64,000 nt of DNA from Syntrophorhabdaceae bacterium. Lineage in GTDB: Bacteria; Desulfobacterota; Syntrophorhabdia; Syntrophorhabdales; Syntrophorhabdaceae. Below the pieces are notes generated by a model, which saw nothing but the letters and a program-made list of their open reading frames with translations, was not told the origin of the DNA and did no database searches. The stretch spans positions 704,001 through 768,000 of the forward strand of contig CAXXUO010000001.1 in the NCBI GenBank assembly GCA_963666485.2, in the 5' to 3' direction. This document shows positions 1 through 64,000 of the stretch, one piece after another. The translations under genes were made by a program, and so were the position numbers. The number at the start of each line of letters is the position of its first letter. The first letter of the stretch is position 1.

Positions 1-70
1 GGAATTGCGACACCGTCTCTTCGCGGGAAGACAACAGGGAAATCCCTTTACGCCTTACGCCTTACGATCT

Positions 71-1417
71 TTAAATGACCGTCTCTTCCCCCGTTCTCGA
101 CTCGAATATCCGGTAGTCGTCGTGTACGCGGTCCTGGAGGTAGATGTGATCACCGTTTCTCTTTTTCTTCAGCGCGTCGTACTCGGCGAGGGCGCGCGAT
201 ACGCAGTCCGGGCAGCAGGCGGCGGGTATCGCGATGCAGTCAACGGAGTAGTTACGGCCGCTCTTGTGCGCACAGCCGGATGATATGCGGCGGAATCCGC
301 AGCAGGTAGGGCACATCCGCAAGTCAAGCCTCTGCTCTTCCTGCAGATATTCCGTATCGTAAAAGATGCTCCGCGACATGCCCCAGAATTCACGGCCCTC
401 TTTCCGGTTCTTTTCTACCACCGCAGGCCCGCCGCGAAAGGCGGTTAGCTGGTGGTCGACGAGGGATTTGATATATGTCCAGTTTTTCGGGGATTCCTTG
501 AACCGTGAGGGGTCATAGTCCGGCTCCTTGAGGTTCGAGAAATCTATTCCGGCCATGGCCATGATGATCCCCATGTTGACATAGGGCAACGCGGTCTCTA
601 TGGAGTAGCCGCCTTCGAGCACGGCAATATCGGGCTTGAGCTTCTGGTTGAGGACCGCGTAGCCCTGCGCGGTGAAGCTCATGTTTGCGAGCGGGTCACT
701 GTAATGGTTGTCCTGTCCGGCGGAGTTTATGATGATCTCCGGCTTGAACTCGTCAAGTATCGGCAGGACCAGGTTGTCTATTATGTAATGAATGCCCTCA
801 TCCGTGGTCCTGGGCGCCATCGGTATGTTGATCGTCGTCCCGTACGCGAGCGGGCCTCCGAGCTCGTCGACAAATCCTGATCCCGGGTAGAGCGTCCGGC
901 CGTCCTGGTGGAACGAAATGAAGAGAACGTCGGGATCGTGCCAGAATATCTCCTGCGTCCCGTCCCCGTGGTGCACGTCCGTGTCCACGATGGCGAGACG
1001 CTTGACGCCGTACGTGCGGCGCAGGTACTCGACCATGACCGCTTCGTTGTTTATGTCGCAAAACCCCCGGTTTCCGTGAACGACCGTCATGGCATGATGT
1101 CCCGGCGGACGAATGATGGCGAAGGCATTCTTGATCTCTTTTTTCATGTACGCATCGGCCATAACGAGGGCGCAGCCCGCCGACACCATGTGCGCGGTCG
1201 TGACGCGGCTTTCGATGTCGGGAACGCAGAAATGGATGCGCGACACGTCTTTGGGCGTCGCGAGCCGGGGATGGTACTCCGTTATTTCCGGCATGTCCAT
1301 GATGCCTTCCTCGAAAAGCTGGTCGCGCGTATAGAGGAGCCTCTCTTCCCTTTCGGGGTGCGTCGGACTAATGGCCCAGTCAAAGGCGGGGAAAAATATC
1401 AGACCTGTCGTTTTCAA
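71..1417 (-). CDS. Zn-dependent histone deacetylase/AcuC-family deacylase with Cys-rich C-terminal extension
   Basis: RPPGHHA, GFC, DTDVHHGDGTQ, SAGQD and LEGGY motifs; C-terminal CPTC...CCPDC. Confidence 0.9.
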   Translation of the reverse strand: MKTTGLIFFPAFDWAISPTHPEREERLLYTRDQLFEEGIMDMPEITEYHPRLATPKDVSRIHFCVPDIESRVTTAHMVSAGCALVMADAYMKKEIKNAFAIIRPPGHHAMTVVHGNRGFCDINNEAVMVEYLRRTYGVKRLAIVDTDVHHGDGTQEIFWHDPDVLFISFHQDGRTLYPGSGFVDELGGPLAYGTTINIPMAPRTTDEGIHYIIDNLVLPILDEFKPEIIINSAGQDNHYSDPLANMSFTAQGYAVLNQKLKPDIAVLEGGYSIETALPYVNMGIIMAMAGIDFSNLKEPDYDPSRFKESPKNWTYIKSLVDHQLTAFRGGPAVVEKNRKEGREFWGMSRSIFYDTEYLQEEQRLDLRMCPTCCGFRRISSGCAHKSGRNYSVDCIAIPAACCPDCVSRALAEYDALKKKRNGDHIYLQDRVHDDYRIFESRTGEETVI

Positions 1418-3111
1418 TTCTCCACCCCCTTGAATTCATGGATAAACCCGGGAGATATCTGGATCCCTACATCAAACAGCTTCCCTTCCTGCTCCCAGCC
1501 CCGGATCACGTTGAACTGCTCCTCGCTGTATATCTGGGCATCGTCTGCGTAATCGCTGAGGCCGCGGTCTTCGCATACCTGTTTAAGACAGCCGAGCGCC
1601 AACTCCCTGGCATCCTTGAGCTGGTAGTTGCGCTTGTTCACCTTTCCGCTTAAGCCCCCCGGCGAACCAGAATATGTTTCCCGCCCCGTATCGATATGGA
1701 CCTCGACGGCAAGCGTCGGCCGCGCAACCGCTGCGCCGAGGGCATTGGCCACGGGCGACAGGCGGTGGAGAAAATGCGGGACCTTCATGCGTTCGGCAAG
1801 CATCGGCACGATGGCCGGTGCGGCCGCGCCGATCCCGATCACCTGGTGCAGGTGGAACTCCCTTTTATGAACGACCTCCCACACCTTGTACGCCGGTTCG
1901 TCCTCCCACTGTCTGAACATGTCCTCGATGCTCTGTTCAAGCCTCCGGGCGACCTCATCGGCGACGGTGCGGCAAAGTGTATCGATCGGCATTTTCAAAG
2001 CATCGGCCACGGGGCTTAACGCCGCGTGCGAGGCTTGCGGATTCCCGAGGCCCAGGCTGCTTATGATATTGAAGGCATCGGTCACTGTCGGGGCCTCGCC
2101 GCCAAGACAGGCTGCGGGGCCGAGCCTCATCGGGCCTATTTCGAGTTGTCCATCCTTCACATGCACCGTGCTGTCCCCGCCGAGAGGTATGGAGCTTACG
2201 GCGAACGAGTTGACATGTGTCAGGTGCCCGGCGATAAGCGCCCCGCGCGAGGCATAAAGCGGCTGCCCCTCGATAAGAAGGCTTATGTCGGATGTTGTCC
2301 CGCCGATGTCTATCGAAACGGCGTTGAGCTCTTCACGGCTCAATGCCAGTGTTCCCATCGTGCTTGCCGCGGGGCCGGAAAAAACGGTTTCGCAGGGACG
2401 CTTGCGGCTTGCCGCGAGCGTCGTCGTCCCGCCGTCCGCCTTCAATATGTGAAGCTCGCAATGCGGCACGCGCGCCATGATCGCGGCCTCCATATCGTCT
2501 GCAAAGAGGTTCCACTGGCGGATGGTCATCGCCGTGTAATAACACGTCACGGCGCGCCGGGGAAAATTGAGCCGTCCCGAGATCTCGTTGCTCGTGCAGA
2601 CGTCCATGTGGGGATAGAGGGATTCGGCCATGTTTTTCAGGGCCTTCTCGTGTGCGTCGTTGCGGTTCGAGAACTTTCCCGCGATCGCGACCCGTTCGAT
2701 CCCGGACGCGTGGATCTTTTTTAACGCGTCCTCCATTTCTTTGGGATCGGGCGCCTCTATCTGCCTGCCCCTGAAATCGATCCAACCCTTGAGAAAGTAC
2801 GTGTCAGGACTGATGTCATATGCCGATTCGGGCAGGCCTTTCCCCGGCAGGAGAATGAGGGCTGTTCGCTCCCCCCTCCCGGTGGCGAGCAGGTTCGTCA
2901 CGAGGGTCGTGCTGAGCACTATTCTCCTGATATCCTTTGCCTGCCTGTGTGCAAGGAGGTCGTCGAGAATGAGAAGCAAGGTCGCTTCGAGATCATCCTC
3001 GTCCGTCCTGTGCTTCACGCTGTGCACGACCGATCCTTCACTGAAGAGGACCCCGTCTGTATATGTCCCGCCAACGTCTATTCCGATCAACGCGTCATTC
3101 ATGGATTCCAC
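1414..3111 (-). CDS. Hydantoinase/oxoprolinase family protein (HyuA-like)
   Basis: GIDVGGTYTD, SGPAAS, DIGGTTSD, PTVTDA and ANALGAA motifs; 4-bp overlap with the deacetylase gene. Confidence 0.88.
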   Translation of the reverse strand: MESMNDALIGIDVGGTYTDGVLFSEGSVVHSVKHRTDEDDLEATLLLILDDLLAHRQAKDIRRIVLSTTLVTNLLATGRGERTALILLPGKGLPESAYDISPDTYFLKGWIDFRGRQIEAPDPKEMEDALKKIHASGIERVAIAGKFSNRNDAHEKALKNMAESLYPHMDVCTSNEISGRLNFPRRAVTCYYTAMTIRQWNLFADDMEAAIMARVPHCELHILKADGGTTTLAASRKRPCETVFSGPAASTMGTLALSREELNAVSIDIGGTTSDISLLIEGQPLYASRGALIAGHLTHVNSFAVSSIPLGGDSTVHVKDGQLEIGPMRLGPAACLGGEAPTVTDAFNIISSLGLGNPQASHAALSPVADALKMPIDTLCRTVADEVARRLEQSIEDMFRQWEDEPAYKVWEVVHKREFHLHQVIGIGAAAPAIVPMLAERMKVPHFLHRLSPVANALGAAVARPTLAVEVHIDTGRETYSGSPGGLSGKVNKRNYQLKDARELALGCLKQVCEDRGLSDYADDAQIYSEEQFNVIRGWEQEGKLFDVGIQISPGFIHEFKGVEN

Positions 3112-3121
3112 CCGTCCTCGC

Positions 3122-4036
3122 TCATTCGAACTCTTCGTATTCTTCCGTCGAATAGAAGAGGTGCATATCTTTTATCATTTTTTCATCGATACTATCACTC
3201 AATATTAGCTCCTCGGCCCGCCTCCTGAATGATATCGCGTTCTTTTCGAGGTCTTTGAGCCTTTGGGGAAGCCCGTGTTCGTCGAGTATCGACTTCACGG
3301 CCCCGAACAGGTCTTCGCTTCCCCCGAGGAGCCGCCCTTCGTCAAGGATCTTGATCGCGACCATGCTCGGAAAGGTGTCGAAAGCGCACTGCTCCCTTAT
3401 CCTTCCCATCTTCTTGATCTTGTAATCGACCTCTTCGTTGATCCCGGGATCTTTCAGCATCCTGTACTTCCTGGCATAGACTATAGCGTCGAGCCTCTCT
3501 ATTTCATTGTCCGGAAAATCATCCGGCACGACGATAACGAGATCGATGTCCGAGCCCCTGACGAGCTTTCCCGTGCTGTGCTCGGGCCTCGGCACGTCGT
3601 GGGCCATGTTGTAGACGATGTCGCCCGCGATGATGAAACAGAGTGCGTCGTCGAAGCGATGCCCGGGGTCAAACTCCCCGATGATCTCCCCGGCCATCTG
3701 ACGGGAAAGGTCAAACTTTCGCCTGCTTATATCATGGATGCGATCAAGGAGCGTGCGGCACTTCTCATCCGCGGCAGCCTCTGCGCCCTGTGCAAACACA
3801 ACCGAATAGGTGAGGAATTCCCGTAGGATCGAAGGGGAAAGGCGGGCATATCCGTCGACGTGGCGATCGAGCCTCATATACCGTGAGCCGACCGGCCGGA
3901 CATGAAGCCCGGAGGACATAAGGCACGTTTTCCAGATGTCAAGCGGGTCGGCGTCTGTCTCCCGTACGATCTCGGACCCCATCGACGGTCCGCGGGCACG
4001 CACGAAGCCGACTATTTCATTTTCGATACCGGGCAT
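3122..4036 (-). CDS. Hypothetical protein with Pol-beta-type nucleotidyltransferase motif
   Basis: IAGD...GSDIDLVIV and a later VDY; start trimmed to ATG at 4036 so it does not overlap glmM. Confidence 0.6.
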   Translation of the reverse strand: MPGIENEIVGFVRARGPSMGSEIVRETDADPLDIWKTCLMSSGLHVRPVGSRYMRLDRHVDGYARLSPSILREFLTYSVVFAQGAEAAADEKCRTLLDRIHDISRRKFDLSRQMAGEIIGEFDPGHRFDDALCFIIAGDIVYNMAHDVPRPEHSTGKLVRGSDIDLVIVVPDDFPDNEIERLDAIVYARKYRMLKDPGINEEVDYKIKKMGRIREQCAFDTFPSMVAIKILDEGRLLGGSEDLFGAVKSILDEHGLPQRLKDLEKNAISFRRRAEELILSDSIDEKMIKDMHLFYSTEEYEEFE

Positions 4037-4067
4037 TCTTCTTTGGTATTCCCCAGCCTGTTTGCTT

Positions 4068-5423
4068 CTACGAACCGAGGATAGTTTGTATGACCCCGGC
4101 GATCTCGGCGCAATGGCTCTCGGTGACCTCGTTTGTCGGGCCTTCGACCATGACCCGGCACATGTTCTGCGTACCGGAATAACGGACGAGAACGCGGCCG
4201 TCTTCGCCAAGCTCGCTCTCGATGCGCTCGATGACCGCCATCACGTCCGGCAGGGTCTTGATGTCGGGTTTTCGCCTGACATTCACGTTTATCAATTTCT
4301 GGGGATATATGTCCATGAGGTCGGCGAGCTCCGACAGGCGCTTGCCGGACCTGACCATGCAGGCGACGAGCTGCAGTGCCGTTATTATCCCGTCCCCCGT
4401 CGTGTGGTGGTCGAGGAATATCATGTGGCCCGACTCCTCACCCCCGATGACCCCGCCAAGCCGCAGCATGTCCTCGAGCACGTACCGGTCTCCGACCTTT
4501 GCCGCGTGATACGCATAACCATGTTTTGAGCACGCGACGCGAAGGCCGAGATTGCTCATGACCGTGCCGACAACCATATTGTTCTTCAGTCTGCCCCCGT
4601 CGGCCAGCATTTTCGCGCAGATGAAGAGGATCCGGTCCCCTGTTATCTCCCTGCCTTTTTCGTCAATGGCGATAAGCCGGTCCCCGTCGCCGTCGAAGGC
4701 GAGCCCGATCGACGCGCCCGTTGCAAGCACCTTTTCTTTCAGGTCCTGCGTATGCTGTGAGCCGCATCTGTCGTTTATGTTGATGCCGTTCGGGTTGTTG
4801 TGGATAACGTCGATATCGGCGCCGAGTTCCCAGAACGTCTCGGGGGCGACCTTGTACGTGGCGCCGTTCGAGGCGTCTATGACTATCTTCATGCCCTCGA
4901 TCGAAAGGTCCCGCGGGAAGCTGTTCTTGAGAAAGACAATATAGCGGCCGTGCACGTCGTCGAGGCGGAACGCCTGTCCCATGTCGTGAACGGGCGGTAC
5001 GAGCTTGTGCAGGGTATTGCTCATCATCAGTTCCTCGATCGCTTCTTCCTGCTCGTCGGACAGCTTGAACCCGTTGCCGGAGAAGATCTTGATCCCGTTG
5101 TCCTGGTACGGGTTGTGCGATGCGGAGATGACGATGCCCGCGTCCGCCCGCATGCTGTGAGCGATAAAGGCGATACCCGGCGTCGGGAGGACGCCGAGCA
5201 TGTACGGGTTCCCGCCCATGGACGTGATGCCCGACTCGAGGGCGCCTTCAAGCATATAGCCTGAAATGCGCGTATCTTTCCCGATCACCACCCTCGGGCG
5301 ATCGTGTGTTTTTTTGAGGATATAGACCATCGCCTGCCCGATCGCGAAGGCGATCTCGGCATTCATGGGATAGCGGTTGGCCTCGCCGCGCACCCCGTCC
5401 GTTCCAAAAAGTTTTCCCATCAT
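4068..5423 (-). CDS. glmM: Phosphoglucosamine mutase
   Basis: LFGTDGVRG, ISASHNP, FDGDGDR, GGEESGH and VRYSGT motifs. Confidence 0.95.
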   Translation of the reverse strand: MMGKLFGTDGVRGEANRYPMNAEIAFAIGQAMVYILKKTHDRPRVVIGKDTRISGYMLEGALESGITSMGGNPYMLGVLPTPGIAFIAHSMRADAGIVISASHNPYQDNGIKIFSGNGFKLSDEQEEAIEELMMSNTLHKLVPPVHDMGQAFRLDDVHGRYIVFLKNSFPRDLSIEGMKIVIDASNGATYKVAPETFWELGADIDVIHNNPNGININDRCGSQHTQDLKEKVLATGASIGLAFDGDGDRLIAIDEKGREITGDRILFICAKMLADGGRLKNNMVVGTVMSNLGLRVACSKHGYAYHAAKVGDRYVLEDMLRLGGVIGGEESGHMIFLDHHTTGDGIITALQLVACMVRSGKRLSELADLMDIYPQKLINVNVRRKPDIKTLPDVMAVIERIESELGEDGRVLVRYSGTQNMCRVMVEGPTNEVTESHCAEIAGVIQTILGS

Positions 5424-5501
5424 TCAACCCCGTTTATCTTCTATGGTATCCCTATTATACCAAAAACGGCAGCGTTCATGCCACCTTCGTACGGCGGGCG
5501 C

Positions 5502-6731
5502 CTATCTGAAAATAGCGAGCGACGGCGTGATGGCGCGTACCCTTGCGCAATACTCATCGACGATGCCTTGCAGCCAGTTTGTCCCGGCATCGCATGCCGC
5601 TTTATCGAGGCCCTTGATCGCCGCTACATAGGGAAGTGTCTTATGTGTTGTGCCCGAAAAGAGGGACAGGAAGGCATCGCGGCTGGCATTAATGGCGCCG
5701 TCATCAAGCCCCGAGCTGAAAAGGGACCGTATCCCGGCGAATCTCTCGTAGAACTCCTGCTTCCCGGCCGATCTTTTTGCCGAAGATGCGACGGCCTTTT
5801 CGGCGAGCATCTCGAGGCGCTTTAAGCGCTCATCCCGGGCAAGCCCGATTTTTTCGATGAGCCCGGAATAGATGAGATCACCGAACTCCCCGCGTTCGAG
5901 AAACGGGCGCCTCACGTGGCTGTACCATTCTTCGAGTGCCTTCAGGTTCGCGATATACACGATATTGTTCTCGACGATCCGGCTTATATTCGGATAGTCG
6001 TGCCGCTTGATGTCCATGACCATTGCCGTGTGCGTTTTCCCGATGATGAGCTTGTTCTCGGCGAGGTAATCGTTCCTGATCACCGAATTTGCCGAGACCA
6101 CGTTCCCGTACCCCATCCGGACAGGGCCCACCATGCCTCCCTGGCCGCCGAGAAATATCGCAGGCTGGTTGAGCATGACGCCGCGGGGGACATCCCCGAT
6201 CAGTGACGGCGTGGTCTTGTCGCCGTCCGGCGTGAAATTGAAATGGATATACGAGCTGCCTACCTCGCTGTGGTCCTTCCTGCTCGTCCCGCCCGCCATC
6301 AGGCAGTCGCAGAAATTTATGAGGCTCCCGAGTGTAACAAAAGGGAACAGTATCGTCTGCTTGATCCCGACGCAATGCGCGCCGCTCGCTTCCTCCTCGA
6401 GTATGCACCCTTCCCGCACATGCGCGCCCAAGCCCATCGATGACTTCTCGAGGAATACGGACCCGCTGAAGAATCCCCCTTTGAGCTCCACGGCGCGGCC
6501 GAGCTGGCAATTATCTATGGTTGCGGGACCCTCGTACCCTATCTGAGCACCCGACGATATGACCGTGTTCGCGCCGTATATCCTCGAGCCCGGATAGATC
6601 CTGACGCCGTCGCCCGATATGCGATCGATATCGACCTCATCACCGATATCGATCGTGAGCGGGCTCGTCATGACGACGCCTTTCTCGATCAACTGCACAA
6701 TTTTATCGTAACATCGAGGCTGAAGGTCCAT
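5502..6731 (-). CDS. GlmU-like left-handed beta-helix acetyltransferase lacking the uridyltransferase domain
   Basis: Starts with LIEKGV and hexapeptide repeats resembling the GlmU C-terminal half; directly upstream of glmM. Confidence 0.7.
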   Translation of the reverse strand: MDLQPRCYDKIVQLIEKGVVMTSPLTIDIGDEVDIDRISGDGVRIYPGSRIYGANTVISSGAQIGYEGPATIDNCQLGRAVELKGGFFSGSVFLEKSSMGLGAHVREGCILEEEASGAHCVGIKQTILFPFVTLGSLINFCDCLMAGGTSRKDHSEVGSSYIHFNFTPDGDKTTPSLIGDVPRGVMLNQPAIFLGGQGGMVGPVRMGYGNVVSANSVIRNDYLAENKLIIGKTHTAMVMDIKRHDYPNISRIVENNIVYIANLKALEEWYSHVRRPFLERGEFGDLIYSGLIEKIGLARDERLKRLEMLAEKAVASSAKRSAGKQEFYERFAGIRSLFSSGLDDGAINASRDAFLSLFSGTTHKTLPYVAAIKGLDKAACDAGTNWLQGIVDEYCARVRAITPSLAIFR

Positions 6732-6997
6732 TCTCGATCACCTCCGGGTCTTGACGATGGGTCGGATTGCGGGACATCGGGTCACAATCAGGTAAACCTG
6801 ATGAAAATAATAACCGTAATCTCGCACCTTTGCAATATAATACAATCGCCGCCCGCATAGCCTTTGTGGTACAATTACACGGTTTCTGACATGTTAATAT
6901 CCTTCGCGAAATGTAAACGGCTTACGGCGTACGGCGTACGGCGTACGGTCTGCGGTTCACTCCTTGCTCCTTGCTCCTTGCTCCTTACGGTCTTCTA

Positions 6998-8224
6998 ATG
7001 TTCCTCGCCGACCTCCACACACATTCCCACTATTCCATCGCGACGAGCCGGGACATGACACCGGAAATGATTGCGCGGTGGGCGCAGCTCAAAGGGATCA
7101 CCGTGGTCGGGACGGGGGACGCGATACACCCCGGGTGGCTTAAGGAACTCGGCCGGAAGCTCGACTTTACCGGCAAGGGACTTTTTACCCTTCGTGAAGA
7201 ATTGCGGGATAATACCCCGGTCCCCCCGTCATGCGCGTCCGATACATATTTCATACTGACTGCCGAGATAAGCTGCATCTATTCGAAGCACGGCAAGACG
7301 CGCAAGGTCCATTGCATGGTCTTCTTTGATGACATGGAAGGCCCTTTGCGGCTCCAGAAGAGGCTCGCAAAGATCGGCAACATAGCATCCGACGGAAGGC
7401 CCATCCTCGGTATGGACGCCCGGCACTTACTCAAAATGGTAACCGAGGAATGTCCCGGCGCCCTCTTTGTCCCGGCACACGTCTGGACCCCCCATTTTTC
7501 CGTTTTGGGCTCCGCGTCAGGCTTCAATTCGCTGGAAGAATGCTTCGAAGACCTCACCGGCCACATCCACGCCGTCGAGACAGGGCTCTCCTCCGACCCG
7601 CCGATGAACTGGCGCGTATCGTCTCTTGACCGGCTGACCCTTATCTCAAACTCGGACGCGCACTCGCCGGAAAAACTGGGCAGGGAGGCCAATATTTTCG
7701 ATACCGCGGTCTCGTTCAGGGCCATGGCGCAGGCGATCGCCACGAGGGAGGGTTTCGGGGGAACGATAGAATTCTTCCCCGAGGAAGGAAAGTACCATTA
7801 TGACGGACACAGGCCCTGCAAGATCAGGATGTCCCCCGAAGAGACCAAGGGAAGAGGCAGTGACCGCTGTCCCGTCTGCGGCAAAAAGATGACGCTCGGC
7901 GTCCTGGGCCGGGTACTCGAACTTGCCGACCGGGGTCAGGATGAAAGGCCCGGGAATGCAAAACCCTACCATTCGCTTGTCGCCCTGAAGACCATAATTG
8001 CACAGACCCTCGGGATGGGCGTAGGGACGAAGAAGGTCGGCAAGATCTATTTTGACCTTCTCGAGAAACTGGGAAACGAATTAAACATCCTCCTTAACGT
8101 CCCGGTGGCGACTGTCTCCGACGCCGGCTACCCGGACACAGCCGACGCGATCGCCCGGATCCGAACCGGCGATATATCCATAGAACCCGGGTATGATGGA
8201 GTATACGGTAAAATACGGTTCTAA
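6998..8224 (+). CDS. Endonuclease Q family PHP-domain protein with zinc ribbon
   Basis: ADLHTHSHYS, PAHVWTP, ETGLSSD, SNSDAHS, GKYHYDGHRPC, CPVCG and PGYDGVYG motifs. Confidence 0.85.
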   Translation: MFLADLHTHSHYSIATSRDMTPEMIARWAQLKGITVVGTGDAIHPGWLKELGRKLDFTGKGLFTLREELRDNTPVPPSCASDTYFILTAEISCIYSKHGKTRKVHCMVFFDDMEGPLRLQKRLAKIGNIASDGRPILGMDARHLLKMVTEECPGALFVPAHVWTPHFSVLGSASGFNSLEECFEDLTGHIHAVETGLSSDPPMNWRVSSLDRLTLISNSDAHSPEKLGREANIFDTAVSFRAMAQAIATREGFGGTIEFFPEEGKYHYDGHRPCKIRMSPEETKGRGSDRCPVCGKKMTLGVLGRVLELADRGQDERPGNAKPYHSLVALKTIIAQTLGMGVGTKKVGKIYFDLLEKLGNELNILLNVPVATVSDAGYPDTADAIARIRTGDISIEPGYDGVYGKIRF

Positions 8225-8231
8225 CAAAACC

Positions 8232-8428
8232 CGCCGTCATTCCCGCAAAGCGGGAATCCAGTGTCTTTCCCGTTGGTTTTTTGCCTAATCCCGAAACGTG
8301 CGTGCTCCTTGTGGCGGTAGATCGGCCGCTGGCAACCTTGTACATAAGAAGGTATAAAAGATAAAAGACAAAGACGCTGGATTCCCGCTGGGCGGGAATG
8401 ACGAAATGTGGGCGGGAATGACGGCGGG
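8232..8428. repeat. Inverted pair of REP-like palindromes (GTCATTCCCGC..GCGGGAATCCA / TGGATTCCCGC..GCGGGAATGAC)
   Basis: Seen directly; related copies at 10073-10230, 20820-21027, 37983-38105 and 38826-38852. Confidence 0.85.
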
Positions 8429-8470
8429 TGAATGTAGAACCCGGAACGTTATTTATGTTACGATACGGCG

Positions 8471-8878
8471 ATGCACGATCCCGATTATCTGCCTGTTGCG
8501 GCTGCGGTCATTGAAAAGGACGGCCGGGTCCTGATCGCCCGCAGAAAACGCGCGTACATGGGATATTACTGGGAGTTCCCCGGGGGAAAGCTCATGGACA
8601 ATGAAACTCTCGAGGAATGCCTGAAACGCGCAATTCTTGAGCAGCTGGGGATAACGATCTCCGTGGGCGACCTCATTTCATCGCGAAAGCACGCGATAAA
8701 CTGCCAGGCCGCAGTCCTTCTCTACGCATATCGTTCTGCCTGGGTATCGGGCAACGTCACCCTCACTGACCACGACGAGATAGCGTGGGTCAAGCCTGAA
8801 GACCTGACCAAATACACCTTCCCCGACCCGGACCAGCAGATAGTCCGCGAATTGCTAAAGAACGGTTCTACGTTCTAG
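8471..8878 (+). CDS. MutT-like NUDIX protein with degenerate Nudix box
   Basis: WEFPGGK...E...RAILEQLG; overall MutT/NudG layout. Confidence 0.8.
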   Translation: MHDPDYLPVAAAVIEKDGRVLIARRKRAYMGYYWEFPGGKLMDNETLEECLKRAILEQLGITISVGDLISSRKHAINCQAAVLLYAYRSAWVSGNVTLTDHDEIAWVKPEDLTKYTFPDPDQQIVRELLKNGSTF

Positions 8879-8954
8879 GTTCTACGTTCTACGTTGAAAA
8901 AAACGAGAGTTTTCTTGTCTTTAACGTAGAACGTAGAACGTAGAACGTAGAACG
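8864..8954. repeat. Inverted heptamer tandem arrays (GTTCTAC)n / (GTAGAAC)n
   Basis: About 4 units on each side of an AT-rich spacer; overlaps the NUDIX stop codon. Confidence 0.85.
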
Positions 8955-9003
8955 ATTTTTATAACCGCTTGCCTAAGCACCTGATTTTTTATACAATTGA
9001 ACC

Positions 9004-9825
9004 GTGCAAAAAGTCCCTACCCGCCTGAAGCTCTTTCTCACCGTCTTTTTCATCGTCATGGTTTTCGGGACGGTGGGCTTCATGTACATCGAAAAGAAAT
9101 CGCTTATCGATTCACTCTATTTTGTCATTGTCACAATGGCGACGGTCGGGTATGGTGACGTCACACCTGCGACCGGCCCCGGCAAGGGCCTCGCCATTGC
9201 GATCATCGTCCTGGGTGTCAGTACGTTTCTCGGTGTTATTGCCGAGGTTACCGAAATGATGCTCGCAAAGCGGGAAGAGGAAAGCCGGATGCAGAAGCTC
9301 AACATGGTGATCGGCGTATTCTTCAGCGAGGTCGGTATAGAACTTATGCGCATATTTTCCCGGTATGATCCCGAGTTCGACTCCATCCGGCCCGGACTTA
9401 TCGTGACCGCCAACTGGACCGAAAAGGATTTTCAAAAGGCGATCAGGGACGCGGGGACACATGATTACGGGGCGAAGATCGAACATGTCGATTTCCCTGT
9501 GCTGAAAGCTTTCCTCATGCAACGCCGCGATTTTCTCGTGCGCCTCCTCGAGAACCCCGTGCTCCTTGAACACCAGTCCTTCACCGACCTCTTGCGGGCA
9601 GTCTTCCATCTTACCGAAGAACTCGCCTATCGCCAGGATTTCGAGAACATCCCGTGGGCGGACAGCAATCATCTCGCGGGGGATATCAAGCGGGCGTATC
9701 ACTACATTGTCGGGGAATGGCTCGTATACATGCAGTTCTTGAAGTCCAACTACCCCTTCCTTTATTCGCTTGCGCTGCGGACGAACCCGTTCAATAAAGA
9801 AGCGTCGGTAACCATCAAGACATAA
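9004..9825 (+). CDS. 2-TM potassium channel with uncharacterised C-terminal domain
   Basis: Selectivity filter TMATVGYGD between two hydrophobic helices. Confidence 0.9.
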   Translation: MQKVPTRLKLFLTVFFIVMVFGTVGFMYIEKKSLIDSLYFVIVTMATVGYGDVTPATGPGKGLAIAIIVLGVSTFLGVIAEVTEMMLAKREEESRMQKLNMVIGVFFSEVGIELMRIFSRYDPEFDSIRPGLIVTANWTEKDFQKAIRDAGTHDYGAKIEHVDFPVLKAFLMQRRDFLVRLLENPVLLEHQSFTDLLRAVFHLTEELAYRQDFENIPWADSNHLAGDIKRAYHYIVGEWLVYMQFLKSNYPFLYSLALRTNPFNKEASVTIKT

Positions 9826-9834
9826 GATCGAGAC

Positions 9835-10026
9835 ATAAAAGAAGCCTTGAACGGGTCGTTGTCAGACGGGTAAATGTTCTCACCCGGAGCGACTGTCCAA
9901 GGCCTTTGAGAGGCTATTCCTGTACCTCGCATGTACTGCTGGTCCCGGTCAACCAGCCCCGTTTTCACTGCCGGTTTTTTCAGTGCCGGTCCGGCAGCGT
10001 CTTTTAGCTCGGGTCAGAATAGCACT
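9835..10026 (-). ncRNA. Candidate orphan structured non-coding RNA (about 190 nt)
   Basis: Own sigma70 promoter, multi-stem 5' domain closed by GCTATTCT/GGAATAGC, long 3' hairpin and U-rich tail; no credible ORF. Confidence 0.6.
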
Positions 10027-10032
10027 AGAGTA

Positions 10033-10060
10033 AATATAGCAGGCATTTTTGATTTGTCAA
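10033..10060 (-). promoter_or_regulatory. Sigma70 promoter TTGACA-16-TATATT with extended -10 TG
   Basis: Minus strand reads TTGACAaatcaaaaatgcctgcTATATT. Confidence 0.7.
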
Positions 10061-10072
10061 GCATCCCCCCCC

Positions 10073-10230
10073 GTCGTCATCCCGGCGCAAGCCGGGATCC
10101 AGGGTCTTTGGCGTTTCTGTAATTGATCAAAACAATGTGTAGTTTAGGATGCGCTTATTGCATGTTATTAATATTATAGAAGAGAGCCACAGACAAAGAC
10201 ACTGGATTCCGGCCTTCGCCGGAATGACGG
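10073..10230. repeat. Inverted pair of REP-like palindromes
   Basis: gtcatcccggcgcaagccgggatcca ... tggattccggccttcgccggaatgac. Confidence 0.8.
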
Positions 10231-10248
10231 CAAGAGTGATGTTTCCAG

Positions 10249-10752
10249 CTATTCGGTGTCGAGGATCGACAGGAAATAATCCCTGATCGCTGGCGTGGTG
10301 TTCGAAAAATCGAAGCGGTCTATGAAGGCGGTAACGTCAAAATTTTTCCCTTCCCGGAATGTCACGTGTATCTGAGAATAAACCTCCCCGGAGTCGTCTT
10401 CGATCCAGGCCGTCGCGTATATGTTTTTTTCCTCGATCCTGATGAGCTTACCCACGGCACGGTAGTGGGTGCTGCACATGACGGGCTTCATGAATTCCAT
10501 CTCGACCTTGCGGGTCATCGCTATTTTTTTTGAACGCATGAATATCACGTACCACACCATGGTATCGAGGATCCCGAAGATCATGCCCCCGTGAATGACA
10601 TCCGAATAGCCTTCGAAGCGATTATCGACGAAAAGATCGCACAGAACGATGCCGTCCTCGTAGAACATCTCCAGCTGAAGCCCGTCCGGCCTGTTCGGGC
10701 TCATAAAGAAGGATGTTTTGTACACGGGAAGTTTGCCGTTCAAGCGGTTCAT
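10249..10752 (-). CDS. PaaI-family hot-dog thioesterase
   Basis: NRPDGLQL, FEGYSDVIHGGMIFGILD; ATGA overlap with the rlmN stop. Confidence 0.85.
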   Translation of the reverse strand: MNRLNGKLPVYKTSFFMSPNRPDGLQLEMFYEDGIVLCDLFVDNRFEGYSDVIHGGMIFGILDTMVWYVIFMRSKKIAMTRKVEMEFMKPVMCSTHYRAVGKLIRIEEKNIYATAWIEDDSGEVYSQIHVTFREGKNFDVTAFIDRFDFSNTTPAIRDYFLSILDTE

Positions 10753-11843
10753 GATGGCACCTCGGATGCGGATGGTCTTTTCTTGGAGGAAGAAGATGTG
10801 CGTGTTGGCGGGGCCCCATCGAGGTAGCTCATCCCGAGCTGTCCGCACGCAGCAGAGATGTCCTGGCCGCGCGATTCCCGGATGATAACGGTAAAATACC
10901 TGTCGAGGAGATACTGGTGGAACCTGTCAATAACGTCCCGATCGGGTCTTTCGTAGTCTGTATAGGGGGAAGGGTTGTAGGGTATCAGGTTGATCTTGCA
11001 TTTCACGTCCTTCAGCAGGTCCGCGAGACGCCGGGCATCGGCCGGGGAATCATTGACCCCCTTGATCAGGATATACTCGAACGTGATCCGGGTCCTTTTT
11101 GTCCCCTTGAAATTCCTGCAGAAGTCCATGAGTTTTTCAAGGGTATACAGCCTGTTGATGGGCATGAGCATCGACCTGGTATCGTCGTCCGCCGCATTGA
11201 GCGAAATGGCGATGACCGCGGATTTCGGGTCGAGCATCCTGAGCCCGTCGACGAGGCCGACGGACGAGAGTGTGATCTTGCGGTATGAGAGATCGAGCCC
11301 GTTCTGGTCCTTGAGAATGTCAAGCGCAGCGAGTACGTTCTCACCATTATCCAACGGCTCGCCCATACCCATAAAAACGATATTGGTCACAGGCGGTTTG
11401 TCTTTATTCTTCAGGTATTCCCGTACCGATACGAGCTGCCCCACGATCTCGCCTGCATTCAGGTTGCGTCGAAAGCCTATCTTGCCGGTAACGCAAAATC
11501 TGCATCCCATACGGCAGCCGATCTGGGTTGAAACACACAGTGTCATCCGATTTTTTTCCGGCATGATGACGCTTTCGATCGTCTCGCCGTCGCGGGCCGT
11601 AAAGGCGAGCTTGACCGAACCGTCACCTGAGGGGAATTCGCCGGCTATCGGCAAAAGTTCGAGTGAGAACATCTCCGAAAAGACGGTGCGCAACCCTTTC
11701 GGGATGTTTGTCATTTCATTGAAATCGAGGTTTCCCAGGTTATAGACCCAGCGAAAAAGCTGGCGGGCGCGGTATTTTTCCTTGCCGAGAGCACCTATGC
11801 GCTCTTCGAGATTCGCGAGGGTGAAACCAAAAAAATCTTCCAT
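10749..11843 (-). CDS. rlmN: 23S rRNA (A2503-C2) methyltransferase RlmN
   Basis: CVSTQIGCRMGCRFC, FMGMGEP, FEYIL, NLIPYN and AACGQL motifs. Confidence 0.95.
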   Translation of the reverse strand: MEDFFGFTLANLEERIGALGKEKYRARQLFRWVYNLGNLDFNEMTNIPKGLRTVFSEMFSLELLPIAGEFPSGDGSVKLAFTARDGETIESVIMPEKNRMTLCVSTQIGCRMGCRFCVTGKIGFRRNLNAGEIVGQLVSVREYLKNKDKPPVTNIVFMGMGEPLDNGENVLAALDILKDQNGLDLSYRKITLSSVGLVDGLRMLDPKSAVIAISLNAADDDTRSMLMPINRLYTLEKLMDFCRNFKGTKRTRITFEYILIKGVNDSPADARRLADLLKDVKCKINLIPYNPSPYTDYERPDRDVIDRFHQYLLDRYFTVIIRESRGQDISAACGQLGMSYLDGAPPTRTSSSSKKRPSASEVPS

Positions 11844-11934
11844 TATTTAACGGCTCTCCGGCAATGGGTATATACCTGACCGAACACCGATACAATAACA
11901 GAAAAAGCTTATTTTTTCAACGTATTCCGCTTGC

Positions 11935-12861
11935 CTAGCGCCGGCCGCGATAAGGGCCGGGACCGTACGGCCGCCCCCGGTAGCCGTAATACCGGGGCCC
12001 ATACCATGGCCGTGCGCCGTACCATCCCCGGTAATACGGGCCGTACCCGTACCAGCGCCATGGATACGGGCGGTATCCCCAGGGATAATAATACGGGTAC
12101 CACCAGTAGGGCGCGGGGGCCGCATAAACGTAGCCCGGATCGACAACGACCGGCGCGTATCCTGCTGCCGGCGGCCCTGTTGGCGGCGGGGCGGGACTGA
12201 CAGCACCTGCCGCCCCCGGCGGCGGGTTCGCCATCCCCGGATCGCTTCCATCTTTTTTCCTGTTCCACGCATCCCAGGCATCAGGGGGCCGGTTCGTCGT
12301 ATAAACGGGTGTTTCTCCGTCCTTTTTCATGATGAGGCGTGTCCCTGCTGCGATCGTCATTCTGCCTTTCGGCTGGGCCACGTACAATTGCCCGGAATAC
12401 ACGGAAACCTCCGTATCGCCGAGCGGTGTGATATCCGCGCGGTATACCGACCGGTCATATCCATCGAACTGTGCTGTCGGGGTGCCCAGGAAAATGGGGT
12501 GGCCACTGAGGCCGGAGCATTTGACGTATGCCTTGCCGCTCTCCAGGAAAAATTGTACCGCATTCTGCTCGACCGCCAGGATCTTCAGGCGGCTTCCGTC
12601 GGTTATCCGGATGAGACTTCCGTCCTGAATCAAGATCTCCGCATTCCCGGGGCCGGCGACGGCAATCGTATCCCCCTGTACGACCGGCTTTTGAGCCTTT
12701 GCCCGGGTAACCTTCTGCGACGCGGCCGGGATGTACTCGACATTCCCTTCGACCGCGTTGATGTAGACAGGCACCGAAGGTGCCGCCGTAAGCGGCACAG
12801 AGGCAATCATGGTAAGGAAAAAGGCCATGATAAGTCGTATACCCATATTTCTGCCGTCCAT
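11935..12861 (-). CDS. Exported FecR-domain protein with Pro/Tyr/Gly/Arg-rich tail
   Basis: Signal peptide; FecR-like beta region (GDTI...AEILIQDGSLIRI...TPTA...EVSVYSG); low-complexity PYYRGWYG tail. Confidence 0.75.
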   Translation of the reverse strand: MDGRNMGIRLIMAFFLTMIASVPLTAAPSVPVYINAVEGNVEYIPAASQKVTRAKAQKPVVQGDTIAVAGPGNAEILIQDGSLIRITDGSRLKILAVEQNAVQFFLESGKAYVKCSGLSGHPIFLGTPTAQFDGYDRSVYRADITPLGDTEVSVYSGQLYVAQPKGRMTIAAGTRLIMKKDGETPVYTTNRPPDAWDAWNRKKDGSDPGMANPPPGAAGAVSPAPPPTGPPAAGYAPVVVDPGYVYAAPAPYWWYPYYYPWGYRPYPWRWYGYGPYYRGWYGARPWYGPRYYGYRGRPYGPGPYRGRR

Positions 12862-12945
12862 TCTATCACCCCTTAAGACTGAATAATACCCCATTTTTCC
12901 CCCTTATGAAAAGCCTTCCCGAATCAGGCATGGGGCTTGCTATTT

Positions 12946-15033
12946 TTATCCGGCCCGGCCTTCTGATCGTTCTTTGGAGAAGGAGCCGGGGTGGGTTTGA
13001 ATGAAGCGGCCTGGGGCGGCGGGCCGGGGGGGAGCAATCCTCGCCGGTGCCGGCGTTGATGCCTGGCGTTGCGGTGCCGGCGTTGATGCCTGGCGTTGCA
13101 GCGCCGCCTGCGGTGAGGTGTTCTTCACCGGCTGGTTAAATGAAACTGGCTGCCGGGCGGGGTTGACCGGCGCCGAAGCGGGCGCCGCAGCAACAGGGGC
13201 CGGCCGTTTCTCTGTATATGACGGGTAGGCCCGGTTGGATGAAGGCGCCGGGTTTACGGTAATGGCCCTCACAGCCTGCTGAGGCTCTTTTGCGGGAGGC
13301 CGGACAGGCGATGTGCGGGCTGATGTCGGATTGTCCTGGCTGCCCGGCCTTCCCATGGTAATACTATTTGGCGACGGCGGATTCGCGGCCCGGGGATGGT
13401 CCGCAGGGTCCCGCGCGGGCATCGGCCTTGCCGCTGTCTTATTTGCTTCCGGCTGACGCAGGGGAGTTGCCGGCGGCGGGGAGGAGACTGTTCGACCAAC
13501 TGGCGCGACCGCCGGCGCAGGGGATGGCGCCATTTCCCTGCGTGCATCAGGCGTCGGCAGCACCGCCTGAGGGGACCGAATGTCTTTTTGATTCGCGTTG
13601 CGGGCATTTTCAATACGGGAGCTCAATGCCGTGCCCGGTATTGGCCGCGTCGTGACCTCCGGCCGGACCGCGCCGGCCTGCGGGACACTTGTGCCATGTG
13701 CCGTGAGGTCCTTTTGCCCCGTTGTACTCACCAGGCCCGCCCGGGAAGCCTGTGCGGCAGGTGGCGTTTGCATAGCCGGACCGCGCGCCGGGGCATGTGC
13801 GGGAGTGACGCCCGCAGGCAGGCTGACCTTTCTCAGCGTTACGGCCCCTTTATTCGCCGCTGTGACATTCTGGCTGAGCATACGGTCGCGTTCGACCGCA
13901 ACCATCGAGTTCGCAACCGCGGCATTCCTGTAGCTTGTCCTCGCAGCGGCGGCAGATCTTTCTATCGTGATGTTATTGTTCGTAACATTGAAAACGTTCG
14001 TCTGGCGGATTACGGGGGCCGAGCGGCGGTCATACCGTTCGCCGGGAGCGAGCGGCACCCAGCCGATCTGCCGTGATGAGTGGATCCATGCCACGTGTGC
14101 AGGTTCCCACCGTACATCACGGTGCCTCGGCGGCACCCAGCACCAGCCGGCACGGCCGTAGTGTACCCAGCGTCCGTAATGGTACGGCACGTAACCCCAC
14201 GGCTCGTAGCCTATCCATACATAATTGCCGCCTATCCAGGCCCACCGGCCGTAGCGGTACGGGGACCAGGCACCCACCGCTATTACGGTCGGCACCCAGA
14301 CATATTCATACTCAGGTGTGTAGATCCACTGACCGTTTGCGTCAAGGTCAGGCGAGTATGTCCTGAGTTCCTCCGGCAGGTAGGCGTAGCTGTCGCCCCC
14401 GGCGGCACCCGCGACCAGCGCCGCATCCCTGCTCGCATTCCACTGCATCCATTCGTCCGGGGCACGCAGGGCGGCAACGGCGGGCATTGTCCCGTCCGGT
14501 TTGAACACGAGGCGCTCGCCCTGGCGGATGAGCATCCTTCCCGAACGATCGGAGACAAATATACTGCCTTTCAAGACGGATATCTCGTTTATCCCGTTCG
14601 AATAAGCGTCTATCCTGACCGTCGAGGGCGATGAGATATCGAGGGATGCCCCGGGAATCTCGAAAAATATAGGGACCTCCCGCGATCCACGGGAAACGAC
14701 ATATGCCGTGCCCGGCTGCACATTGAATTGTATGCCCTTTTCATTTATCCCGGTTATTCTTGAAACCGAGTTCCTCCCGATCCGGACAATGCTTCCATCT
14801 TTCAAAAAGAGTTCTGCTTTGCCGTTGGGGCCTGTTACCAGGGAATCGCCTTCGATAAGCGGCGTATTGACAACAGCGTCCATGGCCTGCGGGGAACCCG
14901 CCTCAGAAAGGCTCACTGTCCCCTCGATATACCGGACGTAGAGGGTATCGGGATCGGCTGCCCGGGCAGGGACCATCGAGCCCAGCACAAGCACGGCCAG
15001 AAAACCTGCCATAAAGAAATATGCTCGTTTCAT
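12946..15033 (-). CDS. Exported FecR-domain protein with Trp/Tyr/Gly-rich domain (DUF6600-like) and long Pro/Ala-rich tail
   Basis: Signal peptide; FecR region; WSPYRYGRW and PWGYVPYHYGRW motifs; duplicated QRQASTPAP. Confidence 0.75.
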   Translation of the reverse strand: MKRAYFFMAGFLAVLVLGSMVPARAADPDTLYVRYIEGTVSLSEAGSPQAMDAVVNTPLIEGDSLVTGPNGKAELFLKDGSIVRIGRNSVSRITGINEKGIQFNVQPGTAYVVSRGSREVPIFFEIPGASLDISSPSTVRIDAYSNGINEISVLKGSIFVSDRSGRMLIRQGERLVFKPDGTMPAVAALRAPDEWMQWNASRDAALVAGAAGGDSYAYLPEELRTYSPDLDANGQWIYTPEYEYVWVPTVIAVGAWSPYRYGRWAWIGGNYVWIGYEPWGYVPYHYGRWVHYGRAGWCWVPPRHRDVRWEPAHVAWIHSSRQIGWVPLAPGERYDRRSAPVIRQTNVFNVTNNNITIERSAAAARTSYRNAAVANSMVAVERDRMLSQNVTAANKGAVTLRKVSLPAGVTPAHAPARGPAMQTPPAAQASRAGLVSTTGQKDLTAHGTSVPQAGAVRPEVTTRPIPGTALSSRIENARNANQKDIRSPQAVLPTPDARREMAPSPAPAVAPVGRTVSSPPPATPLRQPEANKTAARPMPARDPADHPRAANPPSPNSITMGRPGSQDNPTSARTSPVRPPAKEPQQAVRAITVNPAPSSNRAYPSYTEKRPAPVAAAPASAPVNPARQPVSFNQPVKNTSPQAALQRQASTPAPQRQASTPAPARIAPPRPAAPGRFIQTHPGSFSKERSEGRAG

Positions 15034-15067
15034 ACAATCCCCCGATCTTTCGTCATACAGTGTTATG

Positions 15068-15083
15068 AGCAATCTCTGTACCA
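15068..15083 (-). promoter_or_regulatory. Sigma54 -24/-12 promoter
   Basis: Minus strand TGGTAC-AGAGA-TTGCT, about 35 bp upstream of the FecR gene start. Confidence 0.65.
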
Positions 15084-15310
15084 ACGCAAAGGTGTCGGTA
15101 TGTATCTGAATTTACAGGGATCTACCAAAAATGTCTCCCTCAGCGAGGCAAAATGTGTCGATAGGACTTTCACAATACGACAATATTGTCGATACAAGAT
15201 CCCCTTGATTAATGGTAAAGTTTTATAGAGAATGTTGCACCTTCAACGTTCACGTTCAGTCTAACATCACCCCGCGTGGAACGTGGAACTGTGGAACCTG
15301 GAACGTAATT

Positions 15311-15766
15311 ATGATGTACTGTCCCCGCTGCCGAACGAAATATAAGGACCCGGCCGATGTCTGCCGGTACTGCGAGATCCCCCTGGTCGAACAGTTGCCC
15401 TCGATGTCCCTGTCGGATTACCGGGAACGGTCCGACGGGGCCGAAGACGAAGAATACGAGTTCGATACCCCGGCCGATGAAGGCGAAAAGTCTCTCGATC
15501 TCGAAGCCTTGCAGCAAGCCGCCGAAGATCAGAAGGAACGGGTCGGGACCCTTAACCGGTATCTTCTCCTGAGGGTTTTCTGGTTCGCCGCCTGGATCGC
15601 AGCGGGATTCTTTACCGCGTATCTGACGACCCCCGATGACGCCGGCGAAGGGATGAGGCTTCTCATACATGCTGCCTTTCTTACGGCGGCACTGATCCTT
15701 GCCAACCTGATCCTCAGGATACGGGTGGGGCACGATTCACCGGGCCCTGATGATACCGGTACCTGA
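15311..15766 (+). CDS. Zinc-ribbon membrane protein
   Basis: YCPRC...CRYC, acidic linker and two C-terminal TM helices. Confidence 0.65.
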   Translation: MMYCPRCRTKYKDPADVCRYCEIPLVEQLPSMSLSDYRERSDGAEDEEYEFDTPADEGEKSLDLEALQQAAEDQKERVGTLNRYLLLRVFWFAAWIAAGFFTAYLTTPDDAGEGMRLLIHAAFLTAALILANLILRIRVGHDSPGPDDTGT

Positions 15767-15773
15767 CCCGCTT

Positions 15774-17369
15774 TCACGACATTCGTATCCTGTTGTGCGT
15801 CCTGAAGCCTTTTATTGTCCTGCCCCGCATGGCTTCAAAAAACGCCGCAACAATTTTCGTGTCCTGTAGTTCCTCCACAAAATCATGGGTCCCGGCATCG
15901 AATGCAAGGAAACGTTTTTCTTTGAGGAGGGTTTCGAAGATGTACCGGCTCCGCACGTCCTTTTTCATGCGCGCCGCTCCCGCAAGGTCCGCCATGCACG
16001 ATGCTCCCGGTGTCTCGTCGATGAGCGATTTGAGCAGGTTTACGAACCGGGCGAGCTTCATGAATGTATATGTCATCTTCCGGGTGAAAACGGGGTTCGT
16101 TTCACACATGACGCTGGAGCGGCAATAGCGGAATTCGGGGATGGACCCGCCGGATAGGCTGTTAAAGAGCGAACTGCCGGGCGCCGGATAGTAGATGCTC
16201 GGACCGGGCAGGACGCGTTTTCCCATGAGAAACGTCAGCGTATCGATGATATCGGCGGGTGCCTGTCCCGGAAGGCCTATGATGAAATGCACCTCGATCG
16301 TGAACGGCGACTCTTCGAGCCAATCGAGGAGGTTCAAGAAATTGGCCGGATATGCGCGCCGTTGCGCCGCGTTGACATCGTGCGACGTATCGACCAGGGA
16401 GAAATTCAGGCGCGAAAAGCCGGCCTCGTGCATCTTCTTCAGCGTATCGATGTCCAGGGTCTGGCTGTAGAGGCCGTTCATTGCAGATAGCGTGAGGTCC
16501 CGCCCCTTCATTATGTCGAGCACGCCCTGAAAGAAGGCAATATCAAGGGTCAGCATATCGTCCTCGAAATCGACGGCCTTAATGCCCATCCCGCCAATCT
16601 CATCCGTCTCCCTTTCAATGCTCTTTAGTGTGCGTCTGCGATAGGGGACCGGGGGCTTTCCACAAAATCCGCAGCTGAAAGGACAGCCCCGCGACGTGAG
16701 AAGGAACGTGTACGGTTTTCTTCCGATGCGGTATTTATCCGCAGGCAGGAGGTGGCGTGCGGGGAGCAGGTCTATATCGTCTTCGACATACACGTCACCG
16801 ATACAATGCTGCCCGTTCCGGCGAAACGAGAGGCCTCGGGGTGCGCTCCCGGGGGCCTTGCCTGAAGAAAGGTGCCGGATGAGTTCAAAGAAGGGGGTTT
16901 CTCCTTCCCCGCGGACCACGTAATCGACATTCGGGTCGCCGAGGACGCGCCCGGGGAAAAGCGTGGGATGGGTCCCGCCCATGACCGCGACAACACGCGG
17001 ATCGATCTGCTTCGCTATCGCCGCTATCTGCGCCGCCTCCCGGGAATAGGCCGCGAAGGACGATGATATCCCGATAATGTCCGGGCTTTCGCGGCGGATG
17101 ACGTCGCCTATTTCGTACGTGCCCATGCCGTAGCGCGAATACCGGGTGAAGAGCGAAAAAGGGGTTTTCCTGTCATTGCGGTAAAAGCCGTCGAGTTCGG
17201 GAAAATCATTTTTTATGGCCCGCCCTTTAAATCCTGTCCTGAGATCAAGGATGGAAACATCGCATATGCCTTCGATCCTGGCCGCTATGTATGCAAGGCC
17301 GAGGGGATACGTCCTGATTGAGGTATCGTAAAAATCTTCCACGGGAGGCTGGACCAGGAGGACCTTCAT
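15774..17369 (-). CDS. B12-binding radical SAM protein (class B methyltransferase-like)
   Basis: PLGLAYIA, MGGTHPT, GEGE and SRGCPFSCGFC motifs. Confidence 0.88.
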   Translation of the reverse strand: MKVLLVQPPVEDFYDTSIRTYPLGLAYIAARIEGICDVSILDLRTGFKGRAIKNDFPELDGFYRNDRKTPFSLFTRYSRYGMGTYEIGDVIRRESPDIIGISSSFAAYSREAAQIAAIAKQIDPRVVAVMGGTHPTLFPGRVLGDPNVDYVVRGEGETPFFELIRHLSSGKAPGSAPRGLSFRRNGQHCIGDVYVEDDIDLLPARHLLPADKYRIGRKPYTFLLTSRGCPFSCGFCGKPPVPYRRRTLKSIERETDEIGGMGIKAVDFEDDMLTLDIAFFQGVLDIMKGRDLTLSAMNGLYSQTLDIDTLKKMHEAGFSRLNFSLVDTSHDVNAAQRRAYPANFLNLLDWLEESPFTIEVHFIIGLPGQAPADIIDTLTFLMGKRVLPGPSIYYPAPGSSLFNSLSGGSIPEFRYCRSSVMCETNPVFTRKMTYTFMKLARFVNLLKSLIDETPGASCMADLAGAARMKKDVRSRYIFETLLKEKRFLAFDAGTHDFVEELQDTKIVAAFFEAMRGRTIKGFRTHNRIRMS

Positions 17370-17511
17370 CCACCTAGTATAGGGGTATTCCGCGCAATTA
17401 TTCAAGGATACGCGAGACCGCGCCCGACAGGCGATCGCCGGTATATATCACCGAATAAAAATGTGGCGGTTCCTCATTCAAGGTGTTATGAATCTTATAA
17501 GGGGGGAGTTT

Positions 17512-20463
17512 ATGAAACGTTACAAAAAGATCGCCTTCTGGTTCCTTGTCGCACTGGCCCTGTTTACCGTGTGCGGCTTTTTCATCGCTCCGCCCGTCAT
17601 GAAATCGATCCTTGTAAAGAAACTGTCCGCGGCACTTGAAAGACCCGTGACGATCGGCAAGATCAGCGTGAATCCTTACACTCTCACCGTACGCGTTAAG
17701 GGGATCGAGATCGCCGAACGCGGCGGGACGGGAAAATTTGTCTCCGTGGGTGAGATCAGGGCCAGTCTCGGGCTCTCGATCATCCGGGGCATTGTCACCC
17801 TGCACGACATCTCCCTGAAAGACCCCTACGTGAACATCATCCGGAAGGACGATACAACATACAATTTCTCGGACCTGCTTGAAGCCAAGAAGGCACATGA
17901 CGTGGAGAAAGGGAGGATAAAAGATACGACGAATTTCTCTCTGCGCTCCATTTCGATAACAAACGGAAGCGCCGATTTCTGGGACGGCCCCGTGAAAAAG
18001 AAGCACACGGTGCGGGAACTTCACCTTACAGTCCCCCTTCTGTCAAATCTCCATAAATATGAGAAAAAGAACGTTGAACCGGTGCTCACGTTAAAGATCA
18101 ACGACGACCCCTATGTCATACGGGGCATCACCAGGCCTTTTGACGATTCGCTCGAAACGAACTTCGATATCGATTTTAGAAATGTCGATATCCCGTATTA
18201 CCTGGCATACATTCCCCTGAAGATACATTTTACGATGCCGTCCGGATCGCTTGACACGAAGATGCAGCTGTCTTTCCGGCAATACAAAGACCGTACGCCT
18301 TCGCTCACCCTGAAAGGCGACCTCTCGATATCGAACCTCGTCGTCAATGACGCGCGCGGCCAGAAAGTGATCGATCTTCCGGCCCTGAACGTGACATCCC
18401 GCTCGATCGAGCCTCTTGTAAAGAAAATCGAGCTTTCCCGGGTATCCCTGGAAAGACCTGAATTGAACGTTGTCCGTGCAAAGAACGGCGACCTCAATGT
18501 GATAAAGCTCATCCCGGAGGAGGGCAAGACGGACAAAAAGGAAAAAGAGGCGGGAAGCCTTGCCAAAAAGGAGGGGGCCGGCAAGAAGACCGCGCCGCAA
18601 CCCCTTCAACTCGTCATCGATGCCCTGGAGCTCAAAGAAGGAAAGATCACATATTCCGACGCCTCTCTGAAAGACCCGGCAAAGATACTCCTTGAGAAGC
18701 TGGAGATAAAGGGCGAAAAGATATCTCTTGCCAGGGACTCGGCGGGCACATTCGAGGTATCCACGGTCATAAACAAGAAAGGTTCCGCGAAGATCACGGG
18801 AAAACTCGTCGTCGACCCGCTTGCCGTGAATGCAAAGGTCGATGCGAAAGGCATAGATATACGACCATTCGAACCGTATTTTACGGACAGGGTACGGATA
18901 TCCGTTGTGAGCGGGGCTGCGGCGGCGATGGGCGATGTGACCGTAAAAGAGGAAAAGAAAGGTCTCAGGATACAGTACAAGGGGACCACGTCCATAACGA
19001 ACCTGGCATCGGTCGATAAGGAGACGGCGGACAGCCTCCTCAAGTTTAAGTCCCTGCACGTCCGGCACCTCGACCTTGACCTCAATCCGACCGCCGTTGC
19101 GGCAACCGGCGTTTCGCTCACCGACTTTTACGCGAACATTGCCGTGCGGCCAGACAAGACCGTGAACATACAGAACATCATGGCCAGGGATACTGCCGCG
19201 ACGGAAAAGGAAACCCAAAAACCCACACAACCTGCAGAAGGGAAAACTGCACCCGCGAAAGAAGAAGATGTACCGATAAAGATCGACGCTATCACCCTCC
19301 AGGGGGGGACCATCAGGTTCCGGGACGATTCTGTCCGGCCTGCGTTTGCGACGAAACTGGATAATATCGGGGGCCGCATTTCCGGTCTTTCCTCCAAAGC
19401 GAATTCGACGGCGGATGTGGAACTGCGCGGGGCGCTCGACAACACAGCCCCTCTCGAGATCACGGGAAAGATAAACCCGCTCAGCAAGGACCTCTATGTT
19501 GACCTCAAGGCAAGCTTCAAGGACATGGACCTGACGCCGACGAGCCCCTATTCCGGCAAATATGCCGGCTACACCGTGGATAAAGGAAAGCTTTCGTTCG
19601 ACGTCCAGTACCTGATCGAGAACCGCAAGCTCGATTCGAAGAACACCGTGTTCATCGACCAGCTGACATTCGGGGAACGCGTCGAATCACCCGACGCGAC
19701 GAAATTGCCCGTGCGCCTTGCGGTTGCACTTCTCAAGGACAGGAAGGGCCAGATCAAGCTTGACCTCCCCGTCACGGGCAGTCTCGATGACCCGCAGTTC
19801 AGCGTCTGGCGCATCGTTCTCAAGATCATCGTCAACATCCTCACAAAGGCGGCCACTGCGCCCTTTGCCCTCATCGGGTCCATGTTCGGGGGCGGCGAGG
19901 ACCTCGACTATATCGAGTTCGATTACGGAAAGTCCACGCTTAACGACGCCGCCATGAAAAAGGTCTCTGTCATAAACAAGATACTCGCCGAGAAAACCGA
20001 CCTCAAGATGGAGATCCAGGGATACGTCGATAAAGAGCGCGACCGGGAAGGTCTCAAGCAATACCTCGTCCAGAAGAAAGTGCGGGCCCAAAAACTGAAA
20101 GACCTCATGAAGAAAAGCAAAGAATCGATAGACGTGGACGATGTACAGGTAGACCCGAAGGAATACGAAAAATACCTGCGCCTTGCCTACAAGGCGGAAA
20201 AATTCGCCAAGCCCAGGAACGTGATCGGCCTCGAGAAAAGCATCCCTGTTCCCGAGATGGAAAAGCTCATGCTGACAAATACAGTCGTGGCCGAGGACGA
20301 CCTCCATGCCCTCGCCCGCCGCAGGGCGTCAAGAGTGATGGAGCAGATCCTGAAATCCGGCCAGATCGAAGCGGGCCGCCTCTTCGTCGTCGATTCAAAA
20401 ACGATAACCCCGCCGAAGAAGGAAAAGATGAAAGAAAGCAGGGTGGAATTTAAACTGAAATAA
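17512..20463 (+). CDS. DUF748 (AsmA-like) envelope protein
   Basis: N-terminal TM anchor, repeated beta-rich units, LPVRLAVALLKD...DLPVTGSLDDPQFS, OmpA-like end RVEFKLK. Confidence 0.85.
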   Translation: MKRYKKIAFWFLVALALFTVCGFFIAPPVMKSILVKKLSAALERPVTIGKISVNPYTLTVRVKGIEIAERGGTGKFVSVGEIRASLGLSIIRGIVTLHDISLKDPYVNIIRKDDTTYNFSDLLEAKKAHDVEKGRIKDTTNFSLRSISITNGSADFWDGPVKKKHTVRELHLTVPLLSNLHKYEKKNVEPVLTLKINDDPYVIRGITRPFDDSLETNFDIDFRNVDIPYYLAYIPLKIHFTMPSGSLDTKMQLSFRQYKDRTPSLTLKGDLSISNLVVNDARGQKVIDLPALNVTSRSIEPLVKKIELSRVSLERPELNVVRAKNGDLNVIKLIPEEGKTDKKEKEAGSLAKKEGAGKKTAPQPLQLVIDALELKEGKITYSDASLKDPAKILLEKLEIKGEKISLARDSAGTFEVSTVINKKGSAKITGKLVVDPLAVNAKVDAKGIDIRPFEPYFTDRVRISVVSGAAAAMGDVTVKEEKKGLRIQYKGTTSITNLASVDKETADSLLKFKSLHVRHLDLDLNPTAVAATGVSLTDFYANIAVRPDKTVNIQNIMARDTAATEKETQKPTQPAEGKTAPAKEEDVPIKIDAITLQGGTIRFRDDSVRPAFATKLDNIGGRISGLSSKANSTADVELRGALDNTAPLEITGKINPLSKDLYVDLKASFKDMDLTPTSPYSGKYAGYTVDKGKLSFDVQYLIENRKLDSKNTVFIDQLTFGERVESPDATKLPVRLAVALLKDRKGQIKLDLPVTGSLDDPQFSVWRIVLKIIVNILTKAATAPFALIGSMFGGGEDLDYIEFDYGKSTLNDAAMKKVSVINKILAEKTDLKMEIQGYVDKERDREGLKQYLVQKKVRAQKLKDLMKKSKESIDVDDVQVDPKEYEKYLRLAYKAEKFAKPRNVIGLEKSIPVPEMEKLMLTNTVVAEDDLHALARRRASRVMEQILKSGQIEAGRLFVVDSKTITPPKKEKMKESRVEFKLK

Positions 20464-20819
20464 AAACCGGTTCCACGTTCCAGGTCCCACGTTCCACGAG
20501 GAAGCATCGGTTCAGGGTTTGGATTTACATTTAAGATGGGTCGCTACTACCGGCTTCTCCTTCGCGGAATGTTTTTAAGTGTCTTTTCCGATCCGCCGAG
20601 TGCGGCAAGCTTCTTCGCGCTTTTACGCGAGATAACCGACTCGAGGCCAGGTCTTGTCAGTGCATTTTTTTCTTTGGCTCCCGTCAGGAACTTATTATCT
20701 CATTATCGATATTTCGCATAAGTCCTCTTTTATCTGCAGAAATATGCTACGGGAAATGAATTCTATCAATATACGAAAACTACGGGTAGTATTTGAAAGA
20801 AATCTTGGGTCAAAGACAC

Positions 20820-21027
20820 TGGATTCCCGCTTGCGCGGGAATGACGACAGGGGTGTAGAGGTTCAGATCTTGCAGTACAGTCCCCAGCCTTTCCGAAACC
20901 TCCATCTACCGTCTTCCCGGCCGTAAGAGCCGGGACCCAAGGTTTTGCCTTTCATTTTTCCGCAACGATAAAATGAACAAAATTATAAAAACCAAACCTT
21001 GGGTCCCGGGTCAAGCCCGGGAAGACG
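20820..21027. repeat. Cluster of three REP-like palindromes
   Basis: tggattcccgcttgcgcgggaatgac; gtcttcccggcc..gccgggacccaagg; ccttgggtcccgggtcaagcccgggaagac. Confidence 0.8.
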
Positions 21028-21137
21028 ATTGAAGTTAAGTTAAACAACCCCGACCCAAGAGAATGTGCCGCCGGTCACCCCATTTAATTTTCTCAACGTG
21101 TCCTGACAGATGAGAACCTTTGCAAGGGGGTAGAAGC

Positions 21138-21184
21138 CTTACGCCTTACGCCTTACGCCTTACGCCTTACGCCTTACGATTACG
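21138..21184. repeat. Heptamer tandem array (CCTTACG)n
   Basis: About 6 units abutting the subunit D stop; same unit at 48-66 and 38881-38913. Confidence 0.9.
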
Positions 21185-21800
21185 TTGCCAGCCTGTCGCG
21201 GATCATCTTCAGAATGATGAGCGATTCGCGCTCCCTTTCTTCCAGGGAGCCCGTGATGTATTCGATCGTTTCCTGGTACTGAGGTATGAATATCTTGGAA
21301 AGGGCGTTCGTTCGCCTTTGGGTGCGGCGCAATTCCCGTGCGAGGCGCATGACCGCGTTCTCGAGTTCCGCAAGGTCGGCGAGAAGCGGCAGGACGTCGA
21401 CGAATTTGGCCATGGTGATATCCGTGTTCGATGACGTTCCCCCGACGCCGAACCGAACGCCCATCGGCTCGGCCCTGACGCTCACCCTGGGCACGCCCAT
21501 GCCCATCAGCCGGTCATCGGTCATTTCTATATCGTGCTTCATTGAAACGCCGAGTGTCGCCCGGTCGATCGCCTCAGAGCCGATGTCGAGCGTCGCCTCC
21601 CTGAGTGCCTCGAAGGCCTGCCGCAGCGCCTCGGCCACCCGTTTTTCCGCTTCCTCCGCCCGGTTAAGGCGGCTCATGAGCTCAAATATGAGGATCTGCC
21701 GCTTCTGCTCGAGAAGGTCGTACCCCTCCTGGGCAAAATCGAGCTGCCTCTCGAGGTTCAGGAGATTTGATTTCGTCGGTGCAACGTTGAGTTTCGCCAT
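21180..21800 (-). CDS. ntpD: V/A-type ATPase subunit D
   Basis: APTKSNL, GYDLLEQKR, TQRRTNAL and LEERERE motifs. Confidence 0.93.
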   Translation of the reverse strand: MAKLNVAPTKSNLLNLERQLDFAQEGYDLLEQKRQILIFELMSRLNRAEEAEKRVAEALRQAFEALREATLDIGSEAIDRATLGVSMKHDIEMTDDRLMGMGVPRVSVRAEPMGVRFGVGGTSSNTDITMAKFVDVLPLLADLAELENAVMRLARELRRTQRRTNALSKIFIPQYQETIEYITGSLEERERESLIILKMIRDRLAT

Positions 21801-21812
21801 ATACGTCTTCCC

Positions 21813-23246
21813 TTATCCCGCGGCCGCCTGCTCCGTCGTCTCCCGTTTGGCCCGGTAATGCTTCTTCAGGAGCTCATCGCTGACACGGTGGAGCTCTTCC
21901 TGCGGCAGGACGGACAGTGCGTCCCATCCGAGCTCGAGCGTCGTCTCGATCGTGCGGTTCTCGTACTCGCCCTGATTCAGGAACTCCATCTCGAACGCCT
22001 CGCCGAACTTCAGGTACTGCTTGTCGAGAGGGCTCAATTCCTCTTCACCGATGACGTCTGCAAGGCCCCGGACCCTCTTTACGTACGCGTAACAGGCGAA
22101 GAGCTGGCTTGCCAGGATCGGGTGGTCTTCGCGTGTGAAGCCTTTGCCCACCCCGTCCTTCATGAGCCGCGAGAGGCTCGGCAGACCGGCGATCGGGGGA
22201 TAGATGCCGCGCTGGAACAGGTCACGGTCGAGGACGATCTGCCCTTCCGTGATATACCCCGTCAGGTCAGGCACGGGATGACTGATATCGTCCGCGGGCA
22301 TTGTGAGGATCGCCATCTGCGTGATGGACCCCGGGGACCCCTCGATACGCCCCGCCCGCTCGTACAGGCTCGCGAGGTCCGAGTAAAGATAGCCCGGATA
22401 TCCCTTGCGCCCGGGGATCTCGCCGCGCGCCGTGCCGACCTCGCGCAGACTCTCACAGTAGTTTGTCATGTCCGTGAGGAGAACCAGGACGTGCTGGCCG
22501 CAGTCGAATGCCAGGTGTTCGGCGAGCGTGAGGGCAACCCGGGGCGTCAGGAGGCGTTCGACGCTCGGGGCGTCCGCCAGGGAAAAGATCATGACCGCTC
22601 GTGCCAGAGCACCCGATTCCCGGAAGTTGCGGATAAAGAATTCGGCGACGTCGTGTTTTATGCCCATGGCTGCGAAGACGATGGAGAACTCGACCTCTTC
22701 GTCAAGGAGCCGCGCCTGCCGGATGATCTGGGCCGAAACCCTGTCGTGCGGCAGGCCGTTCCCCGAGAAGACCGGGAGTTTCTGGCCGCGCACGAGCGCG
22801 TTCATGCCGTCGATGGCGGATAAGCCCGTCTGGATGAACTCACGGGGATACCGCCGCGCGAACGGGTTGATCGGCATGCCGTTCACATCGCGGCGGTCAG
22901 CGGACAGGGGCGGCGGCCCGCCGTCTGCCGGGCGGCCGAGACCGTCGAACACGCGCCCGAGCATCCTCCGTGACACGGGAAGGCGGAAACTCTCGCCCAA
23001 AAACCGCGTCTTCAGGCTTTTCGTGGCAAGGCCCGTCGTCCCTTCGAGCACCTGGACGACGGTATGGGACCCGGAGACGTCGAGAACGCGCCCTAAGCGC
23101 GTGTTCCCGGCGGGGTCGAGTATCTCGACCACCTCGTCGAAACCGACATCCCGGACATTTTCGACAACGACGAGCGGCCCCTCGATGCGTGAGGCGCCGA
23201 CATATTGCAGACCTCTATCCTCGATCCCGGCAAATAGATTATCCAT
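21813..23246 (-). CDS. ntpB: V/A-type ATPase subunit B
   Basis: [20 protein letters not shown] and [11 protein letters not shown] motifs. Confidence 0.95.
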
Positions 23247-25035
23247 AGCAGGACGTCCCCTTTACGTATTGTTGTGACATCTTGTCCGCCTCTTCGTTGA
23301 GCCTCCTGTCGATATCAGCCAGTTTGTCCATTTCCTTGTTGCTGAGCGCCGACTTCGCCCGCAGCACCTCCGAGATGCACTCCATGCCGCGGACCATCGC
23401 GAGCGGCACGCCCTCCTGGATGAGGTCGCGGCCCCTGTGGTAAAGGTTGAGCATTATCCTCAGCAGGGCGACCTGTTTTTCCGGGGAGCAGTAGGCATCG
23501 TTCGTATCGAATGCGCTCTGCGCGAGAAACCCGTCCTTTATTATCTCGGCGACGAACAGGATCAGTTTCTGGTTGTCCGGCAGGACATCGGGGCCGACCA
23601 GTTTCACGATCTGCTGGAGGCGCTCTTCCCGCTGAAGCAGGGTCAATGCCTCGGTCCTCAAATTTTCCCAATCGCACGCGCCCTGTTCCCACCAGCTCTT
23701 GACGTCCTCGGAATATTCCGAATAGGACTGCAGCCAGTGAATGGAAGGATAATGTCTCGCATTGGCGAGCCCCGTATCGAGAGCCCAGAAACACCGGATG
23801 AACCGGCGGGTGTGCTGTGTGACGGGTTCCGAGAAATCGCCGCCGGGGGGACTGACCGCCCCGACGATGCTCACCGAGCCGCGGTCTCCCGCAAGCGTCG
23901 TCACGGCACCGCCCCGTTCATAGAACTGGGCAAGCCGCGTCGGGAGCGATGCCGGGAACCCTTCCTCGGCGGGCATCTCTTCGAGCCGCGCCGCAAGTTC
24001 CCTCAAGGCCTCCGCCCAGCGGCTCGTGGAGTCCGCGAATACCGCGACGGAAAGGCCCATGTCGCGGTAATACTCGGCCAGCGTGATCCCCGTGTAAATG
24101 GAGACCTCGCGGGCGGCGACCGGCATGTTGGACGTGTTCGCGATGAGGATCGTCCGCTCCATGAGCGGGCGGCCGGACCGCGGGTCCTCGAGTTCCGGGA
24201 ACTCCCGGAGCACCTCCGTCATCTCGTTCCCGCGCTCGCCGCATCCGATAAAGACGATGATCTGCGCGTCGGACCATTTCGCAAGCTGGTGCTGGGTTAT
24301 CGTTTTGCCCGTGCCGAACCCGCCGGGTATGGCTGCCGCGCCTCCCTTGCCGATAGGGAAGAAGGTATCGATGATACGCTGCCCGGTAATGAGCGGCTCC
24401 GCGATCCTCAAGCGCTCGCGGATCGGCCGCGGGACCCTCACAGGCCAGCGCTGCATCATCATGACGTCGCGCGGGCCTGCCGAAGTTTCGACGACGGCGA
24501 TGGGCTCCGCCAGGGTATAGTCACCCTTGCCGACAATGGACCGGAGAGTCCCGGATATGTCGGGCGGTACCATGATGCGATGCATGACGAGGGGCGTCTC
24601 GGCAACCTGCCCGATGATCTGCCCGCCGGTCACGTCCGTCCCCGCACTGACGAGCGGTTCAAAGGTCCATTTTTTTTCGGTGTCGAGCGCGTCGACCTTT
24701 TCGCCGCGCCGTATCCAGGCGCCGCTTTTTGCCTCGATGCCGGGAAGGGGACGCTGAATCCCGTCGTAAATATTTCCCAGGAGCCCCGGGCCGAGCCAAA
24801 CCGAAAGAGGTGCACCCGTGCATTCCACCTCGGCCCCCGGCTTCAGCATGGTCGTATCTTCGTAGACCTGTATCGTCGCGAGGTCCCCGATGACCCGCAC
24901 AACCTCACCGACGAGGCCCAGGGAGCCGACCTGAACGACCTCGTACATCTGGGCCGCACTCATTCCTTTCGCGGTAATGATGGGCCCGCTGATACGGGTT
25001 GCGAGGGGCCCTCCGTTTTTGTCGACAGTGGTCAC
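23239..25035 (-). CDS. ntpA: V/A-type ATPase subunit A (catalytic)
   Basis: P-loop [25 protein letters not shown] and [11 protein letters not shown]. Confidence 0.95.
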
Positions 25036-25047
25036 GCGGTACCTCCT

Positions 25048-25692
25048 TTAGCCCCCGGCTTTCATATCGGGGAACATCTTCTCTGCAATGAGGCGCCTGA
25101 ATTGCGGCCAGAGCCTCTCCAAGCGCGCCGGGAAGCGGTTGTCCCACACCTGGCTGCCGGTGGCGTCCTCTACGACCGGCCCGCCCCCGTGAACCATCGG
25201 CTCGAACAGGACCTTGATATTCCCCTCGGGACGTCCCGCCTTCGCAGCGATCTGCCTTCCAATATCGGCACCGAGGACCGCGCGGTCCTCCTCGGACAGG
25301 CGGACAGTGAAATTCTCTCCGGCCATTTCCTTGATCGCCGATGCGGCGAGGTCGACGACAATTCCACTGTAACTGCCGTCAGATCGGAGCGCAGACAGTT
25401 TCTGGCTGACGTCAGCCCGGACCGACTCGAGAAGGCTTTCGATACGCTCGAGCCTCAACCTGCGCGCCTCGACGGACGCGGATGCAAGGGTAATGTCCCG
25501 CAACCGGTCACCTTCGGCCCGTGCCTCGTCGATGCGCTTCTGGCGGGCGCTATCCGCCCCGGCATGGGCCTTCTGCAGGATGTCCCCGGCGTCGCGCGTC
25601 GCGCATTGCACGACATCGTCGCGTTCGCGCCCGGCGCCCGCAAGAATCTCGTTGCACAGCGCTTCTGAAGATTCAGGGTCAGTCACACTCAT
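25048..25692 (-). CDS. ntpE: V/A-type ATPase subunit E
   Basis: Operon position; coiled-coil N-terminus; GG...WDNRFPARL. Confidence 0.8.
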   Translation of the reverse strand: MSVTDPESSEALCNEILAGAGRERDDVVQCATRDAGDILQKAHAGADSARQKRIDEARAEGDRLRDITLASASVEARRLRLERIESLLESVRADVSQKLSALRSDGSYSGIVVDLAASAIKEMAGENFTVRLSEEDRAVLGADIGRQIAAKAGRPEGNIKVLFEPMVHGGGPVVEDATGSQVWDNRFPARLERLWPQFRRLIAEKMFPDMKAGG

Positions 25693-25702
25693 GTATGGTC
25701 CC

Positions 25703-26017
25703 TCACTTTGGCTCAAGCCGAATACCGACGGCCTCCTGGACAAAGCCCCTCAAGCCCTTCGATTCGGCCGGCTTACCCTTAGGCCCCGGTATCTCGATGA
25801 TAAGCGGACGGTCCTGCTCGAGCCGGATAGAGTCAACGATGCCTCGGGCCATGTCGGCTGCAGGGCTCGTGATGATGATGATGCCGCAGTCGGGCATCCG
25901 CAGTGCATCCTCAACGGCCTGGCGGGACTCCTCGACTGTCGCGACGGCCCGGCCGTCAACCCCCGCCAGCCTGAAGCCGCGCAGCGTGTCCTCGTCCGCT
26001 ATGCAGAAAAATCTCAC
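25703..26017 (-). CDS. ntpF: V/A-type ATPase subunit F
   Basis: IADEDTLRGFRLAGV and PLIIEIP motifs. Confidence 0.9.
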   Translation of the reverse strand: MRFFCIADEDTLRGFRLAGVDGRAVATVEESRQAVEDALRMPDCGIIIITSPAADMARGIVDSIRLEQDRPLIIEIPGPKGKPAESKGLRGFVQEAVGIRLEPK

Positions 26018-26026
26018 CCGGTCCCC

Positions 26027-26356
26027 CTAGATCTTCTGCAAGAGCATCATCGCAATAGCGAAACCAAGGACTGCGAGCCCCTCGGCGAGTGCGACGAACA
26101 GGATGCTTCGCGTGAGCAGCTCGGGCTTCTCGACGGCGGCACCCAGCGCCGCGGACCCTATCTTCGCAACCGCATACCCGGCCCCGAGGATGCTCAAGCC
26201 CACGGCGACGGCCGCTGCGAGAGCGAGGCCGATGGTCCGTGCCGCTGTCTGAACACTACCCGCATCCTGCGCCGCCTCTCCGGCGGCAAAGGCCGGCAGA
26301 CACAATGTGATCAGGACGAGAACGGCACCAACGAACCATTGGAGCAACTTCCTCAT
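26027..26356 (-). CDS. ntpK: V/A-type ATPase proteolipid subunit c/K (single hairpin with N-terminal leader)
   Basis: GAGYAVAKIGSAALGAAVEKPEL...ALAEG. Confidence 0.92.
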   Translation of the reverse strand: MRKLLQWFVGAVLVLITLCLPAFAAGEAAQDAGSVQTAARTIGLALAAAVAVGLSILGAGYAVAKIGSAALGAAVEKPELLTRSILFVALAEGLAVLGFAIAMMLLQKI

Positions 26357-26406
26357 ATGACACCTCCCCTTGCCGGCCCGTGACCGGCTCTATCGTCCTT
26401 TAAGGA

Positions 26407-28365
26407 TCAGGACGGTTTCAGCCTTGATTTTCCTGTCAGGCGAAAAGGTTCGAACGCCTGGCCGTTGCCCGAAAAGAACTTCCCGAAGAACTCGTAATAC
26501 TCGAGACGGGCCGCCTGCACGGAGGCGATGATCCCCTCGAGCACGATGGCGACGAGGTTGCCGAGAATGATGACGATAACATTCCAGATCGTACCCCCGG
26601 CAAGGTGCTTGACCTGTTCGGCAAGCATGAACGCAGCGACGAGAAGCGCCGCGTGGCTCATGGCATACGCGCCGAGACGGACGAAACTGATGGTGTTGGC
26701 GAGGTAGCTCAGGCACCCCTCGAATGCACCGACAAAGGATTCCGTTATTGCGTTCGCAAACGTATGCTCACTGTCATCGCCGTGTGACGGGCGAAGGAAA
26801 TATTCGAGCGGCTCTTTCATTATCCATGCGAGGATAGGGACGCCGAGGAACACGATCATCGCCGTCTTCATCAATCCCAGCGATTCGAAAAATTTCGAGA
26901 AGATGATCATGGAAAGAACGCCCCAGTAGAAGAGGATGCCCGCTACACCGAACTTGTCAAAAAAGCCGCCGATGATATCGCCCTGCCGGAAACGATTGAT
27001 AATGTTCAATATCAATCCCAGGCTGATCATTGCGATCCCGACGGCGATCGCGCCGTACATCAGCCCCATCGGGTCCCCTTCGAGCGGGTCGTGCCAGATG
27101 GCATGGTGCTTGAAATACTCGAGCCCGAAGACGCTCCCGTAGATAATACCGAAGATGATGCTCGACGAAGCGCACGAGATGAGCAGCACCCCGGCGTCGC
27201 GCACCTTTTCAGTTTTCCCCTTGAGCAGCGCATAGATGCCAAACCCGAGAAGCACCGCCCCCTGTCCGGCATCGCCGAACATGATCCCGAACATGAGGAC
27301 ATAACTGATGGCGACGAACAGCGTCGGTTCGAACTCGCGGTAATTGGGCACCCCGTATGACGACATGAGCATGCCGAAAGGACGCATCAGGCTCGAGTGG
27401 TCGAGAAGGGTGGGCACCTCGTCCTGTCTGCCGGGCGCTGTCACCTCGATCACGCAATGCCCCCCCGTTATCTCGTTCAACGTCCCGGTGATGTCCTCAG
27501 ACCTGTGGCCCGGCACCCACCCGGAGATAAAGACGGCGGCATCCGTGCGTCCCAAGCTCAGCTGCGCCCGCGCGATACCCAGCTCCGCCTCCATGGTCGC
27601 TTCCATGCGATACAGTTCCGGCGTGAACTCCTCGGCGAGCTGACGTATCCTGACGCCAAGACGCTCGAGCTGCTCGTCGAGCCGATCGTGTTCGCTCTCT
27701 TTTTCCCGGCACAGGGAGTCGAGCGTGGCGCCGTTCTGCACGGGGAGAATGTCTTTCTGGAAACCGGCCTTCTGGAGAATATCGTCGAGGGCCGCGGATT
27801 GGGCCCGTGTTGTCATGGCGATAAGGGGATAGCGGCCTTTCTGGGCGGGCAGGGTAATGAGCGCCGTATCCGGGCCGATCCCTGCGCGCACCTCTTCGAT
27901 ATGCTCGGCCGGGACCGTGCCCGTGACAAAATGCAGAAAGGAGAATGAGTCGAGCCCGTCGAGCGGGATGTCGAGGCTGCGGTAACCTTCGACCTGCTGA
28001 CACAGTATGCTGTTTTCCCGCTGGCGCTGCTTGTAAGCCCTGCGCAGATCGACAAGTTCCGTGAGGTGGCCTTCCATCACCTGCAACCGGCTTTCGATGT
28101 CGTCGATGGCCATCGGCTCGAGCTGTAAAGCCGGGTCGGCGGGCGGAATCTCGAGCAGGCGGATGACCTCGTCGACACGGAGGCGAAGGCGGTCGTACTC
28201 TGTTATCCTCTGCTCCGCATCATGGTTCGCAAAAGATATCTCCCTGACGTCCCGGCTGCGGGTCAGCTGCACCGCACCGAGGCTCCCCAGGGCCTCGAGC
28301 ACTTTCCGCTCGTCCCGTTCGAGGATGACGGCGCTGACGTGCACCATGGGTGTCGCTCTAAACAT
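26407..28365 (-). CDS. ntpI: V/A-type ATPase subunit I/a
   Basis: FGIMFGDAGQG, NTISFVRL and RLEYYEFFGKFF motifs. Confidence 0.93.
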   Translation of the reverse strand: MFRATPMVHVSAVILERDERKVLEALGSLGAVQLTRSRDVREISFANHDAEQRITEYDRLRLRVDEVIRLLEIPPADPALQLEPMAIDDIESRLQVMEGHLTELVDLRRAYKQRQRENSILCQQVEGYRSLDIPLDGLDSFSFLHFVTGTVPAEHIEEVRAGIGPDTALITLPAQKGRYPLIAMTTRAQSAALDDILQKAGFQKDILPVQNGATLDSLCREKESEHDRLDEQLERLGVRIRQLAEEFTPELYRMEATMEAELGIARAQLSLGRTDAAVFISGWVPGHRSEDITGTLNEITGGHCVIEVTAPGRQDEVPTLLDHSSLMRPFGMLMSSYGVPNYREFEPTLFVAISYVLMFGIMFGDAGQGAVLLGFGIYALLKGKTEKVRDAGVLLISCASSSIIFGIIYGSVFGLEYFKHHAIWHDPLEGDPMGLMYGAIAVGIAMISLGLILNIINRFRQGDIIGGFFDKFGVAGILFYWGVLSMIIFSKFFESLGLMKTAMIVFLGVPILAWIMKEPLEYFLRPSHGDDSEHTFANAITESFVGAFEGCLSYLANTISFVRLGAYAMSHAALLVAAFMLAEQVKHLAGGTIWNVIVIILGNLVAIVLEGIIASVQAARLEYYEFFGKFFSGNGQAFEPFRLTGKSRLKPS

Positions 28366-29398
28366 GTGCACCTTCTATGTCGGACCGCGGGACGGTCCGT
28401 ATCCGTATCGCATCGGGGTCCATTTCGGCGCGGATGCCTTCGGAAATGGTTATCAGGTTTGCGATCTCGATACGCCGGATCGCCACATGCGCCACGACGG
28501 CGCCAAATCCCATGTGGCTTTTCCGGAACGTCGTTCTGGCTATGCGCAGGTAGCGATGCCATGCGAGCCGCTCAAGGACCGTTACCGGGATCGACACCTC
28601 CGACTGCCCCCCTTCGAAGGGAAGGGGATCGAGTACGCGCATCACGACGCGGTTCACGGCAGTCAAAGGATCGGGGTCGTTCAGCATATCGGAAAAAGTA
28701 AAATATCCGATCGCTCCCCCCGGCACGTGCATGGATAAAAGCTGGTCCGAGGAAAGCCCGTAGTTGAACCGGCCGCGCAGCATCAGGGTGAGGTGAAAGA
28801 TATCCGCCTCGTTGCGTATCAGATTTCCCACATCTTCGCGGTCGCTGCTCGACAGGGCCTTGTACCGCGCCACGAGTTCGGTGAGATATCCGCGGTCGAT
28901 CGCCGCCTCGAAAAAGAAGGGCCGCGCATCTTCCCCGTGCTCCCGGACCGCCTTGTCGAGGCTCCTCCTTATAGGGCCCGTCTCGAGCAAGTGAAGAAAA
29001 TCCATCACGGAACCCGCGACGGCGAGAGCGTGCACCTGTGCAGATTTAAACCCCGGGACTGCGACAAGGTGTGCCGCGGCATCCTCCGGGTTTACCTTCG
29101 TAATAGACGCCCTCAGGAGCACCTTGAGGTTCTCGGCCTCGAAGCGGACAGGCATCCACTCGACGAGGTGTGCCTGTGTGTGTGAGAGTTGTGCCTTTAT
29201 GAGCGACAATTCGCGGACGAGATCTTCAACCAGCTGCCGCTGAAGTTCCGCGATACCCTGAAAGTCCTTCTCGGGAAAGAGGGTCCGTGCATATTCCTCA
29301 ACGGTGCGGATGCGGCTCAAGGCGTCGAGCCTGTCACCTTCCGCCAATCTGCTGCGCCTGCCGTGCAGCCGGGCTGTCAGGTATTCGAGGTTGCTCAA
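28358..29398 (-). CDS. ntpC: V/A-type ATPase subunit C/d
   Basis: YLTARLHGRRSRL, ENLKVLLR and EIANLITISEG; TTG start. Confidence 0.85.
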   Translation of the reverse strand: MSNLEYLTARLHGRRSRLAEGDRLDALSRIRTVEEYARTLFPEKDFQGIAELQRQLVEDLVRELSLIKAQLSHTQAHLVEWMPVRFEAENLKVLLRASITKVNPEDAAAHLVAVPGFKSAQVHALAVAGSVMDFLHLLETGPIRRSLDKAVREHGEDARPFFFEAAIDRGYLTELVARYKALSSSDREDVGNLIRNEADIFHLTLMLRGRFNYGLSSDQLLSMHVPGGAIGYFTFSDMLNDPDPLTAVNRVVMRVLDPLPFEGGQSEVSIPVTVLERLAWHRYLRIARTTFRKSHMGFGAVVAHVAIRRIEIANLITISEGIRAEMDPDAIRIRTVPRSDIEGAHV

Positions 29399-29417
29399 TT
29401 CGGCTCCTTCCCGGGTC

Positions 29418-29732
29418 TTAGGAACGCCCGCATACGTGCCCGATGATCTCTTCGACCATCTTCTGCCTCAGGGCTTCGTCCAATAGTATTTCCCGTTCCA
29501 TCGCTTCGGCAGCCTTCGCAAGGCTTTCCTGCTTTTGCTCGTCTGCCGCCTGCGCTGCATGGCTTATGATGTCCTGGGCCTCCCTGCCCGCATCCATGTA
29601 AGCTTTCATACTGATGTCCTGGGCCTGTTTTCGGGCCTCTGCCAGGATGCGGTCAGACTCCGCCTTTGCTTCTTCTACGATGCGCTTTGCCTGGTTCTCC
29701 GTTGCAACGATCTTCTGGATCACATCACGCAC
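29418..29732 (-). CDS. V/A-type ATPase peripheral stalk subunit G/H
   Basis: Short charged coiled coil (EAKAESDRILAEAR), first gene of the operon. Confidence 0.75.
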   Translation of the reverse strand: MRDVIQKIVATENQAKRIVEEAKAESDRILAEARKQAQDISMKAYMDAGREAQDIISHAAQAADEQKQESLAKAAEAMEREILLDEALRQKMVEEIIGHVCGRS

Positions 29733-29957
29733 GACGCCCCCCTTGGTAAACGTTACATCCTGGAAAGTCCTTTTACGGACATGAATATTTTTCGATTCGC
29801 AGCAGAAAGGATCGCGATGACGGGATGCGATGATCGGGAGAAATACGAACTTTCGTTAGAGCTGTTCCGGTTCAGTTGTCTCATCATCCCTATCGATGCA
29901 ACGGGCGATTCCAGATGCAGGAGTGATAAGAGCGGTCTCGTGGTCCGGCCGATACCT

Positions 29958-29985
29958 CTTATAGCAAGTATAGCAAATATGTCAA
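29958..29985 (-). promoter_or_regulatory. Sigma70 promoter of the ATPase operon (TTGACA-16-TATAAG)
   Basis: Minus strand TTGACAtatttgctatacttgcTATAAG. Confidence 0.6.
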
Positions 29986-30042
29986 CATCGTGCTTCCGGG
30001 CGGGGGAGAAGTTTCACGTTTCAGGCGAATTACCAAAAAAAT

Positions 30043-30070
30043 AAAAGGCGGGGCATGTGCGCCCCGCCTT
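30043..30070 (-). terminator. Intrinsic terminator after fused nfnAB
   Basis: AAGGCGGGGC-loop-GCCCCGCCTT followed by a T-tract on the minus strand. Confidence 0.8.
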
Positions 30071-30087
30071 CGTTGGTCAGTGTTTGT

Positions 30088-32349
30088 TTACTTTGACTGG
30101 AGGTACTCGTCGATGGCTTTTGCGGCTTTACGGCCTGCGCCCATGGCGAGAATAACTGTGGCTGCGCCCGTTACGATGTCGCCGCCGGCGAAAACACCCT
30201 TGCGGCTTGTCTGCCCTGTTTCCTCATCTGCCACGATGTTGCCGGATTTCCTCAGTTCGAGGTCCGGGGTGGTTGATGTGAGGATCGGGTTCGGGCCCTG
30301 GCCGATGGCAACGATGACGACGTCGACATCGAGGACGAAATTGGAGCCCTTGATCTCAACCGGTCTGCGCCTGCCGGATGCGTCGGGTTCTCCGAGCTCC
30401 ATCTGGACGCATTCGAGTCCCTTGACCCAGCCGTTGTCATCGCCGACGACCCTGATCGGGTTTGTCAGCAGCCTGAAATCGATCTCTTCTTCCCGTGCGT
30501 GGTGTGCTTCTTCCGCACGCGCCGGCATTTCTTCCGCGCTTCTGCGGTAGACGAGGTAAACGTCTGCGCCGAGCCGTTTCGAGACCCTTGCGGAGTCCAT
30601 GGCGACATTGCCCCCGCCGATAACGGCGACTTTCGAGCCAACCCTGATCGGTGTGTCGTATTCAGGGAAGAGGTATGCTTTCATGAGGTTTGCACGGGTA
30701 AGGAACTCGTTGGCGGAATAAACACCGTTCAAGTTCTCGCCCGGGATGTTGAGGAAGTACGGGAGGCCTGCGCCTGTCCCGATGAATGCCGCGTCAAAAC
30801 CCTGTTTGAAAAGCTCGTCGAGGGTCACGGTCTGGCCGACGATGGCGTCGACATGGACCTTTGCGCCCATTTTTTCGAGGTAGTCAACTTCGCGCTGTAC
30901 GATCGCTTTCGGAAGACGGAACTCGGGGATACCGTAAACGAGAACGCCGCCCGCTTTGTGGAGCGCTTCATAAATATGGCACTCGTGGCCTTTCTTGGTC
31001 AGCTCGCCTGCAACGGTGAGACCGGCAGGGCCGGCGCCGATGATGGCCACTTTCTTGCCTGACTTCTTCGGGAGCGTCGGGACGCGGACATCGCCGAGGC
31101 CGAGCTCATAGTCAGCGGCAAAACGCTCGAGACGGCCGATCGCGACCGGCTCTGATTTCTTGCCGAGGATGCACTTGGATTCGCACTGTGATTCCTGGGG
31201 ACAGACCCTGCCGCAGACTGCCGGAAGGCTGTTTGTTTCTTTAATAGCATGGATGGCGCCCATGAAGTCGCCTTCCTTGATCTTCGCGATGAACTGCGGG
31301 ATCTGGACGTTGACGGGGCAGCCGTCGACGCACGGCGGCTTCTTGCAGCCGAGGCAGCGCTGCGCTTCCATCATCGCGTTCTCCCGTGTATATCCGAGGG
31401 CGACTTCGGAGAAGTTCTGCATCCTCATCTTCGGGGCCTGTTCCGGCATCTTCACGCGTTTACGCGCCTTTTTGACAGCCTTTTCCTGCGCTTCGATCTT
31501 GCACTTGTGGTCCCACAGTGCGCGCCGCTCTTCCCTGTTGTACATCTTCTGGCGGAGGACGAGTTCCGGGAAATCTACCTGGTGAGCGTCAAATTCCGGG
31601 CCGTCGACGCAGACAAATTTTGTCTCGCCGCCGATCGTGGCACGGCAGCAGCCGCACATGCCGGTACCGTCGACCATAATGGTGTTCAGGCTGGCGATGG
31701 TATGGATGCCGTACGGCCGGGTAACTTCGGCTACGGCCTTCATCATGATGACCGGGCCGATGCCGACAACTTCGGCTATATTCTCTTTGCCGCGTTCTTC
31801 GATGACCTTCTTCAGGACGTCGGTGACAAAACCGTGGGTCCCGTACGAGCCGTCATCGGTCGTCACATGCAAGGTGGTGCTCACCTTCTTCATCTCGTCC
31901 TCGAGGATCAGCATGCCCTGGTTGCGGGCGCCGATGATCGAGATGACCTCATTGCCTGCCTCGAACAGCGCCTTTGCGATCGGGAGCACCGGTGCGACGC
32001 CGACGCCGCCGCCGACGCAGATGACCGTGCCGTATTTCTCGATGTGGCTCGGTTTGCCCAGGGGGCCGACGACGTCGAGAAGTGCCTGGCCGGCTTCAAA
32101 CTTTGCGAGTTTCTGGGTGGATGTCCCGACTTCCTGGAAGATGATCGTGATCGTTCCTTTTTTCACATCATAATCCGCAACGGTAAGAGGGATGCGCTCG
32201 GCCATATCGTCGCCGCGGACGACGACGAACTGCCCGGCCTTGACCTTCTTCGCGATGTCGGGAACGTACAGTTTGTACATGGTAATAGACGGAGCAAGAA
32301 TCTTCTTCTCCATGATCTGGTTTACTTTTGCTGCTTTCTTGGTAGCCAT
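30088..32349 (-). CDS. nfnAB: Fused electron-bifurcating transhydrogenase NfnA-NfnB
   Basis: N-half PyrK/NfnA (ERIPLTVAD, DGTGMCGCC, CVDGPEF); C-half GltD/NfnB (RCLGC, CGRVCPQE, GAGPAG, GGGNVAMD). Confidence 0.9.
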   Translation of the reverse strand: MATKKAAKVNQIMEKKILAPSITMYKLYVPDIAKKVKAGQFVVVRGDDMAERIPLTVADYDVKKGTITIIFQEVGTSTQKLAKFEAGQALLDVVGPLGKPSHIEKYGTVICVGGGVGVAPVLPIAKALFEAGNEVISIIGARNQGMLILEDEMKKVSTTLHVTTDDGSYGTHGFVTDVLKKVIEERGKENIAEVVGIGPVIMMKAVAEVTRPYGIHTIASLNTIMVDGTGMCGCCRATIGGETKFVCVDGPEFDAHQVDFPELVLRQKMYNREERRALWDHKCKIEAQEKAVKKARKRVKMPEQAPKMRMQNFSEVALGYTRENAMMEAQRCLGCKKPPCVDGCPVNVQIPQFIAKIKEGDFMGAIHAIKETNSLPAVCGRVCPQESQCESKCILGKKSEPVAIGRLERFAADYELGLGDVRVPTLPKKSGKKVAIIGAGPAGLTVAGELTKKGHECHIYEALHKAGGVLVYGIPEFRLPKAIVQREVDYLEKMGAKVHVDAIVGQTVTLDELFKQGFDAAFIGTGAGLPYFLNIPGENLNGVYSANEFLTRANLMKAYLFPEYDTPIRVGSKVAVIGGGNVAMDSARVSKRLGADVYLVYRRSAEEMPARAEEAHHAREEEIDFRLLTNPIRVVGDDNGWVKGLECVQMELGEPDASGRRRPVEIKGSNFVLDVDVVIVAIGQGPNPILTSTTPDLELRKSGNIVADEETGQTSRKGVFAGGDIVTGAATVILAMGAGRKAAKAIDEYLQSK

Positions 32350-32389
32350 AACGTCTCCTTTATTAAAAAGTTTAATTCTATCAAAAAGG

Positions 32390-33889
32390 TTACTTTTCGT
32401 TCACCTGTTTCAAAGGTAGCCTCACGGTAAAGGTTGTTCCTTTCTCGACCTCACTGGCAGCCGATATTTCCCCGAAATGAGATTCCACGATCCTCTTGAC
32501 GATCGACAGTCCCAGGCCGGTACCTGTCGTATACCGCGTGCTCGGTCCCGACACGCGATAGAATTCATCAAAAATGCAGGGAAGGGATTCTTCGTCGATA
32601 CCGATGCCGGTATCGCTCACTTTTATGGAGAGATAAGGCCCGTCCGGGACCGCACTCACCATGACCTTGCCATTCTTCACGTTGTACTTCATGGCATTCG
32701 ACACGAGATTGGTCAGAAGCTGCTCCATCTCGGCCCGGTCGGCCTCTATGAGGGGCAACTTCTCCGGGATGTCAACGCTGAAAGAGATATCCTTGGTCGA
32801 GCCCTGGACCTTGAACAGGTCAACCGTGCTCTCGATTATCTCCGTCATGTCGAGAAATTCTTTCTTCCTTACCACTTTCTTCGATTCCAATTTTGCAAAG
32901 AGCAGGAGATCATTGACGAGGTCCATAAGTGAATGGGACCTGAGCTTTGCCCGCTCCAGCATCTGCCTGTTGAATTGCGGGTCCGTCCCCGCGACGCCCG
33001 TGAGATACGCGTTGAGATATCCTTCGATGGCCCCCAGCGGAGCCCGTATCTCATGCGCCACCATCCTCACGAACTGGGATTTTACTTCTTCTACCTCCTT
33101 GAGTTCGGAGATATCGCGGAACGTGCAGACGACACCCAGGTTCTCGCCTTTTTCATCACGCACCCCCGCTACAATGACCATCAGGGTCTTCGACGTCTCT
33201 CCCGTGAGAACAACCTCCTCGGAGATTATCGTATACTGGGAAAAATCGGGTGAGAACGCCTTGTCGATCACTTCCACAAGGTCTTTTTGCCGCAGTGCCT
33301 TCCGGTAATCCATGCCGATGCCGGAATCAACCTTGCCCGTTACGTTGAACATTTTCAGGACGGCCGGGTTCCACAGGGCAAGCTGGCGTTCGCGGTTGAT
33401 GACGAGGATGCCGTCAGCCATCGAGTTGACGATCGTGTGGAGCTTCGATTTCTCGCTCGCCACCTCGAGAAGCCTCTGGTCTCTCTCTTCGCGAAGCTTT
33501 TCTTTCTCTATGGTCAGCCGTCTCTTGTCGAGGCCCCTGTTTATGACCGCCAGGAGCTGATCGGGGTTGAACGGTTTCGGTATGTAGTCGTAGGCGCCGT
33601 GCTTCATGGCGTCCACTGCTGTTTCGACGGTTGCGAAACCCGTGATCACGACGAGAACGATGTCCGCATCTATCTGCCTCACCTGTTCCATCATCTCAAG
33701 TCCGCCCATGACAGGCATCATGAGATCGACAAGGACGAGGTCGTAGGAATTCTCCTTTACCTTATCCAGCCCAAGTTTGCCATTTTCGGCTGTATCGACG
33801 GTATACCCTTCCGATGAAAGGATCCTGCGGCATCCCTCACGGATGCCTTTTTCGTCGTCAACAACCAGTATAGTGACGGGTTCCGCCAT
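32390..33889 (-). CDS. Hybrid REC-PAS-histidine kinase
   Basis: VVDDE and DLMMP receiver; AHEIRAPL H-box; NAMKY, DTGIG and GTGLGL. Confidence 0.9.
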   Translation of the reverse strand: MAEPVTILVVDDEKGIREGCRRILSSEGYTVDTAENGKLGLDKVKENSYDLVLVDLMMPVMGGLEMMEQVRQIDADIVLVVITGFATVETAVDAMKHGAYDYIPKPFNPDQLLAVINRGLDKRRLTIEKEKLREERDQRLLEVASEKSKLHTIVNSMADGILVINRERQLALWNPAVLKMFNVTGKVDSGIGMDYRKALRQKDLVEVIDKAFSPDFSQYTIISEEVVLTGETSKTLMVIVAGVRDEKGENLGVVCTFRDISELKEVEEVKSQFVRMVAHEIRAPLGAIEGYLNAYLTGVAGTDPQFNRQMLERAKLRSHSLMDLVNDLLLFAKLESKKVVRKKEFLDMTEIIESTVDLFKVQGSTKDISFSVDIPEKLPLIEADRAEMEQLLTNLVSNAMKYNVKNGKVMVSAVPDGPYLSIKVSDTGIGIDEESLPCIFDEFYRVSGPSTRYTTGTGLGLSIVKRIVESHFGEISAASEVEKGTTFTVRLPLKQVNEK

Positions 33890-33913
33890 TGCCTTTCCGT
33901 GGATGTGTTCTTA

Positions 33914-34300
33914 CTACTTGTCGAGAAGCGCGTTTATCTTCTGCACGAGTACATCCGGCTCCACCGGTTTTGGAACGAAACCATCGGTTTTCATCCAGTA
34001 ACCGTCCTGATCCTGCGAAAATTCATATCCCGTCTCGCTTGCGACCGCGGAGATCATGAGGATCGGGATGTCTTTGTAGCGCGGGTCCGACTTTATCGAT
34101 TTCGCGAAGCTGAAACCGGTATCGTGTTTCTCCAGCATAAGGTCAAGAAGTATCAGGTTCGGCGCGTCGAACTGAACCTTGTCCATTCCCTCGCGGGCGG
34201 AGAATGCCGTTTCGACCTCGAAGCCGTTGTTTTCAAGGACTGCCTTGTTGAGATCAACGAAATCGACGTCATCATCAATGATTAGAATTCTTTTTGCCAT
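33914..34300 (-). CDS. Single-domain response regulator
   Basis: IIDDD, LLDLML and KP motifs. Confidence 0.9.
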   Translation of the reverse strand: MAKRILIIDDDVDFVDLNKAVLENNGFEVETAFSAREGMDKVQFDAPNLILLDLMLEKHDTGFSFAKSIKSDPRYKDIPILMISAVASETGYEFSQDQDGYWMKTDGFVPKPVEPDVLVQKINALLDK

Positions 34301-36401
34301 AATTCCTTCTCCCTGTATTTATATTTTGATTTGCCGCTAATCCATTAGCCTGTGCCGTAATTCCAATCGCTTTACCATCAACGGGAAGACTTATGACGAA
34401 GGTGCTCCCCTTTCCTAATTCCGTTTCCACATCGATCTTGCCGGAATGCCTCTCGACGATGCCGTACGAGATGGCAAGGCCAAGGCCGGTGCCTTTCTCC
34501 TTCGTTGTGAAGAAGGGATTGAACAGCTTCCCGATATTTTCGGGCGGTATGCCCGGTCCTGTATCTTTAATCCTGACCGTCACGACACCCGCCTCATGGG
34601 ACGTCGTGATGGTGAGAGAACCTTTTCCCGCCATTGCCTGCGCTGCATTGAGAACGATATTGAGAAAGACCTGCTTCAGCTGGGTCGCATCGCCGAAGAG
34701 CACCGGCATGTCCGGCTGCAGGACCTTTTTGATCTTGATGTTCTGAAAAAGGACCTGGTTGACGATGAGGCCCATTGTCTCCTCGAGGAGATCGTTTATG
34801 TTCGTTTCACCCGGTTTGAGCTTGGTCTCGCGCGCAAAAGAGAGGAGTCCCTGGACTATTTCTTTCGTCCGTGCCGCCTCGCTGATGATGAGGTCGATAT
34901 CCTCTGCCCTCGGGTCGCCCGGCTCGAGAGAGCGCTTGAGGATATGCGCATAGATTGTTATCGTGCCGAGGGGATTGTTGATCTCATGTGCAACGCCCGC
35001 CGCAAGCTGACCAAGGGCGGCCAGTTTTTCCGTCCGTATCAGCTGAAACTGCGCCTGTTCAAGTTCCTGGAGCGACTGCTGGAGCTGCTTGTGCGATCTT
35101 TCGAGCTGCTGGTATATGCCCTTCGACTCCTCAAGGAGATACGGGAGGCAATACTCCGCTTCGGATATGCCCTGGACGACGGCAACCGCTTTTTCGCGGC
35201 ACGTCTTGTAGCCGCATGCGCGGCAGTCGAGGTTGTTGTGCGGAGGCAGCTTGTTTATCTTTTTCAGTACATTGCGGATCTCATTCTCCGTCGGGTCGGG
35301 AAGTTTTTCAACGCCGGCAGCATACACACGTGAAACCTTTACGTCCGCAAAATCTCTCTGGATCTTCTGCAGCATCCCGGCAGTCGTCGGGTGGAACCCG
35401 GCATTCGCGTAGCGCGACACGATCTGCCGCCTGCCGAGAACGCCCATTTCCCGCTCGATGAACGGGCCGTCAACACAGCCGTCACAGAACACAAGATCAA
35501 GGAACCTTGCCTGTATCGACCCTATGGCAAGCTGGTTCAATGCCCCGATAGCCCGCCTGCGCCCGTATGCAACGCTGACCTCGCCGACGAGGACGTCAAA
35601 GCTGTGGCCAAGACTTCGATTGAGGCCCCCGATAACAGGGGTGATCCTTCCAAGAGCAGATCCGGGCCCGTCGAACGTGGCTTCCGCGATGTTCCTCGGG
35701 TTGATCCCCGCCTCCGCGAACATGAGCCGGACATCACGGAAGGTAATGACATGGTCGATAGCGTCCGCTACGTCTTCGGAATCCAGCTCCCCCATGCGGG
35801 CAAGGCACGGCCCTATGTACACGACCTTGCACCCGGGGCCTTTTACCTTCTTTATCATCCTGCCCGCCGCTACCATGGGGGAGACGATCGGTGCGATGTT
35901 GCCGATGAGCTGCGGGAGATATTTCTCGATATACATGACGATAACGGGACAAAAAGACGATATGACGGGTTCTGTTATACCCCCGGCAAGAAGTTTCCGG
36001 TAGGGTCGCGCTATGAGCTCGGCACCCGCGGAGCCTTCCCAGACCTCTTTAAACCCTAAAGCCTTCAGGGCGTAACTGAAGCCGCCGGGAGACACAAGCT
36101 CCAGGAATGCCGGGAAAGACGGGTCGAGACAGGCCACGACTTCTTCATTGGAATCTATCAGTGCCCTGACGACCGCTGCATCGCTCTGGTATGTCATTGC
36201 CCGGTGCGGGCACCCGGTAATGCAGTTGCCGCACAGGATGCACCTTTCGGGGATGATCCGTATCGATTCCTTCTCGAGTTTGATCGCCTTCGCCGGGCAA
36301 AGCTGGACGCAGTAAAAGCACCTGCGGCATTTACGGTTGTTCACCTCTACCCGGGAACCGGCCCGGCATTTCTCTGTCATCAGTTCGCGGACGGTATTCA
36401 T
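34275..36401 (-). CDS. Sensory [FeFe]-hydrogenase-like domain fused to a histidine kinase
   Basis: 2x[4Fe-4S] ferredoxin; H-domain-like SSFCP, GPC and FCDGC; DCRACGYKTC FeS domain; AHEINNPL and GTGLGL. Confidence 0.85.
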   Translation of the reverse strand: MNTVRELMTEKCRAGSRVEVNNRKCRRCFYCVQLCPAKAIKLEKESIRIIPERCILCGNCITGCPHRAMTYQSDAAVVRALIDSNEEVVACLDPSFPAFLELVSPGGFSYALKALGFKEVWEGSAGAELIARPYRKLLAGGITEPVISSFCPVIVMYIEKYLPQLIGNIAPIVSPMVAAGRMIKKVKGPGCKVVYIGPCLARMGELDSEDVADAIDHVITFRDVRLMFAEAGINPRNIAEATFDGPGSALGRITPVIGGLNRSLGHSFDVLVGEVSVAYGRRRAIGALNQLAIGSIQARFLDLVFCDGCVDGPFIEREMGVLGRRQIVSRYANAGFHPTTAGMLQKIQRDFADVKVSRVYAAGVEKLPDPTENEIRNVLKKINKLPPHNNLDCRACGYKTCREKAVAVVQGISEAEYCLPYLLEESKGIYQQLERSHKQLQQSLQELEQAQFQLIRTEKLAALGQLAAGVAHEINNPLGTITIYAHILKRSLEPGDPRAEDIDLIISEAARTKEIVQGLLSFARETKLKPGETNINDLLEETMGLIVNQVLFQNIKIKKVLQPDMPVLFGDATQLKQVFLNIVLNAAQAMAGKGSLTITTSHEAGVVTVRIKDTGPGIPPENIGKLFNPFFTTKEKGTGLGLAISYGIVERHSGKIDVETELGKGSTFVISLPVDGKAIGITAQANGLAANQNINTGRRNYGKKNSNH

Positions 36402-36435
36402 TCAAATACACAGGAAATTTAATAAATTACCACAA

Positions 36436-36487
36436 ATCTTACAGTAAAGTAAGTGCTTTGTCAATGAGCATGTGAAAAGCTTTACAA
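36436..36487 (-). promoter_or_regulatory. Sigma70 promoter (TTGACA-17-TAAGAT) with adjacent Rex-like operator
   Basis: -35 at 36459-36464, -10 at 36436-36441; ATGTGAAAAGCTTTACAA at 36470-36487. Confidence 0.55.
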
Positions 36488-36558
36488 GGAATTTTTCGCG
36501 TTTAATTCCCGCTACTAAGACGTCGCTGCATCTGTAGCAAATGCGTAAGAAAGCAATT

Positions 36559-36752
36559 CTCTCGCCCGTTCGTCGCTTGCGCTCCTCTCTCGAGTTCACA
36601 GAGTTCGCGGAGAAAGATTGTTTTTTTCTTTTCCTCGGCGAAGCCGACGAAAGTGCCGGCTGGTCGTGGTCGGCTCCGCGACCAGCCGGCAAAGTCTTTT
36701 TCTCTTCGCAGTTCTCTGTGTTCTCTGCGAGCTCGAGCGAAGCGGGCGAGAG
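36559..36752. repeat. Palindromic MITE-like element of about 200 bp, copy 1
   Basis: Terminal IR CTCTCGCCCG/CGGGCGAGAG; near-identical to 58762-58976. Confidence 0.88.
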
Positions 36753-36761
36753 GATATCTTT

Positions 36762-37466
36762 TTAAAAGTTCAGCGCCTGTTTGGGGCATCCTTTGACGCA
36801 CAGGCCGCATTTCAGGCAATCGCCCTTGTATTCCATTGCCGGCTCTTCTTTCAGTGCATTGGGGCTAAGCTGCATGGGGCAGTTTTTCGCGCAAAGCCCG
36901 CAGCTCACGCAGGACTCGCGATCCATCTTAAGCGGGCGGCGGTTCGCACCGACCCAGCTCGAGAGGCTGCCTATCGGGCAGATCGAGCACCAGGTCCGCT
37001 GGTGGAGGAAGAGGGCCAGAAATATCCCGATGACCGTCGTGATGGTGAGCAGAACAATGAAGAACCGGCCGATCGCATACCCGTCCGGCCAGAGGCGAAC
37101 GATCTGGAACGTGAGCATGGCCATGAGAAAGGCGATGACGCCGAGCCGGACCGGGACCGCACGCAAAGCCCGCGGGATATTCTTTCCGGGGCTTATTGCC
37201 TTCATATAGGTATCTGCGAAAGACCCGCGGGGACACATCCAGTTGCACCACGTGCGTCCGCGGAACGCCGCGAGCCCGACACCCGCCACCATGCACAGGG
37301 GGATAAAATAACCGATCAGGGAGTAGAACCACCCGGCTATGACAAGGGCAATGAATACTGAACCGAATATAGCCTGTTTTACGAACCGGGACCGGTGAGC
37401 ACTCTTAAGCTCCTCTTTTGCCGAGATCTGCACCGGCTTGATGATATTTTCTGCTGTTCCGTTCAT
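36762..37466 (-). CDS. Membrane 4Fe-4S binding protein (NapH/MauN-like)
   Basis: WCNWMCP and WCSICP motifs, 4 TM helices, two CxxCxxCxxxCP. Confidence 0.85.
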   Translation of the reverse strand: MNGTAENIIKPVQISAKEELKSAHRSRFVKQAIFGSVFIALVIAGWFYSLIGYFIPLCMVAGVGLAAFRGRTWCNWMCPRGSFADTYMKAISPGKNIPRALRAVPVRLGVIAFLMAMLTFQIVRLWPDGYAIGRFFIVLLTITTVIGIFLALFLHQRTWCSICPIGSLSSWVGANRRPLKMDRESCVSCGLCAKNCPMQLSPNALKEEPAMEYKGDCLKCGLCVKGCPKQALNF

Positions 37467-37476
37467 ACATACCTCT

Positions 37477-37827
37477 TCAAGCGTTATCCGATGCATTGGC
37501 CCGCATGCGCTGTGCGATGCGTTCCTTTTCCTTAAGCGTCTCCCTGAGAACGTCGCGCATGATCGAGCATGCCTCGCTGATCCGCGGGCTTGCAAGCCTG
37601 TAATAGATCGTCGTCCCTTCGCGGCGGGTGAGGACGAGCCCCTTCTGTTTCAGCACGGAAAGGTGCTGCGACATGTTGGCCTTGTTTATAGCGATCGCAT
37701 CCAGCATAGACGACACCGATCTCTCGCCCTCCTTAAGAAGGTTCAGTATTTGGAGCCGCCTCGGGTTGGCAAGCGCGAGGCACACATCCGCCTGCATCTC
37801 AAAGATCTCCATTTCCTGATCAGCCAT
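37477..37827 (-). CDS. ArsR/SmtB family transcriptional regulator
   Basis: LANPRRLQIL, SQHLSVLK and RREGTTIYYRL motifs. Confidence 0.9.
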   Translation of the reverse strand: MADQEMEIFEMQADVCLALANPRRLQILNLLKEGERSVSSMLDAIAINKANMSQHLSVLKQKGLVLTRREGTTIYYRLASPRISEACSIMRDVLRETLKEKERIAQRMRANASDNA

Positions 37828-37873
37828 GTCTCACTCCTATTGTTTCGTGATTTCTTAGTTTCATTATCTCGCA

Positions 37874-37902
37874 ATTATAAGATGGTAATCTGAAAATGTC
37901 AA
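37874..37902 (-). promoter_or_regulatory. Perfect consensus sigma70 promoter TTGACA-17-TATAAT
   Basis: Minus strand TTGACAttttcagattaccatctTATAAT upstream of the ArsR gene. Confidence 0.85.
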
Positions 37903-37982
37903 GAGAATACGCGGAGGGCACTTTTCGAACGCCGCGATTTTTGTCTTAATTTTCGCCTCCGATTGTCGCAATCATCCAAGTC

Positions 37983-38105
37983 CGTCATCCCGGCCTCCGA
38001 GCCGGGACCCAAGGTTTTTCTTCTTGAACCATTTAAAAACTTTGACGCCAGAAACAATAATAAAAACCAAACCTTGGGTCCCGGGTCAAGCCCGGGATGA
38101 CGGCG
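37983..38105. repeat. Inverted pair of REP-like palindromes
   Basis: gtcatcccggcctccgagccgggacccaagg ... ccttgggtcccgggtcaagcccgggatgac; same layout as 20911-21027. Confidence 0.85.
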
Positions 38106-38235
38106 GGGGTTTTGTACTGGCAGGCATAATATACCAGCTTGGATAGGGGCTGCGGGGGATTACGGCACAGTCTCTTCGCGGGAAATGACGGCGGGGCGGA
38201 CTGCAGGTTTCGCGCTTCAAATTCGCGACAGCCTT

Positions 38236-38742
38236 CTATCTCGTTAGACACCGGAATATTTCCCCGATATACATACGATGATAATCTTTCTTGGGATAAA
38301 AACCGTCTATGTCGGGGGAGAGGAAATTGGCCGGGGTTATGTCCTGGTAATATATCTTTCGGCACTCGAGGACGAGCCGGGCTTCGGCGAAGTAGATGGT
38401 GTCCTCGCCAAAGACGGGTGTTAGACGGGCCTCGGCGGCCTTGTTGACGTCCCGTCCCGAATGCGTTCCGCAGTATGTCAGGGCGTCACGGTATTCCTCC
38501 TCGAAGAAGCTCAATGAAAAATATTCCGCTTTTTCGATGAACTCATATGTATAGCGGTTCGGCCGGACGACGCACAGGGCGATGCGCCTGTCCCACATGA
38601 CCCCGAGACCGCCCCAGGCCCCCGTCATGGTATTGTAGGACTCTTTCGTGCCCGCGGTTATCAGCATCCAGTCGACGCCTATGAGTTTGAACGGGTTATA
38701 GCCGATCTCGTCGGGCTTCGTTTCGATAAATATACGTTCCAT
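38236..38742 (-). CDS. Flavin reductase (flavoredoxin-like) family protein
   Basis: WMLITAG, NTMTGAWGG, CGTHSGRD and HRMYIGEI motifs. Confidence 0.88.
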   Translation of the reverse strand: MERIFIETKPDEIGYNPFKLIGVDWMLITAGTKESYNTMTGAWGGLGVMWDRRIALCVVRPNRYTYEFIEKAEYFSLSFFEEEYRDALTYCGTHSGRDVNKAAEARLTPVFGEDTIYFAEARLVLECRKIYYQDITPANFLSPDIDGFYPKKDYHRMYIGEIFRCLTR

Positions 38743-39020
38743 GACACCCTCCTTTACAATTATTTCATTCTTTACATTATACCGTGAAAGGGATAAATGG
38801 CGGGGCGAGAAAATCACAAAGACACTGGATCCCGGCCTTCGCCGGGATGACGACGAGAGCGAAAAAAAGGCGCTCGGTTTTTACGCCTCACGCCTTACGC
38901 TTTACGCCTTACGATCTTTCAGAACCGTCAAACCGCTTGAACGCGTAAACCTATTGCGTTATTTCAAGCCCCCCTTGATCGTACACAAACCACGTTCAAG
39001 CGGTTTAAACGGCCAAAGCT

Positions 39021-40445
39021 TTACTGCTTGCCTGTGGTCAGGTATTCGTGGATCGCCGTCGCCGCTTTTCTCCCTGCACCCATTGCAAGAATAACGGTTG
39101 CGGCGCCTGTCACGATGTCACCCCCCGCCCATACTTTATCACGCGTTGTCTTGCCCGTTTCCTGGTCAGCGACAAGTGTTCCTCTCTTCGTTGTGTCGAG
39201 TCCGGGTGTCGTCGCCGGGACCAGCGGGTTCGGGCTGTTCCCGATCGCGACCACAACGGCATCTACCGGCATCCGGAAATTGGAACCGGGAATCTCGACC
39301 GGTGAGCGCCGCCCGGACGCATCCGGCTCACCAAGTTCCATTTTGAGGCATTCGATCTCCTTAACCCACCCATTCTCGTCACCAATGTATGCGAGAGGCA
39401 GGGTGAGCACGTCGAAGATCACGCCCTCTTCCTCGGCATTCTCCGCTTCCTCGGCACGTGCCGGCAGTTCCTTGTGGGAGCGCCTGTACACGATGTGCGA
39501 CTCGGCGGCACCCATGCGCACAGCAGTCCGCGCCGAATCCATCGCGACGTTCCCGCCGCCGACGACCGCAACCTTCACATGCCTTTTTACCGGCGTCGCT
39601 GCTTTCGGCGCCTGGTAGCCTTTCATCAGGTTCATACGGGTCAGGTATTCGTTGGCCGAATACACACCGTTTAAGTTTTCCCCGGGGATGTCCATGAACC
39701 AGGGAAGCCCCGCGCCTGTTCCAACGAAAACAGCGTCGAACTCTTCAAGGAGTTCGTCTATCGACCGGGTCTTCCCGACAACGAAGTCGGTAAACACCTT
39801 GACGCCAAGGGCCTTCAGATAATCCAGCTCCCGCGCGACGATCGCCTTCGGAAGCCTGAATTCCGGGATGCCGTACACGAGCACGCCTCCCGCCTTATGA
39901 AGCGCCTCGAAGATCGTCACCTCGTGGCCGAGCATGATGAGGTCGCCCGCGACTGTAAGTCCGGCTGGTCCCGACCCGACGATGGCAACCTTCTTTCCGG
40001 TCGGCGGCGCCTTCTCAGGAAGGTCGATCTTCCCCTGTGCCGCTTCCCAGTCGGCAAGAAAACGCTCGATACGGCCGATCGCTATCTCGCCGCCCTTGTT
40101 GAGCAGGATGCATTTTGACTCGCACTGTGACTCCTGCGGACACACCCTGCCGGAGATGGCTGGAAGACAGTTCTTTTCTTTGAGCTTTTTTATACCCGCC
40201 GAAAAATCTCCTTTCTTGACACAGGCGATGAAAGCGGGGATATCGATCCCGACAGGACACCCTGTCTGGCATCTCGGCTTTTTGCACTGCAGGCAGCGCG
40301 AGGCCTCCGCCTGCGCAAGTTCCTTGGTATAACCGAGCGCCACTTCCTCGAAATTATTTCGCCTGATCTTCGGAGACTGGTGGGGCATCGCTCTCCGGTT
40401 GAGATCTATCTTGCTTGCTTTTTCCTGAGTTTTCTCGTCATTCAT
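39021..40445 (-). CDS. nfnB: NfnB/GltD-like large subunit (NADP(H)-dependent)
   Basis: RCLQC, GRVCPQESQC, GSGPAG, GGGNVAMD and GGDIVTGAATV. Confidence 0.88.
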   Translation of the reverse strand: MNDEKTQEKASKIDLNRRAMPHQSPKIRRNNFEEVALGYTKELAQAEASRCLQCKKPRCQTGCPVGIDIPAFIACVKKGDFSAGIKKLKEKNCLPAISGRVCPQESQCESKCILLNKGGEIAIGRIERFLADWEAAQGKIDLPEKAPPTGKKVAIVGSGPAGLTVAGDLIMLGHEVTIFEALHKAGGVLVYGIPEFRLPKAIVARELDYLKALGVKVFTDFVVGKTRSIDELLEEFDAVFVGTGAGLPWFMDIPGENLNGVYSANEYLTRMNLMKGYQAPKAATPVKRHVKVAVVGGGNVAMDSARTAVRMGAAESHIVYRRSHKELPARAEEAENAEEEGVIFDVLTLPLAYIGDENGWVKEIECLKMELGEPDASGRRSPVEIPGSNFRMPVDAVVVAIGNSPNPLVPATTPGLDTTKRGTLVADQETGKTTRDKVWAGGDIVTGAATVILAMGAGRKAATAIHEYLTTGKQ

Positions 40446-41298
40446 GCCAGGCACACTTCCCTTCTTTATGCGCGAAAGTGGCGTCGCTCTTGCGGAAGAA
40501 CAGTGTTTCCTCCCTCATATACGCCTTCCTGCGCGCGAGAAATTCCTTCCAGTCAATGTCGTGTCCGTTGAATTCCGGGCCGTCGACACAGGCGAATTTC
40601 ATCTTCCCGCCGACGGTTACCCGGCATACGCCGCACATTCCCGTGCCGTCGATCATGATCGGGTTCAAGTTGACCACGGTCGGTATGGCAAGGTCTTTTG
40701 TGACCTCCGACGTATGCGCCATAAGATATGTACACCCGTTGACGATGATCCTGTCGGGCTTCTCCCGCATGCCGTGGATAACATCCGGCAGGCGGCTTAT
40801 ATGGCCCTTCGTTCCCAGGCTGCCGTCACGGGTGATGGTGTATATCTTTTCCGCGATCGGAATATACTTATCGAGCCAGTAGATGAGGTACGAACTCCTG
40901 GCTTCGAGGACGATCGATACCTTGTTCCCTTTTGCCTTCAACGCCTTTGCGACGGGGTACAGACTTCCGATCCCGTAGCATCCGCCGACAAGCAGGACAT
41001 TCCCGAATGTATCAATGTGCGTTTCGTTCCCCAGCGGCCCGACGCATGTGAGCACCTCATCGCCCGCGTTGAGTCCCGCGAGCACCGATGTCGAGGCGCC
41101 GACCTCCATGAACACGATGGTGATCGTGCCTTTCTCGGGGTCATAGTCGGCTATCGAGAGCGGTATACGCTCACCTTCCTCGGCGCCCCGGACGATGACG
41201 AACTGCCCGGGCCTTACCTTGGTCGCGATCTCCGGCGCGTCCAGCACAAGGACATGCATATTGGGAACGATCATGGACCGTTCAATAACTTTATTCAC
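40438..41298 (-). CDS. nfnA: NfnA/PyrK-like small subunit (FAD, 2Fe-2S)
   Basis: PGQFVIV, ERIPLSIAD, DGTGMCGVC and CVDGPEF motifs. Confidence 0.85.
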   Translation of the reverse strand: MNKVIERSMIVPNMHVLVLDAPEIATKVRPGQFVIVRGAEEGERIPLSIADYDPEKGTITIVFMEVGASTSVLAGLNAGDEVLTCVGPLGNETHIDTFGNVLLVGGCYGIGSLYPVAKALKAKGNKVSIVLEARSSYLIYWLDKYIPIAEKIYTITRDGSLGTKGHISRLPDVIHGMREKPDRIIVNGCTYLMAHTSEVTKDLAIPTVVNLNPIMIDGTGMCGVCRVTVGGKMKFACVDGPEFNGHDIDWKEFLARRKAYMREETLFFRKSDATFAHKEGKCAWHE

Positions 41299-43487
41299 TT
41301 ATGCCTCCTTTCTTCTATCGCCTTCATACCGGCGACGTTATCGTGAAGGGGCACACCACGGAAAGACGCCGGGCCCTCTGCCGTAGCCTTGCGGGATGCG
41401 GGCTTCTCGGCGGCCTTGCCTTCCATGACTACCTTCTTCCTCGGGACCGTTTTGTCCTTTCCCGAAAAGCCGGGAACAGCCTTCTTGATCTCCGATTGTA
41501 TCGCTGCCAGCGAACCGAATTTGAATGCGCCTTTCTTGACCTTTCCCGCTATGCCGTTTACGATCCACCAGTCCGCCTTCGCATCGGCATATGGCTCCGA
41601 TGCCTTATTGTAGGAGAGTATCTTGCCCTCGAAGCTGATCGTCGTCCCCGGGGCCTCGGTGAAGAGTGCAGCAGGCAGGTTCAGGTTCGGCTTCACGCCT
41701 TCCGGCGCCGGAAGCGCATTCTGGTAAATGATGTAATCGCACTGAGGTAAGCCGCCACCCGGCGCCTCACCGATAAAATATCCGACCTTCCGTTTCGCTT
41801 TCAGGTCGACGACCGACGCCGGGTCTTTCATCTTCAACACCCCGTCGGATTTTATACTGCCGGGCATGAGCCCCGGGAATGCACCCATGGCGAGCATGCC
41901 AAGCAGGTTCGTGTAGGGATGGCAGACAATGACCTTCCACCCCAGGTCGTTTCTCATGGAAAGAACACGGTCTAATATCTCTTTGCGTTTTTTCGAAAAT
42001 ATCGCGCCGGGTCCGATGATCGCTATATTGCGTTCGCCTTTCTTGAAGAAGGACGCCGGCACCTTGGCCTTCTTGCCGTTGCCTGACATTGACTTCACTA
42101 TATTGTCAAGGAAGTCCGGCCAGCCCTCGGGATTCGATTGGAACCCGTGTTCCGCCAGGAAATCGAGGTTGCAATCCCCGCTGTCGATCGTGACGAGCGT
42201 CGCGTCTTTACGGGAGGCCTTCTTGACCGCAATACCGAGCGGTGTGAAACCGTAGGTCGTGTCAAGCCCGATCGAGAGGATGCCTTTCGCATTCTCCACG
42301 GAATCGATCGGTTCGGACGTAAGTGCAAGGTCCACGAAGGCCCTGAGGTCGCTTCCCAGGTCATACATGACCGAAGAGAGAATGGCCTCTGTCCCTACCA
42401 CCTCGCGTGCAAATTTCTGGGCCGCAAAAAGGTCCTCATTCGAGAGATCAGGGGAGACCACAACGCACGCTCCCTTTGACCCCGCTTCCTTGATCTTTTC
42501 TGCCGCCTTATCGAGGGCGCCGTTCCAGTCGATAAGATCGTATCCTTCCGGCCCGAGAACGGTCGGTGCCGCCAGCCTGTCCGGGCTCAGCACGTATTCC
42601 GGTATGGCGAAGCGCCCCTTGACGCATATCAGGCCGTGTTCTGTCGGTGAGTCGTAATCGGCGCTGACGTCGACGACCTCACCGTCCTTTACTTTCAGGT
42701 CGAGCGTACACCCGGTTGGGCAGTACGGACATGTCGACTCGATGATCTCGTCCGGCTTTCCCGACCATTTGCTTACCTTCGCGGAAAGTGCACCCGTGGG
42801 GCACACGGCAACGCAGGCGCCGCAAAACTCGCAGCCCGCCTCGAGATGTGTCCGTGCAAATGCGGGCCCGATCGTTGTCTGCTTGCCGCGCTGTTTAAAG
42901 CTCAATGTTCCATTGAGGCGAATTTCGTTGCATACCCGGACGCACCGCCCGCACAGTATGCAGAGGTTATAATCCCTGTCGTAGAACGGATCCTCTTTTT
43001 CGACGGGGAAATTCCTGTAATAGACGGGGTACGATGTCTCTGTGAGACCGACTTTTTGCGTTATATCCTGAAGCTCACAGAGCGCGTCGTTCGGGCAGTA
43101 GCGGCAGCCCGTCGTGACGCCGACCTTGCGGATCGTTCCCTGGAACTCCTTGCAGTCGTCCTGCTCCCCGCAGAAGAGGCAGCTTGCCGGATGCTCGCTC
43201 AAGAGGAGCTTCAAGACCTCCTGGCGGAGCGTCCTTACCTCCGCGGTGTCAGTCCTTATCACCATGCCTTCCTCTACCGGCGTCGTGCATGACGTCGGGA
43301 AGCCCCTGATGCCGTCGACCTCCACGACGCACAGCCTGCATGCGCCGTACGAAGGCAGGTGCTCCAGCGCGCACAGGGACGGTATGTCGACCCCGGCCTC
43401 GCGCGCCGCCTGGAGAATGGTCAAGCCAGCCTTCGCCTCCACTTTCCTGTTATCGATCGTTATGGAAACCTTTTTCTCCTTGGTCAT
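41295..43487 (-). CDS. NuoG/HydA-N-terminus-like multi-FeS subunit with degenerate molybdopterin-oxidoreductase domain (BfuA/StnC-like)
   Basis: GACRLC...SC, HxxxCxxC, CILCGRC, CEFCGAC and TCPYCPTGC...CVKG; no H-cluster motifs; ATGA overlap with the upstream gene. Confidence 0.8.
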   Translation of the reverse strand: MTKEKKVSITIDNRKVEAKAGLTILQAAREAGVDIPSLCALEHLPSYGACRLCVVEVDGIRGFPTSCTTPVEEGMVIRTDTAEVRTLRQEVLKLLLSEHPASCLFCGEQDDCKEFQGTIRKVGVTTGCRYCPNDALCELQDITQKVGLTETSYPVYYRNFPVEKEDPFYDRDYNLCILCGRCVRVCNEIRLNGTLSFKQRGKQTTIGPAFARTHLEAGCEFCGACVAVCPTGALSAKVSKWSGKPDEIIESTCPYCPTGCTLDLKVKDGEVVDVSADYDSPTEHGLICVKGRFAIPEYVLSPDRLAAPTVLGPEGYDLIDWNGALDKAAEKIKEAGSKGACVVVSPDLSNEDLFAAQKFAREVVGTEAILSSVMYDLGSDLRAFVDLALTSEPIDSVENAKGILSIGLDTTYGFTPLGIAVKKASRKDATLVTIDSGDCNLDFLAEHGFQSNPEGWPDFLDNIVKSMSGNGKKAKVPASFFKKGERNIAIIGPGAIFSKKRKEILDRVLSMRNDLGWKVIVCHPYTNLLGMLAMGAFPGLMPGSIKSDGVLKMKDPASVVDLKAKRKVGYFIGEAPGGGLPQCDYIIYQNALPAPEGVKPNLNLPAALFTEAPGTTISFEGKILSYNKASEPYADAKADWWIVNGIAGKVKKGAFKFGSLAAIQSEIKKAVPGFSGKDKTVPRKKVVMEGKAAEKPASRKATAEGPASFRGVPLHDNVAGMKAIEERRHK

Positions 43488-45364
43488 GATTGTTTCTCCG
43501 CTGTTCTGATCACGATGGCGTCGCCCGCGATAGCTTCGTAACGGCAAACCTCATAGCAAGATCGGCACTTTATGCATTTTGAGGCGTCGAGATTGTGAGG
43601 CTCGGACCTCGGACCGGTAATTGCCCCTGTCGGGCAGACCCGGACGCACGACTGGCACCCGGTGCATTTTTCCTTGATGACACGGTATTCGATGAGCGGT
43701 TTACATACCGTCGCCCGGCACCTGTGGTCCTTGATGTGCTCCAGGTACTCGTTCCGGAAATACCGCAACGTGGTCAGGACCGGGTTCGGCGCCGTCTGGC
43801 CGAGGCCGCACAGGGCGCCTTTCTTGATCGTGTCGCCTAAGGTTCTCAATGCAAGAAGATCGTCGGGAGTTCCTTCCCCGTCCGTGATCCTCTGGAGTAT
43901 CTCGAGAATGTGCCTCGTACCGACCCGGCAGGGCACGCATTTCCCGCAGGACTCTTTCTGCGTGAAATCGAGAAAATACTTCGCCAGGTCAACGATGCAC
44001 GTGTCCTCATCCATGACGATGAGGCCGCCCGAGCCCATGATCGAGCCCGCGCTTGCAAGTGATTCGTAATCGACCGTGAGGTCGAGGAATTCCTCTGAGA
44101 GGCAGCCCCCTGACGGTCCGCCCGTCTGGATGGCCTTGAATGGCTTCTGCACCCCGCCGCCGATGTCGAAGATGATCTCGCGCAGCGTCGTGCCGAGCTG
44201 GACCTCGATGAGCCCCGGCCGGCGGATCTTGCCGACGAGGGAGAATGTCTTTGTGCCGCGATTGCCTTCTTTACCGAAACGGTTGTACCATTCCGGGCCG
44301 TTCCTTAAGATGTTCGGGAGCGTGCCCAGTGTCTCGACGTTGTTGATGATCGTCGGCGACTGGAAAAGGCCCGATATAGCGGGGAATGGCGGGCGTGATT
44401 TCGGCATGCCGCGCTTGCCTTCTATGGAACCGATGAGCGCTGTTTCCTCACCGCAGACAAACGCGCCGGCGCCCTCCTTGATCTTGATCTCGAAACTGAA
44501 GTCGGAGCCAAGGATATTCTTGCCGAGGAGCCCGTACTCGCGCATCTGGCCGATCGCCCGTTTGAGCCGGTCGATCGCGAGCGGATACTCCGCGCGGATA
44601 TACACGATGCCCTTGCTCGCACCGATCGCGTACCCGGCGATGAGCATGCCTTCAAGGACGGCATGCGGGTCGGATTCGATGAGCGACCTGTTCATGAATG
44701 CACCGGGGTCACCTTCATCGGCGTTGCAGATGAGATATTTCTGTTCACCCGGCGATTCCCTGCAGACCGTCCATTTCCTGAAGGTCGGGAACCCGGCGCC
44801 GCCGCGGCCTCTCAGGCCGGCCTGCCGTACGACGGCGATGACGTCCTCGGGGGTTGTTTTTAGTGCTTTCATGAAACCCTGGTACCCGTCGACAGCGAGG
44901 TACTGGTCGATCTCTTCGGGATCGATAAAGCCGCAGTTGCGCAGCACGATGCGGACCTGGGGTTTCAGCATGGGGAGATCGAAGAATTTCGGGATGCCTT
45001 CAAAACCATCGCTGCCGAAATGCCCGAGGGCGAGTTTCTTGTGGGGCACGCCGTCGATGAAATGGGACTTCAGGATCATCCCCAGCATCTTGGCATTGAC
45101 GTTGTTGTAGCTGACGCGAGGCTGACCGGGCATCTTGATGTCAATGAGCGGTTCAAGATAGCACGGCCCGATGCACCCTACCTCGATAATGCGGGCGGTT
45201 TTCTTGTTTTCATCAAGAAAGGTCTTGACGCCTTCCTTGAGGTCGAGAGCCCCGGCAGCACGGCCGCAGGATGCGGCACCTACGTAAACGATGGGCTCCT
45301 TGTTGTCGTTGAGCTTCTCCCATTTACTCTTTGCCGAATCGATCTTCTTAGCGAGTTTATTCAT
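43484..45364 (-). CDS. NuoF/HydB-like FMN/NADH-binding subunit (BfuB type)
   Basis: N-terminal thioredoxin-like 2Fe-2S domain, GRGGAGFP, NADEGDPG, GAFVCGEET, SCGKCVPC, C-terminal 2x[4Fe-4S]. Confidence 0.92.
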   Translation of the reverse strand: MNKLAKKIDSAKSKWEKLNDNKEPIVYVGAASCGRAAGALDLKEGVKTFLDENKKTARIIEVGCIGPCYLEPLIDIKMPGQPRVSYNNVNAKMLGMILKSHFIDGVPHKKLALGHFGSDGFEGIPKFFDLPMLKPQVRIVLRNCGFIDPEEIDQYLAVDGYQGFMKALKTTPEDVIAVVRQAGLRGRGGAGFPTFRKWTVCRESPGEQKYLICNADEGDPGAFMNRSLIESDPHAVLEGMLIAGYAIGASKGIVYIRAEYPLAIDRLKRAIGQMREYGLLGKNILGSDFSFEIKIKEGAGAFVCGEETALIGSIEGKRGMPKSRPPFPAISGLFQSPTIINNVETLGTLPNILRNGPEWYNRFGKEGNRGTKTFSLVGKIRRPGLIEVQLGTTLREIIFDIGGGVQKPFKAIQTGGPSGGCLSEEFLDLTVDYESLASAGSIMGSGGLIVMDEDTCIVDLAKYFLDFTQKESCGKCVPCRVGTRHILEILQRITDGEGTPDDLLALRTLGDTIKKGALCGLGQTAPNPVLTTLRYFRNEYLEHIKDHRCRATVCKPLIEYRVIKEKCTGCQSCVRVCPTGAITGPRSEPHNLDASKCIKCRSCYEVCRYEAIAGDAIVIRTAEKQS

Positions 45365-45806
45365 AATTTTTCAATAACTCCGTCAGTTTATTGACCGTCA
45401 TCCTGCTGTAAATATCACGATCGATCTGCACGACGGGGGACAATGCACAGCACCCGAGGCATGCGACGCGATCGACGTCGAAACGCTGGTCCTCAGTTGT
45501 CTCCCCGCAGTGAATGCCCAGGCTGTGTTCAAGGCTGTCGAGCAGTGTGCCGCCGCCCCTGACATGGCACGCTGTCCCGAGACATACCTTGATGCCGTGG
45601 CGCCCCGGTTCCGTGAAACGGAACTGCGCATAGAATGATGAAACACCGTAGATCTGGTTTTCTGAAATGCGAAGGTACCGGGAAATAGCTTTTACGTTAT
45701 CTTCCCCGATATACCCGAAGACCGCCTGAACATCCTGTAGGATCGGGATCAACTCGTCGGGACCGCGGCCATGCTTCCCGAGAATCTTTGAAATTTGTTC
45801 GGGCAT
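45357..45806 (-). CDS. NuoE/HydC-like 2Fe-2S subunit
   Basis: VCLGTACHVRG and ACLGCCALSP motifs. Confidence 0.92.
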   Translation of the reverse strand: MPEQISKILGKHGRGPDELIPILQDVQAVFGYIGEDNVKAISRYLRISENQIYGVSSFYAQFRFTEPGRHGIKVCLGTACHVRGGGTLLDSLEHSLGIHCGETTEDQRFDVDRVACLGCCALSPVVQIDRDIYSRMTVNKLTELLKNYE

Positions 45807-45955
45807 GGATCTCTCCTATGCCACTAATGTGGCGTTACGAATAAATCAGTCGCGCCGTGATCCGTTCGAGCAGGTATCGTGAAATTTTATCAGTTGTGAG
45901 ATGGCGGTAGTACTGGCTTCCAATCGTTCCCCGAAAAATGCCCCCATGTACACTC

Positions 45956-45985
45956 ATTATTAAAGAAGGCACAAAGTACTGTCAA
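45956..45985 (-). promoter_or_regulatory. Probable sigma70 promoter of the nuoEFG-like/nfn operon
   Basis: TTGACA followed after 17 bp by TAATAAT on the minus strand. Confidence 0.5.
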
Positions 45986-46085
45986 GAAAAAATTTGAAAA
46001 AAGTTGTATATCATGGAAACTATTGACGTTACACAGTAGGCAAGAGGGGCCGTACGGGACACTGTATACAGTATACTGAAAAGGC

Positions 46086-46228
46086 GGGTAAGGGGTAATG
46101 GGCAAGGGGTAATGGGAAACAGGGAAAAAGAAAAAGGTTTTTTGGGTTCACCGAATATTTAAGGTACAGGTTGATGGGTAATGGGTGATACGATTTTCAT
46201 CGTTTCTCCATTACCCATTACCCATTAC
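46086..46228. repeat. Heptamer arrays (GGGTAAT)n / (ATTACCC)n
   Basis: Inverted degenerate arrays in the intergenic region. Confidence 0.7.
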
Positions 46229-46500
46229 CTGGCTTTTCTATTCAGTTCCAGCGTTACGAGGTTAGACGTGTCGGCGCATTGGACGCGGATCGTATCGCCG
46301 TCCCACCAGGGGAGGTTGCCGCCGAACTGAAAGGTCTGGAGGTCGGGGAAAATAGAGTGATAGAAGAAACCGCACAGACCTCCGGAATCGTGGCAGCTTA
46401 TCTCGAAGGCGTCACCCGCCTTATGCCCTGCGCTGCACGTTCCTCTCGATTCAACGACCGTGGCCGTGACCTTGTAGCCTATGCCCGGATCCAATGCCAT
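46225..46500 (-). CDS. TIGR04076-family small Cys protein
   Basis: GTCSAGHKAGD, LCG...SIFP and QCAD pattern. Confidence 0.7.
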   Translation of the reverse strand: MALDPGIGYKVTATVVESRGTCSAGHKAGDAFEISCHDSGGLCGFFYHSIFPDLQTFQFGGNLPWWDGDTIRVQCADTSNLVTLELNRKAR

Positions 46501-46600
46501 AGTGTGCCTCCTTCAGGGTCGTAAAACGCGAGACGCGAAAAGTTAAAGATTTCTGATCCATCCGCATCTCACGTTTTACGTCTTGCGTCTTGCGAGCCTT

Positions 46601-47644
46601 TTACGCGCCCGCCCGTATCGACATTATATCCCCGTCCTGCACGATATACGTCTTTCCTTCGAGGCGCCAGACGCCGGCCTTCTTGCATTCATTCATCCCG
46701 CCGTATTTCATAAAATCCGCGTAGGAAACCACCTCTGCCCGGATAAACCGGGCCGAGAGGTCCGTATGTATCGCACCGGCGGCCTCCTGCGCGGTGACGC
46801 CCCTGCGCACGGGCCATGCCCGGCATTCGTCGTCGCCGACCGTGAGGAACGAGATGAGGCCGAGCGTGTCGAAGGCGAGCCGGATCATTCTCCCCCTGAT
46901 GGATTCCTTCAGGCTGAACTCCTCCATGAACGCCGCGCGCTCATCGTCCGCCATCATCGCAAGCTCCTGCTCGAGGGTTGCGCAGACGTACAGCACGGGA
47001 TATCCGTCAAGCTCTTCGGCGCGCCCTTCATCTTCGGCGACCGTACCTTCCGGCCGGTTTACCGCGATCATCATCGGCTTCTGCGAGAGGAAGCGGAAAC
47101 CGCGCACCGCCTTCTCGTCGTTCGGGCCAAGCTCAAGCGTTTTGAGCGCTTTGCCGTCCCCGACATGCGCCAGCAGCCGGTCGAGAAGCTCGATCTCCTG
47201 CTGCAGCGCGGTATTCTCCTTCTTGCCGCCCTGCCTCCTGATCCTCTCGATCCGCCCCTCTATCTGGATCATATCGGCAAGGATAAATTCGTTCATCAGG
47301 TCCTGGAATTCACGCTTCACGTCAGCTCCTTCATCGCCGTCGAAATCATTGAGGACCAGTATGAAGGCGTCGCTCGAGCGCATCTTCTGGAGCGTCTTTG
47401 CATTTACTGTTGAGTCTTTTATGTTCCCTTCACCGATCGCCACCGTATCGGCAAGCTCGATCCGCGCGTACGTGGTTTTCTTTGGTTTGAATATTGCGGC
47501 AAGCTCGTCGACGCGCGGGTCCGGTACGTCGATCAATACGATATTGTCGCCGTCCGAGAAGCCCCGCGCACTTTCAACACCGCTCAATGCCTGAAAAAGC
47601 GTCGTCTTTCCCGACCGCGCCGGCCCGATAACTGAAATATACAT
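46601..47644 (-). CDS. YchF-like P-loop NTPase (divergent; C-terminal TGS/DUF933 domain)
   Basis: GPARSGKTT, VPDPRV, AGAIHTD...FIRAEV and RLEGKTYIVQDGD. Confidence 0.85.
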   Translation of the reverse strand: MYISVIGPARSGKTTLFQALSGVESARGFSDGDNIVLIDVPDPRVDELAAIFKPKKTTYARIELADTVAIGEGNIKDSTVNAKTLQKMRSSDAFILVLNDFDGDEGADVKREFQDLMNEFILADMIQIEGRIERIRRQGGKKENTALQQEIELLDRLLAHVGDGKALKTLELGPNDEKAVRGFRFLSQKPMMIAVNRPEGTVAEDEGRAEELDGYPVLYVCATLEQELAMMADDERAAFMEEFSLKESIRGRMIRLAFDTLGLISFLTVGDDECRAWPVRRGVTAQEAAGAIHTDLSARFIRAEVVSYADFMKYGGMNECKKAGVWRLEGKTYIVQDGDIMSIRAGA

Positions 47645-48003
47645 CGCATTCTCCCTTTATTGTACGAACAAAACCCGGATGGTTCGATATCCCGCCGGGC
47701 CATAATTATACCGTCTTTTGAGGGCTTGTGTCAGCTTTTTATCCGGCAACGCGCCTGACGTCTTGCACGATCGCCGTCCTTCGGACCGGGATGGGCCCCT
47801 GTTTCCGCCAAAATCCAAAAATATTATTTAGCCGCATGATCATGCCAGCCGCACAGCGTTTAATAGCAACGCACGACGCAGGACCCGACCGATCATCGCA
47901 CTATCGTACTTAAAATTTCTGTTATAATTTTATGAACACGAACGGGCATGTTAACCGGGCTTCGAGGTTGCAGCGCAAAGACAAATATCCCTGGTGCAAG
48001 GTG

Positions 48004-50037
48004 ATGATGACACAGAAAGATCGGTCTCAGGCACGGACATTATCTGCTGAACCTTTTATGAAGGCGTTCTACCAGAACTCGGCTGCGGCCATGATCATCG
48101 ACCGGGATACCATGTCAATTATCGACGTCAATGAAAGCTTCCTGAGGACATTCGGGTATACGCGCGAAGAGGTCATAGGCACCACGGCGTTAAAGTTAAA
48201 TCTGTACTATGATCCGGCAGATCGCTCGGCGGTCCTCGACATGCTGAACGAGCGCGGCACTATCAGGAATTACGAGTTTACCGGGCGGGCCAAATCCGGG
48301 AAACCGGTCAATCTGCTTCTCTCGGCGGATGATGTTTCGGTCCATGGCAGCCATTATACGATCGCCTCGGGGATGGATATTACCGACCGTAAGGCGGCCG
48401 AAGAAAAATTGCGGGAAAGTGAACAAAAATACCGGACCCTCGTGGAACAGGCCGATGACGGGATCATCCTGGTACAGGACGCGGTCATGGAGTATGTCAA
48501 CCCCCGCATGGCGGACCTGCTCGGCACTACGGTGGAAGAGATCACGGGGTCCTTTATAGCCGACTATATAGATTCCGCAGATGTCGAAAAGGTGACCGAA
48601 AGGCACCGAAGACGGCTGGCCGGAGAAAAGTTTCCATCGATATATGAAGCGCTCCTGAAACGCGGCGACGGGGCACCGGTGCAAACCGAACTCAACGTCG
48701 GCCTCATCACGTACCGGGGAAGACCTGCCACGCAGGTCATCGTGCGGGACATCACGGAGCGCAAACGGATGGAGGATGACCTGCGCCGGTCCCAATACGA
48801 ACTGGAACGGCGCGTCGAAGAACGGACCGAGGAATTGCAGAAGGCGTACAACCGGCTGCTGGCGGAGATCAAACAGCGGCACGTGGCCGAGGAACAGCTT
48901 CTCCAGACACAAAAGATGGAGGCAGTCGGGAACCTTGCCGGAGGTATCGCCCACGATTTCAATAATATGCTCGCAGTCATCATTGGAAATGCCGAACTTG
49001 CCCTCGACGACGTGACGGGGCCTCCCCGGCATTTCCTCAAGCAGATCCTCAAGGCATCCGAGCGGTCCCGGGACCTGGTGCGGCAGATACTCACATTTAC
49101 CCGGAAGAACGAGGAACCGAGGGAGATCATTCACATCATACCCCTTTTGAAGGATACCGTAAAAATGCTTCGGGGCTCTATGCCGAGCACTATTCGCATC
49201 ATCCTCACTATCCGTACCGATCGGGACGCGGCCGTCGCAAACCCGTCCCAGGTACAGCAGGTCGTTATGAACCTGGCCACCAATGCCGCGCATGCGATGG
49301 AGCACGGCGGTATACTGGCGATCCGGTTGACAGAAACTACCTTCGAGGACGGGGACCGCCTTCCTGAGAAAGACATGGAGGCCGGCAGATACCTGAAGAT
49401 AAGGATCGCCGACACGGGGACAGGGATCGGGGACGATGTTCGCCAGCGGATATTCGAACCATTCTTCACTACCAAGGGCCCGGGGAAAGGGACAGGAATG
49501 GGGCTTGCGGTCGCCTTCGGTATCGTCAAGGCCCACGAAGGTGCGATAACGGTGTCGAGCAGACCGGGTAAAGGGTCGGTTTTCAGCGTATTTCTGCCGG
49601 CGTCCCGGGGGGAAACGAAAGAGGAACCCGTTCAAAGCTGGACGCTCCCGCGGGGGAAAGAATCCATCCTCGTGGTGGATGATGAACCTCTCGTGGTGGA
49701 AGCCACGTCAGAAACCCTCAAACGGCTGGGATACACGGTAACCACTGCCGAAAGCGGACCTGACGGATGGAGAAAATTCAAGAACGATCCTCGCTGCTTC
49801 GACCTTGTCATTACGGACCATGTCATGCCGGACATCACAGGGATGAGACTGGCGGAGAAAATGCTCAGAATGAGGCGTGATCTCCCCGTCATACTCTGTA
49901 CGGGTTACAGCGAGATGGTCTCCCCGGAAAAGGCGAAAGCTGTCGGTATCCGCGAGTTCCTCATGAAACCGCTTATGGTGCAGGAACTGGCATATATCGT
50001 ACGCCGGGTGCTCGATACTCAAATGTACGGGGCTTAG
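48004..50037 (+). CDS. PAS-PAS hybrid histidine kinase with C-terminal receiver
   Basis: DITDRK and DITERK PAC ends, AHDFNN, FEPFFTTK, GTGMGL, VVDDE and DHVMP; start uncertain. Confidence 0.9.
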   Translation: MMTQKDRSQARTLSAEPFMKAFYQNSAAAMIIDRDTMSIIDVNESFLRTFGYTREEVIGTTALKLNLYYDPADRSAVLDMLNERGTIRNYEFTGRAKSGKPVNLLLSADDVSVHGSHYTIASGMDITDRKAAEEKLRESEQKYRTLVEQADDGIILVQDAVMEYVNPRMADLLGTTVEEITGSFIADYIDSADVEKVTERHRRRLAGEKFPSIYEALLKRGDGAPVQTELNVGLITYRGRPATQVIVRDITERKRMEDDLRRSQYELERRVEERTEELQKAYNRLLAEIKQRHVAEEQLLQTQKMEAVGNLAGGIAHDFNNMLAVIIGNAELALDDVTGPPRHFLKQILKASERSRDLVRQILTFTRKNEEPREIIHIIPLLKDTVKMLRGSMPSTIRIILTIRTDRDAAVANPSQVQQVVMNLATNAAHAMEHGGILAIRLTETTFEDGDRLPEKDMEAGRYLKIRIADTGTGIGDDVRQRIFEPFFTTKGPGKGTGMGLAVAFGIVKAHEGAITVSSRPGKGSVFSVFLPASRGETKEEPVQSWTLPRGKESILVVDDEPLVVEATSETLKRLGYTVTTAESGPDGWRKFKNDPRCFDLVITDHVMPDITGMRLAEKMLRMRRDLPVILCTGYSEMVSPEKAKAVGIREFLMKPLMVQELAYIVRRVLDTQMYGA

Positions 50038-51563
50038 GCAAGACGCCTGTCGAGTGCGCGGTACCTGAGCGCCTCGGCGATGTGGTGCTGGTGTATCGCA
50101 ACGCTTCCCTCGAGATCGGATATGGTGCGGGCGACTTTCAGGACACGATGGTAGGCGCGCGGCGACAGGGCCCATTTTTCCACGGCGGCTATGAGCATCT
50201 TTTCTGCGCCGTCATCATGAGGACAATATTTACGGATGTCCCTCACGGACATCTGGGCGTTCGCGTATATCCTTCTCCCGGAGAAGCGCTTGCCTTGTAT
50301 ATCCCGGGCCCTTGTTATCCTTTCATTGATGATACGCGAAGGCTCCTCGTTCCCTGCGCCGGCAAGGTCGCGGATATCGACCGGCGGGACCTCGATGTGG
50401 ATATCGATCCTATCGAGCAGCGGCCCCGAGATGCGGGAGCGGTACTTGTAGATCTGCGCCGCGCCGCATGAACAGGCGTGCTTCGGATCGCCCAGGTAAC
50501 CGCACGGGCACGGGTTCATCGCAGCGACGAGCATGAACCGGGCAGGGAAATTTACCGCGTGGCTGACCCGGGATATCGTGACGTGGCCCTCTTCGATCGG
50601 CTGGCGCAGCGCATCGATCACGTGCCGCTGGAATTCGGGGAACTCGTCGAGGAAGAGGACGCCGTTATGGGCAAGGCTCACCTCGCCGGGCCTCGGTATG
50701 CTCCCGCCGCCGATAAGGCCGGCATCGGATATGCTGTGATGCGGGGCCCTGAAAGGGCGGTCCGCAATGAGCGACTGCCCGGGGCCCAAAAGGCCCGCGA
50801 TGCTGTGGATCTTTGTTGTCTCCACGGCCTCCGCATATCCCGGCCGCGGCAGAATGGACGGCAGCCGCCTCGCCAGCATCGTCTTTCCGGAACCGGGCGG
50901 CCCGACCATGATGATATTATGGGCGCCTGCCGCGGCGATCTCGAGCGCCCTTTTCGCCTGCTCCTGGCCTTTTATATCCGAAAAATCAAGGTCTTCCGCC
51001 CCGGGGTGCCCACATTCCCCGACCTCGCCGGCGGGAAATCTTTTTAAGTTTCCGTCACCCCGGAAATAGTGGAAAACCTCGAGCAGGTGGTCTGACCCCA
51101 GAACGTTTATGTCGCGTACTATCGAGGCCTCTCTGCCGTTTTCCGACGGAACGATTATGGACCCGATCTTTTCCTTCTGGCCCAGCATGGTCATGGGCAG
51201 TATCCCGCGGACGCCTTTTATGCGCCCGTCCAGGGAAAGCTCGCCGACCATGAGGTGATCGCCGAGCGGCCCGGCGCTGATCGCCCTCATCGCCGCAAGG
51301 ATGCCCACCGCTATGGGAAGGTCGAATGACGACCCTTCTTTCCGGACATCCGCCGGGGCCAGGTTGACCGTTATCCTGTCCCCCGGGAATTCGAAGCCGG
51401 CATTCCTGATCGCCGAGCGGACGCGTTCCTTGCTTTCCTTCACGGACGCCTCCGGCAGTCCTACCATGTTGAATGCAGGGAGACCATGAGCGATGTCCAC
51501 TTCGACATCGATCTTGATCCCGTCGATACCATACAGGGTGGCAGTAGGAATTCGCGCTATCAC
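50034..51563 (-). CDS. comM: YifB/ComM Mg-chelatase-like AAA+ ATPase
   Basis: VGLPEASVKES, NLAPAD, GPPGSGKT, GVLFLDE and AMNPCPCG motifs. Confidence 0.9.
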   Translation of the reverse strand: MIARIPTATLYGIDGIKIDVEVDIAHGLPAFNMVGLPEASVKESKERVRSAIRNAGFEFPGDRITVNLAPADVRKEGSSFDLPIAVGILAAMRAISAGPLGDHLMVGELSLDGRIKGVRGILPMTMLGQKEKIGSIIVPSENGREASIVRDINVLGSDHLLEVFHYFRGDGNLKRFPAGEVGECGHPGAEDLDFSDIKGQEQAKRALEIAAAGAHNIIMVGPPGSGKTMLARRLPSILPRPGYAEAVETTKIHSIAGLLGPGQSLIADRPFRAPHHSISDAGLIGGGSIPRPGEVSLAHNGVLFLDEFPEFQRHVIDALRQPIEEGHVTISRVSHAVNFPARFMLVAAMNPCPCGYLGDPKHACSCGAAQIYKYRSRISGPLLDRIDIHIEVPPVDIRDLAGAGNEEPSRIINERITRARDIQGKRFSGRRIYANAQMSVRDIRKYCPHDDGAEKMLIAAVEKWALSPRAYHRVLKVARTISDLEGSVAIHQHHIAEALRYRALDRRLA

Positions 51564-51690
51564 AGGTAAACCTCTCCCCGATAATTTATGCTGATCCTTC
51601 ATATTACTTTTCGCGAGGCTAAAAAGTCCCGAAAGGGCACAGATCTTTTTCAGGTGGAAAGGGCGGAGCCTTACGCTGCCGGATATTGCG

Positions 51691-52803
51691 CTATTTTTCC
51701 CGGCTTTTTTCTGAAACTAACTGTTTGATGCGGCGGACGTCCTGGCCCCTTTTTCCATCACACACGAGGATGCCGTTGCGGCACGCCACGACGACGATAT
51801 CGGACAAGCCGATAACCGCGACCGGTGTGTCGCCGGAAATTATGACGGAGTTCGAGGTGTCGATAACCACGGCGCCGTCCTTCACGATGTTGCCGTCTCT
51901 GTCGGTTGGAAGGACCCTGCGAAGAGCACTGAAGGTCCCGATGTCATCCCATGAAAATGTGGCCGGCATGACAAGCACGTTGCCTGCTTTTTCCATCAGG
52001 CCGTAATCGATCGAGATCTTTTCGAGGCCGGCGAAAATAGCATGTGCCTTCCCGGGCATACCTGACCGGGCGGCTTTCCGGTAGGCCATGATCCCCTCGT
52101 GCAGGCCGGGCATATGGGCCTTAAGGGAATCAAGGAACACCCGGGCCCGCCAGACAAAGATCCCGGCATTCCAGTAATAGACGCCTTCCCTGATGTACCG
52201 CCGGGCCCTGGCGATCTTTGGCTTTTCGACGTACCGGTCGACCTCGAAACACTCCGTCCCGTGCGGCAGCGCAACGGGCGCACCTCTCTTGATATACCCG
52301 TATCCAGTCTCGGGCCTCGTGGGGGTTATGCCGATCGTGATGAGATCATCGCGGCTTTGGGCCGCTCGTATTGCCTTTTTCAGCAGGGCCAGGAAGTTCT
52401 TTTCATCGGGCACGAAATGATCGGACGGCAGAACGACCATGACGGCATCCGGGTTTTTGGACGTCACTATGGTCGCCGCCAGGCTGATGCACGGCGCGGT
52501 GTCGCGTTCGACCGGCTCGATTATGAAATTCTCCGGGGGTATATCAGGCAGGCAGGTACGGGCGACGGGGAGGTGCACCTTTCCCAGGACGATGAATATA
52601 TGGTCGATCGGGACCATCCTTTTTGCCCTTTCGACGGTCAATTCGATGAGGGTCTTCTTCCCGACGAGGCTGATGAAAGGCTTCGGGACGGCCTCGGTGC
52701 TGAGCGGCCAGAAACGTTCCCCCCGGCCTCCCGCCATGACGACGAAAAAAACATCGCCGGTTATCGCAGCTTTTTTTCGTGCGCCGTCCTGTGTGTTATT
52801 CAT
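51691..52803 (-). CDS. manC: Mannose-1-phosphate guanylyltransferase
   Basis: MAGGRGERFWPLS, PSDH, PETGYGYI, VEKP, WNAG and SIDY motifs. Confidence 0.9.
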   Translation of the reverse strand: MNNTQDGARKKAAITGDVFFVVMAGGRGERFWPLSTEAVPKPFISLVGKKTLIELTVERAKRMVPIDHIFIVLGKVHLPVARTCLPDIPPENFIIEPVERDTAPCISLAATIVTSKNPDAVMVVLPSDHFVPDEKNFLALLKKAIRAAQSRDDLITIGITPTRPETGYGYIKRGAPVALPHGTECFEVDRYVEKPKIARARRYIREGVYYWNAGIFVWRARVFLDSLKAHMPGLHEGIMAYRKAARSGMPGKAHAIFAGLEKISIDYGLMEKAGNVLVMPATFSWDDIGTFSALRRVLPTDRDGNIVKDGAVVIDTSNSVIISGDTPVAVIGLSDIVVVACRNGILVCDGKRGQDVRRIKQLVSEKSREK

Positions 52804-52841
52804 TTTCTAAAACCTTTCAGGCCCTTCCTTCATGAGATACC

Positions 52842-53576
52842 TTACAAGAATTGTAACACATGCGGCAGGATCTCCGATGCGGTCCCCTTGAGAAAATGAT
52901 CGGTGATCGAGGATGTAAAGGGCGTTTTTTCAACATTGATCTCTATTATGACCGCCCCGTTCGATTTTGCCTGGTAGGGTATGTCGGCCGCCGGGTAGAC
53001 CACGCCTGACGTGCCTATGATAAGCATTACCCTGCACCTGTCCGCCTCGTCATTCGCGCGCATCATTTCCGACATCGGGATCCCCTCGCCAAAAAATACC
53101 ACGTCGGGTTTCAGGGCCTTTCCGCATGTCTCACACCGGGGATAGGGATGCACTGCGGCCGATTCAGGAGTGAAGGGAAGCCTTTTCTGGCAATCCATGC
53201 ACACGAGCCAGCGGTGGTTCCCGTGATATTCGATCACGTTGGTGTTGCCGGCCTCCTGGTGCAGGCCGTCGACATTCTGCGTGATGACCGCCTTGAGGTA
53301 GCCCATTTTTTCGAGACTGGCAAGGGCCTTATGGGCCGGCGACGGCGCGGACGAAAAAACGACGGATGCCATGTCCCGCAGCATGATCCACACCTTTTCC
53401 GGATGCCGCATAAAGGCTGATATCTGGGCATACTCCATCGGGTCGTATTTTTCCCAGAGCCCCTGCCCGCCGCGAAAGGCCGGGATGCCGGCATCGACGG
53501 ATATCCCGGCACCCGTAAAAGCTACCAGGTATTTCTTTTCTTTTATTATATCGGCTATTTTCTTGTAATCTTCCAT
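52842..53576 (-). CDS. cobB: NAD-dependent sirtuin deacylase
   Basis: TGAGIS, TQNVDGLH, HG, two CxxC, KPDVVFFGE and GTSGVVYPA. Confidence 0.92.
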   Translation of the reverse strand: MEDYKKIADIIKEKKYLVAFTGAGISVDAGIPAFRGGQGLWEKYDPMEYAQISAFMRHPEKVWIMLRDMASVVFSSAPSPAHKALASLEKMGYLKAVITQNVDGLHQEAGNTNVIEYHGNHRWLVCMDCQKRLPFTPESAAVHPYPRCETCGKALKPDVVFFGEGIPMSEMMRANDEADRCRVMLIIGTSGVVYPAADIPYQAKSNGAVIIEINVEKTPFTSSITDHFLKGTASEILPHVLQFL

Positions 53577-53613
53577 TCCCTGCTCCATAAAACAATGATC
53601 CCCGTCCTGCTTC

Positions 53614-54591
53614 TTAACCGGCTTTCCAGCCTTTATGAATGTCCTTGAATGCCGGTACGAGGCCAAAACCATCGGCCTTTTTTATTGCCCTTTTGATCGC
53701 CTCGGCGACGACGAATTCGGCAAGTACCCCGACCTTGTTGATATCGGCTTCGATATCGCCGAGCGACAGGGCAAAAACAAGGTCCCCGTCAAACGTGGTG
53801 TGAACGGGACTGATCGTCTTTATAAGCCCGGCCTGGGCCATCTGGGCAACCTTCGTAATATCCCTCTTCGCGAATTTGGCATTTGTCGCCACCACGCCGA
53901 GGGTCGTATTGACGAGGGCAAACTTTTGCTTCACGATCCCCTGCTTGAGGGAATTGGCGGTATTCGCGAATTCCATGCTGTCCTCGGATTTTCTCAGGCC
54001 CGCGATTATCCTGCCCGTTATGTTGTCGATGATGTCCCCGAAGGCGTTGACGGTGACGAGGGCGCCGACCCGGAGCCCGTCGGGCATGGCGACGCTGCAC
54101 GTTCCCAGCCCGCCCTTCATCGCGCGTGACGTCTCGAAAAGTTTTCCGATGACCGCACCGACCCCGGCGCCGACGGAGCCTTCCGGTACTTCTTCCTGCG
54201 CGTTCAGGCATGCCGCATACCCCATCTGTGACGTAGGACGGACCGTGTGGTCCCCGAAAAGAAGGTCGAATATGACCGCGGTCGGTACTATGGGCACGCG
54301 CGTGATCCCCACGTCGAACCCGACCCCTTTTTCCTCGAGGTATTTCGATACCCCCGAGGCGGCGTCGAGGCCGAACGAACTGCCTCCCGACAGGACGATC
54401 GCGTGAATGCGGTCCACAATATGGCCCGGGCTCAAGGCATCGACCTGCCGCGTACCGGCCGCGCTTCCGCGCACGTCGATACCGGCAACGGCCCCTTCTT
54501 CGCAGAGTATGACCGTACAGCCGGTCATGCCGTTAAAGTCCGAGGCATGCCCGACCTTGATCCCCGGTACATCGGTTATTGCATTAAACAT
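53614..54591 (-). CDS. P1/S58 family peptidase (DmpA-like)
   Basis: ITDVPGIKVGH, LSGGSSFGL, NTTL and HTTFDGD motifs. Confidence 0.88.
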   Translation of the reverse strand: MFNAITDVPGIKVGHASDFNGMTGCTVILCEEGAVAGIDVRGSAAGTRQVDALSPGHIVDRIHAIVLSGGSSFGLDAASGVSKYLEEKGVGFDVGITRVPIVPTAVIFDLLFGDHTVRPTSQMGYAACLNAQEEVPEGSVGAGVGAVIGKLFETSRAMKGGLGTCSVAMPDGLRVGALVTVNAFGDIIDNITGRIIAGLRKSEDSMEFANTANSLKQGIVKQKFALVNTTLGVVATNAKFAKRDITKVAQMAQAGLIKTISPVHTTFDGDLVFALSLGDIEADINKVGVLAEFVVAEAIKRAIKKADGFGLVPAFKDIHKGWKAG

Positions 54592-54618
54592 GGAAGATCA
54601 CCTCGAATGATTGATTGA

Positions 54619-55125
54619 TCAGGTACCCAATTTTTTTCTCATGTTCGCCGACTTTTGTTCATTTTCCCGTTTGAGGTCTTTTTTCAGCCGTGCAAGGGAA
54701 GCCGCGATGTCCTCATACTTGATGGAAAGTATCTGGCTTGCAAGTATCGCGGCATTTTTTCCGGCGTCTATGCCGACGGACGCAACCGGTACCCCGGGGG
54801 GCATCTGCACTATCGAATAGAGCGCGTCCTTACCCTTGAGCATCCCGCTCGACGCAGGGACCCCGATGACCGGCAGCGTGGTATGGGATGCGATCACACC
54901 GGGAAGATGCGCCGCCATGCCGGCGACGGCGATAATGACCTCTATCCCCTGCCTGCGCGCATTTTTCGCATACCTGACGGTCTTTTCCGGGTTGCGGTGC
55001 GCGGACGATATATCGATCACGTACGGTATCTGTGCCTTTGCCAGGAATTTCAGGCCGTCTTCCATGATCTTGATATCGCTGTCGCTTCCGAGAAGCACCA
55101 GGACCTTCGGTTTCTGCATATTCAC
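54619..55125 (-). CDS. purE: N5-CAIR mutase
   Basis: GSDSD, SAHR, AGMAAHLPG and SIVQMPPGVPV motifs. Confidence 0.95.
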   Translation of the reverse strand: MNMQKPKVLVLLGSDSDIKIMEDGLKFLAKAQIPYVIDISSAHRNPEKTVRYAKNARRQGIEVIIAVAGMAAHLPGVIASHTTLPVIGVPASSGMLKGKDALYSIVQMPPGVPVASVGIDAGKNAAILASQILSIKYEDIAASLARLKKDLKRENEQKSANMRKKLGT

Positions 55126-55198
55126 CCCTTAAGGGACCATATTTTCAACTCGTGTGAGTAAATTAATACCATATTTGCGCGCAATACTGAAGAAAGAT

Positions 55199-55296
55199 AG
55201 TTCAAGGTTCAAAGTTCAAGGTTCAAAGAAAAAAAAGACCCCTCCGTTACTGCGGCCGTTTTTTGTCTTTTTCTTTGAACCTTGAACCTTGAACTT
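55199..55296. repeat. Inverted heptamer arrays (GGTTCAA)n / (TTGAACC)n
   Basis: Same unit at 56029-56211 and 62466-62599. Confidence 0.88.
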
Positions 55297-55332
55297 GTTT
55301 TTTTAGTACCAATATGCAACTGATATAGAAGC

Positions 55333-56022
55333 ATGGCAAAAAAAGAAACACTGGCAATGGTCCCCCTGTTCCGGGGGCTGTCTGAGAAACAGCTTGACCT
55401 GATGGGCGAGGCCTTCCCCAGGAAGCTGTACTCTCCGTCCCAGATCATCTTTTCGGAAGGCGAACCGGCTTCCGGGTTCTACATCCTGCTCTCCGGGAGG
55501 CTCAAGATATATAAGCTCTCTCTGGAAGGCAAAGAGCAGATCCTCCACATTATCGAGCCGGGCGAACCTTTTGCGGAGGTGGCGCTCTTCTCCGAAACGA
55601 AATTTCCCGCATATGCCGAGGCGATCGAAAAAAGCGAGGTCATGTTCCTGTCCCGCAACGCCTTTCGCCAACTGATCGGCAACGACCCATCCATAGCGAT
55701 GAACATGCTGGCGATCCTCTCGCACCGGCTCAAATATTTTACCCGCCTCATAGAAGACCTGTCCCTGAAAGAGGTCCCCCAGAGACTGGCCGCGTACCTC
55801 CTGTTCCTGGCGAAGCATGACGGCTCTTCGACATATTCGCAGGTGGCCCTTGGCATTTCGAAAGGTCAGCTCGCCAGCCTTCTTGGCACGATACCCGAGA
55901 CACTGTCGAGGATCATGGCAAAGATGGCAGGCCAGGGCCTGATAGACGTGCACGGCAGGAAAATAACGCTGCTCGATCCCACCACCCTTGAACTCCTGGC
56001 GCACGGGAAACGCACGCTCTAA
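55333..56022 (+). CDS. Crp/Fnr family regulator (HcpR/Dnr-like)
   Basis: cNMP-fold GKEQIL...FAEVALF; HTH LGTIPETLSR; no FNR Cys cluster. Confidence 0.9.
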   Translation: MAKKETLAMVPLFRGLSEKQLDLMGEAFPRKLYSPSQIIFSEGEPASGFYILLSGRLKIYKLSLEGKEQILHIIEPGEPFAEVALFSETKFPAYAEAIEKSEVMFLSRNAFRQLIGNDPSIAMNMLAILSHRLKYFTRLIEDLSLKEVPQRLAAYLLFLAKHDGSSTYSQVALGISKGQLASLLGTIPETLSRIMAKMAGQGLIDVHGRKITLLDPTTLELLAHGKRTL

Positions 56023-56028
56023 AAGACG

Positions 56029-56211
56029 GTTCAAGGTTCAAGGTTCAAGGTTCAGTGAAAAAAATAGAAACGGTTAAATTCAAAGAAAAGTGCCCGTTAA
56101 AATAGATTTTTCAAAGAACAATTTTTGTTAACTGAAGACGTTGTCTATAAAGATTCCCATCAATTTTTTTCTTTTGTTTTTCCCTTGAACTTTGAACCTT
56201 GAACCTTGAAC
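56029..56211. repeat. Inverted heptamer arrays (GGTTCAA)n / (TTGAACC)n around an AT-rich spacer
   Basis: Seen directly. Confidence 0.88.
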
Positions 56212-56225
56212 TATTTTTACCCCGG

Positions 56226-56253
56226 TTGACGCTTCTCAAACCGGTGTTATACT
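56226..56253 (+). promoter_or_regulatory. Sigma70 promoter TTGACG-16-TATACT (extended -10) overlapped by an FNR/HcpR-like palindrome
   Basis: TTGAC-GCTT-CTCAA at 56226-56239; TGtTATACT at 56245-56253. Confidence 0.65.
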
Positions 56254-56304
56254 TAAATTATATTTACGTGTACCGGCAGTATGCATATGAGGAGGTGATG
56301 ATCT

Positions 56305-56427
56305 ATGAAAAAAGTGGATGATGCAAGGATGCTGAAGAAGGAAGCCATGTTCTGGCGCGGCATCAAGGAAGCGCTTGCAAAGGACAGCACCAGGAAATGC
56401 CACAAATGAAAGTCCTGAAAGGGTTAG
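56305..56427 (+). CDS. Putative selenocysteine-containing RiPP precursor MKKVDDARMLKKEAMFWRGIKEALAKDSTRKCHKUKSUKG
   Basis: AGGAGGT RBS at 56290-56296; in-frame TGA at 56407 and 56416 in register with Cys32; TAG stop; SECIS-like hairpin right after; radical SAM/SPASM gene downstream. Confidence 0.8.
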
Positions 56428-56428
56428 A

Positions 56429-56446
56429 CGTTGCAGGTCTGCAACG
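56429..56446 (+). promoter_or_regulatory. Bacterial SECIS-like hairpin CGTTGCA-GGTC-TGCAACG
   Basis: Contains GTTGCAGGTCTGCA, matching the E. coli fdhF SECIS upper stem-loop as I recall it; starts 10 nt after the second TGA. Confidence 0.78.
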
Positions 56447-56455
56447 CGAATTGAA

Positions 56456-56502
56456 AACAGGCAGCCTGTATCGATCTTACAGATCGGGCTGCCTGTTCAT
56501 TT
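56456..56502 (+). terminator. Intergenic stem-loop (attenuator/mRNA stabiliser) between precursor and maturase
   Basis: AACAGGCAGCCTG...CGGGCTGCCTGTT followed by a weak T-tract (cattt). Confidence 0.65.
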
Positions 56503-56554
56503 GAGATCTTTCCCCCATGACCCGTACCGGGCGACACGCGAAAAGGATGCATTC

Positions 56555-57616
56555 ATGACCGAAGAATTGGAAAAGTTCGATTTTTTCATCCAGATGCACC
56601 TGACCGAGCGGTGCAACCTCTCTTGCGCCCACTGCTACCAGGAAGGCGCGGCGCCCCCGGAAATGTCGCTTACGGAAATTACCGGGGCGGTCAAGAACAT
56701 TGCGGATACGATAGACACGTGGTCCGGGATCTATGGCGTGCCATTCTCACCCAGTTTTAACGTGACCGGCGGTGAACCGCTTTTAAGGGCAGATCTCAAG
56801 GAGGTCCTTCACGTTATATCGGAACACGGCTTTGCGATCTTTCTTTTGACGAACGGGATCCTGATCGACAAAGATACATCGCGCATGCTTGCCTCGATTC
56901 CCGTCAAGGGGGTGCAGGTAAGCCTCGAAGGCCCCGAAGACATACACGACCTGATCCGCGGCAGGGGCAGTTTCGCGTCGGCCATCGACGGTGCGCGCCG
57001 CCTCCTTGATGCGGGCATCATTGTCACGTTCAATGTGACCCTCTCCCGGATCAATGCCGGGTATTTCCCGGACATGATAGCGCTCGCTGCTGCCACCGGC
57101 GTGCAGAGGCTCGGGTTTTCGCGGCTCGTCCCGTACGGGCGCGGATTGAACCTGGTCGACAAGATGCTGGGGCCGGAGGAGGTCCGGTCAATCTACGAGC
57201 AGGTCCTGTCCCGTCACATACCCGGTCTCGAGATCGTCACCGGGGACCCTCTCGCATCGCAGCTTAACGTCGGAAGCACAGTGACGGATCCCGGTGATTT
57301 TCCCTTAGGCGGATGCGCGGCCGGCATATCCGGCATCACGGTCCTTCCCGACGGGACATTGACGCCCTGCCGGAGGCTGGGCATACCAATCGGCAACCTC
57401 CTGAAGGATTCGCTTCGTGAGGTCTGGGCAAATTCGGATGTCCTCAATGCACTCCGCGACAAAACCGCATACAAGGGCAAGTGCTCAATGTGCAGCCGCT
57501 GGGCGGGATGCAGGGGATGCAGGGCGATCGCATACGCACATTCCCTGTGGCAGGGAAGAAGCGATTTCCTGGGGGAAGACCCGCAGTGTTTCATAGATGC
57601 GGGCGATGGGCAATAG
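56555..57616 (+). CDS. Radical SAM/SPASM domain protein, putative peptide maturase
   Basis: CNLSCAHC and TGGEP; SPASM GCAAG...TPC...CSMC...CRGCRA...DPQC. Confidence 0.9.
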   Translation: MTEELEKFDFFIQMHLTERCNLSCAHCYQEGAAPPEMSLTEITGAVKNIADTIDTWSGIYGVPFSPSFNVTGGEPLLRADLKEVLHVISEHGFAIFLLTNGILIDKDTSRMLASIPVKGVQVSLEGPEDIHDLIRGRGSFASAIDGARRLLDAGIIVTFNVTLSRINAGYFPDMIALAAATGVQRLGFSRLVPYGRGLNLVDKMLGPEEVRSIYEQVLSRHIPGLEIVTGDPLASQLNVGSTVTDPGDFPLGGCAAGISGITVLPDGTLTPCRRLGIPIGNLLKDSLREVWANSDVLNALRDKTAYKGKCSMCSRWAGCRGCRAIAYAHSLWQGRSDFLGEDPQCFIDAGDGQ

Positions 57617-57693
57617 GCGAGGGGCGAGGGGAAAATACTCAAAGAACTGGAAAAATAAGCCCCCCACTTATTTATAATATAACCCGAACCCTC

Positions 57694-57818
57694 CTATCGC
57701 CCATCGCCTATGACCGTACCGATTAATAAACTTTTTCCGATCGCCCCTTGCCTATCGGCCATCGCCGGACCGATTAATAAAGTTTTTCCTATCGCCTCTT
57801 GCCTATCGCCTATCGCCT
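57694..57818. repeat. 51-bp tandem duplication built on CTATCGC heptamers
   Basis: accgattaataaa(c/g)tttttcc... at 57718 and 57769. Confidence 0.75.
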
Positions 57819-57844
57819 GTTCCATAATACGCGTAGGCTGATCT

Positions 57845-58753
57845 ATGAAAGACGGGGATGATCTCAAAGGGCTCCTTGAATATCTCGCCAAAGCAGCGAA
57901 AGAGATAGCACGGGGCGATTACGAGGGGGCGGGCAAGTTATTCGAACTAACGAAGGCCGGAAAATACCCGGCGGACATAGCCGACCTTGCCGAGGCCTTC
58001 GGCATGATGATGGTCATGGTCGAGGCCCGCGAGGAAAGGCTCGAGACCCTCATCGATGACTTAAGACATCAGAAAGCATTGCTCGAGGAGGCCTCGAAGG
58101 CCTTAAAGCAGGCGAACATCGGCGTGCTCGAAGTTCTCGGCAGTGCCATAGCCAAAAGGGACCACGACACGATAGCGCACAATTACCGGGTGACCTTCTA
58201 TGCCTATAAACTGGGGCAGACCACGGGCCACCCGGAAAACTATCTCAGGAGCCTTGTAAAAGGCGCATTTCTTCATGACGTTGGCAAAATTGGCATAAGT
58301 GACAGGATCCTTCTCAAAGAAGGCCGGCTGACGGAAAGGGAGTTCCAGATCATGAAAGGCCATGTCCGGCACGGTTCCGATATCATCGGCGGTTACCCCT
58401 GGCTCAGTGATTGCCTCGACGTCGTGCTCCATCATCACGAAAAGTTCGATGGTACGGGATACGCGACAGGATTGAAAAAATACGACATCCCGATCAATGC
58501 CCGGATATTCGCGGTCGCAGATGTCTTTGACGCACTGACGAGCGTACGCCCCTATAAGCGCGCCCTCTCTTACGATGAGGCCATGGATATAATGCAAAAA
58601 GGCCGGGGCACCCATTTTGACCCTGACATGATCGACGGGCTGACCATGATCGGGCAGGACCTGTACCGCGAGATATACGGGTCCGATGATGACCGCCTCC
58701 GCGACATCCTGAAATCCCATATCGAAACACTGTTCAAAGACGACCAACCCTAG
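57845..58753 (+). CDS. HD-GYP domain phosphohydrolase with HAMP-like N-terminus
   Basis: LHDVGKIG, HHEKFDGTGY, ADVFDALTS and GTHFDP motifs. Confidence 0.88.
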   Translation: MKDGDDLKGLLEYLAKAAKEIARGDYEGAGKLFELTKAGKYPADIADLAEAFGMMMVMVEAREERLETLIDDLRHQKALLEEASKALKQANIGVLEVLGSAIAKRDHDTIAHNYRVTFYAYKLGQTTGHPENYLRSLVKGAFLHDVGKIGISDRILLKEGRLTEREFQIMKGHVRHGSDIIGGYPWLSDCLDVVLHHHEKFDGTGYATGLKKYDIPINARIFAVADVFDALTSVRPYKRALSYDEAMDIMQKGRGTHFDPDMIDGLTMIGQDLYREIYGSDDDRLRDILKSHIETLFKDDQP

Positions 58754-58761
58754 GAGATATC

Positions 58762-58976
58762 CTCTCGCCCGTTCGTCGCTTGCGCTCCTCTCTAGAGCCC
58801 GCAGAGTTCTCGGAGAAAGGCGGATTGTTAATTTCCTTGCATTGTTTTTTTTCTTTTCCTCGGCGAAGCCGACGAAAGTGCCGGCTGGTCGTGGTCGGCT
58901 CCGCGACCAGCCGGCAAAGTCTTTTCTCTTCGCAGTTCTCTGTGCTCTCTGTGAGCTCGAGCGAAGCGGGCGAGAG
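58762..58976. repeat. Palindromic MITE-like element of about 215 bp, copy 2
   Basis: Near-identical to 36559-36752 with a short internal insertion; between convergent genes. Confidence 0.88.
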
Positions 58977-58982
58977 AGTTTT

Positions 58983-60092
58983 TTATTCTTTTACGTCAAT
59001 CTTTTCGTGGGGTGATTGTTCCTGAGTGGCGCGGCTCCGTTCCGCCTCGGAATAACGGAATATCTCAAAGACGGACAGGAAAAGCGCAAGGATCAGGGGG
59101 CCGAGGATCAGGCCGATGAACCCGAAGGCCTGAATGCCCCCGAGAATGGCAAAAAAGATAGCTATCGTGGGCATCTTTATTTTGCCCCTGACGATCAGGG
59201 GCCTCAGGACGTTGTCGATCCCCGCTATTATGACAACTCCCACGATGAGAAGGATGACCGCTTTCAAATACTGCGTCTGGAACAGGAGGTAGATCGTCGC
59301 AGGGCCCCAGATGATAAATGTGCCGACCACGGGGACAAACGACGCGACAAACATGGCAAGGCCCCAGAACACCGGCGAGTGAATGCCGAGTATTGCGAAG
59401 GCGGTGCCCCCTATCAGGCCCTGCGCCATCCCGACGACGACGCCGCCGTAAATGGTAGACACGACAATATCTTTTGTTTGCTGGAGGAGCCTCTCCCGCT
59501 GCCTGCGCGAAAAAGGCATGAAGCTTTCAAGCTTCTCTATGAACACGGGGCCGTCTTCGAGAAAGAAAAAGATCGAGAACAGCATGAGCACAAAATGAAT
59601 CCCGACGGTAAGTACATTGCCAAAACCTGACCTGATCAACCCCGTTGATTCCTTCGCTACATTGATGAGGCTCGTTGAGATAGCTTTGTAGAGCTCCTGT
59701 TCCGTCATGTGGACGGCATTCAAGATCTTCTGGACCGTCGATTTGACGAGCGGATGCGATAAGAATGTCTGGACAAAGCCGATGTTCCCGTTCTGATCCT
59801 GAAAGTGGCTCACGAGGTTGATCAGTTCCTGGCTCAGAACATAGGCGAAATAGGAAAACGGGCCTATGAGAATGGCAACGATCATGAGAAGGGTCACAAG
59901 CGACGATATGACCTTGGACTTCACGTATTTCAGGATAAATGCGTATACGGGATAGAAGACAAGGGAAAGAACGATCGCCCACATGATCGGTGACAGGAAA
60001 GGGCGTATGATCTGATACGAGAAATATCCGAGTATGATCAGTATAACGATGAGAACAATGCTGTAAAACCTGTTTTCCCTGGCCAACTCCAC
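58983..60092 (-). CDS. AI-2E family transporter
   Basis: Multi-TM; QGLIGG, SFVPVVG, DNVLRP and GFIGLILGP; start uncertain. Confidence 0.88.
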   Translation of the reverse strand: MELARENRFYSIVLIVILIILGYFSYQIIRPFLSPIMWAIVLSLVFYPVYAFILKYVKSKVISSLVTLLMIVAILIGPFSYFAYVLSQELINLVSHFQDQNGNIGFVQTFLSHPLVKSTVQKILNAVHMTEQELYKAISTSLINVAKESTGLIRSGFGNVLTVGIHFVLMLFSIFFFLEDGPVFIEKLESFMPFSRRQRERLLQQTKDIVVSTIYGGVVVGMAQGLIGGTAFAILGIHSPVFWGLAMFVASFVPVVGTFIIWGPATIYLLFQTQYLKAVILLIVGVVIIAGIDNVLRPLIVRGKIKMPTIAIFFAILGGIQAFGFIGLILGPLILALFLSVFEIFRYSEAERSRATQEQSPHEKIDVKE

Positions 60093-60104
60093 CCCGATAA
60101 GCAC

Positions 60105-60136
60105 AGGGCTGCCTCCCGCCTCAGGGAGACAGCCCT
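60105..60136 (-). terminator. Stem-loop downstream of the YtxH gene
   Basis: AGGGCTGcCTCCC-loop-GGGAGaCAGCCCT; no clear T-tract. Confidence 0.45.
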
Positions 60137-60168
60137 CGTGAAAAAGTCAGAATAAGTTTCCTGTATTT

Positions 60169-60504
60169 CTAGCCCTGTTTTTCTCTATCGTATGCCTCTT
60201 TGCCCGCTTCAACCGCTCGCGAGATGATATTTTTCTCTTTATCCAGAAACTCTTTTCCCTTTTCCACGTACCCGGACGCCTTGTCCTTGACCTGGCCCAC
60301 ATACTCGGACGCCTTGTCCGTGACCTGGTGGACATAATCCTCTGCCTTATCCCGTGTGTCCTCGGCGAAATCCCTGATCATCTTCCGGGTTTCCGGGCCG
60401 GTCTTGGGTGTGGTGAGAAGGGCAACACCGGCGCCGATGATCCCGCCGATGAAAAAAGAAAGGAGAACTGCGCCTGCACCATAACCGCTATCCTGCTGTC
60501 CCAT
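60169..60504 (-). CDS. YtxH domain protein
   Basis: FFIGGIIGAGVALLTTPKTGPETR followed by amphipathic repeats. Confidence 0.88.
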   Translation of the reverse strand: MGQQDSGYGAGAVLLSFFIGGIIGAGVALLTTPKTGPETRKMIRDFAEDTRDKAEDYVHQVTDKASEYVGQVKDKASGYVEKGKEFLDKEKNIISRAVEAGKEAYDREKQG

Positions 60505-60522
60505 TACGTTACCTCCTGTTTT

Positions 60523-60918
60523 TTATCGCTCTACGCCGCGCCCGGGCCAGGCATTCTTCACAAAATACTCAACGCCCGCCCTGATACCGGCTGTGATCCC
60601 CCGCGTTTCACTGATGGATGACGTGGCCGCACTCCTTACCGCCTGACTTGCCTGTTCTATGTTCTCGCCAACACGCTTGACCGAGCTTGAGACATCCTTG
60701 AGGCTGTCGGTTACCTCGCCCACATCGTCCGTTATCCTCCGGATGCTCTGCAGGGTCATCTGGACCTCCTGGAGGGTGGGTTTCAGAGTCTCCTCGGTCG
60801 ACGCTATGAACGCATTCACCGTCGCCAGTGTCCTCTTGAGCCCGACTATGAGATAGATGATGTAAATGACCAGTATCACTACTGCCAGGGTAATAATACC
60901 CAGCCATATCGTGTTCAT
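60523..60918 (-). CDS. DUF948 (YtxG-like) protein
   Basis: N-terminal TM plus coiled coil; usual partner of YtxH. Confidence 0.75.
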   Translation of the reverse strand: MNTIWLGIITLAVVILVIYIIYLIVGLKRTLATVNAFIASTEETLKPTLQEVQMTLQSIRRITDDVGEVTDSLKDVSSSVKRVGENIEQASQAVRSAATSSISETRGITAGIRAGVEYFVKNAWPGRGVER

Positions 60919-61188
60919 TCGATATCCCTCCCCTTGCCTTGCGACCCCCCGGTCTCCGAATGCCGGTGAAATACGGGCAATCCTGCCGGCGGAACTTACG
61001 ACATTATAACCATTGTATCACATCAACACAAGCCTTCAGACGGGGAGGGATGATATTATCCGGAGCGAATTGATACTACAGTGAAAGGTCCTCCCGGCAT
61101 AAAATGCCGGTCCTTAAGCCCGGAACATGGAACTCGGGCGTTTTTTTCGTTATAATGAGGCATCCACGATACTATGAGGAGGCTTAAC

Positions 61189-61734
61189 ATGAAGAATGCG
61201 GTGGTCCTTTTTGGAAGCCCGAGAAAGATGGGAAACACGGCGGAACTCGCCCGCACGGTGATCGCCACATTGAGAGACAAGGGCTGGGGCGTCAGGACGC
61301 TCTACCTCAATGACATGAACATCCGGCCGTGCCAGGGATGCTACGTCTGCCTGCCCGGCGGGGTCTGCAAGATCCAGGATGATATGAAGGATGTCCGCAA
61401 GTACATCATGGAATCCGATCTTATCGTTTATGCCACGCCCATATACTGGTTCGGCCCGTCGGGGCAGTTGAAGCTCGCCATGGACAGGTCGATCGCCTTC
61501 ATGGACGAGAATTTCGCGTCCCGCGTTAAAGGCAAGAAGGCCATAACCCTCACGACGTTCGGGGATGAGAACATTGATTCATGCCAGCCGGCGATCGACA
61601 TGTTCACGAAGACGTTCGACCTGCTCGGCATCGCATATGCCGGGGCGGTCAACGCCCCCGGATGCCAGCCTCAAGGCGGTGTCGCACATCAGTATATCGA
61701 GAAGGCGAAGGAGCTCGCGGAATCGGTCGCATGA
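61189..61734 (+). CDS. Iron-sulfur flavoprotein / flavodoxin-like FMN reductase
   Basis: GSPRKMGNT, PCQGCYVC...C and ATPIYW motifs. Confidence 0.88.
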   Translation: MKNAVVLFGSPRKMGNTAELARTVIATLRDKGWGVRTLYLNDMNIRPCQGCYVCLPGGVCKIQDDMKDVRKYIMESDLIVYATPIYWFGPSGQLKLAMDRSIAFMDENFASRVKGKKAITLTTFGDENIDSCQPAIDMFTKTFDLLGIAYAGAVNAPGCQPQGGVAHQYIEKAKELAESVA

Positions 61735-62462
61735 ACATTCGCGGCCCGTTATATTTCATTACAAAAAAGACAGGCAAAGCCATCTGGGATTACAAGATGA
61801 TCGCAGACGGGGACAAGCTCATCATGGCGGTCTCCGGCGGAAAGGACAGCCTCTGTCTCTTGAGGATCATGCAGGAGCGCCTTAAATTCGTCCCTATCCG
61901 GTACGAGCTGATCGCCTGCCACGTGGACATGGGGTTTCCCTGGGTGAATACCGATACGCTCCGGTCGCACTTTGAAAAAGAAGGGGTCGCTTACACGATA
62001 GTCCCGCCCCCCGATGCCTGGCAGGAACAGAAAGACAATTTCGACTGTTTCTGGTGCAGCTGGAACCGCCGCAAGGCCATCTTTGACCTTGCGGGCAGGA
62101 TAAAAGCGAACAAGATCGTCTTCGCCCATCACATGGACGACATCATCGAAACCATGCTCCTGAATCTTTTCTTTCAGGGTGAGATCGGGACCATGATGCC
62201 CTATCAGGAGATGTTCGAAGGCGAACTCGCGATCATACGCCCCCTTGCGTATGTCGAAGAGCACGAGCTCGCACGCATCGCAAACCTCCTTCACCTGCCC
62301 GTCGCCGCATCCGCCTGCCCGCACGGGGACACATCGAAGCGCGCCCTTGTAAAAAGCATTGTCGGCGACCTGAGAAAGCACAACCGCAACGTAAAAAAGA
62401 ACATCTTCCGCAGCCTGACAAGAATAAGGCAAGATTATCTGCCGGAGATACCGCCGAACTGA
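61731..62462 (+). CDS. ttcA: tRNA 2-thiocytidine biosynthesis protein TtcA family
   Basis: PP-loop SGGKDS, CFWC, HHMDD, IRPL and CP. Confidence 0.85.
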   Translation: MNIRGPLYFITKKTGKAIWDYKMIADGDKLIMAVSGGKDSLCLLRIMQERLKFVPIRYELIACHVDMGFPWVNTDTLRSHFEKEGVAYTIVPPPDAWQEQKDNFDCFWCSWNRRKAIFDLAGRIKANKIVFAHHMDDIIETMLLNLFFQGEIGTMMPYQEMFEGELAIIRPLAYVEEHELARIANLLHLPVAASACPHGDTSKRALVKSIVGDLRKHNRNVKKNIFRSLTRIRQDYLPEIPPN

Positions 62463-62465
62463 AAA

Positions 62466-62599
62466 GGTTCAAAGTTCAAGGTTCAAAGTTCAAGGCTAAA
62501 AACCCGTATTCTATAAAAACTCGGTACGTTAATACGGGTATCGCGCCGGTTAAGGGGGGTCTTGTCTTTACATTGAACTTTGAACCTTGAACCTTGAAC
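62466..62599. repeat. Inverted heptamer arrays (GGTTCAA)n / (TTGAACC)n
   Basis: Between convergent ttcA and DUF2752 genes. Confidence 0.88.
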
Positions 62600-62604
62600 A
62601 TTTT

Positions 62605-63006
62605 TTAGTGCAGATGCGGGAGGAGGCGATCGAATACCCAGAACGTTATGACAAGAGACAGGGATGCCGCGTAGAAAACAGGCAGCGCATGCTCAAGCCG
62701 GGTGCGGACCGGTTTGAACCAACGCACGGGCACTATGCTGAGCGCCAGGACGAAGAGGAGAAAGAAACAGAAGGGGTTGTAAAGGAGCGCGTTGCCGGGG
62801 TTTCCTGTTATGAGGCTCGTCATGGCGCGGGTCATGCCGCACCCGGGACACTCAACGCCCGTAATCACTTTAAAGGGGCAAAAAACGGGAATGGCGCCCG
62901 CTAACCTGTCGATACGCACCATTCCCGTCGTGTTCACAACAATGAGAAGCAGGAAAACGGCGGCACATATAAGCGCCATCTTCCTGGGGATCAGGTAGTG
63001 CTGCAT
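62605..63006 (-). CDS. DUF2752 membrane protein
   Basis: CPFKVITGVECPGCGMTRA...YNP. Confidence 0.88.
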   Translation of the reverse strand: MQHYLIPRKMALICAAVFLLLIVVNTTGMVRIDRLAGAIPVFCPFKVITGVECPGCGMTRAMTSLITGNPGNALLYNPFCFFLLFVLALSIVPVRWFKPVRTRLEHALPVFYAASLSLVITFWVFDRLLPHLH

Positions 63007-63009
63007 ATG

Positions 63010-63600
63010 TTATTTTCCGAAGAACTTGTTTATTTCATTCTGTTGGAGCGCGTCCGCCACGACATTCAAGCCGATTATGGTCAGGATAAGGCTCAGCACG
63101 GGAAGGTCCTTCGATTTCGGCCTGCCGTGTTTTTCCTGTGCCTCCGCAATCCCCTGCGCGAGAAGATACTCATAATAAATATTGTAAAGGCCGCAGGTGA
63201 CAAGGGTAAGGATGAACCACATCCCGAACTTGTACCTGTCCTGCCCGAGGAGGTGGTTCACCGCCCTGAACTGCCGTGCCTGCCAGAAGAAATAATAAAT
63301 GCCGCAGGTGACCACGGAAAGAACGACGTCGAGCGCAATGTTCGAGGTGTAGGAACCGGCCTGCGGGTCGGACAGGGGAGGCAGCGGTTCATATCGTGCC
63401 CCGCCCTCGGTACCGACATCGCCTTCGGGTGCCCCGATCGATTTGCCGCAGTCCGGGCAGAACATCGTCCCCGGGGCTACCTCCGTGTTGCAGTGGGGAC
63501 AGTGGGCGTGCGCAGATTCCGGCGCCATTAATTCTTTCCCGCATTTTATGCAGAACTTTGATCCTTCGGGACTTTCGTTGCCACAATTTTCACAGCGCAT
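63010..63600 (-). CDS. Double zinc ribbon plus DUF4234-like membrane protein
   Basis: Four CxxC motifs; VTCGIY and VTCGLY; QNEIN end. Confidence 0.8.
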   Translation of the reverse strand: MRCENCGNESPEGSKFCIKCGKELMAPESAHAHCPHCNTEVAPGTMFCPDCGKSIGAPEGDVGTEGGARYEPLPPLSDPQAGSYTSNIALDVVLSVVTCGIYYFFWQARQFRAVNHLLGQDRYKFGMWFILTLVTCGLYNIYYEYLLAQGIAEAQEKHGRPKSKDLPVLSLILTIIGLNVVADALQQNEINKFFGK

Positions 63601-63813
63601 GAAGCACCCCCTGGCGATTTTTTTTCGATTGTACCAATGCGCCGGGAAAATTGTAAAGGAAAACCCGCCGGTAAATTCCCGCGTTGCCCGGCATATTCAC
63701 GAACGTGACAGGTACTTTCAAGACCTGAAAATTGACCTTTTGAAACGAGCAGTTGCAACTAGCTGATATTATTAGCTCAATGTGAGCGAATCTTTATTTT
63801 TGCTCAAAACATC

Positions 63814-63842
63814 TTGACATAGAGATCACATCCTACGATAAT
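63814..63842 (+). promoter_or_regulatory. Sigma70 promoter TTGACA-17-GATAAT
   Basis: Seen directly. Confidence 0.65.
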
Positions 63843-63847
63843 TAGTT

Positions 63848-63957
63848 TAGATGTAGTGCTAGTTTTTTGGGTTCAGGGACACATGTAGGTCCCTGGAGGC
63901 GATGTTAGGATGGTCGGGCCGCCACCTGGAGTGAGTTCTCCGGGATGCGGCTTTTTT
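63848..63957 (+). ncRNA. Candidate sRNA or attenuated 5' leader of about 110 nt
   Basis: Lies between the promoter and a GCCGC...GCGGC-TTTTTT terminator; internal hairpin CAGGGAC/GTCCCTG. Confidence 0.4.
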
Positions 63958-64000
63958 GTTGGTGATTTTTTAAAGGCTGTTCATTACAACTGAATATGTA

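Follow-up and report, generated by a model that had tools for sequence, protein, structure and literature searches.

What does a free-standing structured RNA do in a bacterial chromosome where it leads no gene? The question is raised by the minus strand of the window, a 64,000-nucleotide stretch of a Syntrophorhabdaceae genome (G000), in which an RNA of about 190 nt had been predicted between positions 9835 and 10060. This element is a genuine, conserved and folded RNA gene that was previously uncatalogued, as judged from the conservation of the element, its promoter and its pairing across relatives. Since members of the same RNA family lie antisense in giant phage genes, behind a putative RNase domain, the bacterium seems to keep a phage RNA, which probably blocks a nuclease.

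An uncatalogued RNA gene on the minus strand

The element and its immediate surroundings comprise the following features.

10055..10060, minus: sigma70 -35 hexamer TTGACA, read directly and invariant in 8/8 aligned loci
10033..10041, minus: extended -10, TG-n-TATATT (TATATT at 10038-10033), from the promoter reading and the alignment
9837..10026, minus: predicted transcript of ~190 nt, its start (A10026) deduced from the promoter and its end from the U tract
9913..10023, minus: core domain, a four-way junction of ~115 nt closed by P1 (10023-10016 with 9920-9913), the part common to the phage-embedded copies
9958..10013, minus: P2 arm, with P2a (CCCG/CGGG), an internal loop (near-invariant AGC and an A-rich strand), P2b (9999-9991 with 9974-9966) and loop L2 (9990-9975)
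9938..9957, minus: P3 hairpin with loop L3 (GACCGG, 9950-9945)
9945..9989, minus: predicted L2-L3 kissing pseudoknot (CCGG 9989-9986 with CCGG 9948-9945)
9922..9936, minus: P4 hairpin with a conserved N-GCRA loop
9837..9903, minus: P5 bulged hairpin (9903-9844) and U tract (9843-9837), a probable terminator added only in the free-standing clade
9004..9825, plus: potassium-channel gene (Ion_trans_2), convergent neighbour outside the element
About 10070-10105 and 10195-10236, no strand given: two REP-like palindromes upstream of the promoter, a separate repeat family

The original prediction, a structured RNA that is independent and comes with a promoter and a 3' hairpin of its own, is borne out by the promoter, a strand-specific fold, conservation and covariation. 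The promoter reads directly as TTGACA, a 16-nt spacer and TG with TATATT (11/12 consensus match), and TTGACAA is invariant in 8/8 aligned loci; since the segment 9000-11000 holds two promoter-like sites, this one included, versus 1.8 expected from shuffles, the site count by itself is unremarkable. The minus-strand minimum-free-energy (MFE) fold reaches -71.8 kcal/mol (z -2.78; 3/200 shuffles equally low) and contains all the stems that had been named, at their positions. The plus strand of the same segment gives z -0.10, so the fold is strand-specific. The RNA is made of two modules, the ~115-nt core (P1-P4) and P5. A terminator scan did not call P5, whose stem has internal loops; the 60-nt bulged hairpin and the UUCUUUU tail announced earlier are present nonetheless.

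Full-length homologues, promoter included, were retrieved by BLAST in 7/19 same-genus genomes at 72-86% identity, two further rows being promoter-like matches of 22-23 nt, and RNAalifold on these homologues finds two-sided change in 11/59 pairs. A covariance model of the whole RNA matches in 12 of the 69 family genomes, several matches covering P1-P4 only, and one locus (L033) has P1 and P5 with most of the core gone. A model of the core (R2), which gives 107.5 bits on the window core, scores 25 of the 26 loci recovered by pattern scans of genomes and metagenomes; the record titles of core loci name Syntrophorhabdus, Smithella, Syntrophus, Geobacteraceae and unclassified deltaproteobacteria. 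After removal of identical sequences, and with L070 (cut off) and the core-less L033 excluded, the set amounts to 32 distinct full cores (31 plus L104). In a plain MAFFT alignment of 14 cores, 20/39 pairs change on both sides; the proportion rises to 30/33 for 31 cores (7-14 in slid controls) in an alignment which, unlike the former, was fitted to the model. P5 is conserved with weaker covariation (6/21 pairs). With limited candidates scored in each case, R2 matches only G000 over 151 phylum genomes and gives 11 matches, all in one family, over 96 order genomes. Two genomes have the RNA at more than one locus, in diverged copies (L006 and L034 in G014; L030, L035 and L036 in G081). A weak second hit in G000 (C4, 14 bits) lies in a prophage coding region and was dropped; a Nocardia pattern hit (L060) and L100 were both put down to chance.

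Beyond its helices, the core is predicted to be held together by a kiss between L2 and L3 (-8.2 kcal/mol in the window copy). Across cores, cognate loops average -9.1 kcal/mol versus -3.7 with shuffled L2, and the predicted kiss reaches -7.6 kcal/mol or better in 28/31 cores, in covarying classes. The loop classes ACCGG, GGYCAG and GCCGG change together between L2 and L3: an ACCGG-class L2 paired with a GGYCAG-class L3 gives -3.8, versus -9.4 and -12.4 within class. The kiss is predicted to be lost in L007 and L008 and weak in L005, and the loops of L082 and L085 were placed by hand. Because the kissing loops change together, it is the fold and not the sequence that would be under selection. 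The proposal that an alternative CCGGCAC partner might make the RNA switchable is not supported, since the alternative hairpin gives -6.4 kcal/mol versus -15.7 for the full stem and 0 to -4.6 in the other 30 cores. It is peculiar to the window copy, and the CCGGCAC-side loop bases are predicted to kiss the P3 loop rather than to switch. Pairing of P5 (GUCGCUC) with the P4 loop or the AGC loop, judged by eye, displayed no compensating changes and was discarded.

Metatranscriptomes give a weak hint that the RNA is expressed in relatives. In 4/4 runs from four studies (chosen from 24 listed, with RNA-holder shares of only 0.04-0.07), contigs of relatives cover the RNA; these contigs give neither strand nor level, DNA may be present, and parts of the region without contig cover prove nothing. 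Three of them measure 153-172 nt within about 9844-10006 (cover 9844-9999, 9847-9979 and 9856-9966). One stops at 9844, followed by sequence that we take to be adapter, and the fourth contig continues into the channel side. Transcription in the window organism itself is predicted from the promoter. Many metatranscriptome contigs also match the REP-like palindromes, which form an inverted pair around an AT-rich spacer; the first has 35 BLAST hits in the window genome. Between the NUDIX and channel genes (about 8855-8964), inverted arrays of a 7-nt unit form a long hairpin that attracts spurious Rfam miRNA hits.

Known RNA classes do not account for the element. The Rfam 15 covariance models give no match over 9835-10030 at E<=5, nor at E<=1 for the RNAs at 16 related loci; rows near the window RNA are miRNA-like and WsnRNA46 noise located on the neighbouring repeats. 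As anticipated, it is not 6S, SRP, tmRNA or RNase P RNA, each of which was found above cut-off elsewhere in G000, nor a riboswitch or cis leader, the neighbourhood having no same-strand gene downstream. A bacterial Y RNA was rejected, the Ro60/TROVE gene being absent (0/1; G000 is 99% complete; control positive in 2/14 genomes). The window RNA matches no Rfam ribozyme, a BLAST search for an antisense target in G000 gave no second match above 31 nt, and PADLOC and PHROGs gave no match for five proteins each. We presume some likeness of its layout to phi29 pRNA and the lysine riboswitch, for which Rfam provides no support.

Core copies inside phage genes

Phage polyvalent-protein genes contain eight of the 32 distinct cores, antisense, in frame and directly behind a PBECR3-like domain.

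L035, L036, L058, L082, L085, L091-L093, antisense: embedded, domain-linked cores, each with its own promoter

In G081, two minus-strand cores occupy one 3991-aa prophage protein with SF2 helicase parts (residues about 970-1015 and 3065-3107). Both are in frame, and both directly follow a ~125-aa domain that the protein contains twice. A scan of the 11,973-nt gene for antisense promoter-like sites scoring at least 9/12 yields two, and these are the sites that follow the two domain copies. R2 gives a score at eight of the nine loci of this domain clade; at L084, the remaining one, the fold is shorter and has identical P1 ends. The two distant loci, L082 and L085, bear a 40%-identical version of the RNA with the same helices (21-26 bits). 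Coming from the protein side, 3/3 viral loci have the RNA behind the domain (74-93 bits). Viral pattern scans from the RNA side returned five distinct loci, namely L104, one hit put down to chance and the three known domain loci; since these three had contributed to the patterns, their recovery is not independent. No hit came from viral scans with P5 and strict core patterns, from a single-protein viral scan or from a tblastn search of the phage collection with the domain. Starting from the RNA tail, protein searches gave 0 and 1 hits, too weak for an unbiased count, and L086 was set aside as not being a true domain hit.

Several lines of evidence suggest that the domain adjoining the embedded cores is a BECR-fold RNase. 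It matches Pfam PBECR3 with E-values of 0.006 in G081 and of 1e-4 and 6e-4 in viral homologues, all below the curated cut-off, and 4/17 homologues carry a precomputed PF18812 mark. Its structure model (pLDDT 85.7) gave no Foldseek match at E<=0.001. In a wide structural search, the top eight rows are CdiA-CT toxins, BrnT, colicin D and a toxin-antitoxin complex at a weak Z of 5.3-6.5 (<8), with a Serratia CdiA-CT at 6.5 (rmsd 3.5, 97 aligned), BrnT at 5.8 and colicin D at 5.4. His47 is invariant (11/11) and corresponds to the active-site His described for PBECR in the accessible part of PMC5512222, which also regards polyvalent proteins as likely packaged and injected. Other polyvalent domains may carry antisense RNAs too: a 2598-aa LPD1-containing protein (P0077) has an RNA-shaped tail and a promoter imprint at residues about 1010-1110, behind a small helical non-BECR segment.

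Such imprints are not confined to one protein. The residue pattern that an embedded promoter leaves, [ILV]x6V[NK], is found in 39/94 domain tails (tails of at least 80 residues, 94 of the 159 domains found) versus 30/226 control windows of the same proteins and 5% of shuffles; 55/94 tails are without it. At the DNA level, an antisense site of at least 9/12 lies within 40-340 nt behind the domain in 12/17 BECR loci without a protein partner versus 21/306 control windows, and in 0/2 loci followed by a DUF2283 gene; the loci are kin to each other, and their counts cannot be taken as separate tests. No consistent folding signal emerges from fixed 110-nt windows taken behind the promoters (MFE z -3.0 to +1.7). 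A different conserved RNA-like element of ~175 nt with a terminator is common to five enterobacterial and Aeromonas plasmid loci (six plasmid matches examined among 59 records).

L094:1921-2097, L095:1912-2086, L096:945-1120, L097:1920-2095, L099:1848-2022, minus: second candidate RNA, ~175 nt, facing a solo BECR-like gene

The solo genes (weak PBECR1) facing this element occur on E. coli, Pantoea, Enterobacter and Aeromonas plasmids. The element shows several hairpins, a cloverleaf-like 3' half, a terminator and mostly a sigma70 site, and these loci have no Rfam, PADLOC or PHROGs match. At two phage-like loci (L087, L088), a promoter-like site and then a short structured RNA run antisense behind a PBECR3 domain; the L088 RNA has its own terminator hairpin and both folds are unlike the window family.

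From these loci we would tentatively generalize, with somewhat less than even confidence, that BECR-fold RNases of phages and plasmids without an immunity protein are restrained by opposite-strand structured RNAs of several unrelated folds, whose promoter and RNA are overprinted in polyvalent virion-protein frames. Hosts would steal them as immunity against injected nucleases, the window RNA being such a stolen antitoxin.

Free-standing copies and their possible role

In a tree of the 32 cores with their promoters (156 columns), the 17 copies that have P5 group together (98/97), with nuclease-linked cores as sisters. The window's clade appears nested among nuclease-linked cores, the phage-to-host direction depending on the root given by L082 and L085, a nuclease-linked outgroup on a long branch. 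Most members of the window's subclade no longer have an open antisense frame, and the window core is 50-63% identical to closer phage copies, with frameshifts. The orphan core L104 has kept the codons for the final residues of the domain tail, and L068 has a similar remnant. The element is a member of a covarying RNA family absent from Rfam and of clear phage origin, a conclusion that would stand even if the inhibitor role proposed below were wrong.

The domain is not alongside in 24/32 cores. G000 has no BECR-like domain detectable with a profile of 150 domains (best E 1.2), and PBECR1 and PBECR2 searches of this genome, which had no positive control signal, were empty. Among the 69 family genomes the domain was found in G081 only, which serves as positive control, and G081 alone has it among the 11 family genomes with a core. 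The label of orphan given earlier is thus right for the window genome and wrong for the family, which traces to phage nuclease genes.

Free-standing cores are flanked in various ways. The core-less L033 (1501-1633, minus) has kept promoter, P1 and P5, has lost P2 and P3, and fronts a gene resembling, by eye, a non-specific endonuclease, which suggests that P5 has a role of its own. In L063, L074, L080 and L057, the place of P5 behind the orphan core is taken by different long hairpins or by series of hairpins, and L080 also has a c4-2 RNA (42.5 bits). In L032 (G030:C65), the core precedes two paralogous genes of ~120-170 aa on the same strand, beside an XRE-like gene.

The RNA converges on the end of the channel gene as described, and an adjacent, convergent channel gene is also seen across L001, L002, L003, L005, L077, L079 and L081, which would fit a regulator of that gene. 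However, the RNA is kept without the channel gene in L004 and L006, stands at another, unrelated locus in L007 and L008, and does not overlap the channel coding sequence. The neighbour is therefore incidental, and the channel link hinted at originally is not supported. We consider such a regulator, or a ligand-driven switch whose alternative stem is not conserved, very improbable.

In our preferred explanation, to which we give roughly even chances, the core would be the RNA that partners a phage PBECR3-like BECR-fold ribonuclease, most likely as its inhibitor, and would bind and restrain the enzyme in the manner of a type III antitoxin. In phages, the RNA lies on the opposite strand of the nuclease gene, in frame and just behind the domain, with its host sigma70 promoter also inside the coding sequence. 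As RNA and promoter are written antisense in the nuclease gene, both would travel with the domain as one cassette during polyvalent domain shuffling, and the RNA would be made in the lysogen or producer cell. The compact kissing-loop four-way junction would bind the enzyme as a substrate-mimic or decoy. One lineage would then have left the phage gene, gained the P5 hairpin and terminator, lost the antisense frame and become fixed in the chromosome of this genus, and the window copy would be a host-kept orphan, most likely protecting against virion-delivered RNase. Against this explanation, physical linkage alone would also yield co-occurrence, and kin are not independent. Moreover, an antitoxin without its toxin (24/32 cores) would be expected to degenerate if neither phage pressure nor some new task maintained it.

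That most copies are orphans and still structured under selection would also suit an autonomous phage effector RNA, for instance a tRNA-shaped decoy of host anticodon nucleases or of another host RNA-binding protein. It would ride antisense in polyvalent genes as a passenger, its early expression driven by a host promoter, and hosts would have kept it for the same activity, with the RNase as a fellow traveller or processing enzyme. The P0077 tail stands behind another domain and, by eye, the cloverleaf-like helix order and the shorter L084 version resemble a tRNA outline. However, embedded copies are found behind the BECR domain in 8/8 cases with DNA sequence, orphans have kept BECR tail remnants, convergent promoters also lie behind unrelated BECR genes, except where a protein partner follows, and the L2-L3 kiss would hide the loop corresponding to the anticodon. 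We hold such an effector to be unlikely, though a serious contender.

Each embedded copy is complementary over its whole length to the mRNA of the putative toxin and is preceded by a convergent promoter, as expected if pairing silenced this mRNA in a type I-like manner, by RNase III cleavage or transcriptional interference. The fold would then be only stabilising and the window copy a relic or a trans silencer of related phages. Conservation of the kiss, the N-GCRA loop and the AGC loop across 40-60% identity, the divergence and frameshifts of the window core, which are poor for pairing, and the lack of a target in G000 make this improbable. Tight cassette linkage would suit any ribonucleoprotein, and a compact pseudoknotted junction with conserved unpaired bases could also belong to an activator, guide or scaffold of the nuclease, or to a ribozyme. 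We see no variable guide segment, though, and an activator whose enzyme is absent would be of little use to a host. For a ribozyme, the lack of an Rfam match is joined by the view, in the accessible part of PMC5737381, that self-cleavage fits poorly with terminators and with an association to a single domain; this group of roles appears still less probable than mRNA silencing. An RNA that inhibits the nuclease remains our preferred reading.

Comparison with known RNA-controlled systems

Type I antisense RNAs and the c4/CI RNAs of phages P1 and P4 offer a first parallel, as convergent RNA genes that overlap or face a toxic phage gene. The window RNA has no c4 match in Rfam, and complementarity to the mRNA is true of embedded copies, not of the window copy. 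Type I toxins are usually small hydrophobic proteins according to the accessible part of PMC6563280.

On the protein side, the loci resemble the PBECR polyvalent proteins of Iyer et al. 2017 (PMC5512222, accessible part) in their weak PBECR3 matches, the His and Thr positions, and giant virion-region proteins with SF2 helicase and methylase-like parts. The main text of PMC5512222 contains 0 occurrences of 'antisense' or 'noncoding', and neither that text nor the accessible part of a 2026 BECR classification preprint describes an RNA partner or a self-protection mechanism. No link between RNA and PBECR domains was found in the accessible literature, including PMC5512222, PMC5737381, PMC13551039, PMC12373285, 10.64898/2026.08.28.747851 and 10.64898/2026.09.22.753630; supplements, non-Rfam RNA catalogues and subscription papers could hold the motif. 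An RNA inhibitor could answer how a phage or lysogen survives making virion-fused RNase domains without an immunity gene, and in the host-kept orphan, if real, a single RNA would counter an effector that the phage injects. As small E. coli plasmids carry related BECR genes that face an RNA and its promoter, the idea lends itself to tests in laboratory strains.

Possible functional parallels are the type III systems (ToxIN, CptIN, TenpIN) and AbiF/RCd22, in which an RNase toxin stands beside a pseudoknot-type ncRNA in a phage or mobile context, as the putative RNase domain does here. The AbiF RNA binds its toxin directly and thereby neutralises it, whether supplied in cis or in trans (PMC12373285, accessible part), and type III antitoxins are repeats co-transcribed with the toxin (PMC8860590 and PMC5772629, likewise). 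The predicted L2-L3 kiss provides a pseudoknotted fold, and a BECR-like domain is adjacent in eight relatives (Z 5.3-6.5, Pfam below cut-off), with none found in the window genome. In contrast to ToxI, CptI and TenpI, which are repeat arrays upstream of the toxin, the RNA here stands as a single copy on the opposite strand, with its own promoter, inside or behind the gene of a putative BECR-fold enzyme. As repeats and co-transcription are lacking, we do not file the window RNA as a type III member; the likeness would be one of function.

Finally, the DUF3800-I to -XI, drum and skipping-rope motifs described in the accessible part of PMC5737381 are likewise structured RNAs with 3' terminators tied to one domain, in either orientation, and several unrelated folds serve the DUF3800 family, as for BECR genes. 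Their protein family is different, the window RNA has no Rfam match to them, and they are intergenic, whereas the window core also occurs inside reading frames, where RNA genes are missed by screens limited to intergenic DNA. If our explanation is true, the RNA-controlled toxins would gain a fold not yet represented among them, and a novel gene layout in which an RNA gene and its promoter are overprinted antisense in an ORF.

Follow-up and report, generated by a model that had tools for sequence, protein, structure and literature searches.

Two adjacent genes on the forward strand of a Syntrophorhabdaceae bacterium contig, within the stretch of 64,000 nucleotides that was analysed (the window), probably form a module of a family, so far undescribed and the second of its kind, in which a selenium-containing peptide is modified by a radical SAM (rSAM) enzyme. 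The insertion of selenocysteine (Sec), the action of the enzyme on the peptide and the nature of the product are all deduced from sequence in this reading. The first gene very probably encodes a 40-residue peptide that carries two selenocysteines, and the second one encodes an rSAM/SPASM enzyme of 353 residues. Only one natural family of Sec-containing modified peptides, SbtA/SbtM, is listed in the accessible portions of the literature surveyed, and a second one, if true, would broaden the range of uses known for the 21st amino acid.

A short gene with two in-frame TGA codons

The peptide gene (56305..56427, plus strand) is preceded by a sigma-70-like promoter, TTGACG-16-TATACT with a TG extension (56226..56253, plus strand), which is a consensus match only (10/12), and by a Shine-Dalgarno motif AGGAGGT (56290..56296, plus strand) located 8 nt upstream of the ATG at 56305; a GGAGG(T) box stands at an equal distance from the ATG in related loci. 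From this ATG the frame reads MKKVDDARMLKKEAMFWRGIKEALAKDSTRK, followed by TGC (56398), CAC, AAA, TGA (56407..56409, plus strand), AAG, TCC, TGA (56416..56418, plus strand), AAG, GGT and the stop codon TAG (56425-27), which would result in a leader of residues 1-31 and a core C32-H-K-U35-K-S-U38-K-G40. Under translation table 11 the open reading frame is of 34 residues only (56305-56409), as it ends at the first TGA. The ribosome-binding site, the gene's own putative promoter and the C-H-K-TGA-K-S-TGA-K-G-TAG frame had all been part of the original prediction and were found on the plus strand as described, the frame recurring in related loci.

This frame is conserved and not a product of chance, since it recurs with both TGA codons and the hairpin described below in 27 of the 29 related loci detected by DNA similarity, and in all 22 real hits of a profile search over a 401-genome sample of the phylum, which set no codon constraint at the TGA position and in which the first TGA was kept in 22/22 cases. 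Conservation of the two-TGA frame extends to 68 distinct loci, whose labels cover at least three phyla, in a table where the invariance of TGA and AAR is partly built in because one search pattern and a filter demanded both; only some of the searches, including those by DNA similarity, with the 401-genome profile and for database relatives, ran free of this constraint. A pattern scan of genome contigs gave at least 119 loci, with 98 chance matches and 21 true members among the matches listed.

Across the 68 loci the TGA-to-TGA spacing is fixed at 6 nt, the Lys codons of the core are a mixture of AAA and AAG, and a stop codon lies directly 3′ of the core in 59 cases. The inter-TGA codon specifies Ser in 45 loci (AGC 30, AGT 9, TCC 6), Gly in 14, Glu in 4, Lys in 4 and Ala in 1, and the codon 3′ of U-K specifies Ser in 39, Gly in 17, Thr in 7, Ala in 3, Glu in 1 and Asn in 1, this Ser being encoded by six codons of both Ser families (TCN and AGY). 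The codons 3′ of the second TGA preserve a Lys followed by a small residue. The remaining two frames through the core show no conservation among the same loci and were rejected. At the protein level, residues E13, A14, W17, K21, C32, K34, U35, K36, U38 and K39 are invariant in 26 relatives.

The relatives of the peptide present in databases (sets of 84 and 79) are annotated as shortened 'hypothetical proteins' that nearly all end just before the first TGA, the exceptions being two frameshifted readings and one reading of TGA as W. The reactive part of the peptide is therefore lost altogether in current pipelines. A variant with Cys in place of Sec is absent among these 84 and 79 relatives, and Cys aligned with the TGA positions, one of the two findings named beforehand as decisive, appeared in 0 cases. 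The other one, a variable number of units, was seen rarely: single-Sec forms exist in two loci (L245 and L284), where C-x-x-U is retained and the second Sec is lost. The peptide family seems to require selenium, and the lack of a Cys form suggests that selenium itself would be retained in the active product. Homologues closing on TAA or TAG at the first TGA, next to an unconserved hairpin, had been named beforehand as evidence against Sec; both TGA codons and the hairpin are kept instead.

The original prediction also depended on a Sec machinery, which is complete in this genome: selA and selB are present in two copies each, together with selD, itself interrupted by an in-frame TGA, and a single tRNA-Sec. 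The association with selA is in itself uninformative, since this gene was detected in 10/10 peptide carriers tested but also in 369/401 genomes of the phylum sample.

A SECIS-type hairpin after the stop codon

Bacterial SECIS elements are stem-loops located shortly 3′ of the UGA whose apical loop contains G and U. A hairpin that begins 1 nt past the TAG of the peptide gene (CGTTGCA-GGTC-TGCAACG, 56429..56446, plus strand) has a stem of 7 bp and a GGTC loop, which lies 17 nt downstream of the second TGA. Perfect stems of 6-11 bp occur in 64/64 distinct loci, with the loops GGTC (31), GTC (9), GTT (8), TGGAT (7), GGTCA (7) and two others, and GT or GGT is present in every loop but one. Among the six outer base pairs of the stem, five carry two-sided changes, and the observed covariation was reached by 0 of 500 shuffles. 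The loop is found 16-23 nt from the second TGA and 25-32 nt from the first in these 64 loci, and 18 and 23 nt from the sole TGA in the single-Sec variants (manual count).

The FdhA gene of the same genome (TIGR01591, 856 bits for a cut-off of 666) contains an in-frame TGA with a hairpin of the GTCGCC-GGTC type 18-19 nt downstream, and the peptide hairpin matches it in loop type and spacing. The first UGA of the peptide lies 9 nt farther from its hairpin than in FdhA, a point against the two-Sec reading, since its decoding efficiency may be affected. A crude search of the whole genome for TGA codons with a hairpin yielded 82 matches, mostly noise, among which FdhA alone was verified. In Rfam, neither this region of the window (E ≤ 10) nor a set of 10 related loci (E ≤ 0.1) matched a SECIS or any other family. 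Covariation and likeness to the FdhA hairpin, rather than an Rfam match, back the initial label of 'SECIS-like' and support a SECIS-type element that is predicted to bind SelB and to promote UGA read-through.

A second, long and GC-rich hairpin with a T-rich tail follows between the peptide and enzyme genes (56458..56502, plus strand). This terminator-like motif was missed by a simple terminator scan because its loop exceeds the length rule of the scan, and a T-run hairpin occupies the equivalent place in most loci of the main subtype (judged by eye, uncounted). For the stretch of 126 nt with both hairpins the folding energy is -42.8 kcal/mol, a value matched by 0 of 200 shuffles (z = -3.7).

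The radical SAM/SPASM enzyme and its association with the peptide

The presence of an rSAM/SPASM gene downstream on the same strand, also foreseen originally, was confirmed by the Pfam matches of the ORF at 56555..57616 (plus strand, 353 residues) to Radical_SAM (PF04055, 1.3e-18) and SPASM (PF13186, 2.5e-9). The enzyme combines the CX3CX2C motif with a C-terminal Cys-rich SPASM domain, as is characteristic of this class: across 78 homologues there is no variation in the cysteines of the motif C20-x3-C24-x2-C27 or in seven of the SPASM region (C254, C272, C310, C313, C319, C322 and C345). In NCBIfam it stays below the cut-offs throughout the best 25 of 76 matched families, among them (bits/cut-off) AhbD 154/500, GeoRSP 150/400, ACGX 146/400, MftC 130/265, SbtM 112.6/350 and PqqE 81/381. 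A PDB sequence search gave SkfB as the best match (3.1e-24), with CteB and PqqE also matching, and the closest solved or curated relatives include the peptide or protein modifiers SkfB, PqqE, anSME, CteB, MftC and SbtM.

The peptide lies alongside the enzyme gene in 27 of the 28 enzyme-bearing genomes of the 401-genome sample. Those with a real peptide match, 22 in number, are precisely the 22 that harbour an rSAM relative of at least 53% identity, whose gene adjoins the peptide gene downstream. Five further enzymes of 43-47% identity are accompanied by a variant peptide whose stop codon overlaps the enzyme start (ATGA), and in this subtype the hairpin falls within the initial codons of the enzyme gene, and the terminator is absent. 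In metagenomes the peptide was located upstream of the enzyme in 56 of 66 loci; it was not found within 900 nt at five others (L226, L227, L252, L254 and L258), and another four have reduced or decayed forms. A conserved peptide beside the rSAM homologues, on which the original prediction relied, is thus present, and the pair displays the conserved adjacency of short peptide and modifying enzyme that is expected of a RiPP system. Comparison of neighbour genes across loci revealed no conserved protease, exporter or immunity gene near the pair, unlike many RiPP clusters.

A predicted complex of both partners, modelled with the 34-residue product of table 11, which ends before the two Sec residues of the core, scored 0.87 (median of 3 runs) against 0.01 for the best of 3 controls. 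The score mark applied was attained by 116 of 157 solved complexes and by 2 of 215 mismatched pairs, a calibration that is only rough because in-house alignments were used. The runs agreed in at least 86% of the contacts, with a partner pLDDT of at least 70, and brought E13, A14, F16, W17 and K21 of the peptide into contact with W56, Y60, R288, W291 and R301 of the enzyme, which are invariant in the 78 homologues. The model places invariant leader residues on invariant enzyme residues, a prediction that supports recognition of the leader by the enzyme.

Comparison with known systems

With TGA read as Cys, the peptide hit 0 NCBIfam families at E ≤ 0.01 (release 20.0) and gave no Pfam match. Identity with SbtA/SbtM was rejected, as the peptide misses TIGR04081 and the enzyme falls far from the cut-off of TIGR04082 given above for SbtM, and so were SCIFF and the other curated rSAM-peptide systems, whose cut-offs were unmet and to which the peptide had no match; no NCBIfam sactipeptide or SCIFF model was reached in the peptide search or, for the enzyme, among the best 25 of 76 families. 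The initial impression that the pair is neither SbtA nor SCIFF agrees with these models, and its suggested status as a new family is in keeping with the lack of a described family matched by either protein.

As with SbtA/SbtM, a ribosomal peptide with UGA-encoded Sec, as deduced here, adjoins an rSAM/SPASM enzyme in anaerobic lineages formerly regarded as 'delta-proteobacterial'. Unlike SbtA, which is tabled as 'Selenobacteriocin' with the motif SGUG (table of PMC13188914), the peptide has its core C-x-x-U-K-x-U-K at the very C-terminus, and unlike SbtM, the enzyme aligns only to positions 199-515 of the 516 of TIGR04082 and therefore lacks an N-terminal part of about 200 residues. A single hairpin, positioned past the stop codon, comes after both UGAs here. 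The family is widespread and no Cys-only relatives were found; compared with SbtA/SbtM, its core is different and its enzyme is smaller.

The SCIFF maturase Tte1186, PapB, CteB and SkfB show the same architecture of CX3CX2C plus SPASM/twitch cysteines and use the Cys-rich cores of short peptides as substrates, whereas the precursors of ranthipeptides and sactipeptides carry Cys and not natural Sec. Several ranthipeptide and sactipeptide maturases bind the leader through an N-terminal RRE domain, unlike the enzyme of 353 residues, which has no RRE and on whose rSAM/SPASM core the leader was modelled. PapB and Tte1186, both rSAM/SPASM enzymes, form selenoether bridges from Sec-substituted peptides, with Se placed on a cluster Fe (accessible text of PMC10177961), and by analogy the selenoether chemistry proposed below is plausible.

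In the case of MftA/MftC and PqqA/PqqE, there is likewise a short peptide with a reactive extreme C-terminus and an adjacent rSAM/SPASM enzyme, as well as an intracellular product (as deduced for this pair) with no exporter. The MftC and PqqE scores in NCBIfam are far under the cut-offs, no PqqD/MftB-like chaperone or peptidase gene is conserved here, unlike in mycofactocin and PQQ, and the reactive residues would be Cys and Sec instead of Tyr, Glu or Val.

The table of PMC13188914, as far as accessible, includes Prx-like UxxC/UxxU proteins, the NF041115 metal-binding protein, FmdB-family UxxU proteins and 'UXX-star' families, which offer precedents, among predicted bacterial selenoproteins, for two Sec two positions apart and for a Sec three residues from the C-terminus. 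These UxxU/CxxU selenoproteins are folded domains or other families, none of them matching the peptide in NCBIfam release 20.0, and none is described in the accessible part of that source as a 40-residue rSAM-coupled peptide. Literature searches brought up no account of this peptide/enzyme family, and none is given in the accessible portions of PMC13188914, PMC9312934, PMC13326102, PMC10177961 and bioRxiv 10.1101/2022.07.06.499078, the families of Haft & Tolstoy 2025 (mSystems) being covered through the table of PMC13188914.

Proposed pathway and alternative explanations

The most likely pathway for the two-gene module would start with translation of the peptide gene through both UGAs as Sec, giving a 40-residue peptide whose leader looks helical (conserved K-E-A-x-F-W ... 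K) and whose C-terminus is formed by the core C-x-x-U-K-x-U-K-x. The single SECIS hairpin just past the stop codon would recruit SelB for both UGAs, at the usual distance to the second one and with 9 extra nucleotides to the first. The terminator-like hairpin between the genes would keep the peptide transcript more abundant than that of the enzyme, which would bind the leader directly, with no RRE or PqqD domain, and then modify the core. As the most likely chemistry, a 5′-deoxyadenosyl radical would take a hydrogen atom from a residue neighbouring a core Sec or Cys, and a carbon-selenium, possibly also a carbon-sulfur, bond would form with the selenolate held on an auxiliary Fe-S cluster, producing a selenoether-bridged peptide, in line with the selenoether/thioether cross-links suggested originally. 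This modified peptide is probably intracellular, because neither a protease nor an exporter gene is conserved next to the two genes. A bolder proposal, which we advance tentatively, is that the pair supplies a peptide cofactor or redox mediator that acts inside the cell and necessarily contains selenium, comparable to mycofactocin or PQQ, in anaerobes labelled as three or more phyla. The lack of a Cys form and of an accompanying exporter or protease is consistent with this proposal, and so is a single post-stop SECIS that would decode two UGAs 9 nt apart and that in one subtype falls inside the start of the next gene. Both the 40-residue peptide and the 353-residue enzyme are small enough for direct testing, and the system could reveal radical SAM chemistry on a natural selenol as well as one SECIS serving two UGAs.

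It is also conceivable, if rather unlikely, that the peptide is a finished small selenoprotein instead of a substrate, whose C-x-x-U(-x-x-U) tail is redox-active or binds metal or selenium and either donates electrons, selenium or metal to the rSAM enzyme or serves as its chaperone, the true substrate being elsewhere. C-x-x-U is a frequent redox motif in the accessible selenoprotein table of PMC13188914 and is what the single-Sec variants retain, and the lack of a conserved protease or exporter, the strict co-occurrence and the predicted binding would suit a partner equally well. The layout, however, is that of a precursor and its maturase, with a conserved leader, a variable linker, an invariant C-terminal core and an adjacent rSAM/SPASM gene, which the peptide gene overlaps in one subtype, and several of the closest solved and curated relatives of the enzyme modify peptides or proteins. 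To our knowledge, no rSAM/SPASM enzyme uses a dedicated peptide as redox partner.

Two further explanations are less likely. Translation could stop at the first TGA, as table 11 and all public gene calls have it, leaving a 34-residue peptide ending in C-H-K and a downstream RNA element, for example a hairpin, that controls the enzyme gene at the level of transcription or translation, an idea to which the lack of an Rfam SECIS match and the terminator-like hairpin lend some weight. It is very improbable in view of the amino acid-level conservation past both TGAs with switches between Ser codon families, the fixed 6-nt spacing, the in-frame stop straight after the core in 59/68 loci, the loop type and spacing shared with the FdhA hairpin, and the subtype in which the hairpin lies in the first codons of the enzyme and no terminator exists. 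The occurrence of two rare recoding events immediately 5′ of a terminator-like hairpin could instead evoke a selenium-sensing attenuator, in which the supply of selenium would govern UGA read-through, which in turn would set termination and hence enzyme expression. This was rejected, and we consider it the most improbable of all: no anti-terminator pairing was seen, the ATGA-overlap subtype has no terminator whatsoever, the leader shows conserved residues with a predicted contact to the enzyme, and the invariant Cys32 and Lys residues would be needless in a mere sensor.

Genomic neighbourhood

Outside the two-gene core, a CRP/FNR-type regulator lies upstream (55333..56022, plus strand), on the same strand in 7/7 loci of the same genus, and its conservation is limited to the genus, as is that of a downstream HD-GYP-type gene and an AI-2E transporter. 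Neighbour genes vary in other loci. A B12-binding rSAM gene is found directly upstream in seven of them (L061-L064, L068, L069 and L088), of which L061 and L069 show partial ORFs with a match to the Radical_SAM domain only, and four of the seven were traced to genomes of the family f34.

Gene layout and probable reading through the two TGA codons

In the window, the peptide gene follows, on the + strand, a promoter-like site (TTGACG-16-TATACT, 56226-56253, 10/12 matches to the consensus) and a Shine-Dalgarno-type AGGAGGT (56290-56296). From its ATG at 56305, 31 leader codons run into TGC-CAC-AAA-TGA-AAG-TCC-TGA-AAG-GGT-TAG, with in-frame TGAs at 56407 and 56416 and the TAG stop at 56425; under translation table 11 the ORF gives 34 residues only. 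A hairpin, CGTTGCA-GGTC-TGCAACG (56429-56446, +), and a second one, long, GC-rich and with a T-rich tail (56458-56502, +), precede the enzyme gene (ATG 56555 to 57616, +), which encodes 353 residues with Pfam Radical_SAM and SPASM domains. The 126-nt stretch holding both hairpins has a fold energy of -42.8 kcal/mol (z = -3.7). Direct reading of this strand agrees with what the original prediction had stated of the Shine-Dalgarno box, the frame, the two TGAs, the hairpin and the radical SAM gene.

A DNA search recovered the peptide region in 30 of 101 related genomes and, leaving out a stray match, 27 of the 29 loci hold the C-x-x-TGA-K-x-TGA-K-x-stop frame together with the hairpin, the exceptions being one locus with Asn for Lys and one interrupted by a contig end. 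All of these loci carry a GGAGG box ahead of the start codon, and their products have 35-42 residues. Positions E13, A14, W17, K21, C32, K34, U35, K36, U38 and K39 are invariant in the profile built from 26 peptides, which found 22 real matches, all with both TGAs, and 2 chance matches in a phylum sample of 401 genomes. Among 68 distinct loci, the position between the TGAs is occupied by a Ser codon at 45 (AGC 30, AGT 9, TCC 6), by a Gly codon at 14, by Glu and Lys codons at 4 each and by an Ala codon at 1. After the second U-K, 39 loci have Ser, through six codons of both Ser families; the others have Gly, Thr or Ala, apart from a single Glu and a single Asn. Both AAA and AAG are used for Lys in the core, a stop comes immediately after the core in 59 of the 68 loci, and the other two frames show no conservation. 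The invariance of TGA and AAR in this table is partly by construction, since one search pattern and the locus filter demanded both; the profile, DNA and protein searches, free of that constraint, give the same picture. The preservation of Ser across TCN-AGY switches would be hard to explain unless ribosomes read the codons past the TGAs. The frame, the SECIS and the gene pairing are all well supported. The UxxU arrangement (two Sec two positions apart) has precedents among predicted bacterial selenoproteins, which in the accessible portion of a 2026 review table are Prx-like, NF041115 and FmdB-family proteins only (PMC13188914).

Hairpins and selenocysteine machinery

A perfect stem of 6-11 bp occurs in all of 64 distinct loci, closing loops of GGTC (31), GTC (9), GTT (8), TGGAT (7), GGTCA (7), CAG (1) or GTG (1) that lie 16-23 nt from the second TGA and 25-32 nt from the first. 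On the hairpin alignment, RNAalifold retained four pairs and saw double changes in three, and five of the six outer stem pairs show both-side changes, with 85% of the cells pairing. None of 500 shuffles reached this covariation, whose count covers the outer pairs only because an indel blocks counting of the inner ones; a script run on individual loci found A-T, T-A and C-G at an inner-pair position. Rfam gave no match for the hairpin in the window region or in 10 related loci. An internal control came from the genome's own gene for the formate dehydrogenase alpha subunit (TIGR01591, 856 bits against a cut-off of 666, one TGA read through). At 18-19 nt past its TGA stands a GTCGCC-GGTC-type hairpin, which shares the loop type of the peptide hairpin and equals the spacing of the peptide's second TGA.

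The Sec machinery presupposed by a two-Sec peptide was found in the genome, with selA and selB in two copies each, a selD whose own frame also contains a TGA, and a single tRNA-Sec. Both selA and both selB score above their family cut-offs (C3:20129-24445, C4:168611-170485 and C1:229833-231191, contigs of the window's own genome) beside that single tRNA-Sec, the second- and third-best tRNA-Sec matches being tRNA-Ser. Among the matches listed for the 401-genome sample, most genomes have one selA match.

A terminator-like hairpin is visible between the genes in most main-subtype loci, and would raise the peptide : enzyme transcript ratio. In ten loci labelled as different phyla its stem, lying between the SECIS-type hairpin and the enzyme gene, often carries common words (GGCAGATATGGCA ... 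TGCCATATCTGCC); the window's own stem differs (CAGGCAGCC...). Such sequence conservation is unusual for a plain terminator, and Rfam gave no match for the conserved stem.

Partnership with the enzyme and peptide subtypes

Across the 401-genome sample, a real peptide occurs in 22 genomes, and exactly these 22 have a radical SAM relative of at least 53% identity, the enzyme gene lying just downstream of the peptide. Five more enzymes, of 43-47% identity, have a second peptide subtype alongside (..E-A-K-F-W..P-G-K-x-C-L-K/N-U-K-S/K-U-K-S-K), and only one enzyme match, at 38% identity, lacks a peptide. In the second subtype the TGA stop overlaps the enzyme ATG (ATGA) and the SECIS hairpin falls within the first enzyme codons (M-I-A-G-S/P-A-I...), so that the same bases would be both SECIS and coding sequence. 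This subtype was seen in seven loci and in many (eleven) metagenome loci.

In a search that started from the enzyme, at least 330 nt of upstream sequence was available for 66 of the 80 best among 588 metagenome relatives, and 56 of these 66 show C-x-x-U-x-x-U upstream of the enzyme; a third subtype (..R-E-A-R-F-F..C-L-A-U-K-S-U-K-G-K) is among these 56. The peptide is downstream of the enzyme in one of the 66 (locus L278), reduced or decayed in four, and absent within 900 nt in five. Two of the four are single-Sec peptides (C-Q-K-U-K-E-T-stop and C-R-K-U-K-S-K-stop) with the hairpin shifted to 23 and 18 nt from the TGA, in another TAA takes the place of the second Sec codon, and the last is a leaderless remnant. 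Just upstream of the L278 enzyme, the preceding gene terminates at a TGA with a GGATCGCC-GGTG-type hairpin behind it, and this gene may be another selenoprotein gene read short. At one further locus (L202) an ORF of about 200 codons separates peptide and enzyme, with a gap of 679 nt.

A joint model of the 34-residue table-11 product, without the Sec core (57-row alignment), and the enzyme (78-row alignment) supports a predicted binding of the leader to the enzyme. The complex scored 0.87 against 0.01 for the best of three controls, a mark that 116 of 157 solved complexes and 2 of 215 mismatched pairs attained; these counts are only roughly valid with user-made alignments. Contacts agreed by at least 86% between runs and partner pLDDT was at least 70. 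Peptide residues 9-28 (E13, A14, F16, W17, K21) are predicted to touch enzyme W56, Y60, R288, W291, A292 and R301, all but A292 invariant in the enzyme family, and the predicted interface also takes in 249-251 and 317, beside the SPASM cysteines C254 and C313/C319.

Relation to described families

With Cys in place of Sec, the peptide matched no NCBIfam or Pfam family. By sequence, the PDB entries closest to the enzyme are SkfB (3.1e-24), PqqE, anSME and CteB, and several of its relatives are peptide or protein modifiers. Its NCBIfam scores, taken from the best 25 of 76 matched families, are all far under the cut-offs: AhbD 154/500, GeoRSP 150/400, ACGX 146/400, MftC 130/265, SbtM 112.6/350 and PqqE 81/381 bits. 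Membership in any named system was rejected on these scores, and SbtM aligns through the C-terminal 317 of its 516 model positions only. The SbtM result and the unmatched peptide agree with the original prediction's impression that the peptide resembles neither SbtA nor SCIFF. SbtA is the sole peptide in the accessible portion of the 2026 review table (PMC13188914), and the literature available in part yielded no description of the peptide-enzyme family. The locus would encode a Sec-containing peptide with a radical SAM/SPASM maturase, a kind already known, in a family seemingly undescribed in that literature.

The original prediction had looked to Cys aligned with the TGA positions as one of two decisive outcomes, and none was found. 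Of 84 matches to the peptide profile among 1.84 billion representatives, the real ones stop at profile position 34, immediately ahead of the first TGA, the oddities being one TGA-as-Trp reading, one frameshifted sequence and two repeat proteins. A search of a 5.8-billion set, with query words including the Cys-substituted core, gave 79 matches, the named ones all 'hypothetical protein' and all but frameshifted reads ending ...C-[H/R/L]-K. A metagenome pattern open to Cys or Sec at three positions returned C, U, U in every match. Cys homologues exist for most selenoprotein families, and their absence here suggests that selenium itself is important for the product. A Cys form may possibly be concealed within a database cluster.

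Proposed mechanism and alternatives

The peptide is probably a substrate of the enzyme. One SECIS would serve to make a peptide with two Sec residues, whose leader would dock onto the enzyme core; hydrogen-atom abstraction by the enzyme at a neighbouring residue in the Lys-rich core would then be followed by formation of a C-Se (perhaps also a C-S) bond, with the selenolate held on an auxiliary cluster. PapB and Tte1186 perform such C-Se chemistry on Sec-substituted substrates, according to the accessible text of PMC10177961. The bond type proposed here is a guess, with somewhat less than an even chance of being right. An intracellular role is favoured for the product, because no conserved protease, exporter or immunity gene was found beside the pair in the neighbourhoods of related loci.

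A rather unlikely alternative is that the peptide is already complete as made and serves the enzyme as a CxxU partner with a redox or metal-binding function; the single-Sec variants, which retain C-x-x-U, speak in its favour. That translation ends at the first TGA and the hairpin has a regulatory function is very improbable, and a selenium-sensing leader peptide is more improbable still; the codon evidence past the TGAs and the subtype without a terminator speak against both.

Distribution and neighbouring elements

Among the titled matches listed, true members are labelled Nitrospirae/Nitrospirota/Nitrospiraceae (at least five), delta proteobacterium (at least two), and Deferribacteres, Geobacter sp., Syntrophobacterales and Thermodesulfobacteriota (at least one each), MAG taxon labels that may be loose; the closest relatives of the window's locus are labelled Syntrophorhabdus or Syntrophorhabdaceae. 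In seven loci the gene immediately preceding the peptide gene, in the same orientation and at a distance of 4 to about 280 nt, encodes a B12-binding radical SAM protein. These loci belong to one lineage, four being traced to genomes of a single family (f34), and the neighbour may be an added tailoring enzyme.

Intergenic palindromes made up of GGTTCAA heptads occur at 56022-56218 (42-nt arms, 83% complementary, 113 nt between them), 55199-55295 and 62466-62600, and the window has 12 matches where 0 are expected. They resemble a repeat family of the REP or MITE kind, and one of them separates a CRP/FNR gene from the promoter of the peptide gene. At 57690-57800, between the enzyme gene and an HD-domain gene, a unit of about 30 nt (..ACCGATTAATAAA.TTTTTCC.ATCGCC..) is present twice as a direct repeat.

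Follow-up and report, generated by a model that had tools for sequence, protein, structure and literature searches.

Can a single RNA hairpin, placed past the stop codon of a very short gene, direct the insertion of selenocysteine (Sec) at two UGA codons? In the usual picture of bacterial Sec insertion, one hairpin serves one UGA, at a fixed spacing and inside the coding region. The question is raised by a locus in the window, the 64,000-nucleotide stretch of Syntrophorhabdaceae DNA to which all positions refer unless a contig is named; the stretch was matched without any base difference by contigs from four runs of one sample. A peptide of 40 residues is encoded at 56305-56427 (+), with a basic leader and the tail C-H-K-U-K-S-U-K-G when TGA is read as U. 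The TGA codons at 56407-56409 and 56416-56418 are both in frame with the ATG at 56305 and form codons 35 and 38, and the frame is closed by TAG at 56425-56427. The gene is followed by a SECIS-type hairpin (56429-56446, +), a long terminator-like or mRNA-stabilising hairpin (56456-56497, +) and the gene of a 353-residue radical SAM/SPASM enzyme (56555-57616, +).

Upstream of the ATG, a Shine-Dalgarno-like site, AGGAGGTG, was found at 56290-56297 (+), 7 nt from the start codon. A putative promoter-like site of the sigma-70 type lies at 56226-56253 (+), composed of TTGACG, 16 nt and TATACT with an extended -10, with 10 of 12 consensus matches; a looser promoter-like pattern is present upstream in 39 of the 57 homologous loci described below. 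The AT-rich spacer upstream of the promoter is flanked by inverted tandem heptamers, three to four copies of GGTTCAA (56028-56055) and three to four of TTGAACC (56185-56212). Short repeats similar to these heptamers occupy other intergenic spaces in the genome and in the genus. The gene of a Crp/Fnr-family regulator (55333-56022) adjoins upstream, as it does in about eight close relatives, but not family-wide.

The earlier note had drawn attention to the 14-mer GTTGCAGGTCTGCA at 56430-56443, and its position relative to the two TGA codons was confirmed: it starts 20 nt past the first and 11 nt past the second. The 14-mer, which we take to be letter-for-letter identical to the E. coli fdhF SECIS, was found once in the 3.77-Mb genome with both strands searched. 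It folds as part of a 7-bp stem with the loop GGUC at 56436-56439. The consensus bacterial SECIS is given as an apical loop of 3-9 nt on a stem of 4-16 bp, with a G at loop position 1 or 2 (frequently GG or GU), a UGA-to-loop distance of 16-37 nt and a minimum free energy of -7.5 kcal/mol or lower (PMC13188914). The corresponding features here were a 4-nt loop on a 7-bp stem, GGUC, distances of 26 nt from the first UGA and 17 nt from the second, and energies of -9.5 and -10.5 kcal/mol for the segments beginning at the two UGAs. As judged from the sequence, this hairpin (56429-56446) is likely to be a SECIS element and a candidate for SelB binding. It is not of the strict E. coli fdhF type, in which the upper stem carries a bulged U17 (PMC8659212), as the stem here is fully paired. 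The hairpin alone was not unusually stable (z-scores of -0.82 and -1.54 against shuffles), and an Rfam scan of 56000-56700 returned no SECIS family, just weak unrelated matches; the case against chance therefore rests on comparison. Within the genome, such a hairpin at that distance was detected for 7 of 3301 TGA-N6-TGA pairs.

Of 61 related genomes, 33 have the enzyme, as do 27 of 401 genomes across the phylum. It was also found in metagenome contigs, from which 80 loci, mostly distant, were kept. The peptide motif was present in 58 of the 67 enzyme loci with at least 40% identity, and in 57 after the removal of one duplicate; the full pattern is also present in three more loci, examined subsequently. 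The nine close loci lacking the motif comprise four at a contig end, one decayed copy and four (L026, L040, L072, L075) in whose long flanks no peptide was found. Two of the contig-end loci retain parts of the pattern, L022 both TGA codons and the hairpin, and L064 the hairpin. The decayed copy, L067, has a deleted leader and a hairpin abutting the second TGA and was not counted.

The search was also extended beyond the close relatives. No related peptide was found upstream of the distant enzymes (26-35% identity). Upstream of one distant SPASM enzyme (34%, L078) lies a small, unrelated ORF whose tail is a Gly/Cys-rich repeat, another candidate peptide system. A degenerate pattern run over the 401 genomes gave 25 matches; L151, L152, L162 and L168, which are not beside the enzyme and have neither leader nor hairpin nor enzyme, were dropped as chance matches, as was a pattern match in the genome G026. 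Viral contigs gave 151 pattern matches, none of which was confirmed. The peptide/enzyme family was absent from every curated library searched, and profile comparison of the enzyme and the peptide returned nothing.

Across the 57 loci, the first site was TGA in all and never TGC, TGT or TGG, and the second was TGA in 56. The exception is the TGC of L117, which has a frameshifted enzyme gene; this codon may reflect decay or an assembly error. The Lys codons following the UGAs were AAG or AAA in 47 and 10 loci at the first site and in 37 and 20 loci at the second, and the Ser codon between them was AGC in 25, AGT in 7 and TCC in 5 loci. An in-frame stop codon was located 2-4 codons past the second Lys in all 57 loci (TAA 25, TAG 16, TGA 16). 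The motif search required a Lys after each site, and the invariance of Lys is partly built in, whereas the codon variation and the stop position are not. By its synonymous Lys and Ser codons and its conserved stop position, the sequence past both UGAs behaves as coding. Among 21 aligned peptides, the KEAxFW motif of the leader is conserved, and E13, W17, K21 and C32 are invariant.

The databases list the peptide in a cut form: C-x-K is the end of 86 of 87 homologues, and 78 of 82 representatives stop at profile position 34. The homologues are all called hypothetical, and their source names include Syntrophorhabdus sp. MAGs. Neither set contained an all-Cys homologue, and position 35 has no Cys anchor. 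The sole match over all 40 positions, P0152, has W at both sites and also in place of the stop; the simplest account is a table-4 gene call of the same UGA pattern, not a Cys form. The longer database forms were N-terminal over-calls which still end at C-x-K. Taken together, we hold with high confidence that both UGAs are recoded.

Homologues which keep the TGA codons also keep the hairpin, with compensatory changes in its stem. In 56 distinct rows, the six outer stem pairs were paired in 95.2% of cells, compared with 88.7% in shuffled and 21-65% in slid controls, and double changes were detected in five of the six. The pair closing the loop is Watson-Crick in all 57 loci (A-U 18, U-A 23, C-G 16) and changes at least 10 times on a midpoint-rooted FastTree tree of 56 enzymes, from which L081 was omitted as too short. 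A G occupies loop position 1 or 2 in 57 of 57 loci, and the hairpin was the sole helix found by RNAalifold. The features kept across the loci are the perfect stem and the loop G. The exact fdhF-like 14-mer core was present in 16 of 55 scored loci, the others varying in the loop and the closing pair, and by this count it is lineage-specific. The earlier explanation of the 14-mer by selection for SelB binding thus stands for a SECIS-type hairpin, selection on which is indicated by the covariation, but not for the exact 14-mer.

A weaker stem right after the first TGA (56413-56427, +, or about 56411-56425) had been pointed out as well. It can be drawn, with -1.4 kcal/mol and a z-score of +0.54, but it is not conserved and was rejected as a second SECIS: two of the pairs inside it fail to form in 49 and 43 of the 56 distinct rows, and its covariation was no better than that of slid controls. 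As the hairpin at 56429-56446 is the sole conserved structure available to either UGA, its use by both, as proposed in the earlier note, is the simplest reading, and we consider it probable. The description of the hairpin as lying wholly in the 3' UTR is likely right, but in this genome the radical SAM frame is open upstream through the hairpin, and the ORF from TTG 56375 is that frame extended across it. The extension is not kept in relatives. In 9 of the 57 loci (L058-L062, L037, L038, L041 and L117), the SECIS is located at or within the first codons of the radical SAM gene; the untranslated placement is therefore common, not required. In L059-L062, the enzyme ATG overlaps the UGA stop of the peptide gene (ATGA), which suggests translational coupling.

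Whether one hairpin can reach both codons was addressed by distances. The determined UGA-to-loop G distances over the 57 loci were 24-32 nt for the first codon and 15-23 nt for the second, the spacer being lengthened in three lineages; both ranges fall within the consensus of 16-37 nt, save four loci at 15 nt. In single-UGA genes of the same genome, candidate hairpins were found at 17 nt (SelD), 18 nt (Fdh), 20 nt (one MvhD), 21-23 nt (HdrA) and 29 nt (thioredoxin) from the UGA; these calibrators were limited to recognisable genes, and their hairpins were chosen by the author's own scan and all lie within coding sequence. One MvhD gene had no clean hairpin. A genome-wide scan for E. coli-like hairpins missed real selenoprotein genes, and a self-BLAST for Sec/Cys pairs was noisy. 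The 29-nt hairpin of thioredoxin is intact in all 7 UGA-type copies, and it is broken in the 2 Cys-type copies picked up by the same pattern; protein constraint contributes to this conservation. In the E. coli SECIS, the distance from the UGA is fixed at 11 nt (PMC8659212), and a comparable strictness of spacing would disfavour the far codon 35.

The calibrator genes were also recorded for themselves. The thioredoxin, with a U-G-H-C motif, is encoded at 519610-520038 of contig C1, and six other copies keep its candidate SECIS at 29 nt from the UGA. The same contig carries Sec-type genes with TGA at conserved Cys positions, namely HdrA and two MvhD genes (145787(-), 142800(-), 77734(+)) and a formate dehydrogenase (1319929-1321935(+)).

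The terminal codon provides a further comparison. In 16 of the 57 loci it is a third TGA, 5-9 nt from the loop and aligned with TAA (25) and TAG (16) of the other loci. This third UGA is best read as a stop because relatives have UAA or UAG there; recoding of a UGA would thus depend on where it stands relative to the hairpin.

The genome contains selA, selB, selD with an in-frame TGA, and tRNA-Sec(UCA). Of 49 genomes that carry the enzyme, 45 gave a selB match, a single one in 42 of these 45, and selB was not found in the other four, which are 85-95% complete. The assembly itself has two selB and two selA. The second selA (an open frame of 795 aa) and the second selB are located in positions 1-55000 of contig C3, where the GC content is 63-71% compared with 52-56% beyond and 55% for the genome; this 55-kb stretch is probably foreign, mis-binned or recently acquired DNA. 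One tRNA-Sec scored over the cut-off, the weaker matches coinciding with ordinary tRNAs, and cysS is present in one copy. About 3 kb from the tRNA-Sec gene, the translation of an ORF near 1390300-1390500 of contig C1 matches that expected from the reverse strand of the 3' half of tRNA-Sec; a small integrated element may have duplicated its attachment site here.

The enzyme scored over the cut-off with Pfam Radical_SAM and SPASM. Among 17 aligned sequences, C20, C24 and C27 of the CxxxCxxC motif and seven C-terminal SPASM cysteines are invariant; an N-terminal recognition domain is absent. None of the best 25 NCBIfam models was over its cut-off: the best-scoring family model was AhbD (heme b synthase), with 154 against a cut-off of 500, and NirJ-type models ranked high, all far below cut-off. 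The AlphaFold model of the enzyme (pLDDT 86) gave SkfB, SuiB, ChlB, anSME and a CteB-type sactipeptide/thioether maturase as the best structural matches, with Z values of 24.6-26.8. SuiB, ChlB and anSME match equally well, and the fold therefore does not fix the chemistry. Modification of the adjacent peptide, at its C-x-x-U-x-x-U core, is predicted for the enzyme from the adjacency of the two genes in 58 of 67 close enzyme loci. The flanking genes vary: 9 loci have YceI, 7 a B12 radical SAM and 11 an AI-2E transporter. Within flanks of 1.5-2.5 kb, neither a conserved protease nor a conserved exporter was found, and a secreted product is therefore not supported by these short flanks.

The region between the peptide and enzyme genes was considered as a possible switch. 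The fold of 56400-56510, which includes the long hairpin, had a z-score of -4.82, and an arm starting with GC(A/G)G follows the SECIS in 48 of 57 loci. A strict terminator scan of the forward strand did not call the long hairpin. When the SECIS and the hairpin that follows it were searched for antiterminator pairing, no excess over shuffles was obtained (mean -0.3 kcal/mol over the 57 loci, with imprecise helix picking). The earlier suggestion that dual decoding ties the precursor to selenium supply as a special switch was not upheld: no switch structure was found in the 57 loci, and the dependence is not special, because truncation without selenium holds for any selenoprotein.

The following course of events would account for these observations. 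The SECIS at 56429-56446 would recruit SelB-GTP-Sec-tRNA twice in turn. With UGA35 in the A site, the loop would be 26 nt away and the hairpin still folded, and SelB would deliver Sec. Three codons on, UGA38 would be 17 nt from the loop with the stem still immediately outside the ribosome, and the same loop could bind another SelB complex. After three more codons, the stop would be 8 nt from the loop, and the stem, by then inside the ribosome, would be melted, so that even a UGA would terminate. A hairpin placed past the stop would be melted at termination only, and not run over between the recoding events. The insertion of Sec in E. coli fdhF was reported to be 30-40% (PMC4513850), and at such a rate per event about a tenth to a sixth of the ribosomes would finish; a strong promoter and the terminator-like hairpin could supply the excess of precursor mRNA. 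The enzyme might then bind the leader helix with KEAxFW and anchor a selenol of the core at the open site of an auxiliary Fe-S cluster, as Se-Fe binding at an open auxiliary site is described for PapB and Tte1186 (PMC10177961). It could make seleno- or thioether cross-links or SbtM-like oxidations, and we lean slightly to cross-linking.

Candidate dual decoding, with one SECIS serving both UGAs as Sec, is on the sequence evidence the probable reading, and four others were weighed against it. The first of these, which we regard as unlikely, is that the hairpin serves codon 38 alone and that codon 35 is read by means of a second signal of an unrecognised kind or by low-level SECIS-independent read-through. 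The 11-nt spacing of E. coli fits codon 38 exactly (PMC8659212), a SECIS-independent read-through of 5-8% was determined in an E. coli reporter (PMC4513850), and additional factors are considered possible for UXXU (PMC13582414). However, no second conserved structure follows the first UGA, the strict retention of UGA at the first site, never replaced by UGC, UGU or UGG, is hard to explain if it is not Sec, and the single-UGA thioredoxin of the same lineage keeps its hairpin at 29 nt. It is still less probable that one or both UGAs are read as Cys by SelC*/tRNA-ReC and SelB* via the same hairpin. The presence of two selB and two selA in the assembly would agree with such a reading, as would the enrichment of tRNA-ReC in genomes with UXXU hydrogenases (PMC13582414) and the occurrence of selC*/selB* in related deltaproteobacterial groups (PMC7609411). 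The second selA/selB pair lies, though, on the probably foreign or mis-binned stretch of contig C3, cysS is single, 42 of the 45 selB-positive carrier genomes have one selB match, and one tRNA-Sec was over the cut-off, a count which a divergent tRNA-ReC could escape.

We give equally little weight to the view that the small gene is mainly a selenium-sensing leader, in which stalling at the UGAs controls the terminator-like hairpin and the radical SAM gene, the substrate of the enzyme being a different one. The order of promoter, short ORF with rare codons, long hairpin and enzyme is attenuator-like, and AhbD is the top family model with NirJ-type models high. Against this stand the antiterminator pairing, which does not exceed shuffles, the 9 of 57 loci which lack the long hairpin and have the SECIS at or within the enzyme start, the invariant E13, W17, K21 and C32 of the 21 peptides, expected of a recognised substrate, and the distance of every family score from its cut-off. 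The least probable reading, in our judgement very improbable, is that nothing is recoded, the product being a 34-residue peptide and the hairpin just stabilising the mRNA. This is the form given by the databases, and the hairpin alone is not unusually stable, but synonymous variation, frame and stop position are kept past both UGAs. Neither TAA nor TAG ever takes the place of the first "stop", while the terminal stop is free to vary; moreover, the loop keeps its G, and the spacings fall in a narrow range.

The decoding of both UGAs from one hairpin is thus the reading retained, and it can be extended to the whole system. Tentatively, the locus may represent a widespread, uncatalogued two-gene system of anaerobic deltaproteobacteria-like lineages, in which a di-Sec peptide is made via one untranslated SECIS, with a SelB reach of at least 15-32 nt, and receives C-Se cross-links from the enzyme; this complete picture, unlike the dual decoding, we consider less likely than not. 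If true, it would add a second class of selenium RiPP and the cleanest natural proof of a processive bacterial SECIS acting on several UGAs. With this product, selenium-containing modified peptides would gain a second family, one that gene callers cut at residue 34. At this locus the RNA signal is set apart from protein constraint, and natural controls are at hand: near-codon spacers of 15-23 nt, compensatory changes in the stem, and a third UGA which acts as a stop. The reach of SelB becomes a question for a reporter of about 150 nt, and dual decoding, if true, would help in making multi-Sec proteins in bacteria.

The concept itself is not new: single-SECIS decoding of UXXU (PMC13582414) and the post-stop SECIS of SaoC (bioRxiv 10.1101/2022.07.06.499078) precede it. 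The UXXU-type Group 4 [NiFeSe] hydrogenases likewise have two UGAs three codons apart and one downstream SECIS-like hairpin, and decoding from the single SECIS was proposed for them in 2026, in silico only and with a warning about tRNA-ReC (PMC13582414). In these hydrogenases, the SECIS lies inside a long coding region and is confounded with protein constraint, and tRNA-ReC often co-occurs (PMC13582414), whereas the hairpin described here is mostly free of coding constraint and is accompanied by the third-UGA stop control and by natural spacer variants. The SaoC Cys-Sec-COOH selenoproteins share a SECIS with a 7-bp stem and a GGU loop beyond the true stop, but have one UGA only and are lipoproteins unrelated to the present peptide (bioRxiv 10.1101/2022.07.06.499078). 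In E. coli fdhF, too, the SECIS stem is short, is capped by a G/GU apical loop and lies about 11 nt past a UGA (PMC8659212); here, in contrast, the hairpin is past the stop, has neither a bulged U nor a conserved lower stem, and stands 17 and 26 nt from two UGAs.

On the side of the peptide and its enzyme, the nearest likeness is the thio(seleno)oxazole RiPP SbtA/SbtM, a Sec peptide likely with at least two Sec beside a radical SAM/SPASM enzyme (PMC9204691). The Sec of SbtA is placed in a GGUG/SGUG motif (PMC9204691), whereas the present core is C-x-x-U-x-x-U in a Lys-rich tail. None of the 21 peptides matched TIGR04081 (SbtA), and the GGUG motif is absent from them. A TIGR04081 search of the genome itself gave no match, but no control matched either, which makes this search uninformative; against NCBIfam the 21 peptides had only weak unrelated matches of one or two members each. 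With the SbtM model (TIGR04082, cut-off 350), the enzyme scored 112.6 bits, and the first ~200 positions of the profile are missing from it. The thioether SPASM maturases SkfB, CteB-type 5wgg, PapB and Tte1186 share the seven-Cys SPASM pattern and a Cys-spaced substrate, and the fold of the enzyme was matched to SkfB with Z 26.8 and rmsd 3.1 over 277 aligned residues and to 5wgg with Z 24.6 and rmsd 3.9 over 306. The identity to these maturases is 19-24%, however, the enzyme here has no N-terminal recognition domain, and the peptide core has no acidic acceptor residues. The 2026 catalogue of 119 prokaryotic selenoprotein families includes, in its accessible part, UxxU families and a selenobacteriocin, and no C-x-x-U-x-x-U peptide there (PMC13188914). 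The literature searched, which lay largely outside the subscription journals, held no report of the peptide family and no experimental test of bacterial dual decoding. In comparison with these systems, the locus presents a known SECIS logic in an unusually clean, two-codon and mostly untranslated arrangement, within an uncatalogued pair of seleno-peptide and radical SAM enzyme.
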